Below are positions 1 through 64,000 of a stretch of 64,000 nucleotides of DNA, piece by piece. The notes under the pieces were generated by a model that saw only the letters and a list, made by a program, of their open reading frames with translations, made no database searches and was not told the origin of the DNA. Position 1 is the stretch's first letter; each line of letters starts with the position of its first letter. Source of the stretch: Eledone cirrhosa (taxonomy: Eukaryota); NCBI GenBank assembly GCA_964016885.1, contig OZ024743.1:250418001-250482000 (forward strand), in the 5' to 3' direction. A program made the position numbers and the translations under genes.

Positions 1-56
<56 letters not shown>

Positions 57-58
<2 letters not shown>

Positions 59-252
59 AAACTGTTTGACCCCGACAGCAGAGCTCAAGCCGTTTTGACG
101 GCTATTTCTGGACTAAGTCCAGAAATAGCTGTCGAAACTCCTTGAGAACTGCCGTCAGGGTCGAACATTTTCCTATTACCCACTCTACTACCCTAAGTAT
201 TGAGTACTCTGTTGCGTTATGGTCCATCTGGTTCATTACCACACCTCCTTTG
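57..252 (-). mobile_element. Short dispersed repeat with internal ~100-bp palindrome, inserted in (TA)n (probable PLE terminal fragment)
   Basis: Homologous copies at 44277-44474 (+), 33848-33981 (+) and 23470-23558 (-). Arms gaccccgacagcagagctcaag..ctatttctggact / agtccagaaatag..gtcagggtc. Confidence 0.6.
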
Positions 253-302
<50 letters not shown>

Positions 303-805
303 CATATAAACTCATGTATAATATGAGAAATATGTGACAGAAAATCAATGGTATAATTAGGGTGATAGTTATATTTGAGGTCAATAATTTGCTGATTTTC
401 ACCAACTTCAAAATTTTACATAAATAGTGTGCTGAAATATTTTCACTTTGGAGGTGAATATTACCCTGGTTTCACTGTCAATGATAAATTTGTATTTCTT
501 ATTGGTTTTTATGTTTTGAATGAATATGGCCTTCAGAATGACTGGAAAGTGGTAATAATTCATTATGTAATGGAGTTGTGAAACAAAAACTATACATTAA
601 ACAACACTTAAAACATTTTCAATATAAAATATTAAAACTTCATAAATATATTCTCCAGAATTTCAAAACTCCACTCTCTAATCATAATGTGTTGATATCC
701 TGCCTCAGCTCATAAACAGGGTTTGGATTTTTTCCTATCTATCAGGCATAAAAGAGAGGTTTGGCTTATATTTGTGTATATATGGTACACATACATACAC
801 ACACA

Positions 806-847
<42 letters not shown>

Positions 848-1059
848 CACACACATGTGAGTGTGCATCCATCATTTTTCCTTCTTGCTGATTTCTTCTT
901 TGACATTTTAAGACAAATTATTCAACGTAAAATTACTTCTGATTTCTCCCACCAATTTAAAGAACCTAATTATTTTCCATTACTCTTACTTGGTTTGAGG
1001 GTTTGTGTGTGTAGATTTTGTCTAATTGAGCATTGCCCCAGACCAATGACTGAAACAAG

Positions 1060-1637
1060 TAAAAGAATAGTATATATGGAGGAGAGTGCTCTGAGACCAT
1101 AATAACTAAAATAAGGATAGGATGGAAAAAGTTCAGAGAGCTACCTACTCCCAGTGCTGACAACAAAAGTTTTCTCCCTATGAAAAAAATGACGCCTGTG
1201 TGTGAAGTGCAATGCTGCATGGTAGTGAAACAAGGGCTGTGACTGCAGAGGACATGCACAGACTGGAGTGAAATGAAGCAACCATGTTTCATTGGTTGTG
1301 CCATGTAAGTGTGAGAGAAAGGCAGAGCTTGGACGAGTTGAGGGAGAAGCTGGATTTAAGAGAAATCTGAGGTGGTGTGCAGGAGAGGAGAATGCATTGG
1401 TATGGATATAGGATACACATGAACAATGATCTTTGTGTGAAGAAGTGCCAGGAAATGCCAGTGGAAGGAAGTCATGGTAGAGGTAGACCAAGAAAGACCT
1501 GTGAGAACTGACTGCAAATCACTGAGACTCACAGAGATGATGATAAAGGATCATGTCATGGGGAGAGATGCACTGCTCAGAAGGACCTGTCCATCCCATG
1601 TAAGCATAGAAAAGTTGACGTAAAAATGATGATGATG
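1060..1637 (+). mobile_element. Degenerate RTE-clade LINE 3' fragment with (GAT)n tail
   Basis: Similar to the better-preserved copy at 25270-26240 (ggatggaaaaagttcagagagct; catggtagtgaaac). Ends aaagttgacgtaaaaatgatgatgatg. Confidence 0.75.
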
Positions 1638-1839
1638 ACATACATATATACATATATATATATATATGTGTAGAGAGAGAGCAAGAGATAGGTAGGTAAA
1701 ATCCTAACTGTGGCACCAAGCGGTTTTAGTTTGTGTATTCAGCAAGCCTTTACTAGGGTGTATACCCACTCTGCATCTCCCCATGCATTGAGTACTCCCA
1801 TGATTAGTAGTTTCCCCAGCCAAGCCCTACATACTCTCC

Positions 1840-1916
<77 letters not shown>

Positions 1917-2532
1917 ATTTAACATTCGTTTTCTTTGCAAGCAAGGATTGGATTGGCTATCACAGATCAAGTCCACACTCAAATGAAACCAATGGTATTT
2001 AAGATGGACTGGGAACTTCCAGCTCACTTTCTTACATTCCTGTATTGTACCAGGTGCTCAGACAGGAAAGAGAGCCACATCTCTTTTACAAGATGTTCCC
2101 ATGCTCTACCACATGCATCTTATCATAACCAAAACACTAGGAAGGTTGCTGAACCCTTGACACACTTGGAGAGTCCTCTTTACCTTTTTGGCATAGCATT
2201 TACCATAGGATGCTTTGAAATAGATGTATTAAACAGTAGTTTACTTAAAGTGCTCAAATATTAATTGAGCACTCAATAACTGTAGACAGAATGCAATATT
2301 TCTGCAAGGAAGAAGTAGGAAGAAGTAGCAGGGACTTCGAGGTTTAAACAACTATATATATATAATTGTTTCTACTTTAGGCACAAGATGATAAGGGAAA
2401 GTCAATCAAAGATACCAATCAATTCAAAAACATTTATTTTTCAACAAATGTTTCAATTAACATAGATAAATATACAATGACTCCATACTTACAGTAAAAC
2501 TAATTTCAATATTGCATCAGGCCGTGGATCAG

Positions 2533-2706
2533 GTGGTGGATTGGCAGTATCGGTAGAGGGTTGGACGCCATGCTTTGAGGCATAGAGTTACGGTCCTTGC
2601 CATTCTGAGTTCAATCCCGCCGGGGTTTACTTTGCCTTTCATCTTTATGGGGTCGATAAAATAAAGTACCAGTAATGCTGGCCTTGTGCCAAAAGTAGAA
2701 ACAATT
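2533..2706 (+). mobile_element. tRNA-derived SINE, family A
   Basis: A-box-like tggcagtatcggt, B-box-like gagttcaatccc, body ctttgcctttcatc..ggggtcgataaaataaagtaccag, tail gccttgtgccaaaagtagaaacaatta. Many copies in the window. Confidence 0.85.
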
Positions 2707-2948
2707 ATTGCATCATCTCCTCAGGAGATTTATCAATTTATCTGCATCATCTCCTCAGGAAAAACAAAAATTATCAAAATTGAAGTTTCAATTTATATTG
2801 ACAGAAATAATTAAAAATCCATGGAATAACAGGTAGAAAGACATTAATTGAATGGGCAAAGAACCTATTCATATTGAAGTAAGCAGTTTTGGCTTAGGTA
2901 GGACCCAGTAAATTTGAATTACTAATTTCTACACTGAACTGGTAAATT

Positions 2949-2983
<35 letters not shown>

Positions 2984-3895
2984 CGTTTCTGAATTTGTTT
3001 AGCAAGATTCTTTATCTGAAAACGTGTGTTGAAACCGATATTGTTATGCTTTAGGAGGGTCACGTTGCCAATAAGAAACACATGCACCAGTTGCTTTCAC
3101 TCCAATTTATTATAAATTTAAGAATTTATAAATTTCCGGTTGGTTGGTTGGTTCCATAACCGGACGGTTGTTCATATATTGTCAAAGTTCTTTCGTCACA
3201 CATTCTGTGACCTCTTCAGTGACTGGGGATTCTTTTCTTTGTTTTGTGCCTCTCCTTTGTTCTGTCCTACGTCATCTTGCTTTTGTGTATGTTGTGTGCT
3301 TAGTTTGTGCATGTGTTACATCCGGGTGTCTGTGTGTGTTTTTATTTGTTTATTTACATGTTACTGGTTGGTTGTTTGTTCTATGTGTGTGTGTGTTTTC
3401 ATTTTGTCCTTAATTGTAAGTTGTGATGTTGCTATTGTATTCATGTTTTCTATTTAATTTTGGTTGGAGTTCATTTATGTTTATGGCCTCTGTCATTTGT
3501 CTAAACATTGCGTCTTTTCTGTGTGTAGATTCTATTTTTATTTCTATGTTCTCTAATTTGCCCTTATGTTCTATTTTTTATTTTTTTAAATAGAACATAA
3601 GGGCAAATTAGAGAACATAGAAATAGAAATTGAATCTACACACAAAAAAGACGCAATATTTAGACAAATCACAGAGGCAATAAACATAAATGAACTCCAA
3701 CCAAAATTAAATAGAAAACATGAATGGAATAGCAACATCACAACTTACAATTAAGGACAAAATGAAAACACACACGCACATAGAACAAACAACCAACCAG
3801 TAACATGTAAATAAACAAATAAAGAAACAAATAAAAACACACACAGATACCCAGATGTAACACATGCGCAAACTAAGCACACAACACACACAAAG
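2984..3895. mobile_element. Penelope-like element 3' end (GIY-YIG C-terminus plus pseudo-LTR) as a head-to-head inverted pair
   Basis: 3590-3736 (+) translates IEHKGKLENIEIEIESTHKKDAIFRQITEAININELQPKLNRKHEW, resembling a GIY-YIG C-terminus. Inverted copy at ~3285-3575. Further copies at 34072-34416 and 45510-45830. Confidence 0.75.
3181..3223 (-). ncRNA. Minimal type I hammerhead ribozyme candidate
   Basis: Minus strand reads GTCA CTGAAGA G GTCACA-gaatg-TGTGAC GAAA GAAC TT TGAC, with stems I and II paired. Confidence 0.6.
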
Positions 3896-3959
3896 CCATC
3901 GTATTTGCTATTCACATTATATCAGCTTTCCCAAAACATTATTATCCTCTGTCTTTCTG

Positions 3960-4000
<41 letters not shown>

Positions 4001-4200
4001 ACACAATAATGGTTTCTGATTGAGATACAAGGCTAATCATTTTGGAGGACAACAAATTTGATTAAATAAATCCCAGTACATTACTGGTACTATATTTTAT
4101 CGACCCCATAGAGATGAATGGCAAAGCTAATCTCAGAGAGTTTTGAACTCAGAATGTCAAGGACCATAACAATATGCTGCAAAGCATGGCGTTCAACCCT

Positions 4201-4510
4201 AAGGCCAGATTTACTAATGCATAACTCATTTTATTCAGAATCTGCCATAATACATAATTCTGTGGCATCCATGATGACACAATGCAGTCCATCCACTGTG
4301 GAAGGACAAACATTGTATTAGCCCATTCTCATATCTATAACCCATATTGAAATAGGAATGTTACATAATGACCTTATAACTTAAAATGCTGTCTGATGAA
4401 GTTGTGTTGGTGGCTGCGTGATGACTGCATTGTGTAGTCATGAATGCCACAGAAATATATATTATGGCAGATTCTGAATAAAATGTGTTATGAATTTTAT
4501 ATCTGGCCTT
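4201..4510. mobile_element. MITE-like foldback element with ~88-bp TIRs
   Basis: aaggccagat..ttttattcagaatctgccataata..tgtggcat..acacaatgcagtc is mirrored by gactgcattgtgt..atgccaca..tattatggcagattctgaataaaa..atctggcctt. Confidence 0.75.
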
Positions 4511-4711
4511 CGCAATAATCATTATTGTAGATATCCTCAATCTAATTGCATCATCATTTAATGATTGGAGTGATGCATATACAACTCAATTGGTCAACAT
4601 CTTATACAAAAGTATATATATATAAATATATATATAGTTAAAGATTAAAAAAGACAAACACTGATACAATTACACTGTCTTTATATATATCCTCCTCCTC
4701 CCCCTCCTCCT

Positions 4712-5116
4712 CATCATCGTTTAACGTCTATCTTACATGATAGCATGGTATTAGACAGAAATTGTCCCACATGAGGCAACATTTGTTGTCTTACTCGTAT
4801 AGGACTATCTGGCAGGTTTTCTATGGCAGGATGCCCTTCCTAACACCAACCACATTACAGTGTGCACTGGGAGGTTTTTACCGTGTTACCTACACGACCA
4901 CATTACAGCGTGGACTGTGTGTTTTTTTGTTGTGACACCTACACGACCTCATTTATTTAGGACTGGATGTTGTGGTACCAACATAACTTTACAGAGAAAG
5001 GGGTGGTGTTGATGGGGGTGGAAGTAGGGGTAGTGGTATGGGGGTGTATTTTGGGTTAAGAGGTGCCTACTGACTGTAGGTTTTGCTTTGTACATAGGCA
5101 AGGCGGGTCTTCTGTA
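4712..5116 (-). mobile_element. SINE-like composite with RTE-derived 3' tail
   Basis: Contains ggatgcccttcctaacaccaacc and a (CAT)n-adjacent tail. Near-identical organisation at 22725-23100 and 24910-25290. Confidence 0.7.
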
Positions 5117-5159
5117 TCATCATCATTATCACCGTTTTACATCCATTTTTCCATGCTAC

Positions 5160-5196
<37 letters not shown>

Positions 5197-5631
5197 AAGA
5201 GAGTAACATATCAGGATTTTACCCGTTTTAAACTAAGAAGACCATTTATTCAGCAGCGTACTCAATACTTGGGATAGTAGAGTGTAAATATATTAGAGAG
5301 TCAGGGCCTGACAGCTAAGCTCTTGCTGTTTCGACGGGAGCTTAGCCATTGGGCCCTGACTCTCTGATATATATGTCTGTGTGTGTGTGTAAAAGGTAAA
5401 CAGAAATAATATATACATTCATACATGTATATTGACAAAGGGGAAAAGAATGTGTGCATCAAACAAAGTATCCTGTGGCAACCTTTATGCTTTAGATGAC
5501 TTTCATTTTCTTCTTTTACATAATCAGCTAAAACCTTTGAAGGCAGTTTAGTACACTGGCCACAGTCCCAAAACTTAAACTGTTAAAAAATAAATACATT
5601 ATATATATATATATATATACATGTGTATGAA

Positions 5632-5676
<45 letters not shown>

Positions 5677-6078
5677 CAACGATGAATTAGTTTTGCGAGG
5701 TTTTTGATATGAAATCATGTGTCGAAGCTCCTGATGATTTCTCGCGAATGAAACAGTTCTAGTCCTGTAGAAGCTCTTCTATAATATATATATATATATA
5801 TGTAGGAGGTAAGTTTTATTGTAGCACAATAAAGCAATGCAAATATCGGATAAGTAGCACTCAACAGTTTGTTGGACTGGAGTATATATAAGAAGAAATT
5901 AAAAGATGGTTAAAAAAGTTCCATGTATTTTATTATGCGCATTTCAAAAACAAATATCATCCAGGGACGATATTTGCGTTCTCATCAGATAAAATAGGGA
6001 GACATGATTTGAAGCTTAAAAAAGACACTTGTGAGCAAGGTAGTGTCTAAACAACATATGTTGTTTTAATTTCTTCTT

Positions 6079-6148
<70 letters not shown>

Positions 6149-8725
6149 TATGTGTATATTATATACACATACATATACACGACATATAAAAACCTTTTCT
6201 TCACAACCTTGCTACCAAGCAGGTGGCTGGTCAGAACAGAAAAGCACATACACATATATATTCATGTGTGTGCATATGAATGTATGTGCATGCGTGTTGT
6301 GTGTGTGGATTAGAGAAGAAAATAAGGAAGAAAAGAATGGGATTACAGAAGTGTTAAACTTAGTAATGTTTCGGAGACATTGATCTTACTCAGCTTTTTC
6401 CAGGTTTCAGTGAGGAAAAGCAGCCATCATCTGAAAATCAATTAGTGAGTGAGCAAAAATCATTTGCGTTTGCATCATATATAAATAATAACTGATTTTA
6501 TAACATCCTGTCAAGTGGAGAAACACATTTCTACTTTGTTGCAGTTCTCGTTGCTACTTCGTTAATATTAATTATATATAAAAGGAAAAATGCTGAAACA
6601 GTGATTAATTAGGAAATTGATAAAAGCAAACAAATGAACAAAACAAAAATATCCTCCAACAAATAGACACACAAACTGAAATACACAGACATACATGAAC
6701 ACGGGCACACACCCAAACATACATAAATACATACACACACCATCACACACACATTCCAACACACAGGTACACATGAATACACTGACATATATATACATAC
6801 AAACACATAGATACACATACATACATTCATACACCAACACACAAACACAAATTGAAACACACTGACACAGACTAATACACACATACCAACATATATACAT
6901 ACACTACAACAAACGCTCCAACACAAACACACACATAGAAACAAACACAAACACACATCTGTAAACAGAAGCAAGCACTAACCTACACAGCTGTTGCTTC
7001 AGAGAATAAACTGTGTATTTTCTAAGATGAAAGAGAGAACATAATAAAACATTTATTTCCAAATGTATATTTAATATTAGTAAAGGTGTGGTAGTTGAGT
7101 TACACAGGTCAAGTTTTCATGATTTCAAAATTATAAACATTGTATTGTTCTTTCATTATACTTATCGAAATAATTATGTCGACACAATAAAGAAACACCA
7201 TTTCTGTTATATAAATAGATCAGTGTTTCCCCTTTGTGATGTCCACAGAGCACCATAGTTCCACAAAAACTGCCTGGGATTCCATGAGATAAGGTATCTT
7301 TAATAAGATTTAATAAAATATTATATGTTTTTTTGTTTTGTTTATATAAGAGTACAGAGGACTGTTTTGACACATTGCGAACAAGACAATCTCCCCAGTG
7401 CTGCTGCCATAATAAAATGCCCCTATTACTCAGTAAACTGGTTTGTGTTAGTCATAGAAACCCAGCCTCAAAAATGGATTATATCAAGAGTATGATTGCC
7501 ATCAATGTGTTAGTATCATAATAAAATGCACCTGTAAAGTGGTTGGTGTTAGGATGTGCATCCAATCACAGAAACCAGCCTACAAGAAGGGTTACATCAA
7601 GGACATGACAACAATTAAAGTATTAGTGTCTTAATAAAACGCACCCTGTAAAGTGGTTGGTATTATGAAGGTCATCCAGCCAGAGAAAGGAGTCTTCCAT
7701 TACAACCAGAACATGACAACTTCCTAAATGCTATTGTCATGATAAAATGCACCCAGAACATTCTGTAAAGTGGTTGGTGTTATGAAAATCTGCCAGCATT
7801 TATTCTGGTGCTTGTATTTCTGAGTTCATATGCCATTATTGCTCTTTTGGAAGGTCAACATAGTCTATCACTTAAATTAAAGCCATCACTTGGTGGCTTT
7901 TAGATGCCTTTAGTGGGATCTACTTCTTTGCAAAGAACTAGGTAAGGTGACAGGTTTGAGGATACCTTCCTCCCTCCCTTTACTCTGTCTCAGATACCCT
8001 AAAAAGGGGGACATGGACATTACCTTTCTCTCCCTGATTAGATAATCAAAAGCTAAGTAGTATATAAATAAAATAGCCTCTCAGTTTATAAAATATATTC
8101 TCAAAATAATTGTTATTCTGTTGTGAAATACACAGACATATACAGCTGATATGTAGCTATGGTGTCTCTAGCATTATGTGAATAAGAGCCAAATCTTTTC
8201 TGGGATAGGAAGCAAGTAGAGTTTAGATAACATTCCCTAAATCCAAATCCAAAAGTGTTATAATATTGCAAAACAGTTTTTTTTATATTTGAAGGTATCC
8301 TAGATTTTTTATGAATCATTTTAGTTTTCAATGTTAGGTTCGATATACATGCACATATACACAGGTTTTAAAAGTATACCCACATGTACATATGATCATA
8401 TGTTTGCACATGTACACACACACTACAAGCACAGAGATGGTTTTGCATCAAAGTTAGTTTGTTTTTCTTTAATGTGGCAGCCATCTCTCCCAAAATATAT
8501 TCATAGCTACTGGTAACAAACGAAAGAGCAATGTAATATTTTCAAGCTTCAGGAAAGTGAAGCTTTTCGACAGTGTCAGAATAAATTTAGTAGCTGAAAT
8601 GATATAGAAAAGAGAGCGAGAGACAGTGTGTATATAGTAATGTATATGAGGTTATGCATTTAATAATATCAATATATTAGTGAAGTGTGTTGTTATAGTT
8701 CTTATTATTAAACAAAATATCACTC

Positions 8726-8784
<59 letters not shown>

Positions 8785-8867
8785 TTATATATAATATATT
8801 ATATATATATATATATATAATATATTTATATATAATATATTTATCTCTCTCTCTCTATATATATATG

Positions 8868-8907
<40 letters not shown>

Positions 8908-10000
8908 TGTTTGATAATGTATATCAAGGTATATATTTGATACATCAATATATTAGTACAGTGTGTTATAGTTCATATTATATAACCAGATATTGACATT
9001 GTGGTATCAAAATCTCAGAGAGCTTTCGAATATATTTAAATATATTGAGTATTTGTAATTTCTCACTACACCTTATTATAGCCTTCCTATATTTTCATCT
9101 GTTCTGAATTCTGTGCCTCATGCATTGATCAGTTCCAGAAATCACCTATTTATTATTCCAGAAACTTCTAAGCTGTTGAGAATAAACAGCACACTGTGAC
9201 AGATATCAAAACTTGAAATGCTTGCTCAGAAAATATGATATATTAACATTGTTTAACATTTATTTTCCATCTTTGCATGGGTTGAATGGCCTATTACATG
9301 CTGAGGCTAGATTGATCAGGTGACCATATCTTGTTTGTATACTCCACATTGGCTTGGTGTCTATGGTTGGATACCTTTCCTAATGCCAACCAATTTACAG
9401 CATGTATTGAGAGCATTTTATGATGATTACAATGTGTAGAGAGTACTTTACATCACAGCATCATTACAACACTTTACATGCTGGACAGGGTGCTTTTTAT
9501 CATTACACCAACACTATCACTTTAGAGAGTCAACTGGGTTATTTTTGTTGTGACACCAGCACTACCACTTTACAGTATGGACTGTATGGTTTCATCATGG
9601 CTTCAGCACTACCTCATACATAGATATAGTTTTATTTTGCTATAAACCACAGATCTTTAGACAAAAAAAATATATTTCTTGATTTCCTTCCTACCAAAAT
9701 TTCATTATCATCATCATCATCATCATCAACATCATTATCATGCCTGCCTTTCTATGCTTGATAGGTCTTCTCCAGCCCAGCTTTCCTCCACTTTTAATGT
9801 TCTATTGTCATTTCCTTTGTTCTGAGTTTTGCACTCACCCCTTCTATTCAGCTCTTCCTCTTCTATGGTTTCTTCCATTTGGAAATGCTGACACTTCTTC
9901 CAACAATGATCATTTATACACATTATGTGCTTATACAAACATAATCATTTTGAAGACCTTTTGTTATGAATTTAATAATGTGTTGGTTATTCCCTTTCGT

Positions 10001-10445
10001 TTTTGCTGAAGCTAAGTATGTGACTATAGTCGCTACCTTAAATTTATCGCGAAAGGCCTTCAAAATGGTTTTAAATAACCATGCAGTATATTATTAAATA
10101 TACAATATGTACATTCACATATACATCCCTATTTCAGTGCTCCAGCACAAATTCTAATTCTTGCTGGGCCAGCAACCACTCTGTATATTAATGAGTTTAA
10201 ACAGCTCATAAACATAATTGGTATCCTATAAGAATCCAGCTTCTACAGCTTACAGGAAAAACAGAAGGGTATATAACCTTCATAACTGCTAAACAGCGAG
10301 AAGCGCATTGGTTATTCAGCTTTATTTTTGCTGAAGCTAGGTATGTGACTATAGTCACTACCTTAAATTCATAGAGAAAGGCCTTCAAAATGTTTTAAAA
10401 TAAACATACAGTATATCATTAAATATACAATTCGGACATTTATAT
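10001..10445 (+). repeat. Direct repeat (two ~125-bp copies, 325-bp period), each with a hammerhead-like motif
   Basis: 10001-10065 and 10326-10390 both read TTTTG CTGAAGC ... GAAA GGCC TT CAAAA. Confidence 0.6.
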
Positions 10446-11284
10446 ATAGAGAGAGGGATATAGATAGGTGTGTGTGTGTATATAACCTCCCTAGAATTGG
10501 TGATTTACTCCATATATGCACTTAATACTCTCTGTAAAGTGGTTGCTGAAACGTAGGGCATCTGGTCAGAGAAAACTTGCCAGACAAAGGATTGGGAAGA
10601 CTCTTCAGTTATGCCAAAGATATGACAACTCTCCTAGTTTTGGTACCATGATAAAATGCACTTGGTTGAATATGGCATCATAACCTGCAGGTCTCAGGCT
10701 CTGCTTGAGGGAAAACAGACGTTAAACATTGATGGTGATGGTCCATGTATATATATGTGTGTGTGTATATATATATATATATATCAACATCGTCACCATT
10801 TAACATCCATTTTTTTCAATGCTAGCATGGGTTAGATGAGTTGTTCTGTTGTGAGACAAGCCAGATCTGATGACCATGTCGTGCTCAAACAGAACTGATT
10901 TCAGCTTGGTTTCTACAGCTGGATGCCCTTCTTAATGCCAACCACATTTATAGTGAGCTGGGGGATTTTTTTCATGACACTAACATGACCACTTTACAGT
11001 GTGGACTGGGTGCTTTTTGTTGTGTCACCAACATGACCACATTACAGTGTGGAGTGAGGGCCTTTTGTCATGGTACCAAAACAACCACTTTGTAGATTGG
11101 AGGCCGGAGTGAAGGCGAAGCATGGGGATTGGAGAGATAGATCTAGAGTAAGGTGGGGTGTTACGTTATGGGTGGAGTGTTAAGAGGTGAGTAAAGTGTT
11201 ATGACATGGAGGTGTATGGAAGGGGCTATGGAGGAGAAGGTCATTCAAATTAGAAAAATGCTTCAACCCATGCACATGGGAAAG

Positions 11285-13945
11285 CGGGTTTTCTGTATTA
11301 CTGCATACTGCCAGAAATCTCGATCTTGTATCATCGTCTCTTTGGGAGGTGCAATTGTATGATGTCAGATTTTATCACCCCATTCAAGGTCTTCCTAGGT
11401 TTTCCTACTCCATGCCTTCCATCAACTTTGAGTGCCCTGCACCTTTTTATGCAGCTGTCATCCTTCATATACATCACATATACATATCATTATAATCTCT
11501 TCTCCTGCACACTGCATCTGATTCCTCTTATGCATAGTTTCTCTTGCAGTTTATTTATGTTTTCCAATTTATGTATATTAATATTACAAACCCATTGAAG
11601 CATGCAAGCTTTATTTCTTTCCAATCTATGCAAGTCTTCTGCAAACAGCACCTAGATCTCACTACCATGCAGCATTGCAGTTTGTATACATACCTCATAC
11701 AATCTACACTTCATTTTGTGGGGAAAGTTTTTGTAGCTAGCAGCGGTAGTAGCTCTCTGAATTTTCTCCATCCTGTTCTCACTCTGGCTACTTTACTTTC
11801 AGAACACCCATCTCCACTGCTAATTTGGTCACCTAGTTAACAGAAACTGTCAAGTGCTTCTACGGTGCCCTCTAAGAATTTGATAGAACTTGTTTCCTGT
11901 GAGCAGTTGCTACTTACTGCTCCTGTGCAATGGCCACATGTAAAACTTACGTTCTTTGTTATCCTACCTGAGATCCTGTTACATTGCTTCTGTACTCATA
12001 GTTTGCATTTGAGACATAGGATTTAATTTCCACCCACCCCTTCCCAATACACCGAACAGGGTCATTTCCCAGAAGGGATTAGTGCCTTGTTTTCCTTACT
12101 ACTTACTAGAACTTTTGATTCCAGATTATGCTTCCAGGTCAGCATTTTTTCTTTAGTTCTGCCATAGCTATGAGAGTGAGATCATCAGCATAGTGGAGTT
12201 CCCAAGTGCATCCTGTTTTAAACTCTTCTGTTATAGCCTGGAGGACGATAATAAACAGCAGAGGGCTAAGGATGGAGCAGTGGTGGACTCCAACTTACAA
12301 GATGAACTCCTCACTATAGTCATTATTAGTTCTAATCTGTACATGGCTTATACTGTCCTCTCAAGCCCCTCATTTACCCCTAGTTTCCCAAGTGCCCACC
12401 AAATTACAAAATGGGGGACCTGTAAAAAAGCTTTCTACTAGTCAACAAATACTAAGTAGAAGGGTATACTTTTTGCTAAGTATTTCTCCTACACTTGCCT
12501 CACAATCTGATATAAATCTGAACTGTATCTCATCCAGGTTAATTCGATCCCTAATCAATGACTCTTTTTGCATCTTTAATTACTTGGTCCATCATTCTCA
12601 TGCATCAGTAGTTTCTTTGGTCTAGTGCATCAACTTTGCCCTTGAAGCAATTGACAATGATACTGCTATGCCAGTCATTGGGTATAACACCATTTTGTAT
12701 TACTTGGTTTACAATATGGGTGGTTATGGTATGTCTTACCATCCCAGATGCTTTCAGTATCTCAGCAGCTATTCTTGATGGCCCAGCTTCTTTGCCTGTC
12801 TTCATATCCTTAATTGCCTTACTTACTATGCTGCTACTGATTTGTACAGCTGGTCCTTCTGTTGGGTCAACTTGGAGGCAGGTCACCTTCCTCCCACGCA
12901 TTCTCCCCATTCATCAGTCTTTCATAATGACACTTCCATGCTGTCTTCTTTTTGTCATCAATGAGGGCTTGTGCACCATTGTTATCTCAGACACATTTCT
13001 CCATAACAACATAACTATTCTCTTGACATACTACCTCGTGATTCTAAACACACCATGTTTTTGGTCCTTATATCACATAACATGCATAAACATTTTATTT
13101 TCTGTGTCCCTCCTTGCAGTGTATACTTGTTGCCTAGCCTCATTTCTGGCCTCTTGGTAAAGTTCTCTGCTTCCCCATTTTGCCATTCTTTCCATACGTG
13201 TCTCTTAGCCATAATTGTTTCCTCCACCCTACTATTCCACCACCAAGTCACTCTCCTACTCTCTGGATCTCTGCTCCAGTCACAAACCAAGTTTGTGGCC
13301 TTCAGTAGATTATCTGTCAGGAACTCCCACTGCTCCTCTATATTGTATGTCACTATTTCTTCTTCCTTATTGTCAAAAGCATCAAGCAGAATATTCCTAA
13401 ATTTGTTACAGGCTGAGGGTTCCTTCAACTTCCATATCCTCCTCCGCCTCCAGGTTGCTCTCTGTCTACAAGTTCGTCTAGCTCTAATTAACAAACCACT
13501 GACTACAAGATTATGTTGGGAGGTGCATTCTCCACCAGGGAAGGATTTTCTATTTACAACCATCAGTTTATTTGACCATTTGGTGATGATGAAATCTATT
13601 TGACTGGTGTGCTCAGCTGAACTATAGCTAATGAAATGATTGTCTGGGTTTTGAAGTTAGTGTTGCAGATCGTTAGTTCATTAGCGTCACAGAATTCCAG
13701 GGGATTAGATCCTTTCTCATTTATGCACCAAACCTATAACCCGCATGGATACCATTGAAGCCATCACTGTGTTGCCCAACATCTCCGTTTAAGTCTCCTG
13801 TTATGACTAAGAGTTCCTTGTCCCCCACTAATGAAGTTGTCTGCATGAGGGATTCATAAAAGTCATCTTTCCAATTTGTCTGATATTCGCGATTGCGGTG
13901 CCTGTGCAGATATAATAGTAGCAGTTGTCCTACCTAGGACTATCC
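11285..13945 (-). mobile_element. Degenerate RTE-clade LINE (APE endonuclease end, RT, C-terminus)
   Basis: Minus-strand ORFs contain GECTSQHNLVV, TWWWN, KAIKDMKTGKEAGPS and IPNDWHSSIIVNCFKGK..NY. YADD at ~12182. Many frameshifts. Confidence 0.88.
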
Positions 13946-13948
13946 AGT

Positions 13949-13951
<3 letters not shown>

Positions 13952-14018
<67 letters not shown>
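13952..14018. repeat. (GA)n microsatellite
   Basis: Directly visible. Confidence 0.95.
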
Positions 14019-14021
<3 letters not shown>

Positions 14022-14463
14022 TGAAACTATCATATAATAGACGTCACATCGCCTGGCCTGATTCCCCTATTTTCCCTTCTTACCTTTTCTATGCCTCAGT
14101 GTCCTTCTTTGTCTGCATGTTGGACAACAGTCTTCTGCTTTACTTTTTCTCTCCTTTCTATATTTTTATGCTCAGGCTAAGCCCTTGCACATTCTACATT
14201 TGTGTAATTTGCCTAAAGGCATAACTTGTCTCTACCTGTTTTGTTGTGTCCCAATGTGCACTGGAATGAATGCTATCGACCTTAAAGCACCAAAACTATA
14301 GTGATTTCCCAAGGTTGACTGTGGAGATGGGACTGTTCATCTTTCCATTGTTTTTTTCCATTGTCTTTGCCCTGTGGGCTTCCTATTTTGAATATATATA
14401 TATAAATATTTATAATCCATGCAAACATGGTAAATGGACATTAAATGATGATGATGATGATGA

Positions 14464-14501
<38 letters not shown>

Positions 14502-15540
14502 GCACACTTAGTCCCAAGGCATTGACTAACCAGAGGCTATAGAAGAAACATTTTACCAAGGTACCATGCAGTGAGACTGAACCAGAAACTATGTGGTTAT
14601 GAAGTGAACTCCTTCAACACACAGTTATCCCTGTTCCTAATTTTGAATAAAAATAAAGAGTTCAGGTTTCATTTGATGAATCCAAAATCTAAAACTCTGC
14701 CAGATTAATGAATACCTTTATCATTAAGATAATGAAGGAATTTTATTCATTGAGACATAATTCATAGTGGTTTATTATCAAAAAATTAACAGATGGCAAC
14801 GATAAAAACAAGATGAAGAATTAACGAAAACAAAAATAGTTTTATCTTAATTAAAAATCTCATTGTAACAGAATTATCTGCAATATTCTTGCCAATTCTT
14901 TGGCAATCTGTGATTAAATTCCGAGAATAAATTTATAATTTTAATGTATTTGTACCTTGCAATACAAATTATTGAAGAGTTTTTAGGTTTGCTCAGTTAA
15001 ACTGTGTCCTAAAGTCTTTTGGATAACTGTTTTAGATAATCTACTTTTTCTGTCTTGTTTTTATTTCAAAACACAATTTATCTTGAAGATTATTAAAAAA
15101 TAAATGAATATTGGCATAAACATTTTGATACCAACCAGTTCAAAAATGCCTCTGGCTCTATGAAACAAACCTATCCATTTTAAAGGGTTCCTATTTAAAT
15201 TAAATTCATCCAACATTTTATATTAAAATCTTCCTACAATTTAATATGAAATTTTAAAAGATTTTAAATTAAAATCTTGCAATAATTTATATAACAGCCA
15301 TTTGTTAAGCTACATTCTTAGTTGTTAATAATTTTAGTAAATCCTTCAAAATTGTTCATTAATTAATTGAAATAAAATGTATTGAATTAGAAATACAGGA
15401 TTAAATAAAAAATAGTGGACAAAAACTATATTTAAAAAGTTATATTTTATTGAATGTAGAAGTTCTATTCTCTGGAAAATGAATTTCATGGGTAGTGAAG
15501 AGTAAAGGGGAATGAGTGTGAAAAAAATGAAGTGATCTTT

Positions 15541-15646
15541 TTCTTCTTCTTCTTCTTCTTCTTCTTCTTCTTCTTCTTCTTCTTCTTCTTCTTCTTCTTC
15601 TTCTTCTTCTTCTTCTTCTTCTTCTTCTTCTTCTTCTTCTTCTTCT
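15541..15646. repeat. (TTC)n microsatellite
   Basis: Directly visible; it creates the poly-E and poly-F ORFs. Confidence 0.97.
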
Positions 15647-15659
15647 ACAAGTTCATAAC

Positions 15660-16285
15660 CTTCCACCTTGAAGGATATCTCCAAGCCAGGAATAAGAAAT
15701 CCCCACCAAGTACCTACTGCACAAAAGAGGAAGGTCATGAGTTGACAATAAATTTATGCTGTGCAAAACAAAGATTGAAAATATTAGCCCACGTCATTTC
15801 CAACTGTCAAAGAATGTCTTCTCATAACTTCCTCATGAGGCATGATGTGATAGCTAGAATGATCCGGAATGCATTCTGGAAAATGAAAATGAAATTAAAT
15901 AGGGAGGAATATATTGAAACTGATAGCTCAAAGGAATACTGGGGGCACCTAAAAATAAAAACTGCCACCAAATTAAAGCACAACTGGCATGATATTGATG
16001 TTTGACACCACACATTAAGAATATGCTCTGTTGCCCACATGATGTCAATGTGGTCAGAAAAGAAGGTTATCTATGGACCATTGATGAGGAGTTTGCTGAT
16101 CCAGTATCCAAGATACCCATTATTTTTGAAGCTACAGGTTATATACCAACTCACCTGCATCAAAATATAACTGAACTTGGATTTGTGGAGAAAGAACATC
16201 ACTACTAAATTTATAAGCTACAAATGGCCACAATATCTGGTACCTTTAAAATCTGTAAAACATTCTTACGATTCAAAACAATGTG
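15660..16285 (+). mobile_element. Degenerate R4/Dong-like (RLE) non-LTR retrotransposon 3' fragment
   Basis: HVISNCQRMSSHNFLMRHDVIAR (CCHC knuckle remnant) and EYW..KIKTATKLKHN. The 3' end is repeated at ~17225-17345. Confidence 0.65.
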
Positions 16286-16739
16286 TGCTTACATAAGAGA
16301 CGAGGACAATTTCCTTTACAATCTTGCCACTGAGAAGCTGGCTGGCCAAAAATAAAATCAAAATTAAGAGAAAGAGGGCACATCCACACATGCATACATA
16401 TACATACATACATATATGTTTACAGGCATACATACACATATATGTATACATACATTCATGCATGCATCCAACCATACATATATACATACAAGTGTACATG
16501 CATACTTATATACATGTATACTTATATACATACGTACTTATATACATACATGCATGAATTTATATACAAGAAACTAATTAACATTTTTAATAATCAGTTC
16601 CCGTCCCACCCTTGCAAGCAGGGAAAAGCGGACGTAAAATGATGATGATGATGATGAATAACTTTATTAATTATTGGTCAATTTTCATAAAACATGTTTT
16701 ATTTTAGTCAGTATAATAGTAGAAGTACAGTACAGTAAT

Positions 16740-17163
16740 GTGTTAAAATTCTACATAGACACCAGTGTTGTCAACCAGTGTTTGTAATCGTCTGAGTATA
16801 TCCTTGACTGACTTCATCAGAAACTCAGTCTGTATGTTGGTCAGTATATGACAAATGTGTGCCTTCAATTGAATCAGATGTTTTGGGGTTTTGAGCTATA
16901 AACTTCTTCCTTTGCCCACCCCAACAGGAAAAAAATGGCATGGTGTTAAGTCAAAGTTTGTTGATGGCCATTCATGTGGATCTCAATGACCCTGCCAACA
17001 TCCTGGATATTGGACATCAAGCCACACATGGACAGTGCATGCAAAATGAGGGAGGGTTTCATCTTATATGAATATGAGGTTATTGATGTTGTCCCAAGTG
17101 ACCACAGTAAGAAAAACATCTTCAATATTCAATAGGGAGTTTCTTTCCACCCATCCTGCATAA
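16740..17163 (-). mobile_element. Tc1/mariner-superfamily transposase relic (internally deleted)
   Basis: Minus strand near 16880-16970 reads WPSTNFDLTPCHFFLLGWAKEEVY (cf. WPxxSPDLTPxDFFLWGxxKxxVY). TIR-like tatgcaggatgggtgg at ~17163. Confidence 0.6.
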
Positions 17164-17349
17164 ATATGCATGCATGCATGCATACATACATACTTAACTA
17201 CACACATGCATTTCATATACCAGTCTGCCTTGACTGAACTTGGATTTGCAGAAAAAGAATGCATTTCCTTAATTCATCAGCTACAAATGGCCACAATACC
17301 TGGAAACTAAAAATCTATAAAACATTTTTACGCTTCAAAAGATGAATGA

Positions 17350-18522
17350 TTGCACAAGGGACAGCGTATGTATGAGATGAAAGAATGGTATTTAACTAAT
17401 GTAATGGTACACGATGGGGCCCACCCACAGCCCCGGTGGACAGAATGGAGAAGGCATTTCCCCGACGATGGCAAGGGAGACGCGCTGGAAAAGCCACTCC
17501 AACTCGCGGGGCTCACACCTACGGCTGGCCAGCTCAGCGCCTATGGTGGTGAGTAGGGAGGTAGCCCTGGGGCTGAGGACACCAGAAGTTTCCACTGCCA
17601 GGGGAACGACCACAAACCTGTCGAAGAGCGACCAGTATTTGAGGAGTTTGGCCCCTCTCAGCCCGACGTGCAGCAGAACCTGGGTCAGTCGCAGACTGCA
17701 CCAGGTTGCGGCTGCAGAAAGTGTCGGTGAACGTGGCATCCCAGACGAGGGGTTTGCCACCGCAGAACGGAAAGATGGTCAGGCCATCTGGCCTTTTGTC
17801 GTCTCCTCGATCCATCCCCACCGGCTCGAGCTGGGAAGGGAAGCCTGCAGCGTCCAAGCCATGCTTAATGACCTCGTTGAGGGCAGTATGGCGTGGAATG
17901 CGGCCGGAACTGTGGCGACAGGAAAGCGGGTGGAGGCCAAAAGAGTCCACAGTGGAACTGCAGCGACATTGGTGTGGCTGGCAGATCCGGAGGCCGAGCC
18001 TCAGGGAAATGCCGATTCGCAGGCTATGGTTGTCTAGCTGCATGCCAGTGGAGAAGGAGGGCAGAGCATGGAGCCAGGCACCACTGTGGGGTTTGGAGGC
18101 CGCATGAAAACAAGCAAGTGCATTGGGGGACTTGACGTCTACAGGGGGAGAAGGAGGAGGGACGTCTACTGGGCTAAGTCCCAGCCGGTCCCACGTCTCA
18201 CAGGTGGCCTCACGTTCTCTGAACACAGAGGGTTCTGTTGTGTTTTGAAGAACCCTGCTGATGAGGACGTGGCACGAGGTTACCGACGAAAGATACGCCG
18301 GCAAAGCTAGTGAGATCGGGGACCGGAGGCCTAGGCCGCCATACCTGACCGGTAAAGTGGCCTGTGGCCACCCTATGTCGTCTAATTTGACGTTGCATAT
18401 CCCCTCGGCTGCTGCTCGGATACAAGTATCGAGGTCAGTGAGGAGAGATATCTGGGTGTAGCATGGAGCACTGCGGAGTGTATAGAGGAGCTTCGGCATG
18501 GCGAAGCAATTCCTCAACAGTG
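17350..18522 (-). mobile_element. CRE-like non-LTR retrotransposon 3' part (RT thumb, Zn knuckle, RLE endonuclease)
   Basis: QATLPVRYGGLGLRS, SGAWLHALPS, LRLGLRICQPHQCRC..GLHPLSC, RHTALN, KRPDGLT..WDATFTDT and PLAVETSG. GC-rich relative to flanks. Confidence 0.85.
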
Positions 18523-19395
18523 ACATAAACTTCAAACATAAGCAGGGAAGCAGAGCTCTAACATCAATCCAGACAGAATTTGAATGTCGCATCATACCCC
18601 TCCAACAACATCTATGAACCACCAAGTGTAGGAGCCCATCTACTGAGTATGTCTGTCTACATGAGGCAGAGAAAATATCATAGGTGTTGGAAAGAAACTC
18701 CATGAGAAATACTCCCTTCATGATAATCAAAATCGCACACCCAGGGAAATTGACCAGCAATACTGGAGTGAATCCATGGATGAAAAACTGCTTGCTTATC
18801 AGCAAAAAATCATGCATGGATATATTACCAGGAGACTCCAAAGTGAGAGTAGTATAGATAAGCAAAGTAGTCTATCTTGGACCAACAACTGCTATGTTGG
18901 TTCCCACTTTGAAGGATAGTCTTTTGCAATCCAAGAACAGGAAATGAATACAAAGTACCTGATTCACAAAAGAGATAGGAATGCAGGAAAAACACCTAGA
19001 TGTGACAACAAATGCAAACACTGCAGAATAAACATTGAAGATGTCATAAGACATATACATACATAATATCAAAGAGTACTGGTGGAATGTTCCAGTGAAA
19101 ACCCCAATACCATACAAGCATAACAGACCAGATATAGTGATATGGGATAGGGAAAAGAAGGTATGCACATTAGTAGATGCCAATACAATATTAAAGGAGA
19201 ACTTCTATGCAGAACTTATGAGGAATCTGAGGGTTTATACCTGTGATTATTGGGGCTTTGGGATATATTACAAACTGCCTCAGTAAATTCTTGAGAAGCT
19301 AGGCTTCACAAAACCAGAAAGAACATGACTAGTTTGGAAGTTCCAAGTACAATCCATTAACGAAACTGTAAAAATATGTAAAATATTCCAAAATG
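18523..19395 (+). mobile_element. Degenerate R4/Dong-like element 3' fragment
   Basis: AIQEQE..TKY, CKHC..IED and EYWWNVPVKTPIPYKHNRPDIVIWDREKKVCTLVD (RLE PD motif). Confidence 0.75.
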
Positions 19396-19424
19396 TTTGC
19401 ATGTAATAATTGCATATATACATA

Positions 19425-19756
19425 TCATCATCATCATCATCATTTCATTTTACGTCCACTTTTCCCTGCTTGCAAGGGTGGGACGGGAACTGATTCTGGC
19501 TTGATTTCTACAGCTGGATGCCCTTCCTAACACCAACCTCATTTACAGTGAGTGCTGGGTGCTTTTTTGCTGTGGCACCTCCATGAATGATAGGGATCCC
19601 AGTCCCTATAATCACATTTCTACAGCTGAGTAAACTGGAGCAACGTGAAATAAAGTGTCTTGCTCAAGGAAACAACACATCACCCGGTCTGAGAATTGAA
19701 CTCACAACCTTTCGATTGCAAAGCCAATGCTCTAACCACTAAGCCATGTGCCTCCA
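19425..19756 (-). mobile_element. tRNA-derived SINE, family B (tRNA head, CORE-like segment, RTE-type tail)
   Basis: Minus strand: ggcacatggcttagtggttagagc..gagttcaattctc..ccttgagcaagacacttt..ggttggtgttaggaagggcatcc..ggacgtaaaatga(tga)n. Copies at 29910-30226, 60452-60770, 60782-61128 and 61172-61446. Confidence 0.85.
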
Positions 19757-20245
19757 TTCAATATATAGATTCAAAACATATGCATGACCACACATATAAT
19801 GCAAAGCATACAGATCCACACATACAATAACATCTATACTTGCACACACATGCACGCATGCAGACATATCTACCTAATTATTGTTGTCTAAATTTCAATG
19901 AAAGAGTGTTGTATCTATGTTAGAAACAGACTCTCTCTCTCTCTATTGGTAAAACTTTATAAAATAATGAAACCAGAAGAATATACTTACATACATTAGC
20001 TAGCCTCATTGTTGCAGTTCATTGTTTCTAGTTTTATTCATTTCTGTATTGTGTAAGTCTATGTGCCCCCCTTTTTTTTTCTTGTGTATCTTAAAACTGG
20101 TTTTACTTGGTATATTAATAACTGGAGATAGAAAGCCATATTTATTTCTAGAAAATGTTACTAAAAACCAAGTCCCAATAGACCCAATGTTTTGATTTTA
20201 TTACACCCTTAATTTAAAGTTTCTCAACATCATTTATCAGCTCAG

Positions 20246-20445
20246 TACGAAGGTCAGCAAAAAGTTCATAGGCTGACCAAAATACTCTCATGGAATGACC
20301 AAATGAGATTTATTTTTCAACAGAGTCCCTGAAAAGAAACAATACAGTTATTAATAAGAAGAGTTGAAATCAATGCATGCAAGATTTCACAGCAATTGCA
20401 TCACTCCTTCATAGACAGCCCATGAACTTTTCAGCTGACCCTTGT
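20246..20445. mobile_element. Mariner-like MITE (~200 bp)
   Basis: TIRs tacgaaggtcagcaaaaagttcataggctg / cagcccatgaacttttcagctgacccttgt. Confidence 0.65.
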
Positions 20446-22089
20446 CGTCTATGTCTGTATATACCCTGTTGTTGTTCTTCTTTTTGGAGGTGGGGGGTAT
20501 TGGACACTTGGTAAACAAATCTATTCCAATTAATTAAATAGTGATATGATATAATGAGTGAGGAAATTAAGGAATTAATGATTAGTGAGTGATCAGTGGT
20601 CAGGTTGTTTCGATGAATGACCTTGAGAAAATATGTCTGTTGATTAAAAAGACCTTATTATCTCATAATTAGCTAAGTTAATTAAGTAAAGTATCTTATG
20701 ATGAAACATGTTAACTGCTGAGTGAGTGCATATGCCTTTGTGTGTTGTGTGAGTGAGTTGCATATCAGATTTTACATGGCAGCAACCAATAGTTTACCGC
20801 CCCAACCATGTTCCCATAACTCCTCTTGAAGACTGTTATGGTGCATACAAGACTAACTGCTGCTTTAGTAGAGCCTTAAAAAGCTTGTGTGTGGGTGTGT
20901 GTAGCAGAGAGAGATATGTCTGAATATCTAAAGCTGTTTGATTTTCATTGCATGGGGATTAATTACTTGAGACATAAAATTGTTGATTGATTTTAACACA
21001 ACTGTTATATATTAAGTTGTTTCTCAGTTACATATTCTGTATATATACAGATATAGCTTTAACTGTTATATGTTTAAAGCAAAATAACTTTTTTTTCATT
21101 CTTAATCTGGTGTTTGGAATAACATTTTCTTACATAAAATTATTATGAAAAGTTTAAATTAAACATGAACACATTAAAACAAATAGCTTTGTATCATAAA
21201 ACCAGGGGCGGTTTCAGGCAGTTTAGTATCAAAAGCATGAAATTCTAAATAGAAATTTATGTATTTATATTTCAGAATGTAGAAACTACCATAAGTTCTA
21301 AACTTTTAGTTAAATATTTTGTTGTGGGAATACATAACATATTTTTTGAATATACTGAATAGAAATGTAAATATAGAAACCTTCTATAACTTATTTTTTA
21401 TTTAAACATAATTTGATACACATTATTGCATAATTTCAATATATCATTCATAGACAGAACGAAGAATCAAATATTGAAGTGATCCTTAAATTTATGTTTT
21501 ATTATTTTTTTTTAAACAAAATATGAATATATTTAATAACTAAAATGGGGATATTTAAATATTTTATAGGACGTAATGTTTTGAATTTGAATTAATAAAC
21601 CATTTCAAAATTTTAAAGTGATATTTTTTTAAAAAGGTCAGTATCATTTTAAGATCAAACACAACCCAAATATCTATGAATTTGTTAAATTGTATATACC
21701 AATATTTTTACTTTGACCTTGCTAAAGAAGAAAAAAAGAAGACAAACAAAGAAATATAAAACTATCAGACAAAACAAAAAGACTAATCGAAGGTGCAGGA
21801 ATGCCTTTTGGTTTAGGTGTTCACTTTGTAACCATGTGGCTTGGGTTCAGTTCTAATGTATGGGATTTTGAACAAGTGTATTCTACTGTAGACTTGAGTT
21901 GATCAATGCTTTGTGAGGTAAATGTGGTAGACAGAAAATGTAGAGGACCATCTTGTATCATCCTTATCATTGCTTAATGTCCATTTTCCCTGCTAGCATA
22001 GGTTTGACAAGTCGTTACAGACCATGTGAGTGCTCAAGTGAAGCTAGTGACCTGACAGATAGAACAGGAGGCCTGCAATTCCCTTGTAT

Positions 22090-22390
22090 ACAATACTGCA
22101 CTCTACTGAGTAGTTAGCCAGGCAGTATAAGTGTGCATCCACAGCAGGTCCTGAGGAAAATGGTCATATGCCTTCTCAAGGTTGATGAAACAAGAATATA
22201 CCTCTTGGCAGTACTCGCATGATTTTTCGAATACCTGCCACTGTGTGAATATTTGGTTGGGGTTATCACTCCCGATTGACATTACGTAGGAGCCTTTCCA
22301 GAAATCTAAACCACCTGGCACACATGAGTCAGCCAGAGAATACCTTTCATCCAATCCAGCAGCCTTGCCACATTGAGCTCTTCTCAAATC
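22090..22390 (-). mobile_element. Degenerate RTE-like RT fragment
   Basis: FEKSCEYCQEVYSCFINLEKAYD and GKAAGLDE motifs. Confidence 0.65.
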
Positions 22391-22502
22391 TCAAAATATG
22401 AAAGAGATGGTGCTGAAATGGGTAATAAGAACTGCCTTTCTGTACATATATATATAATGTTTGTGTGTGTATACACAATTTATATATATATAATTTATAT
22501 AT

Positions 22503-23103
22503 AAGACTACGTTGGTACAGTCACGTGATGCACATGAAAGACGACAGCTGTATAAAAAAGTGCAGGGCGATAAAAATAGACGGTTGCCACGGAGTAGGCA
22601 GACCCAGAAAAACCTGGGACGACTTGATAAATTCCGACCTCACACACTTACACCTCTCCAAGACAATGTCACTGGACCGAGATCTTTGGCGCTACGTAGT
22701 AATACAGAAGACCCGCCTTACCTAAGTACAAAGCGAAACCTACAGTCAGTAGGCACCTCTTAACCAAAATACACCCCCATCCCACTACCCCCACCCCATC
22801 CACCCCTTTCAATGTAAAGTTATGTTGGTACCACAACATCCAGTCTGAAACAAATGAGGTTGTGTAGGTGTCACTACAAAAAAACACAGTCCACGCTGTA
22901 ATGTGGCTGTGTAGGTAACACGGTAAAAACCTCCCAGTCCACACTGTAAACGTGGTTGGTGTTAGGAAGGGCATCCAGCCGTAGAAAAGCCGCCAGACAG
23001 TCCTATGCGAGCAAGACAACCAATCTTGCCTCAAGTGGGAAAATTCCCATCCAAACCCATGCTAGCATGGAAGATGGACGTTAAACGATGATGATGATGA
23101 TGA
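22503..23103 (+). mobile_element. RTE LINE 3' end plus SINE-like tail
   Basis: RLRWYSHVMHMKDD..GRPRKTW. Near-identical to the reverse complement of 24910-25500. Confidence 0.85.
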
Positions 23104-24418
23104 TATATATATATAAATGTGGCGAATTGGCAGAGTCATTAAGATGTCGGAATAGAATGCTTTACGGTATTTGTCCCACCTCATTGTGCATTCTGAATTC
23201 AAATCCTGCCATGGCCAACTATGCCTTTCATACTTTTGAGGTCAATTAAAAAAGTACCAGTCCAGTACTGGGTTCAGACCTGAAGGGGGTTGGGCTCTAC
23301 CAGATTTAAAAGTGCCCTAGACATGCCGTATGACGTGCCTCTATGACTGCACAAGTTATGGGATCTTTATCTTTATTTCCCTCTATATATATATATACAT
23401 ATGTATGTATATGCATGCATGCATACATATATGCAGAGATACATATATATATAGGAAAAGAGTCAGGACCGTTTTTCCTATTACCCGCTCTACTATTCTA
23501 AGTATTGAATACTCTGATGTGTTATGGTCAACCTGGTATCTTCCCACACCTTCTTTGTTATATATATATATATATATGAATATTTTTCTGTATGATCAAC
23601 ACGCGTTATTTTTTTACAGTTTCAAATGTTAGTTGACAACAATTTTCTTTACTATTTATTTATTCATAATTTAATAAATAGATAATAGGAAACACATTCA
23701 ATAACCTTGACTTTCTGAAACAAAATTAAAACATGTATAAAATGAAAATGAAATATAAAAAAATAAGAATAAAAGAAAGAACACAGCTGAAATGTATCTA
23801 TGACAAAAAAATCTAAATAAAATTTAAAAAATAAATAAAAGTAAATCGAAATAAAATAATTCCACATGTTATCTTCTGCTTTACAAATCAGAAGATAACA
23901 TGTGGATTAACAAAGTAATGGTAAGTCTTAAAAAAAAAGAGAATACATACTGAAGCTATCAAGGAAAAGAAACAAAAGGAAAAGAAACAAAAGACAGAAA
24001 TTGTTGTCTTTAAGCAAAATGACATACCATGGCTAAGCTAACGATATTCATTACTTATTTTCTCCATCCCCACAACCTACCCACCCCTGTCACCTCCTGG
24101 TTGGGTTGGCAATGAAACATTTCGAAATCACTGAAGCATTGAAAAAAAAAACAATATATATATATATACCCTACACACATATATTTAAATGTGCATATAT
24201 ACTCACAAATATAAACATATGCATATGATGTATTAGTGTGTGTGTGTGTATGTATATGGGTATATATATATAATATAAGATCAAAAGATGGTTAAAAGAG
24301 TTCCAAGTATTTTATATATATATATGTATATGCACACACATATGTACACATCTATATATGTATATATATATGTACATATAGATGCACACACACATACATA
24401 TATGCATATATGTATATA

Positions 24419-24490
<72 letters not shown>

Positions 24491-24909
24491 TATGTAAGTA
24501 TGAAATATATATATATATATAAGTATGAAATTTCGTTTCATTTTTTCCGTTTATATATATATATATATAATGAAAAGGTTGTGTAAAACATCTTTCCTTT
24601 AAAAATAAATGTTTACTCATCCATGGAAATATAAAGATAATAAAAGGAAAACTTGGAGATCTCTCAACTCTGTCACTGGTCTGGTAATGAGGACCTATTT
24701 AACCCTCCACCAACAAGACATTACACAAAGTAATGAATGGAGAATTGAGCTACCTTCCAGTTTTATTGATAGTCATTTACTGGGGTGTAAAGAAAAAAAG
24801 ACATAAATATTTAAAATCTGTTGAATATACATACATATATATATTTTATACATACATATATATTATACATACACATATATATATTATACATATATATATA
24901 TATATATAT

Positions 24910-26239
24910 ATCATCATCATCATCATCGTTTAACGTCCATCTTCCACGCTTGCATGGGTTTGGACGGGAGTTTTCCCACTTGAGGCAAGAGTGGTTGTCT
25001 TGCTCGCATAGGACTGTCTGGGGGGTTTTCTACGGCTGGATGCCCTTCCTAACACCAACCACATTTACAGTGTGGAACTGGCAGGTTTTTACCGTGTTAC
25101 CTACACGGTCACATTACAGCGTGGACTGTGTATTTCTTTGTCGTGACACCTACACGACCACATTTGTTTCGGGCTGGATGTTGTGCTACCAACATAACTT
25201 TACATTGAAAGGGGTGGTATGGATGGGGGTGTATTTTGTTAGAGGTGCCTAGTGACTGTAGTAGGTTTCACTTTGCACTTAGGTAAGGCGGGTCTTCTCT
25301 ATTACTGTGTAGCACCAAAGATCTCGGTCCAGTGACATTGTCTTGGAGAGGTGTAAGTGTGAGGTCGGAATTTATCAAGTCGTCCCAGGTTTTTCTGGGT
25401 CTGCCTACTCCGTGGCTACCATCTATTTTTATTGCCCTGCACTTTTTTATACAGCTGTCGTCTTTCATGCGCATCACATGACCATACCAACGTAGTCTTC
25501 TCTCGAGTAAACAACATCTGATCCCTCTTATTCCTAATTTCTCCCTTAGTTCGTTTATGCTTTGCCATTCACGTATATTACTATTACACATCCAGCGGAG
25601 CATGCAAGCTTCGTTTCTCTCCAATCTGCATATATCCTCTCCACACAATGCCCAGGTCTCACTGCCATGTAATATTGCTGTTCGTATGCAGGCATCATAC
25701 AGCCTGCCTTTCATTTTTAGAGAGAACCCTTTAGCGGCCAATACTGGTATAAGCTCTCTGAACTTTTTCCATCCCGTTCTGACTCTAGCTACTGTACTTT
25801 CAGAGCACCCTCCCCCATTGCTGATTTTGTCACCCAGGTAACGGAAGCTGTCCACTATTTCTATAGAACCATCTGTGCAATGGAATGAGTTAGTATTCTG
25901 TGGGCACTTGCTGCTACTTATTGCACCAGACCACCGGCCACATATAAAACCTATATTCTTAGTTAGCTTACCTGTGATCCCTCTACATCTTTTATGTACC
26001 CATACTTTGCATTTGGGACATAAAATGGAGTTTCTACCTACTCCTTTCCTACACACTGAGCATGGCCATTTCCCGGATGGGACCGGTGCCCTATTCCTTC
26101 CTACAAACTAGAACTTTAGTCTTAGACAAGTTAACTTTAAGGCCTTTTGATTCTAGGCTATGCTTCCATGTTTGGAATTTCTTCTCTAGTTCAGCCATTG
26201 ATTCAGCTATGAGCGTTAGATCATCTGCATATAGGAGTT

Positions 26240-26242
<3 letters not shown>
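24910..26242 (-). mobile_element. 5'-truncated RTE-clade LINE (RT C-terminal part with embedded PHD-like Cys/His finger) plus 3' tail
   Basis: ELLYADDLTLIAES, KVNLSKTK, CSVCRKGVGRNSILCPKCKVWVHKRC, FRYLGD, LHGSETW, RRLRWYGHV, GRPRKTW. The 5' end abuts (TA)n. Confidence 0.92.
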
Positions 26243-26290
<48 letters not shown>

Positions 26291-26597
26291 TTGGTGCTCT
26301 GAAATAGCGATATCTATATGAATGTATATACAGTGTATTTTGCAATACACTGTATGCTTAATTAAAAGCATTTCGAAGACCTTACGCTATTGTTTTAGAG
26401 TAGTGACAGTCTCACTTACTTCAATTTTCAGCAAACAGCGTAAGGTCTTCGAAATGCTATTAATTAAGCATTCAGTGTATTGCAAAATACACTATATATA
26501 TACATTCATATATATATATGTATTATACATACATATATATATATATTATACATATATATATATATATATATTATACATACATACATATATATATATT

Positions 26598-26649
<52 letters not shown>

Positions 26650-27090
26650 GGGTTATCGTTATAGGTTGTGAGTACTCCGCGTCGGGGATAGTTTTAACGT
26701 AGGGCTTTGTTTGACTCAACAAGATGCTTCCATAGTTATGCAGCGAGTTTGCGGTAATTTCTATGCAGGTTATACTTGGAGTAATAATAGTTAAAGAATG
26801 AAGAGTAATATGGTTGGCTGTACAATAAGGGCTTTATTTATTTATTTACAGCCAACCATGTTACTCTTCATTCTTTAACTACATCTATGTATATATATCT
26901 ATATATATATCCATGCACATATACATACATGTATAAATACACATACATACATATATACACATACATACATATATACACATATATACATATATACACATAC
27001 ATACATATATACACATACATACATCATCATCATCATCATCATCGTTTAACATCCATCTTCCACGCTTGCATGGGTTTGGATGCTTGCATG

Positions 27091-27121
<31 letters not shown>

Positions 27122-27159
27122 AACAAAATGCGAATTTTTTTTTGCTCCAACATAGCGGA

Positions 27160-27685
27160 TATGTAAATGCATTCACGAGTTTTATACTGAATAATAACAT
27201 TCAAGTGTTGCAAGCAAACAGCCTCATTACGCTATGATTTTTAGTTGACCATCACCATCATTTTCTAGCAGTGACAGAGAGTAACAATCGACAATATTGT
27301 TTCTGGGTTATTGCCCTTTCTCAAGATTGTGTATCTGTCTTCTGTCACTCAAAACTCTTGAGAAAATATAGTATTCTCTAAAGTATGCATTAGCTGATTA
27401 GCCAGCTGTGAAATCGCTCAGTGCACAAAGTAGGCTAATCAGCCAATTTATACTTTAGAGAATACTGTATATTCTCAAAAGTTCTAGTGAGTGACAGAAG
27501 AGAGATACACAATCTTGACAAAGGGCAATAACCCATGAACAACATTGTCGATTGTTTCTCTATGTTACCGCTAGAACTAAAGGATGTGATGGTCATCTAG
27601 AAAACATAGCTTAATGAGACTGTTTGCTTGCAAACAAATCAAATATTCTTATTACTCAATATAAAACTCATGCATGAATTTATAT
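27160..27685. mobile_element. Foldback/MITE with ~240-bp imperfect inverted arms and a ~30-bp loop
   Basis: ttgcaagcaaacagcctcatta..gctgattagcc is mirrored by ggctaatcagc..taatgagactgtttgcttgcaa. Confidence 0.8.
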
Positions 27686-27697
27686 ACACACATACAG

Positions 27698-27989
27698 ACA
27701 TAAGAGGGATAAGTTGTGGTGTGCAGGAAAGAAGGTGGAGATGGTATGTGATGCGCATGGAGGATGACCGATGGGTGAAGAAGTGCCAGGAAGTCCCAGT
27801 CGAGGGAAGATGCAGTAGAGGTAGATCACGAAAAACATGGGTGGACATGGTGAGAGCAGACCTCAGATCGCTGAAACTCACGGAGGGGATGACGAAGGAC
27901 CGTGACGGGTGGAGAGATGCTGTGCTGAATAGGACCCGTCCAACCCTTGCAAGCAGGGAAAAGCGGACGTAAAATGATGATGATGATGA

Positions 27990-27992
<3 letters not shown>
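27698..27992 (+). mobile_element. RTE LINE 3' end with (GAT)n tail
   Basis: ERRWRWYVMRMEDDRWVKKC..RGRSRKTW..DRDGWR; tail aagcggacgtaaaatgatgatg. Confidence 0.85.
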
Positions 27993-28029
<37 letters not shown>

Positions 28030-28279
28030 TTATATATATAATTATGTATATGTATCATCATCATCTTCATCACTGTTTAACATCCATTTTTCCATGGGTT
28101 GTCCTGTTTTAGGTAAATTTGGTCAGGTGACTGTTTCTGGTTTGTTTTCAACCACATGTACACTGTGTGCTGGGTGCTTTTTGCCATGTTGCCATCATGA
28201 CCACATGATATTGTGGGCTAGAGGGTGGTGCATACTATATATATGTATTCTTCAGCTTCAGCTTGTGCCCATGGGATTG

Positions 28280-28900
28280 TGGGTTTTCTGTATTACTGCA
28301 TAACGCCAGAGATCTCGGTCCTGTGTCATCAGCTTTGAGAGATGCAGTTGAGTAAGTTCAGCTTTTATCACCTCATCCCAAATCTTCCTGAGTCCCCCCA
28401 CTCCAAGGTTTCCATCGACTTTGAGCGCTTTGTACCTTTTTATGCAGCTGTCATCCTTCATACATGTGTGTATATTTTCTTTTTTCCCATACTGAAAGAT
28501 AAATAAAAATATTAAGATGTTCACGTTAATGCAACAAATGCAGAATAAATGCTGAAGCTGAGACATTACAGCACCAGCTCCTGAAATTCTTTCACTAAAT
28601 TCAGCCTCCTGCATTCCATCACTCATGAACACAGCCCTGAGATACTTTAACTAATCCACATGCTTCAGTAGAACTCCACCCATAAGTAGAGTGCACTGCA
28701 CAGGTTTCCTTCCAAGCCCAGTTGCATATATCAATCATGTCCATGAAGATTATGAATAGGAGAAGTGACAGTACACACCCTTGGTGAAGTCTGATACCCA
28801 CAATGAATCGTTTAGACATAGCACCATTTATCTGATCACCAAATACTAGGGCGTTCATACAGAGACATTTAAGCAGCAAGAAGCTGCCCATCGATTCCAT
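28280..28900 (-). mobile_element. RTE-type LINE fragments (3' end and a separate RT piece)
   Basis: MKDDSCIK..DRDLWRYAV and LHQGCVLSLLLFIIFMD. Confidence 0.65.
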
Positions 28901-29072
28901 ATTCATAGAAGATAGTATATCTTAATTTCGAAGTATATATATATATATATATAACTCTCATAGTATATGCTTCAACTAGAATGTAAATAAATCCAAACTT
29001 ATGCCATCAATGAACCCAAGCAAACTCAAAGCCCAATCCTACCTCCAAAACCTTACAGAGTCAGGCACAAAT

Positions 29073-29788
29073 TACCATATACTCATATATAAGCTGAGAA
29101 ATATGTGACAAAAAAAGCAATGATAAAATGGGGGTGGGGGGTAGTGGTGGCTTATATTTGATTTCAATATTTAAGATGAAAGGCTTTAATATAAGTACTT
29201 TAAATCAAGCAGCTTTGTATCATGGAACTAGGGTCAGTTTCACATGGGTTGGTAATAAAAGGGTTAATGATCATAATTTCATTGGAATATATATTCAGAA
29301 GAGATCAATAAACTGGCAGTATCTTATTGATTTTTTCAGAAACAATAAAACCTTATTGGAGAAAAGCCAGTTTTTGAGAAACTCTATGTTTAGAAAGGGC
29401 ACAGGTAAAGTAATTTCAAAATAATGTATACATTTAGTTGGTGTGGGTTTTCAGGAAATATCTCTGATTAGTGTTGAATCTAAAGCTAGCACAAAATTTG
29501 GTATATATTAACACATTTGATATCAATCCAGTCAAAATTGGCTCTGGTTCTCTGAAACAAAATGTATCCTTTTAAAAGGTTCCTATTTACCCCTTTTGAT
29601 ACCAAATGTAGAAAAATAGTATTTTATTGTATCATAATCACTCCAGATATTTTAGCAACTTATTAACGTAGAATTTGAAGTTGGTGAAATTTGTCAAAAT
29701 ATTGAAATTGAATATAAGCCAACCCTTTATCTTATTATCGATTTTTTTTGTCACATATTTCCTGGCTTATATACGAGTATATACAGTA
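29073..29788. mobile_element. Non-autonomous DNA transposon with ~90-bp imperfect TIRs (Tc1/mariner-pogo-like ends)
   Basis: Left taccatatactcatatataagctgagaaatatgtgacaaaaaaa matches the right-end reverse complement tactgtatatactcgtatataagccaggaaatatgtgacaaaaaaa. A related end lies at ~300-430. Confidence 0.6.
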
Positions 29789-30921
29789 CATTGTGACACA
29801 AGCATTACCAATTTACAGTGTTTACTGGGTGCAATTTATTGTGGCACTATAATTAGAGATGCCTTCTGTATCCTATGTTCTCTAAAATAATATATATATA
29901 TATATTTTTTCATCATCATCATTTCATTTTACGTCCGCTTTTTCCCTGCTTGCAAGGGTGGGACGGGAACTGATTCTGGCTTGATTTCTACAGCTGGATG
30001 CCCTTCCTAACACCAACCTCATTTACAGTGAGTACTGGGTGCTTTTTTGCCGTGGCACCTCCACGACCACTTTACAGTGGAATGATAGGGACCCCAGTCC
30101 TTATCATCTCATTTCTACAGCTGAGTAAACTGGAGCAATGTGAAATAAAGTGCCTTGCTCAAGGAAACAACACATCACCCGGTCTGAGAATTGAACTCAC
30201 AACCTTTCGATTGCAAGGCCAATGCTTAAAATTGTTGGGATACAACAAGTAAATATTTTTATAACTGATATAAAGCACTCGACAAGTATTTGGAGTAGAT
30301 ATACGATATTAATAAGTGGAAACTATATTTATAAAACCATATTTATTTCATTATACATATTTCAGGGATACCAAATTAAATTATGGTATGCCTTCATCAG
30401 ACAAAATACAATATATAACAGTTTTACAAATAAGCTTTGACGTACCCTTTTAAAATACAACCATTATTTTTGGAAGCCATCTGGATAGTGAGTTGTTTAT
30501 ATTATTTTAATAAGTCATAGTGTTAAGGACAATTAGAAAAAGACGGAGAGAAAGAAAAAGACGGAGAGAGAGAAAGAAAAAACGTGGAGAAATATCGGAG
30601 AGAAATATCGGAGAGAGAGAAATGCATGGAGAAAAAAAGAAAGAGATAAATAAAGACAGGAGGAAAGAAAGAAAAAAGAAAAAAAGGAAGAAATAAGAAA
30701 AACAGAGGAAAGCAACAGAGAGATATTAAGTCATCAGACAGATAGAAAAACTCAAGAGAGAGAAATATTATATAGAGAGAGAGGGGGAGATAATGAAAAC
30801 TTTACGTCATGTCATATTAAGTTGAGTTAACAATTTATATGAAATGAATAATAAAAATATAAATATTAATATTCATGAATGGGACATAAATATATAATAT
30901 GAGAAATTAAACATTGTTTAA

Positions 30922-31112
30922 TAATTGTTTCTACTTTTGGCACAAGGCCAGCAATTTCCCAGTGTATTACTGGTACTTTATTTTATCGACCCCGTAAGGA
31001 TGAAAGGCAAAGTTAACCTCGGCGGGATTTGAACTCAGAATGGCAAGGGCCGTAACTCTATGCGTCAAAGCATGGCGTCCGACCCTCTACCGATACTGCC
31101 AATTCACCGCCA
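30922..31112 (-). mobile_element. SINE family A copy
   Basis: Reverse complement of the 2533-2706 family. Others at 33494-33675 (-), 39977-40168 (+), 51949-52130 (+) and 52187-52375 (-); older copies at 23119-23275 and 41575-41990. Confidence 0.85.
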
Positions 31113-31236
31113 TTAAACATTGTTTAATAATGACTATATGTTTAGTTTAAAACTTGAGATCAATATACCAAAATTTGGGTTTAATCATCCAAAATGTACA
31201 CATTGCTAGAGAAATCGGTATCTTAGGCAAAGACAC

Positions 31237-31468
<232 letters not shown>

Positions 31469-32420
31469 GCACGTCCTGAAAATAGAAATTATATTTACTC
31501 AAGTCAACAATATAGACATACAAAACTCAGACGATTTCTCTTAATCACTGCTATACATTCCTTGTTTTATAAAAAGTTCACAGTATATATACATAAATAT
31601 ATACGATTAACATTCATGTCTTCATATATACGATTACCATTCATGCATTTAACATTCTGTTAAAATTATGCATATCTGCAATCAAAACTGCGTGGTTAGG
31701 CAACATATCTCTTACCCACATACATACATATACATATATATATATACACATATATATGTATAAATAAATATTTGCGTGCGTCTTACCGCATCGCTCATGT
31801 ATACATACAGACATATATACAATCATAAAAAACCTATAACACTTTTATATGCATGTTAATACACACATACACATTTGTATAGAGATAATCAAATATCAAT
31901 ATATTACTAAGGATTATACTTTGGAAATATAATTATAACAATATAAATTTAAAATACCAAAGGATTATATTTTGGAAATACAATTATATCTGTATAGTTA
32001 AACGGACAAACGAATTCTAGAAATATCAAAGCATTAAATATCTTTAAAACACTATAGAGTATCTTAAGTTAAAATAATATGTTTCATATATTTAGTATAG
32101 AAATTTATCCTACGTATATTTCAATCAAGATATTGAAAGGGTAGACTTATGAAAATTATGAGAAGCTATCAGAATCAAAACAAAACTAATAAATGTCCTT
32201 AACACTATGACTTATTAAAATAATATAAACAACTCACTATCCAGATGGCTTCCAAAAATAATGGTTGCATTTTAAAAGGGTACGTCAAAGCTTATTTGTA
32301 AAACTGTTATATATTGTATTTTGTCTGATGAAGGCATACCATAATTTAATTTGGTATCCCTGAAATATGTATAATGAAATAAATATGGTTTTATAAATAT
32401 AGTTTCCATTTATTAATATC

Positions 32421-32486
<66 letters not shown>

Positions 32487-33693
32487 CTGAATAAGTAACA
32501 CATAAGAAATTAAAGCCAAAATTCCAAAGATTCTAAGCAAGACATAAAGGTCTATGTGTTTCAGTCTGCCTAATTGGGAAAAAACCTCTTGTTGCTTCAA
32601 GAACAAGTAATTTCCATTGAGTTAAGCAACAAACTAATTCTTGTATTCATGTTAAAACATTTGGAATTTGCAATTCTAATAATGACAAACAAATCTTCAT
32701 AAATTATTCCAAGTTAATATTGCTATAAAGTTTTATGTAACAACAAATCTCTCCTTTACATTAATGGGAATGCAAACAAGTGTTTACTGGAATATTATTA
32801 GAATTTTGATATTCTTTTATTCTTTTACTGATTTCAATCATTAGTCTGCAACCAAGCTGGGATTGTCTTGAAGGGATTTAGTCAATCATATCAACCCCTG
32901 GTACTTATTACATAATAAGTCATTACTCATCATTAACACTGCTGATAAAATGCAACGGACCAAGAGAAAAATAACCATATGTAATTATATATATATATAC
33001 ATATAATTTTGATGTAAAATGCCATGGCCTTTTTTGAAGTTTGTTGTTGCATTGTCTATAGGTTATAAGACATACAGACAATAACACATACTGACAGACT
33101 TGCTCTTAAAATTCCCTGCATTTTCAATCAAAACTCCTTAGTTATTATGGTGACTACTCGCTCTATCTATCTATCCATCTTTCACACAAGCACTCTTTCT
33201 CACTGTATTTTTCTCTCAACAACACCACAAGAACCTGTTGTTTTTTTGGAAACAAATTTTAATTCTATATCTTTCACACACACACACACTTTCTCTTGCT
33301 ATATTTCTCTCTCAATAACAACAACAACAAGCTGTCATTTTGCTGAAAGTCTTTTTCTTAAAGTCTGTGTTGCAGTGTTTATATGTTGAAGGACATACAG
33401 AAAACAAACACAACACATACACAACGCCCCTCAACACCACAAGACAATAAAAAACACACAACAAAAATGTAATATTATATATATATATATAAAATTGTTT
33501 CTACTTTTTGGCACAAGGCAGCAATTACCCAGTACATTACTGGTACTTTATTTTATCGACCACGTAAGGATGAAAGGCAAAAGTTAACCTCGACGGGATT
33601 TGAACTCAGACCGTAAAGGGACGTAACTATGCTGTAAAGCATACCGTCCGACCCTCCACCGTTACTGCCAATTCACATACATATAATGTATTT

Positions 33694-33744
<51 letters not shown>

Positions 33745-33788
33745 ATATATATATATTATATATGTATATATATATAATATATATATAC

Positions 33789-33847
<59 letters not shown>

Positions 33848-33978
33848 GAAGGAAATGTGGCAAGGAACCAGGTGGACCATAACGCACCAAAGTACTCAAT
33901 ACTTAGGTTAGTAGAGTGGGTAATAGGAACCAGTAAGACCCCGACGGCTGAGCTCAAGCCGTTTCGACGGCTAATTCT

Positions 33979-34049
<71 letters not shown>

Positions 34050-34701
34050 TATATTTATTTATATATTTATCTCGTTTCTGAATTTGTTTACCAAGATTCT
34101 TTATCTGAAAACGTGTGTTGAAATCGATATTGTTATACTTTGGGAGGGTCATGTTGCCAATAAGAAACACACGCGCCAGTTGAGTTTACTTCAATTTATT
34201 ATAAATTAAATTTATAAATTTAGGAATTTATAAATTTCCGGTTGGTTGGTTGGTTCCACAACGAAAGAACTTTGACAATATATGAACAATCGTCTGGTTG
34301 TGGAACCAACCAACCAACCGGAAATTTATAAATTCCTAAATTTATAATAAATTGAAGTGAAAGCAACTGGTGCGTGTGTTTCTTATTGGCAACATGACCC
34401 TCCCAAAGTATAACAATATATATATATATGGAATAGAATGAAACGAAATTTCATTTCTCACTCTTAGTACGGCACTTACTTAAATGTAAGTATTATGTAT
34501 ACGTACATACATATATGTATACAGACGTACAGTAGTATATATATATATACATACATGCACACATATATATATGCACGTATCTGTTTACCGAACATTTATT
34601 ATAATGCTCGGTTTGTTTGTTTGTAAACAAATAAACAGCCCGAATTACGCCATACAGTGTTTAGGCAACCACGTCACTTTTTGTTCAACACTGACACAGG
34701 A

Positions 34702-34744
34702 ACGATGTACTAGTTTCAAGCTTATTAACTATCGTCAGCATCGT
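34702..34744 (-). ncRNA. Minimal type I hammerhead ribozyme
   Basis: ACGATG CTGACGA tAGTT-aata-AGCTt GAAA CTAG TA CATCGT: 6-bp stem I, palindromic loop III, GUA cleavage triplet. Confidence 0.78.
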
Positions 34745-35231
34745 ATACCTTCCTGCCAGATGGTTGAACGTCTGAAAGTATATACTTTCCTTATACATAT
34801 TAACGGCTGAGCAGCCTAATTTGCATATCGAGTGAGTTCAGTCGGCCGGGCACACCGAAAACGATAAATGGAATAGAATGAAACGAAATTTCATTTCTCA
34901 CTCTTAGTACGGCACTTACTTAAATGTAAGTATGTATGTATGTATACGTACATACATATATATATACAGACGTACAGTAGTATGTATATATATACATACA
35001 TGCACACATATATATATATGCACGTATCGGTTTACCGAACATTTATTATAATGCTCGGTTTGTTTGTTTGTACAGTTTCAAGCTTATTAGCTATTGTCAG
35101 CAACGTATACCTTCCTGCCAGATGCGCCCGGCCAATTAACTCACTCGATATACAAATTAGGCTGCTCAGCCGTTAATATGCATAAGGAAAGTATATACTT
35201 TCAGATGTTCAATCATCTGGCAGGAAGGTAT

Positions 35232-35274
35232 ACGTTGCTGACGATAGCTAATAAGCTTGAAACTAGTACAGCGT
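35232..35274 (+). ncRNA. Minimal type I hammerhead ribozyme
   Basis: ACGTTG CTGACGA tAGCT-aata-AGCTt GAAA CTAG TA CAGCGT. Confidence 0.78.
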
Positions 35275-35867
35275 TCCTTTGTCAGTGTTGAACAAATGAG
35301 AAACGATGGTTGCTAGACACTGTACGGCTTAATTCGAGATGTTTGTTTACAAACACACCGAGCATTATAATAAATGTTCGGTGAATCCATACGTACATAT
35401 ATATATATGTGTGCATGTATGTATATATATATACATACTACTGTACGTCTGTATACATATATGTATGTACGTATACATACTTATATTTAAGTAACAGCCG
35501 TACTAAGAGTGAGAAATGAAATTTCGTTTCATTTTTTCCGTTTATATATATATATATAGAGAGAGAGATACGTGTGTTTAATGGTAGCTACGGTGCTTCC
35601 ATAGGCAGTATGCCAGTTGAGCACTCTATGCTCTATACAGAGCATTGGACGTGTTTTTTTAAGCTAACACCCCAATGAGAAAATTTGCTCCAAAAGCATT
35701 GCATGTGTCCGAAGAACTCGCAATTATAGAATCAGGCAGATCCATACAATGATCATACCTCGAGCTATCTGCCGGCGAAACAATTGTAACACGCAATAAA
35801 CTGAGTCTAGATGCATCACTGATTTTTCGTTTTTTTATATTATATATATATATATATATATATGTAT

Positions 35868-36050
35868 GTAAAAGGCAAACAGAAATAACAACACAATCGG
35901 TACAGTATATGGAAGGTATATATTAGGTTAACGCTTGATATAGCAGGAAGAGGGTCTTAACGTTTCGGAGACTAGTTATTCATCAGAAGAAAGAATGAGA
36001 AATAAAATAGATTAAGGGGATGGGCAGGATGGAATTGGAAAAAATGTCTA
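35868..36050 (-). mobile_element. Dispersed ~180-bp repeat (second copy 61780-61960) with a hammerhead-like motif
   Basis: Minus-strand consensus of 35955-35990 and 61867-61902: TCTT CTGATGA A GGA-6nt-TCC GAAA CG TT AAGA. Confidence 0.6.
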
Positions 36051-36703
36051 TATATTTATATATATATGGACGTTAAATGGTTATGATGATAATATATGTA
36101 TATATATATGTATATATATCAGTAGTATAAACTATGTTTAGATTTTAAACATCCTCCAATTGAGGGACATTTTGTCTACTAATTACTACAATAATCTCAG
36201 CTGATTTCAGGTAGGATTACACCCCATTGCTAAATTGCTTATATAGCACTACCCATACCATTAACAATAATAACACAAATGAACCGATTCTTCAGATTTA
36301 TCAAATCTAGGGAATATCAGACAAAAGAATAATAAATAATGAATAAAATTAATATACTCTTAAATATATTTGTAATTATAATGACAAGGATTTCCATTAT
36401 ATTCTAAATAACCTCTGAGAATTGTCTTTCAAGAAAACTGATGTTGAAGTAAAAACAAAAAGACAAAAAATACCTGAAGAATGAAATACATGGCATTAAT
36501 TAATTGTATTTTGTTTCTATTCGAGAAATGACAACACTTCTAGCTCTCTCATTTAATATTGATGCTGAAACTCATTATCACCATATCCTTTTAGCTTCTC
36601 CAGTAATTAATCTTATATATGCAGTAGTCTCTTTAAAAGGAATTTAATTTTCTTCCTCATTAATCCTCACACAAACCAAAAACAATAAAATAAAAAGAAA
36701 AAA

Positions 36704-36776
<73 letters not shown>

Positions 36777-37619
36777 TGATCTTTCTACTTTGTATTATAA
36801 TCTTTCGAAAATTGTATATACTTATTTTTATTAATTTTTAAAATTTTATTTTAAAGATAATTCTAATTTTAACATTAAACCTATTTACTTGTTTGTTTGT
36901 GTTTTTATTTAAACTTTTCTTGCCAAGTGCTGATTTCTTCTTCCTCATCAATGAGAGTTATTTGAAACCCAGGTTTGATACATTATCTTCTACCTTGGCA
37001 AATCCAATCAGAAATACTCATTAATTTGTCACTAACATGCTTCCAAACATGTAATTTCCTTTTTTTTTCCTGTTAAAGATAGTGCACTGCCAAAAATTTA
37101 CAAACTGTTTTGCTGTTGATTTTTTTTTATAAATAAATAATTGGGTTTTGTCTTCAATTAAATAATCTATCTACTAGTTGGACCAATCATCTGTCATCGC
37201 TATCTATCTACTAGCTGGACCAGAGAAACCATGGACTGTCACAAAACGATCAGAAAAGAGACTTGATGGTCGTTGTACAAGGAACCTACGTGTGGTGTTT
37301 GGAAACCTTTCAGAATGTACACAGGGTTTTCAGATCCTAAGAATATACGTCTCAGTGATCAAATTTGATTTAAAAGAGATTATAAACAATAAAGTAACAT
37401 ACCATCAAGATATGGACACCCAGAAAATAAACAGAAAAGTGTCTTGGATGCTACATCTGGCTCTTGGTGTGTCAACAACACAAACAATGAATACCTGTAT
37501 AGAATCCTCCCAAATGTAAGTGAGAAATTCAGAGTATGATGATTCAGTCTATCAAAACATTGTGTATGACATCCAGAAGAGAAAATGTCAGAGCTAGTCT
37601 CATCTGATCCACAGCACAG

Positions 37620-37880
37620 AGTAAGAAAGCGTGGTGGATGTCATGTCACATACATTGACAACTGGAAGCAGGATACTGGCCTGGTGTCTATGCAGGAATT
37701 GAAGATGGCAATGGTGGACAGAGAACTGTGGTGGACATCATGTCACATACATTGACAGCCTGAAGCAGGTTACTGACCTGGAGTCTATCCAGCAACTCAA
37801 ATGACAATGATGGACAGAGAAGTGTGATAGATTTCATGTCATATACATTGACAACCTGAAGCAGGATACTGGCCTGGAAC
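37620..37880. repeat. Tandem repeat, ~3 copies of a ~100-bp unit
   Basis: catgtcacatacattgacaac(c)tg(g)aagcaggatactggcctgg recurs at ~37642, ~37739 and ~37835. Confidence 0.75.
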
Positions 37881-38239
37881 AAATACCACGTACCATTTTT
37901 TCTAATACTAACAATACCCCTCGTCCACTGTCAAAGGCTGGCAATTTACATTATAGACCCTCCAGAATGATGGAAGGCAAGTGTTGATCATAGCAAGATT
38001 TGAACTCAGAATATAAAAAGCTGAAATAGATATGGCAAGGCATTTTGTCTGATGCACTAATAATTCTGCCAGGTCTCTGCATCCTAATAGTAATGATGAC
38101 ATGACATTGAGGACTATACAAAGATAAAAACAATAGAGAATGTGGTTTATATCGAGTAAAGGAAACAGGACATGTCTAAAGGGAAAACACTAGGTATAAT
38201 AGTAATTGTAATAAATACATAATTGTAATAAATACATTT

Positions 38240-40270
38240 CAAGGCACGAAGGCAGACAAACTAAACCATGAATGAAAGGCAAAACCACTACATGCTATAT
38301 TCTCAGAGCATCCTTTTGACAATGATATTGATCAGCATGATTCACTATCCTAACATAAAAGTAATGATCTGAAAGACTGAGGAACTCTTAGTAGCTGCAC
38401 AAGACCAATCTCTAAATACTCTGGCCTATAGACACAGAATAGTGAAAACTGGAACTAGCCCCTATGCAGAATATGCAACAAATACAAAGAAATGATAGAT
38501 CATGTTATCTCTGGGTGTTCAGAGCTGGCAAAAACTGATTATATAGAAAGACACAATTGCATTGCCAAATATGTGCACTAGATGCTCTCCTGATTTCATG
38601 ACATCAACACCTTCAACAAATGGTATGAACATCAACCAAAAACAGTCACTGAAAATGGCAATGTACCCATTCTGTGGGTTATGCCTATGATAACTGGCTG
38701 AGAAATCACTGCCAACAGGCCAGATATCATCATACAAAACAAAAGAGATATGACATGTAGCCTGATAGATATTGTTGAACCAACTGACAAGAATGCATTA
38801 TAAAAAACAATGGAAAACTGTCAAAGTACAAAGAGCTAGAAATAGAGATCAGGTGCATGTGGAGGATGACCACAAACACAATTCCTGTGGTAATAGGAGC
38901 ACTAGGATTAATACCCAAATCATCAGACCTGCATCTTGGCATCCTTCCCTGCAGGATCAGTAAATATGAGTTAAAAATGACTGGGCTACTAGGAACAGCA
39001 CTCATTCTCAGTCAAGCTCCCTCTTTACAATGAAAACATCTATTGCCTTAGATTCAAGGCCTGAACCTGTCAACAGAACCAAGCAAAATAACCGAATAAT
39101 AAAAATGATAATAATAATAATATCATACCAACATGTTTATGGCCTGGATTGACTTTAAGAAGGAATATAATATGATGCCTCATTCTTGGATTGTTGAATG
39201 CCTGCAGATATTTGGGGTTGCTGACATCACAAATTTTCTATGCTAGAATGGAAAATCAAGTTGAACTCAAGCAATGCATTTATTGGAGAAGTAGAAATTG
39301 AAAACGTTATCTTCCAAGGAAACTCATTTTCTTCATTACTATTTATCATAGCCCTTATACCTAATAACACTAACACTTAGGAAAGCTAGAATGGGTTACC
39401 AATGTGGAAAGAAAGGACCATTCATAAACAATTTTCTGTTTATGGAGGACATGAAACTTTTTGGGAAGTCTGAAAACCAGAAAGATTCTATGGTTAGAAC
39501 AGTCTAGATATGTAGCAATGACATTGGTATGGAATTTGGGATTTCCAAATGCTCTGTGCTCAATATGAAAGGAAGGAAGAAAGCAGACTGGAGTAGATTA
39601 CGACTGCCATCTGGAGAAACCATGGAGAGACCGGAAGATAATGGATATTGGAAGATAATAGATATAAGTATTTGGGGAGTTTAGAAGTGGGTGATATTTT
39701 ATTTGCAGAAATGAAAGAAAAGGTTAGGGAGACATTTAAAAAGAGTAAAAACCTGAATGTGAGAAATCTAGTCAATGCAATGAATATCTGGGCAGTTGCA
39801 GTAGTTATAGAGTGTCCCTTCTTAAGTGGACTGAAGAAGGAATAGCAAAGTTGGATAGAAAGATGAAAATGTTAATTACCTTGTATAGAGATTGTAAAGC
39901 AAATATAAATAGATTGTACATGAAGAGAAAGAATGGTAGTAAAAGTCTCATCAGTGTGGATTATTTATAAGTAGTGAGGGCGGTGAATTGGCAGTATCGG
40001 TAGAGGGTTGGACGCCATGCTTTCTAGCATAGTTACGTCCCTTTACAGTCTGAGTTCAAATCCCGCCGATGTTAACTTTGCCTTTCATCCTTATGGGGTC
40101 GATAAAATAAAGTACCAGTAATGTACTGGGTATTTGCTGGCCTTGTGCCTAAAGTAGAAACAATTATTTATAAGTAGTGAAAGGAGAACACTTACAGAAT
40201 ATTTGGTAAATAGCAATGAAGAGTTGTTGCAATATGCAGTATAAGATATGGATATGAATGCAAATGAAAT
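38240..40270 (+). mobile_element. Old R4/Dong-like retrotransposon fragments (Zn knuckle/RLE piece, then an RT piece interrupted by a SINE)
   Basis: [37 protein letters not shown]; IFQGNSFSSLLFIIALIP, FLFMEDMKLF, YKYLG. Confidence 0.7.
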
Positions 40271-41129
40271 GGCAACACTTAAATAATGAAAGTAGAAGGA
40301 AGAAAGGCAAAGTTGACCTTGGTGGGATTTGAACACAGGATGCAAAGAATCAGAACAAATACTGCAATTGGGACTTTATCCAATGCTCTACCAATTCTGC
40401 TAATCCACTTCTTAATAGTAATAGTAATAATCTGTTAGACACGCAGTGACTAACAACAGAATGTTTTAAGTCTGCATGTCTGAAATATATGTGTAGCTTG
40501 TGAATAAAATATTCAAGGGGTATCGCTGGCCGTGGTGATCCCTGCCAAATATGTTTTGCAATGTATCGTCTTATTGGCTAATCAACCAACGAGAGTAATT
40601 GTTGCTCAAAAGCATCCACCATTTTATTTGCATGTTTATTTATCGTTTCGGTTTCGAATCTTCCTTCTGTATTTTGTCGTTTATCATCAAAATATTTTTC
40701 TCGTTTTGGTAATTTATATTGTTAATTTATATATGATTTTTTAAATTTATATTTTTTTTTCAGTTCGTTATAACATGCTTATAATATTGGTTGTATCATA
40801 TTTACTTGTATATTTGTCCATATTATTGTTCGTTTTATGTTAGATTATTTTATTATTATTATGTTAGACTATTTGTATGTAATATTTAATTTTTATTAAT
40901 TCAACTATAACAATTATTATGTAAAATATATTTATTTAATATTGATTGTTTTTTGTAGTTGTTTATATTAAAAGTCTGAAACTATTTTTATACATCTTAC
41001 AATAATATTTATAAGATCATTTATAAAATAACAATTATATAATCTAATTACATTACAACGATAATTTATTATTAATATATATCATGTTTAACTAGAGTTA
41101 TTACAAGCGTTGCCTTAAAAAAATATTAA

Positions 41130-41574
41130 ACTAGACCTGAAAAATGCGCAAGCTCAAAAGAGCCACAGAATGTTATAATAAACCTTCAAAAGTGTGGGAC
41201 TAGAGTCGTTGCTCAAAAATATTGTAATCATTATCTACCATACACTCTGTGGCATCCTTTTATAAAAAAGAGGCTCATAACGAACTCAAGACGGCACAAT
41301 AATTATTTAAGTGAATTTATAATATAGAATTCGGTTTAAGTGCATTTCAAATAAATCATTAATAAACATCTAATATGAGATAATAAACATTAGCTTAAAT
41401 AGTTATTGTGTCGTCTTGAGTTCGTTATGAGTCTCTTTTTTATAAAAGGATGCCACAGAGTGTACGATAGATAATGATTACAATATTTTTGAGCAATAAC
41501 TCTAGTGCCACACTTTTGAAGGTTTATTATAACATTCTGTGGCTCTTTTGAGCTTGCGCATTTTTCAGGTCTAG
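41130..41574. repeat. Foldback with ~180-bp inverted arms ending ACTAG/CTAGT
   Basis: actagacctgaaaaatgcgcaagctcaaaagagccacag.. (41130-41310) versus ..ctgtggctcttttgagcttgcgcatttttcaggtctagt (41394-41574). Confidence 0.85.
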
Positions 41575-42482
41575 TAATTGTTTCAAATTTAGGCACAAGG
41601 CCAACAATTTTTGGGTAGGTGAAAGTCAATTAAATTGACCTCATTGTGTTACTGGTACTTGTACTTTATTTTATTGACACCGTAAGGATGAAAGGCAAAG
41701 CTAACCTTAGTAGGATTTGAACTCAGAATGTGAAGAGGCAGAACAAATACAACCAATGGAAATTGTTTATGCTGATGGGACTTTATTCTACTAATAATAA
41801 TAATGTTTTCTAATTTAGGTACAAGACCAACAATTTGAGGGGAGAAAAAGCTGATTAAACTGATCCACTACTTGACTAGTACTTTATTTTATCGATCCTG
41901 GAAGGATGATAGGCAAAGTTAACCTTGATGAGATTTGAACTCAGAACATAAAGAATAAAAACAAATTCTGTAATTCATATTGTCTGATGCTCTAATCCAC
42001 CACCCTTTTATGATGAAAATAATAATTTCTTAATTGGCAACAAGCGTTCAGGACATTGGGGAGAATACAAGGACAAAGAAAATAATGATAGTAACAACAG
42101 AGTGGGGTTTACACATATGAAAATCTCCCTAGTGTATTTGATTTATATGTCTGAACACAGTACACTCTGTAAAGGGGTTGGTGATAGGAAGAACATCCAA
42201 GGGGACATCATTGAAGAGAAAATAGTAGGAATAACAATAACCGAAATTATAATAAATATATATATATATATAAAAATAGAAAACAATAACAAACGTTAAC
42301 AAGCACAATTTCCCCAAATAGTGGGCAAACTGCACTTTAGGAAGCCTTTTTTCTGTTATTTTCCTCCTACTTTGAAAAGCATAATCAGATTAGGCCCATT
42401 CAGCCTTGTCAATCTTTCACCCTTCTTTCATAAAACACACTAGAAGGCACACCTCTTTTTCGCCCCTCACCTTCCTTCTCAC

Positions 42483-42593
42483 CTGGTACTTTAACAAGTT
42501 GATGAGGGCTTGGCTGGAGATGAAGATTCTTGTAATCAAACCCTTTTAGAAGAATTCGAATTCTCCATTTAGCAGCTTCCTTTGCTATATTTC
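42483..42593 (-). CDS. Candidate isolated internal exon (111 bp, phase 1-1), product unknown
   Basis: Acceptor tcttcctctgtctag|G and donor CAG|gtgaga. A single open frame reads NIAKEAAKWRIRILLKGFDYKNLHLQPSPHQLVKVP. No homology recognised. Confidence 0.2.
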
Positions 42594-43659
42594 CTAGACA
42601 GAGGAAGACTTGCCAGCCACCCTTCTAAGAGAAGGTGGCAGTGCAATTTTCACTATGGACTTAGCTGAAGGGCAAGATAATAGAGCATTGGGTAAGATAA
42701 CTTGGTGTATATATTCTAGGTATCTTTACATTCTGAGTTCAATTTCTGTCTTCTCTCACAAGCTGGCCAGCCTTTACATGGTGAACTGGCAGAATTGTTA
42801 AAACATCTGGTTTTCTGGAACTATGGTAATAAAAGGGTTAAAAGTAATTTTGAATCTAAGAGCTGACATGACAACCTCTCTAGTGTAGGTGACTTATATG
42901 TCCAAACCCTGCAGTCTGTAAAGTGGTTAGGGATAGGAAGGGCATCCAACTATAGAAAACTTGCCAAAGAGTCAAGAGAACATTGAAGCTGTGTCAAATA
43001 CATGACAGCCGCCATAGTGTTGGTGCCAGGATAAAATGCATTTAGTAGAGTGTGAGAATGTATTGTAAGTGAGATACAGGTCCTAGATAGAGTGTAAGTA
43101 AGCAAGATGGAGGTCAGTAGCTCAGCTGGAGTTCAGACTTGAACTGTGATGACCCACCCTACCCTTATTAGGAGGGTAAACAGACATAAAATTGTGATGA
43201 TGATGACATTCTCCAAAAATAAACAAAAAATAAAACAAAAACAAAAAAACATATCAGAAGATATAGTAGAAACATAACACAAAACAAAGAATACATAACG
43301 AAGAATAAATAATGAAAACATAAAGCAGACATGAAAACAAACAAACATTTATAATCAGACATCACAAATATAACACACAGACACTGGCAAAATAAATAGT
43401 AAAAGTAAACAAAGCACCTGTTAAAACCAGAGAGAATATATAAAACCAAATAACAACAACATCAAACGTAAGTCTAATTATAGATTACTGTACTTAATGA
43501 ATAAAAGAAAAGATTGATGCCCCACGACAAAAGAAAAAAGCGATTTGAAGAGACCAACAAAAAACAAAAACTTATGAAGGAAGAAACAAAGAAAACTGTG
43601 ATGAGAAATAAAATTAAGGATCACTGAGTTAGATTGGAGTTAGATAGGTGTGGAGGAAC

Positions 43660-44020
43660 ACATAGCTATACAGTATAATAGAATGTCATACAGTATGGTA
43701 CACTGCCATACAGTGTAGTACACTAACATAAGGTGTGGTACACTGTCATACAATGTGGTATACTGACATACAGTATTGTACACTGATATACAGTGTGGTT
43801 TACTTCCATACTGTGTCATACACAACAATACAGTGAAATATAATGTAGTTTACTGCCATACAGTAATACAGTGTTGTACTCTGCCATAAAGTAATATATA
43901 CTCCCATACACTGACATACAGTGCAATAAACTTCAATGCAGTAGCCTATACTTCCACATAATGCCATACAATTTCGTAAACTATCATACAGAGTTAAATA
44001 CTACGATACAGTGTCATGAT
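43660..44020. repeat. Degenerate minisatellite (cactgccatacagtgtag-like, ~20-bp unit)
   Basis: Repeated actg(c/t)catacag(t) motifs. Confidence 0.7.
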
Positions 44021-44173
44021 GTTTTCAATGATAAATATATTTGCTTTGCAGCTTCATAATAATTTCTCTTGATTCATATATATGTGTGTGTGTGTATAAA
44101 TATATGTATATACGTATATATGTATGTGTGTATGTGTATATAAGGCTCTATATATATCTCTATATGTTTTTTT

Positions 44174-44271
<98 letters not shown>

Positions 44272-44587
44272 ATCAAGGAAGTGTGGTAAGGAACCAGCTG
44301 GACCTTAACGTAGCAGAGTACTCAATACTTGGGGTAGTAGAGTGGGTAATAGGAAAATGTTCAAGACCACGACGGCAGAGCTCAACCCATTTCGACGGCT
44401 ATTTCTGGACTGAGTCCAGAAATAGACGTCGAAACAGCTTGAGCTCTGCCGTCGGGGTCTTGAACATTTTCCTATATATATATACACAGATATACAAATA
44501 TATATATAAATATATATATACAGATCTACAAGCAGAGAAGAGCGGACTATGATGATGATGATGATATATATATATATACACAGATAT

Positions 44588-44656
<69 letters not shown>

Positions 44657-44749
44657 CGTATATATATATTTATATATATATATACATATACAAATATACA
44701 CACGCATATATATACATATATATACCTATATACATATACATATATACAA

Positions 44750-45412
44750 GTATGTATACGTACATACATATATGTATACAGACGCACAGTAGTATGTATA
44801 TATATATACATACATGCACACATATGTATATATGTACGTATGGATTCACCGAACATTTATTATAATGCTCGCTGTGTTTGTAAACAAACATCCCGAATTA
44901 AGCCGTACAGTGTCTAGCAACCATCGTTTCTCATTTGTTCAACACTGACAAAGGAACGCTGTACTAGTTTCAAGCTTATTAGCTATCGTCAGCAACGTAT
45001 ACCTTCCTGCCAGATGATATGCAAATTAGGCTGCTCAGCCGTTAATATGCATAAGGAAAGTATATACTTTCAGACGTTCAATCATCTGGCAGGAAGGTAT
45101 ACGTTGCTGACGATAGCTAATAAGCTTGAAACTAGTACAGCGTTCCTTTGTCAGTGTTGAACAAATGAGCAACGATGGTTGCTAGACACTGTACGGCTTA
45201 ATACGGGATGTTTGTTTACAAACACACGGAGCATTATAATAAATGTTCGGTGAATCCATACGTAGATATCTATATGTGTGCATGTATGTATATATATATA
45301 CATACTACTGTGCATCTGTATACATATATGTATGTATGTATACATGCTTATATTTAAGTAACAGACGTACTAAGAGTGAGAAATGAAATTTTGTTTCATT
45401 TTTTCCGTTTAT
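44750..45412. mobile_element. Palindromic pair of the 440-bp hammerhead repeat
   Basis: Arms ~44750-45018 and 45081-45350. Hammerheads at 44956-44998 (-) and 45101-45143 (+). Confidence 0.78.
45101..45143 (+). ncRNA. Minimal type I hammerhead ribozyme
   Basis: ACGTTG CTGACGA tAGCT-aata-AGCTt GAAA CTAG TA CAGCGT. Identical inverted copy at 44956-44998. Confidence 0.78.
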
Positions 45413-45426
45413 ATACATATATATAT

Positions 45427-45511
<85 letters not shown>

Positions 45512-45898
45512 CGTTTCTGAATTTGTTTAGCAAGATTCTTTATCTGAAATCGTGTGTTGAAACCGACACACACACAAAATGGCGTAGGATAGAAGAAAGG
45601 AAAGGCACAGAAACGAAGAAAGAAATCCCCAGTCACTGAAGAGGTCACAGAGTGTGTGACGAAAGAACAATGACTATATATATATAAACAACTATCTGGT
45701 TGTGGAACCGACCAACCAACCAGAAATTTATAAATTTGTAAATTTGTAAATATGTAATAAATTAAATTGAAGTGAAAGCAACTGGTGCGTGTGTTTCTTA
45801 TTGGCAACATGACCCTCCCAAAGTACAAAAATATATATATATATATATATACATATATACATACATAAATATATGCGTTTATATATATATATACATAA

Positions 45899-45982
<84 letters not shown>

Positions 45983-46076
45983 GTGTTAAACAATATTCAA
46001 TGATTATGTCTAAGAATGAGTTTTACAGTAGATTGGAAACACTCAACGAGAATTATTTTCTGGAGTTATTAATATT

Positions 46077-46181
<105 letters not shown>

Positions 46182-46197
46182 TTAATAATAAATATAC

Positions 46198-46242
<45 letters not shown>

Positions 46243-46327
46243 CATATATACATATATGTGTATACATTTACATAGTTTTTTGGATCTGTCTTTACATTAA
46301 GACTCGATGGAAAAGTTTATTATAGTT

Positions 46328-46436
<109 letters not shown>

Positions 46437-46708
46437 GTATATATATATAGACATATATAAGCTTCTAAACTACTTCAACTATAATTGCAACGCAACGATG
46501 TATATGAATTAAATATATAAACAAAAAAAATAGACGAATATGAAATGTTCCTCATTAATATATTCTTCTTTGTTTTTTTGCCTGTGTTCATCCTCAACAA
46601 CACTTTTGTGTGTTTAATTTCTATCATAACTTATTTTTTGTGGGAGAAAGAGGAATAATGGCACAACAAACAAAACAATATAGAAACCAGAATCTGAAAA
46701 CAATGATG

Positions 46709-46747
<39 letters not shown>

Positions 46748-46916
46748 ATTTTATATAACTGCTCTGTAGAACAACTGATGTTATTACATTAAGCTATTTA
46801 TCTTACTGGTAATAAGGTAGTAATAAATTACTGTCTTTCATTGTTTAAGGTTTAAAATATATATAACTATAAAAAGTTTTAGTATATACATAATCATAAA
46901 TAGTATCCTTAATACT

Positions 46917-48739
<1,823 letters not shown>

Positions 48740-49089
48740 TATACATTATGTCAACACCACAATATGACATACACACACACACATAATACCTTCTACTTTA
48801 GAAAATAAAAACCCGAACTAAATAAACCTTAACTTACGTTTGCACTGGCAATACAACAACAAACACGAAAAAGTAAGGAAAATATGTTCATTCAAAAATA
48901 TTCCTACTAAAGGAATCACTTTCCTACACACACACATACACACACACACAATATATATATATATATATATATTCTCTTCATCTTAACATGCTAACCATAC
49001 TCCCACACACATAACACCCATACACACACATAACAACCCCCACACCTACAACTCCCTCCCCCTATCTCTACTAATAGAATCATCTTCCA

Positions 49090-49171
<82 letters not shown>

Positions 49172-49685
49172 ACACACAAGCACACAAATAAACATACATA
49201 TCTTCACTTCAATAGAAAATCTGAACTCTGACACCCCGGCCAGCTGGCCATATTCACTGAACCAGAACAATTCTCCCAATCCCTTTTCTCTTGACCACTA
49301 TCTCTCCATTGTCATAACATTCTCTATAAAGACTACAGAATAGTTTTCCAAATAAGGGCGCAAAAATGTAATGAAAACTTGTTCACGTGACAGCCAAATT
49401 TCATTTATAACCAACCAAAAAAAAGCCTTCGTGAGCCTCCTTTTTTCAAGTAAAAAGAAATTCAAACACTCATATATGAAAAAACAACCTGTGACAACCC
49501 CCCCTCTCTTATTTGAAGAACTATTGTAACGCGAACTGGCGCGAAATTTATTATAATTATTGACAAACCAATCAAATTACTTCTCGAAAAACCTGGCATT
49601 TCGAGCCACTTTTTCCATATAAAACAAGTAACATTCAGAGACCAACCAGATGTGAGAAAAACCACAGACCCTCCATCTCAACTCA

Positions 49686-49723
49686 CCTTTTGAAAAGCAG
49701 AAGAACTGCGAAACCGGTAAAGG
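49686..49723 (+). ncRNA. Minimal type I hammerhead ribozyme in the PLE pLTR (U3-A8 core variant)
   Basis: CCTT TTGAAAA GCAG-aagaa-CTGC GAAA CCGG TA AAGG. Identical copy at 57692-57729 (-). Confidence 0.75.
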
Positions 49724-49888
49724 AACCAAATAAATATATATATTTAAAAAAAAAATAAGACTCCAGTTGCATTTTCGATTTCATCTCTTTTTCTTTATAC
49801 TTTCACTCGTGTAGGACATCTCGGTTATTTTTCATTTTGTAAAAAAAACCTCACTTTCTAATATATACCCACCACACGAAGACCGAAA

Positions 49889-51091
49889 ATGCCACCAAAG
49901 TCTCAACAAAACAACAACTCACTGAACCAGGACATCTTAAATGAACTCAAAGAGATTTCCTCTAAACTCTCAATTTTGACCAACAAAGTGGACCAAATAC
50001 ACATCTATAAAAAAGGACCCCACGAAGAAACAGAAAATACCCAAGAGACGAATATTACTCCAGTATTAACTAAGCTAATCGAAACCATTGAAACAGCAAT
50101 GCTCCAAAAGCTTGAACAACCGTCAGAACCCAATCTACGAGATGTCCACTCAGTGAAAAACACCCTAATCAACATATGGACTCAAAAGCTCACAGCCCGC
50201 AAATTCGCCCTTTGGAATCTCCTAAAAAATAATGGCAAGGCAGACATATATGAAAAGTGGCTAAACTCTACCCCAATCATCCTCCCCAAAAAACTCCAAA
50301 TAAAACCCATCCCGAATGAACCAGAAAACCAACAAAGACTTAGGGAAAAGATGGCATTGGAAAAATTTAAAACAGAAATAGAACTGTTGCGATTAAGAGC
50401 CAACTCCAACGAAGAAAAATTCAAGTCACTCGACCAACAGATGGACACAGAAATCTCAAAGCACTCTGAAGGCCTACTCTACAAAAAAACCCTAAAACTT
50501 TGGAAAGAAAACTGTGAGGATGAAGAACTAACATCCCTCCAGCGATGGGAAAAAAACGCCACCTGGTTCAACAACTACGAAATGGACTTCAAAAATGAAC
50601 AACATACAGGTAACCCATTTTTAAAACAAACTAAAACTCACACACCACATGCACAACAAATAACAAAAAAAGTAACAAAACGTCCAACATACCCCCAGCA
50701 AAACTATAACGATAATCCCAGAAACCATAGACAAAACTATAACCCTACTAACAAAAACCAAAGATCCCCGAACACAAGGCAGGACCTGATCCGCAGATCA
50801 CAACCCACACAAAACCTATTCCAAAACCGTAGACCCCTGCCCACACAGAGCCTGTTCCAAAACCGTAGATCCCAACCCACACAAAGGAACCAAATCTACA
50901 GCCCGGACTATCAACAAACCGAACCTCAATACGTCCGAAACTCCTATACAAGACGACACAACAACAGAGGAAATACCATTAGATATAATAATACCAATGA
51001 AAAAACATTCCAGAAAAATCATTTTTTAGACCAAGGCTACAGGACTCACGACACCCGGTGGCACAAACCGATTTTGAAAAACCGAAAATAA
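49889..51091 (+). CDS. PLE ORF1, 400 aa: predicted coiled-coil middle and Q/N/R/P-rich C-terminus
   Basis: Uninterrupted ATG-TAA ORF between the pLTR and the RT N-terminus. 12-aa repeats RRSQPTQNLFQN/RRPLPTQSLFQN. Confidence 0.8.
   Translation: MPPKSQQNNNSLNQDILNELKEISSKLSILTNKVDQIHIYKKGPHEETENTQETNITPVLTKLIETIETAMLQKLEQPSEPNLRDVHSVKNTLINIWTQKLTARKFALWNLLKNNGKADIYEKWLNSTPIILPKKLQIKPIPNEPENQQRLREKMALEKFKTEIELLRLRANSNEEKFKSLDQQMDTEISKHSEGLLYKKTLKLWKENCEDEELTSLQRWEKNATWFNNYEMDFKNEQHTGNPFLKQTKTHTPHAQQITKKVTKRPTYPQQNYNDNPRNHRQNYNPTNKNQRSPNTRQDLIRRSQPTQNLFQNRRPLPTQSLFQNRRSQPTQRNQIYSPDYQQTEPQYVRNSYTRRHNNRGNTIRYNNTNEKTFQKNHFLDQGYRTHDTRWHKPILKNRK
51022..51028 (+). promoter_or_regulatory. Candidate -1 programmed ribosomal frameshift site U_UUU_UUA
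   Basis: In ORF1 phase (caT TTT TTA). The -1 frame is open directly into the PLE motif IINISNTNLS..ILSKGLKFTPTP. Confidence 0.7.
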
Positions 51092-51723
51092 TTAACATTT
51101 CAAATACAAACCTCTCAGCCAAACAAGTAAAAATTCTCTCCAAAGGTCTGAAATTCACACCAACACCACAATACCCTAACCCAACGAGATAAATGACGAT
51201 ATCTCACACTTCTGTAGAAAATTACGTCTCACAGAGGAATTCTTTGACAAGGAGAATAACGACGAATCAATTGTACGGAATAAAAGCAGCTACAACCCAA
51301 CAAAAGGTAGAAACAGAGTTCTGGACAAATTTTGTGACCACATAGCTACCTTCCCATACCATGAACTACCGCAACCTAAACCCAAACCCAACACAAGTCG
51401 AAGGGAATGGGAGATTATCCATGAACTAAAAAACAATACGGACATTGTAATTAAGGAAGCGGATAAGGGAAGTACTGTTGTCATTATGGAGGCTGAAAAA
51501 TATAAAATTCTATGTTCTCTCTCTTACAAAATACTAATTACTATGAAAGAGTAAAAAAACTACCAGCAATCAAAAATAATGACCAAATTAAACACACTGA
51601 TTTATCGATACCAGGAAGACCTAACTAAAAAGGAACGCGATTATTTAACAAATTGTGAATACAAAACCAGCAACCTTTACGGACTTCCGAAGATCCACAA
51701 ATGTAAAATAATCAACGATGCCT
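51028..51723 (+). pseudogene. PLE RT N-terminal region (frameshifted by decay)
   Basis: NLS..LSKGLKFTPTP, FCRKLRLTEEFF, IVIKEADKGSTVVIM (DKG motif) and LYGLPKIHK. Confidence 0.88.
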
Positions 51724-51754
51724 ATATATATATATATATATAATATATATATAT

Positions 51755-51926
<172 letters not shown>

Positions 51927-52126
51927 ATATATATATGTTATATATATATTGGCACTATCGGTAAGGGTCGGATGCCATGCTTTGAAGCATAGAGTTACCT
52001 CTCTTTATGATCTGAGTTCAATTCCCGCCTAGGTTAATTTTTGCCTTTCATCCTTACAGGGTCGATAAAATAAAGTACCAGTAATGCACTGGGATAATTG
52101 CTGGCCTTGTGCCAAAAAGTAGAAAC

Positions 52127-52168
<42 letters not shown>

Positions 52169-52534
52169 ATAATAATAGTTAATAATAATTGTTTCTACTT
52201 TTGGCACAAGGCCAGCAAATACTCAGTGTATTACTGGTACTTTATTTTATCGTCCCCATAAGGATGAAAGCCAAAGTTAACCTCGACGGGATTTGAACTC
52301 TGAATGGCAAGGGCCGTAACTCTATGCGCAAAGCATGGCGTCCAACCCTCTACCGATACCGCCAATCGACCGCCATTAATTGTTAATAATAATGATATTA
52401 TTTATACTTATATATAAACTATATATAATTATAAATAGGAAAGGTCATTTCATTATTTTTTATTTTTTACCACCTTATTACCAGTATGGAAAATGGCTCA
52501 ATGTAAATACAACAGATGTATTACAGAGCAGGAA

Positions 52535-54040
52535 TATAAAGTACAGAACAATCAAATCTATGTTTAATACATTTTATTGCTGACAATCGTTTCTTCCAAA
52601 CAGCCGTTTGGAATCATCGGATCATTGGCAAAGTTTAAACACATAATTAAATACCTATTCTAGAGAACAATCATAAAGTTACGTTGATATTTTTTATACT
52701 ACATAACAGCTTTACTTCTGCTTGGATTGTTTAATTTAATTACCTATCTGATCCACTCTCAACGCATGCATCAACAAAACTTTGTATATGTATATTACAC
52801 AAGTTCCTTCACAATTTTCACCTTATATTCTACCCATGCTTTCCTGACTGCTTAATATCTTCATTCTACTCCCTCCACAACACTGTTATCAAGAAGTCCT
52901 CTTGTGAACGTGACCTGGGCATTACTCTCAGCAGCGATTTTCGTTGGACAAAGCACGTCTCTAAGATTGTCAAGAAGACCGAGAGTGTCTTGGCATCACT
53001 CAGCAAGACCTTTGTTAGCCGCTCTCCAGCTATCTATTTAAAGCTGTATATAGCTATGGTACGACCACACTTGGAATTCGCATCATCAGTCTGGAACCCC
53101 TATCTTGCTCAGAACATTGACCTCCTGGAAACTGTTCAGAGATGTGCAACCGAGCGCATACCCTCCATCAGACACCTACCATACTCTGAACGCCTTGCTC
53201 CCCTGGGCATGGATTCAATGAAGCTCCGACGTCTGCCAATGGACTTGGTAAACACCCACAAAGTTATTAACCATCTCGCCAACAACAACCCTGAGCACCT
53301 TTTTGATCTCCATGTGTCTAACACACGTGGATATGCCTACAGAGTCAGAAAACAGCACAGCTCCCATGACTTTCGGAAACATTTTTTCACGTTTAGAGTT
53401 GCTGAAGCAAGGAACAAACTGCCTGCATCAGTTGTTAGCTGCCGAGACACTGCATCCTTTAAAACCCTCATGCTTCCCGAAATTCGCCAAAACTACACCT
53501 GATGTCCCCCTTCCATACACATGTACACATGTGTATATCATGACTCATGCACTGTTCATTTTCCTGACGTTTGTACATTACCCTATGTACTATACACACA
53601 CTTTTGATGAGTTGTAGTGCACCTGAGTACTGTACACAATATTTTCATTATTATTACTACACCTATATTTTGTGATATCTTTGCCATATTATGCTGTATA
53701 TGCTTAATACCTTGCTTTCTTTACCATATTATTCTGTGCATGTTTAATGCCTATGCATTCTTACTGTCTATATGCCTATGTACCATTAATGTCCTCATTT
53801 GCGAGTAACCTTTTATACTCTTTATTATACACATTGCTACACCTTCACTCTCTTTGAATATGACACTATTTATAGCAACAATAATATCAACGTATCTTTA
53901 TGATTGTTCTGTAGAATAGGAATTTAATTATGTGTTTAAACTTTGTCAATGCTCCGATGAATCCAAACGGCTGTTTGGAAGAAACGATTGTCAGCAATAA
54001 AATGTATTAAACATAGATTTTGATTGTTCTGTACTTTATA
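52535..54040. repeat. ~157-bp inverted repeats (52535-52691 / 53883-54040) with a hammerhead-like motif, bracketing a CR1 insertion
   Basis: CCGATGA (T/A)TCCAAAC-ggct-GTTTGGAA GAAA CG.. occurs on the outward-facing strand of each arm. Confidence 0.7.
52860..53660 (+). mobile_element. CR1-clade LINE 3' fragment
   Basis: ERDLGI, LYIAMVRPHLEFASSVWNPY, LETVQR.AT, LPYSERL, NTRG and FFTFRV; (ATT)n tail at ~53648. Confidence 0.9.
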
Positions 54041-54054
54041 TATATATATATATT

Positions 54055-54630
54055 GAGCATAAGAGGAATCAAATACTGTGTGCAGGAGAGGCGGTGGCGT
54101 TGGTATGGACATGTGATGCGTATGAAGGATGACAGCTGTGTAAAAAAGTGCAAAGCACCAGTAGTCGATGGAAACCGTGGAGTGGGGAGACCGAAGAAGA
54201 CCTGGGATGAGGTGATAAAAGCCGACCTTACCTAATTACACCTCTCAAAAGCGATGACACACGACCGTGACCTCTGGTGTCACGCAGTAATACAGAAGAT
54301 CCGACCCCCCACAAATACAAGCCGAAGCTGAAGCAGATAGACAATATCCCCCACACCCCCCTACTGCAAAGTGTTCGTGGAGGTGCCACGGCAAAAAAGC
54401 ACCCATCCCACACTGTAAACTGGACGTGTAAGCGCCATGGAAAAAAAGCGCACACAGCACTCACTGTAAATGATGTTGGTGTTAGGAAGGGCATCCAGCT
54501 GTAGAAATCAATCCAGAATCAGTTCCCGTATGAGCAAGACAAGGTCAGCCGACCGGACACTGCCCACAAAAGGACAGCCCGTCTAACCCATGCTAGCGTG
54601 GAAGAACGGACGTAAAACGGTGAAGATGAT
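54055..54630 (+). mobile_element. RTE LINE 3' end plus SINE-like tail
   Basis: ERRWRWYGHVMRMKDDSCVKKC..GRPKKTW; ggtgttaggaagggcatcc; ggacgtaaaacggtgaagatgat. Confidence 0.85.
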
Positions 54631-54651
54631 ATATATATATATATATATCAT

Positions 54652-56307
54652 CAGATCCAGGGAACGGGGCCTGAGGATAGGAAGAGGAAATGGCTAGACC
54701 ATTTTAGGACCCTACTAGGAGAGCCACCCTCCACAGCCCAGAGCAGTGGGGAGATCAGGCGGCTGTTTGAGGAACTGGATGTTGAGACAGAGCCCTTCAC
54801 CAGAGAGGAGCTTCAGAGAGCCAAGAAGAAGATCAAGGAGGGCAAGGCTCATGGAGAGGATGGAGTGGCATCAGAGGTGATGAAGAGGTGTGATTTTGAT
54901 GATATCATCCTGGGGTTCTGTAACGGGGCACTGGAGAAAGGAGTTGCCCCGAATCAGTGGAGGATCAGTAACATCGTCCCAGTGCCAAAGAAGGGAGATC
55001 TCTCTAACACCAACAACTACCGGGGGATCTCACTGACGTCACTTGTGGCAAAGACCCTCAACAGGATGATTCTTAACAGGATCCAGCCTGAGATGGAGAA
55101 GAAGCTCAGGGACAACCAGAACGGCTTCAGAGAGGGTAGATCAACCACCAGTCACATCCTGATGCTGAGGAGGATATTAGAGGGAGCTAGAGCAAAGTGC
55201 CTTCCTGCGGTCATGGTTTTCATTGACTTTAGGAAGGCCTTTGATTCTGTGGACCGTTACTGCCTGATGAAGATCTTACAGGCTTATGGAATCCCCAAGA
55301 GGATAGTGGACCTGATATCACTGCTCTACACCAACACCAAAGCCCAAGTCATTACACCTGATGGGATGACAGAGTTCTTTGAGATACTGGCTGGAGTGCT
55401 CCAGGGAGATACATTGGCTCCCTACCTTTTTATCATCGTAGTGGACTATTGTATGCGCCTTGCACTGGAGAAATACCAGGACACTGGCTTTACTGTAGCA
55501 CCGGCTCAGAGCAGGAGAGTTGGGGTGAAAAAGGTATCGGATGCTGAATTTGCCGACGACATAGTTTTGGTGACAAATACAGTGAAGGAGGCAGAGGATT
55601 TGATGCGGGAGGTTGAGACTGTGTCGATGAGTGTGGGGCTGAGAATGAATGAGACTAAAACAAAATATCTGGTGGAGAATGTTGAGAAGCCAGAGGGGAT
55701 CACTAATGTAGGCGGGAAGCCGCTGGAATTGGTTGAGGACTTCCTGTATTTGGGAGCAAAGATTGGGAATACGGAAGATGATGTGGTTGGGAGGAAGAGC
55801 AAGGCCTGGGCGGCATGTCACAGCTTGAGATCGGTGTGGAAGTCGGACCTTCGTAGAGACCTGAAAATCCACCTATTCATTGCTGTAGTGGAGTCTGTGC
55901 TGCTGTATGGGTCTGAGACTTGGACACTGACCAAGAGACTCACTCAGATGGTGGATGGGTGCTACACGAGAATGCTGAGGATGGCTCTGAACATTAATCA
56001 GTATACACTGAGGATGAAAAACTCAGAGCTGAATGGGAGCATCCCAAAAGTCAGCTCAAAAGTGACACAGAGGAGACTGAGGTTGGCTGGACATGCTCAC
56101 CGACATCCAGAGTTGACATTGCACTCAGTGCTCCTTTGGGAGCCCCTACATGGACACACTAGAAGAGGAAGACCAAGGTTAACATATGTTGATGCCCTAA
56201 GGACAGACACTGGTCTGTTGGAGATGCAGGATATGGCAGCGATAATGAGGGACAGAGACCGCTGGAGAGAACTCGTCCATGGATCTCGGGAATTTTACCC
56301 GCCTTAG
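54652..56307 (+). CDS. RTE-group LINE reverse transcriptase, 5'-truncated but reading frame intact (~550 codons)
   Basis: PVPKKGDL..NYRGISL, QNGFREGRST, FIDFRKAFDSV, GVLQGDTLAPYLF, FADD, FLYLG, LLYGSETW, RLRLAGH, RGRP. The frame is open upstream of the listed GTG to ~54652. Flanked by (TA)n. Confidence 0.93.
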   Translation, partial: QIQGTGPEDRKRKWLDHFRTLLGEPPSTAQSSGEIRRLFEELDVETEPFTREELQRAKKKIKEGKAHGEDGVASEVMKRCDFDDIILGFCNGALEKGVAPNQWRISNIVPVPKKGDLSNTNNYRGISLTSLVAKTLNRMILNRIQPEMEKKLRDNQNGFREGRSTTSHILMLRRILEGARAKCLPAVMVFIDFRKAFDSVDRYCLMKILQAYGIPKRIVDLISLLYTNTKAQVITPDGMTEFFEILAGVLQGDTLAPYLFIIVVDYCMRLALEKYQDTGFTVAPAQSRRVGVKKVSDAEFADDIVLVTNTVKEAEDLMREVETVSMSVGLRMNETKTKYLVENVEKPEGITNVGGKPLELVEDFLYLGAKIGNTEDDVVGRKSKAWAACHSLRSVWKSDLRRDLKIHLFIAVVESVLLYGSETWTLTKRLTQMVDGCYTRMLRMALNINQYTLRMKNSELNGSIPKVSSKVTQRRLRLAGHAHRHPELTLHSVLLWEPLHGHTRRGRPRLTYVDALRTDTGLLEMQDMAAIMRDRDRWRELVHGSREFYPP

Positions 56308-56376
<69 letters not shown>

Positions 56377-56377
56377 A

Positions 56378-57456
56378 CTAGTAATAATAATAAATGTGAC
56401 GACTAAAATCGTAAGAGGCCTTGATAAGGATAAATATATATCAAATATATAAGAACCCTAGAACAAATATTGTTCTCATTGCTGACTTATTATCTTCACT
56501 TTTTTCCGTTTATTGCCAGGGAACGTCTTCCCGAACCAAAGTATCGTCTTCCAGTATTCCTTCGGTTACATCGTTTTTCGAAATATTTACTTTTTTTATT
56601 TTCAGAAGATCCCGTTAAGGGTGAAAGCAGCGATTCTTTGCTTAAACTTTAATCTGTTATTTTAATATATATATATGTAATTATATATTCGTGTATAGAT
56701 ATTTTTGCATACACAATAACAAAATATAAACAAACGTATTTATTTCACGAGGCTCGATAAGGATAATATATATCAAATATATAAGAACCCTAGAGAAAAT
56801 CCTGAGCAACGCCTGGCCCTAGGGATCGCATTAGGCGATTTAGCGTATTTATTTCACGAAAGCACAGATGGTTTATCGTCATTGTTACTGCCGATATGCC
56901 ACCCAAAATGTCCCAGCCTGGCCACAAGATCAGATTTTCCAGAAGAAAAAATGTTACTACAGCAACAGAGAGACTAAGCTTCGGGATTACCATCAACAAA
57001 GCTCAGGGTCAAACCCTAAAAGTGGCTGGTCTTCATCTGGGAAAACCATGCTTCTCCCATGGTCAATTGTATTTAGAATGCTCTAGGGTGAGCTCGCTAA
57101 ACAATCTCTTCATCTTTGCTCCCGAGGGCCGAACAAAAAATATTGTGTATTCTGAGGCTCTAACAATGTAATTTATGTATTTTTTGTTACTTGGAATTTC
57201 CAATAAAGTTTATTAAAAAATTTGTTCTCTGTTCAGCCTTTATTGTTGTAACTATCAATTTCCTTTAACGTACTGGCTGCTGAACTAGGTAATCCTAAAA
57301 ACTATTCAAAACCAACATCAGAGCACGTTAACCCCCACCCCACCCTCGCTGACTTGAGAGGGCGTGCGGTATCTTTGCACTGGAGTGGAAGGGGGAATCC
57401 TATAAAGATAAAATGCCGGTATACCTAGCCGGACGCCAGTCGGACGGGCCAACTAG
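56378..57456 (+). mobile_element. Non-autonomous Helitron retaining the Pif1-like helicase C-terminus
   Basis: RLSFGITINKAQGQTLKVAGLHLGKPCFSHGQLYLECSRV..TKNIVYSEAL (56970-57171). Subterminal hairpin ccggac-gcca-gtcgg and 3' CTAG|T at 57453-57457. 5' boundary uncertain. Confidence 0.85.
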
Positions 57457-57496
57457 TATATATATATATTTATATACATTATATATATATATATAC

Positions 57497-57550
<54 letters not shown>

Positions 57551-57552
<2 letters not shown>

Positions 57553-58543
57553 GAAAGTGAGGTTGTTTTTTTTTACAAATTGAAAAATAACCGAGGTGTC
57601 CTACACGAGTGAAAGTATAAAGAAAAAGAGATGAAATCGAAAATGCAACTGGAGTCTTATTTTTTTATAAAATATATATATTTGTTTGGTTCCTTTACCG
57701 GTTTCGCAGTTCTTCTGCTTTTCAAAAGGTGAGTTGAGATGGAGGGTCTGTGGTTTTTCTCACATCTGGTTGGTCTCTGAATGTTACTTGTTTTATATGG
57801 AAAAAGTGACTCGAAATGCCAGGTTTTTCGAGAAGTAATTTGATTGGTTTGTCAATAATTATAATAAATTTCGCGCCAGTTCGCGTTACAATAGTTCTTC
57901 AAATAAGATGGGGGGGGGGGGGTTGTCACAGGTTGTTTTTTCATATATGAGTGTTTGAATTTCTTTTTACTTGAAAAAAGGGGCTCACGAAGGCTTTTTT
58001 TTTGGTTGGTTATAAATGAAATTATGGCTGTCATGTGAACAAACTTTCATTAAATTTTCGTGCCCTTATTTGGAAATCCATTCTGTAGCCTTTTTAGAGA
58101 ATTTTATGATAAGTGAAAGATAATGGTCAAGAGAAAGGGATGGGAGAATTGTTCTGGTTCAGTGAATATGGTTAGTTCGCTGGGGTGTCAGAATTCAGAT
58201 TTTCTATTGAATAAAGACAGTAAAGATATGTATGTTTATTTGTGTGTTTGTGTGTGTGTGCGTGTGTGTGTGTGTGTTGTGTGTGTGTGTGTTTGAATTT
58301 CTTTATTTTAAAAAAGGTGGCTCACGAAGGCTTTTTTTTAATAAACGTGATTTGATTGGTTCGTGACAGCCAAATTTCATTTATAACCAATCATATCACG
58401 TTTATTAAAAAAAAGCCTTCGTGAGCCACCTTTTTTTAAGTATAGAAATTCAAACACACACACACACACAACACACACACACATACAAGCACACAAATAA
58501 ACATACATATCTTTACTGTCTTTATTCTATAGAAAATCTGAAT
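57551..58543 (-). mobile_element. Solo pLTR/3'UTR of the 47-kb PLE family, with a nested inverted fragment
   Basis: 57551-58280 is the reverse complement of ~49140-49861. 58290-58543 contains rearranged and inverted pieces of the same sequence. Confidence 0.88.
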
Positions 58544-58990
58544 AACGTCTTATGGTTAGCACACCTACCAGGCTAATGTCTATCAGGTTTGCTATAACTT
58601 ACTTATCCTATTTTTTCACGGTTACTCATTTGCTTGTTTCTTTATCCTGTGTCTTCCCACGATGGGATCTGTTCACCCGTTTTTTTTTCTCCTTTGTTTC
58701 CTTTTTCTCTTTTTTCCTCTCTCCTCACCACCTTTGTTCTTCTTCTGCTTTTCATTCTTTTTCCTTACTTTTTCTCTCCTTTTTCTCTTCTTTTCCTCCT
58801 GGCCGTTTGATTAAGAAAAAGCTTCGGGCGATCCCAATCGTTACAGATGTCCTGTAAATAAGCGCCGAAACATCTGGATCGCAGATTTACAGCTGACGAA
58901 GGATTCTTTCTTCTTTTCTCCTCTTGTTCCGCCCAAACCACCATCCTAATCCTTGTTTTTAGTAACCCCACAGCTCCTTTCGTTTCTCAT

Positions 58991-59077
<87 letters not shown>

Positions 59078-59079
<2 letters not shown>

Positions 59080-60430
59080 TCTTGGTTCCAAGAATTACCC
59101 GACAAACGCCACACTCGTTTCCTGCAACTCGACATAGAAAACTACTATGCTTCTTTCTATCTCAGAGCCCCTCCCGAAGGACGCACTTACTTTTGCCAGG
59201 AATTTTACCACCATAACCGATGCTGAGTAAGATGTTATCCTCCATGCCCGTAAGACCTTCCTATACCACGACGGATCTTACTGGATCAACAAGAAGTCTC
59301 AGACCCCCTTTGACGTCAACATAGGAGCGAGTGATTCGGCTGAAATAAGCGACCTTGTGTGCCTGTACATTTTACATCACCTGAAGAACCTCTTTACTGG
59401 CCTCACCGGAGGTTTTTACCGAGACGACGGCCTCTTCTCCCCGCACAAGGTTAACCCCAGAACCGATGGGTTTCGGAGAAATTTAAGCTCGTTCTTCCGT
59501 AATCTAGGATTTAGTATAACTATAGAATCTAATATGACTAGGGCCAACTTTTTAGATGTCACTCTCGACATAGATACTTCCTTCTATTACCCGTACCACA
59601 ATCCTAATGAGTCCCTTAGATTTATTAATGTTAATTCTAACCACCCAAAAAACATCACTGATAACTTAGTAAAAAGCGTCTCAATTAGATTCTCCGGCCT
59701 CTCGGCCAATGAAGATATATTTAACGCTTCTGCCTCCTACTACAATGACGCCCTCGCCCGCAGCGGATTTAAAGAAAAGACAACTTACCTAGACACCACC
59801 GCAAGACTGCATAGGAGGAATAGGCATAGGCAGATTAGCTGGTACAACCCTCCCTTCAATAGAGAGGTCTATACATCTATACCTAGGATTTTCTTCACTT
59901 TGCTGAAGACACACTTCCCCATACAACATAGGTACTACACCATCTTCAATAGGAACACATTAAGACTCTCCTACTCCACTACACCTAACCTAGCTAACCA
60001 CCTCCGAACCCAATCCCCGGACTGAGGCCTTGTGCAATTGCCTAAATAAGGAAGCCTGCCCACTTGAAAACAAGTGCCTGACAAATGACATCGTATACAA
60101 ATGCGATGTCATCTCAAGCACCGATGATTGCAACAACAAAAAGACTTACATCGGCATGACTTCCAATAACCTTACCCACTCCTTCAGAAGACCGGACAAA
60201 TCAAATCAGACAACACTCGCCTCCTATTTTTGGGACCTCAAAAGGAACTCCACCTCTTCACGCTTAAATGGAAAATACTCCAGAAAGTGCGCTCATACAA
60301 CGGAGGACACAAGTGCTGCGACCTTTGTATCTCAGAGAGCTACGAAATATTATTCGCCAAGGGCCGCTACTGAACAAACTCTCTGAACACTGCCCGAACT
60401 GCATGCACAAAAACTCTGCAACTTTCAAAT
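59078..60430 (+). mobile_element. Second, distinct Penelope-like element (RT C-half plus C-terminal GIY-YIG), 5'-truncated and decayed
   Basis: FDVNIGASDSAEISDLV, FYRDDGL, NFLDVTL, SNHP, WYNPPF, IFNRNTLRLSYS, CNC..CPL..KCL..IVYKC..TYIGMT, TLASYFW, LLNK.SE. (TA)n on both sides. Confidence 0.85.
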
Positions 60431-61478
60431 ATATATATATATTTATATATAGAGGCAAATGGCTTAGTGGTTAGAGCATTAGGCTTGCAATCGAAAGGTT
60501 GTGAGTTCAATTCTCAGACCGGGTGATGTGTTGCTTCCTTGAGCAAGACACTTTATTTCACATTTCTGCAGTTGACTCAGCTGTAGAAATGAGATGATAG
60601 GGACCCCAGTCCTATCATTCCACTGAAAAGTGGTCATGGAGGTGCCACAGCAAAAAAGCACCCAGCACTCACTGTAAATGAGGTTGCTGTAGAAATCAAG
60701 CCAGAATCAGTTCCCGTCCCACCCTTGCAAGCAGGGAAAAGCGGACGTAAAATGTTGATGATGATGATGATATATATATATCATCATCTCATCATCATCA
60801 TCATTTTACGTCCGCTTTTTCCCTGCTTGCAAGGGTGGGATGGGAACTAATTCTGACTTGATTTCTACAGCTGGATGCCCTTCCTAACACCAACCTCATT
60901 TACAGTGAGTGCTGGGTGCTTTTTTGCCGTGGCACCTCCACGACCACTTTGCAGTGGAATGATATGGACCCCTGTCCCTATCATCTCATTTCTACAGCTG
61001 AGTAAACTGGAGCAATTTGAAATAAAGTGTCTTGCTCAAGGAAACAACACATCACCCGGTCTGAGAATTGAACTCACAACCTTTCGATTTCAAGGCCAAT
61101 GCTCTAACCACTATGCCATGTGCCTCCACATATATACTCACAACACATCTATAGATATATATATATATAGATGTGTTGTGAGTTCAATTCTCAGACCGGG
61201 TGATGTGTTGTTTCCTTGAGCAAGACACTTTATTTCACATTGCTCCAGTTTACTCAGCTGTAGAAATGAGATGATAGGGACTGTAAAGTGGACATGTAGG
61301 CGCCACGGCAAAAAAGCACCCAGCACTCACTGTAAATGAGGTTGGTGTTAGGAAGGGTATCCAACTGTAGAAATCAAGCCAGAATCAGTTCCCGTCCCAC
61401 CCTTGCAAGCATGGAAAAGCGGACGTAAAATGATGATGATGATGATACATTATATATATATATATATATATATTGGGT

Positions 61479-61752
61479 GGAGGCACGTGGCCTAGTGGTA
61501 AGAGTGTTGGACTTGCGATCATAATGTTGTGGGCTCGAATCCTGGGTTGCGTGTTGTGTTCTTGAACAAAACACTTCATTTCACGTTGCTCCAGTATACT
61601 CAGCTTAAAATGAGTACCAGCAATAGCTGGAGGTTTAACCCTGAGATGGACTGGCGTCCTGTCCAGGAGGGAGTCTTGTACTCTCAGTCACTTCATGCCA
61701 TGAAACTGGGATAAGCACTGGCCAAATGAGTCTTCTGGCTTAAGACAGACTT
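61479..61752 (+). mobile_element. tRNA-derived SINE with CORE-like and V-domain-like segments
   Basis: A box tggcctagtggt, B-box-like gggctcgaatcc, gtgttcttgaacaaaacactt, and ccctgagatggactggcgtcctgtccagg. Confidence 0.7.
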
Positions 61753-62081
61753 TAGACTTTTATATATATATATAAGTATGTAAAAGGTAAACAGAAATAA
61801 CAACACAATTGGTACAGTATATGGAAGGTTTATATTAGGTTAACACTTGATATAGCAGGAAGAGGGTCTTAACGTTTCGGATGCTAGTCCTTCATCAAAA
61901 GAAAGAATGAGAAATAAAATAGATTAAGGGGATGGGCGGGATGGAATTGGAAAAAATGTCTTTAGATAAAAATAATAGGTCGATTCATGTTGACATCTCT
62001 TGCATATACATATATATATATATATACATTATATATATACACATTATATGTATACACATATACACATTAGATGTATATACA

Positions 62082-62132
<51 letters not shown>

Positions 62133-62133
62133 T

Positions 62134-62222
<89 letters not shown>

Positions 62223-63046
62223 TATATGTATATATATATTTATATATATATATTATATAATATATATATATTAAACCTACAGGAAGTTCTTAACCAAATA
62301 TACAGCCCAACCCACTAACTCTTCGCACTCTCATCCCATCTCCTTTCTCTCTAAAGTTATGTTGGTACCACAGAATATCCAGTCTACCGTAAAGTGGTTG
62401 TTTAGGTTTCATGACAAAAGGCACCCACTACACGCTGTAAAGTTTTCAAGTAGGAGACACGATAAAAAGGCTCCCAGTCCACACTGTAAATGTGGTTGGT
62501 GTTTGGAAGGGCATCCAGCCATAGAAAACCTGCCAGATACAGCACTATACGAGCGAGACATGGTCACCTGATCAATCTTGCCTCAAGTGGAACAATTTCC
62601 GTTTAACCCATGCTAGCGTGGAAGATAGACATTAAACGATAATGATGATGATGATATATATATATCAGAGAGGGTGTTGTAAGACCAGCTATATAATAGA
62701 AAAAAAATGATGACGTTTTGTTTACATTTATAGATATTTATTGTATATCAACTTGTTATGCATGTTTCACAGAGGACTGGCTCAAGCTCACTTATTTGTC
62801 ACATCATCGGTCTGAAGTGCAGATCGATAGTGTAGTCGAGTCCATAACTCCTATGGGTGACCTTGAGCCAATCATCTGTGAAACGCGCATAACAGGTAGA
62901 CACACTATAGATATCTTGAATATGTAAACAAAATATTGTGGTTCTTTTCTGCTATATACACTCTGCCTGTGCATAGAATGGTTGATTTGGTACCAACACC
63001 ATATATATATAGTGTAGGTGGTTCAGGGAATTCACTGAACCACCTA

Positions 63047-63131
<85 letters not shown>

Positions 63132-63149
63132 TACATATACCATCAACAT

Positions 63150-64000
63150 TATCATCCCTATTTAACGTCCGTTTTTCCATGTTAGCATGGCTTTTAGATT
63201 AGCTGTCATGTTGGCCAGGTCAGGTGATCATGTCTTGCTCATACACAACTGATTTTGGCCTACTTTCTACAGCTGGATGCCCTTCCTAATGCCAACAACA
63301 TTTACAATAAGTACTGGGTGCTTTTTGTTGTGACACCTACACAACCATTTGACAGTGCGGGCTGGATTATTTTTGTCATGTCACCTACATGACCACTTTA
63401 CAGTGGGGGCTGCTCACTTTTTATCATGTCACCTACATGAACACTTTACAGTGGGGCCTGGGTGCTTTTTGTCATGTCACCTACATGAACACTTTACTGT
63501 GTGGCCTGAGCACTTTTTGTCATGTCACCATCACAACCTCTTTACAGTAAAGGGGGACTTTAGTGGGATTTGGGAGGTAGGTATATGGGCATGTGTGAGG
63601 GGCAAAGTGTTAGGTCATGAGAGGTGAATGGAAGGGATGGAGGTGAAGATTGTGAACACTAGATGTATGCTTCAGTTTGTGCTCACGGGAGGTGAATGAA
63701 AGGGTGGGTAGGTTGGAGGTGAAGGTGATGGATGTTATATGTATGCTTCTGCCTGTGGTCATGGGAGGCAGGTCTTCTGTATTACTGCATAACTCCGGAG
63801 ATCTCGGTCCTGTGTCATCACCTTTCAGAGGTGCAATTGTGCAAGGTCACCTTTTATCACCTCATCCAAGTCTTCTTGGATCTTTCCACTCCTTCGCTTC
63901 CATCATCTTTGAGCACTCTGCATCTTTTTATACAGTTGTCATCCTTCATACACATCAGATGTCCATACCAACACAACTTCGTCTCCTGCACACTGCCTCT
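63150..64000 (-). mobile_element. RTE LINE 3' end plus SINE-like tail with internal ~40-bp tandem amplification
   Basis: RTE 3' motif at 63770-64000. About 6 copies of tttgtcatgtcacctacatgaccactttacagtg at 63300-63550. Confidence 0.75.

Follow-up and report, generated by a model that had tools for sequence, protein, structure and literature searches.

Copies of a Penelope-like element (PLE) in the genome of Eledone cirrhosa show a peak of 5′ ends, one base wide, at the predicted scissile bond of a hammerhead ribozyme motif carried by the pseudo-LTR (pLTR) of the element. This minor peak, at position 49720, has in our view likely preserved in the genome the traces of cleavage in vivo, which affected roughly 2% of the copied RNAs. 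The reading that we judge probable is that the hammerhead, which has a U3-A8 core, cuts a small share of germ-line RNAs, and that most of the RNA is copied unspliced and uncut. Coordinates refer to the window, that is, the whole 64,000-nt stretch of contig OZ024743.1 that was analyzed.

A probable Neptune-type PLE in partial tandem

Judging from its sequence, the element appears to be a (TA)n-targeting Neptune-type PLE, arranged as a partial tandem of two units with the following parts:

47030-48739 (+): 5′-truncated, frameshifted RT with C-terminal GIY-YIG, upstream unit (profile matches and translation)
48740-49867 (+): 3′ UTR/pseudo-LTR between the tandem units (partial tandem and inverted copies, 30 loci)
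49889-51091 (+): ORF1, 400 aa (translation)
51029-51722 (+): first part of the downstream unit's RT frame, truncated, then (TA)n
57543-58295 (−): solo pLTR copy, hammerhead at 57729-57692, ending at RT start site 2 and then (TA)n

The upstream unit has the order RT followed by C-terminal GIY-YIG, as for EN+ PLEs, the RT match being a sub-threshold one on a fragment (RVT_1, E=3.6e-4, below the Pfam cut-off) and the GIY-YIG domain matching its Pfam profile with E=1.8e-7. Partial tandem pLTRs, inverted 5′-truncated arms and an optional tail, which are also features of EN+ PLEs, were all found. A C-x4-C-x2-C linker precedes GIY-YIG in the ORF at 48224-48739 and fits the CX2-5CxxC linker of Neptune/Nematis, and the insertions are flanked by (TA)n, as for the targets of that clade. 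The Cys linker and the (TA)n targeting thus point to Neptune/Nematis; the protein homologue search, which found 28 relatives, gave no clade placement. ORF1 had no Pfam match. The RT frame follows ORF1 through a −1 shift. A slippery heptamer lies there, at 51022-51028 (+), with structure behind it; the six T of the heptamer are kept in 20 of the 22 copies shown, and programmed frameshifting likely operates at the ORF1/RT junction.

The window also holds an unrelated non-LTR element with an RVT_1 frame of 475 aa (54880-56307, +), a tRNA-like match that is probably the head of a SINE (60460-60517, +), and a frame without a Pfam match that resembles the RT end of another PLE (59534-60025, +), which we take to be similar to Naiad.

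A U3-A8 hammerhead with a palindromic stem III

The ribozyme motif lies in the pLTR upstream of ORF1:

49686-49723 (+): minimal hammerhead of type I with a U3-A8 core and a palindromic stem III (descriptor, stem covariation)
49686-49689: stem I, 5′ strand
49690-49696: core UUGAAAA
49697-49700 and 49706-49709: stem II
49710-49713: GAAA
49714-49717: CCGG
49718-49719: UA
49720-49723: stem I, 3′ strand
49719/49720 (+): predicted scissile bond (genomic 5′ ends form a minor peak at 49720)

The first-pass annotation had called a pLTR hammerhead with a U3-A8 core here, and every sequence feature that it named is present at its position. The motif conforms to the type I core Y3-U4-G5-A6-N7-R8-A9 / G12-A13-A14 / U16.1-H17 with a 3-8 pair, which is U3-A8 in this case, and with A17. 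Positions 49713-49718 form a perfect 6-nt palindrome, consistent with the palindromic stem III of the dimer type that had also been proposed. Folding of the monomer is predicted to be weak (−4.7 kcal/mol for stems I and II), and the predicted duplex through the palindrome has −8.3 kcal/mol.

A hammerhead descriptor gave 3 matches on both strands of the 64-kb window versus 1 match in 20 shuffled windows, indicating that the ribozyme fold is above chance; the Rfam search of the window returned no hammerhead at the gathering score. The three matches are both pLTR copies and one unrelated motif at 3219 (−). The latter has a C3-G8 core and lies near a 251-nt inverted repeat (3326-3838). Across the 3.0-Gb assembly, the 25-nt ribozyme core had 12,246 exact matches (control, 0). 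The second pLTR copy had been put forward as keeping all features of the motif and its surroundings at 57600-57729. They are indeed present there, on the minus strand, but this copy, which stops before the ATG, is 98% identical over 351 nt, so that the agreement reflects youth rather than selection and does not amount to conservation.

Searching for further hammerheads that share the palindrome of the element, we obtained 275 matches, compared with 29 in the control. From 30 loci (L268-L297) we used 28, the other 2 being members of the element's own family; they fall by eye into about seven families and are not independent. U3-A8 occurs in 21 of the 28, and a GIY-YIG frame lies upstream in L294 and L278. 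Differing stem sequences still pair across the sister families, although some families have 0-2 stem I pairs: 73 stem I pairs were observed versus 41 with shuffled partners, and none of 5,000 shuffles reached as high, a result that is not a p-value since the loci are related. We discarded the conservation of the palindrome in these loci as circular, because the search pattern required it. Independent support for the palindrome comes from family B alone, which was found by homology (L196-L225; 1,316 candidates). In this family, stem II has compensatory changes, stem I consists of 3 A-U base pairs, and an A13C change is fixed in the core; its ribozyme may be dead or a variant, and the family may serve as a natural control.

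Most sampled copies span the predicted cleavage site

To see where copies of the element end, we sampled 80 regions, which contain 81 of the first 100 places (contig C1 in every case) among 7,852 matches with an intact acceptor. BLAST yielded 125 pieces; sister-family matches and repeat artefacts were then filtered out by length, identity and end position, leaving 113 arms. Their ends define the following features:

49647-49648 (+): inferred RNA 5′ end, likely the pLTR transcription start (arm 5′ ends)
49770-49799 (+): pyrimidine tract up to the element end, RT start site 1 at 49799 (arm 3′ ends)
49800-49867 (+): 68-nt "tail" between the two RT start sites (arm 3′ ends)

The 3′ ends lie at 49794-49799 in 28 arms and at 49863-49867 in 82, and (TA)n follows; both ends (49799 and 49867) recur as loose ends in all four public runs that were covered, out of five listed. 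The 5′ ends are distributed as 22 upstream of 49647, 62 at 49647-49659, 9 at 49660-49717, 3 at 49718-49724, 12 at 49725-49746 (in part reflecting an internal TA run) and 5 beyond that. The cleavage site was thus crossed intact by 93 of the 113 arms. Counted by eye among the 83 distinct (TA)n-joined loci listed, 24 start at C49647 and none at 49646, and the base added before A49648 is an extra G in 10 versus A in 5. From this sharp edge at 49647-49648 and the mild, cap-like excess of G, we infer that transcription starts there.

Two further features of the leader were noted. A start-stop mini-ORF at 49650-49655 (+), 2-3 nt past the inferred start, contains the sole upstream ATG. A canonical poly(A) hexamer lies at 49729-49734 (+), 10 nt past the cut, with an A run and a U-rich tract behind it. 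Copies seldom end at this hexamer, and family B lacks it at that place.

A candidate intron that begins at the cleavage triplet

The cleavage triplet GUA had been read as a candidate splice donor paired with an AG behind the pyrimidine tract. GT at 49717 and AG at 49814 would bound an intron of 98 nt, with 74 nt separating 49814 from the ATG at 49889:

49714-49722 (+): candidate donor-like 9-mer, 6/9

If this intron (49717-49814) were spliced from the mRNA, splicing would destroy the hammerhead, and unspliced RNA would serve as the template and be cut occasionally. Several observations are in its favor. The acceptor-like site has 32 pyrimidines in 40 positions and no upstream AG; it scores best of the 86 YAG on the sense strand of the element, and its score is equalled by 7 of 3,233 YAG in the window. 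The donor would lie 69 nt past the inferred start, compared with 46 nt in Drosophila virilis Penelope (PMC2377424), and 5′ UTR introns are described for Penelope and Chlamys (PMC2377424, PMC8557442). In family B, both the GT of the triplet and a branch-point-like motif are retained, and the first AG lies 106 nt downstream.

The donor itself argues against the intron. Scored against a 9-position consensus, it reaches 6/9, a level found at 6.0 sites per kb of the window, and 4 of the donor's matches are fixed by the ribozyme palindrome. Nor is it conserved as a donor: in the 28 sister loci, all of which score 5-7, position +3 is A in 18, T in 8 and C in 2, hence a pyrimidine in 10, and position +5 is G in 3, while the bases following the cut track stem I pairing. 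As a donor, the triplet is at background level, mostly dictated by the ribozyme and not kept in sister families, and the GT is probably a by-product of the palindrome, its coincidence with a splice donor being incidental. On the acceptor side, the strong context stands, but the AG does not carry over to family B, whose first AG aligns with 49766 rather than 49814. A small hairpin (49809-49819) carries the candidate AG (49813-49814) in its loop; the family B homologue of this hairpin has no AG. A similar pyrimidine tract precedes the (TA)n junction, that is, the 3′ end of the element, in most sister families, which speaks against the tract as a splice signal; it likely belongs to the RT-start signal. 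Furthermore, the sole upstream ATG (49650) is located outside the proposed intron.

We looked for the spliced junction in the genome and in public runs. None of 24 copies with altered bases before 49815 carried the 49716-49815 junction, compared with 7,852 unspliced copies genome-wide, and two other GT-AG-compatible junctions were seen once each (L065 and L072). Since PLEs retain introns when they move (PMC8557442), spliced copies are not expected and their absence is weak evidence. L072, in which 49766-49814 (49 nt) is deleted, has a 3/9 donor and 1-nt microhomology and was not counted as splicing. The 49716-49815 joint was likewise absent among 15 of 41 joints seen on 49240-51715 in contigs of the four public runs, none of which is recorded as RNA; such an absence from contigs carries no weight. 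Taken together, we regard the 98-nt intron as unlikely, though worth keeping in mind; a weaker form of the earlier model, in which splicing protects the mRNA from the ribozyme, is conceivable.

Copies that begin at the predicted scissile bond

A pattern for copies beginning at 49719/49720 matched 115 times genome-wide, versus 51 for the same design at 49700, the one position that served as control. By eye, a non-template base directly precedes 49720 in 63 of 100 listed rows, versus 22 of the 51 control rows, 11 of which represent a 7-nt deletion. Using a gap pattern, we fetched the 100 listed of 755 rows as 42 regions, which gave 48 arms. Among these, 11 start at 49720, 4 at 49719, 8 at 49718 (where TA microhomology blurs the end) and 5 at 49722; the other 20 are spread over 49693-49717, with smaller clusters at 49706-49709 in stem II (9 of 48). 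None starts at the donor cut 49717, a further point against the intron. The gap pattern favors near-anchor junctions for inverted arms, and several rows are both arms of one event.

Among 30 loci of the 49719/49720 pattern, comprising about 24 independent events, both arms of a single insertion start at the cut in L177/178 and L181/182. Short duplications or jumps that restart at the cut were found in L170, L172-175, L184, L188 and L192; such restarts are expected at a physical RNA end. In L172 (G000:C1:152839362-152839417), the first 9 nt past the cut are present three times, reminiscent of a telomerase-related RT that realigns repeatedly at the end of its template. L176 was rejected as a true 5′ end because it is an A-run expansion. 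Exact 49720 starts make up 2 of the 113 arms described above (~2%). In the opposite direction, just 34 copies diverge directly after 49719, compared with 12,246 cores, suggesting that the template is mostly uncut and that the 5′ cleavage fragment is rarely primed. The one-base peak points to the proposed cutting at 49719/49720.

The same peak could arise without cutting in vivo if the RT stalled at a folded or protein-bound hammerhead, either at the foot of stem I or ahead of the paired palindrome, and stem II does collect 9 of 48 ends. Stalling would also be compatible with the lack of a stem I subfamily effect, starts at 49718-20 not differing between the 4-bp and 3-bp subfamilies (22:14 versus 25:22, p=0.51), with the weak in vitro cleavage of minimal hammerheads (PMC4209133), and with the anole element, for which PMC11167929 describes a hammerhead that needs protein and no RNA-seq ends at the site. 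However, the peak is one base wide and lies on the scissile bond rather than before stem I (49724), and stalling does not readily account for the both-arm starts and the duplications restarting at the cut. We therefore find stalling a rather doubtful explanation.

Fate of the element RNA

The probable reading, infrequent cutting of RNA that is otherwise copied unspliced and uncut, can be set out as follows. The RNA would start at about 49647-49648 from a pLTR promoter, and the element RT, primed from nicked (TA)n, would begin inside the RNA at 49799 or 49867. Running to the RNA 5′ end, the RT would generate the thousands of hammerhead-bearing copies of 150-220 nt. Pairing of two RNAs through the 6-nt palindrome, or a protein that folds the motif, may let the ribozyme cut, after which the RT would run off at 49720. 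Cutting within the 5′ pLTR would cost the ORF1 mRNA its cap; given this loss, the ribozyme is likely a low-level brake, or serves release from read-through transcripts, rather than being a template-making step.

A more elaborate reading would assign three fates to the same 9-nt stretch. U1 binding would lead to splicing, which destroys the ribozyme and leaves a protected mRNA; RNA left unspliced and uncut would be the template; and unspliced RNA dimerized through the palindrome would be cut and decapped in a dose-sensing brake, its products fossilized as copies starting at 49720. We view this as tentative and on balance improbable.

It is also conceivable that the acceptor at 49814 is real but paired with a donor at 49652, so that the intron would hold the entire ribozyme. 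Position 49652 also scores 6/9, and copy L065 joins 49651 to 49815 precisely. This is one copy genome-wide, however; exon 1 would be only 4-5 nt, family B lacks this GT, and other inversion junctions (L109 and L184) contain short pieces of the start region in forward orientation without GT-AG. Because such fragments arise without splicing, we rejected L065 as a spliced retrocopy, and we consider this pairing very unlikely.

The full model of the first-pass annotation, in which splicing makes the mRNA and self-cleavage separates the template RNA from it, draws on the fact that each event would destroy the other's site if the intron were real and that some copies start at the cut, but it is contradicted by the copy-end counts and hardly tenable, as the 93 of 113 arms that span the site derive from unspliced and uncut RNA, just 3 start at 49718-49724, and 3′ ends 80 and 148 nt past the cut imply that an uncut 3′ hammerhead is needed.

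Discussion

[quoted passage not shown] A genomic record of cutting bears on this question of activity in the cell: insertion ends offer a single-base readout, which suggests in-cell cutting that is dispensable for template making. Counting copy ends can be applied to any genome or family, with core-mutant families as controls. In a search that took in few subscription papers, we found no published report of a donor at the cleavage triplet or of insertion ends at the cut, and the accessible part of a 2026 preprint contains nothing on splice sites. U3-A8 cores and an overlap of intron and hammerhead are already known in PLEs (PMC4209133) and are not new in themselves; the supplementary alignments of that paper may hold related motifs.

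The closest ribozymes are those of Schistosoma mansoni Cercyon, a U3-A8 variant, and other metazoan PLEs; PMC4209133 describes U3-A8 cores for PLEs of S. mansoni, as well as palindromic stem III and weak dimer cleavage. The motif in Eledone shares with them the type I fold, the location in the pLTR, the U3-A8 covariation, the G10.1-C11.1 pair, a short palindromic stem III and the occurrence as thousands of dispersed single copies. It differs in that stem II is 4 bp without a bulged base at its 5′ end, U3-A8 is dominant, and the copy ends suggest cutting in vivo.

With D. virilis Penelope (PMC2377424, PMC4209133), the element has in common a pLTR promoter and a short leader that contains the hammerhead. 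The Penelope intron is proven; it is 75 nt long, begins 46 nt after the start (PMC2377424), and its 3′ end overlaps helix I (PMC4209133), whereas the overlap here would be at the 5′ splice site of a candidate intron.

With Neptune/Nematis (PMC8557442), it shares RT followed by C-terminal GIY-YIG, CX2-5CxxC, microsatellite targeting and tandem or inverted insertions, but here a 400-aa ORF1 is joined by a family-wide −1 shift.

Poseidon of Anolis carolinensis offers the closest parallel for copying. According to PMC11167929, the RT starts internally at two sites, unprocessed RNA is the main substrate, and the hammerhead is protein-assisted, RNA-seq ends not having been found where it cuts. In Eledone, the tail bounded by two RT start sites, the AT-rich targets and the mostly unprocessed template fit this description. 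The differences are that the Poseidon hammerhead overlaps the start codon, whereas the motif described here is situated some 170 nt upstream of the ATG, and that the present element has a non-coding tail of 68 nt and a cut marked by genomic 5′ ends.
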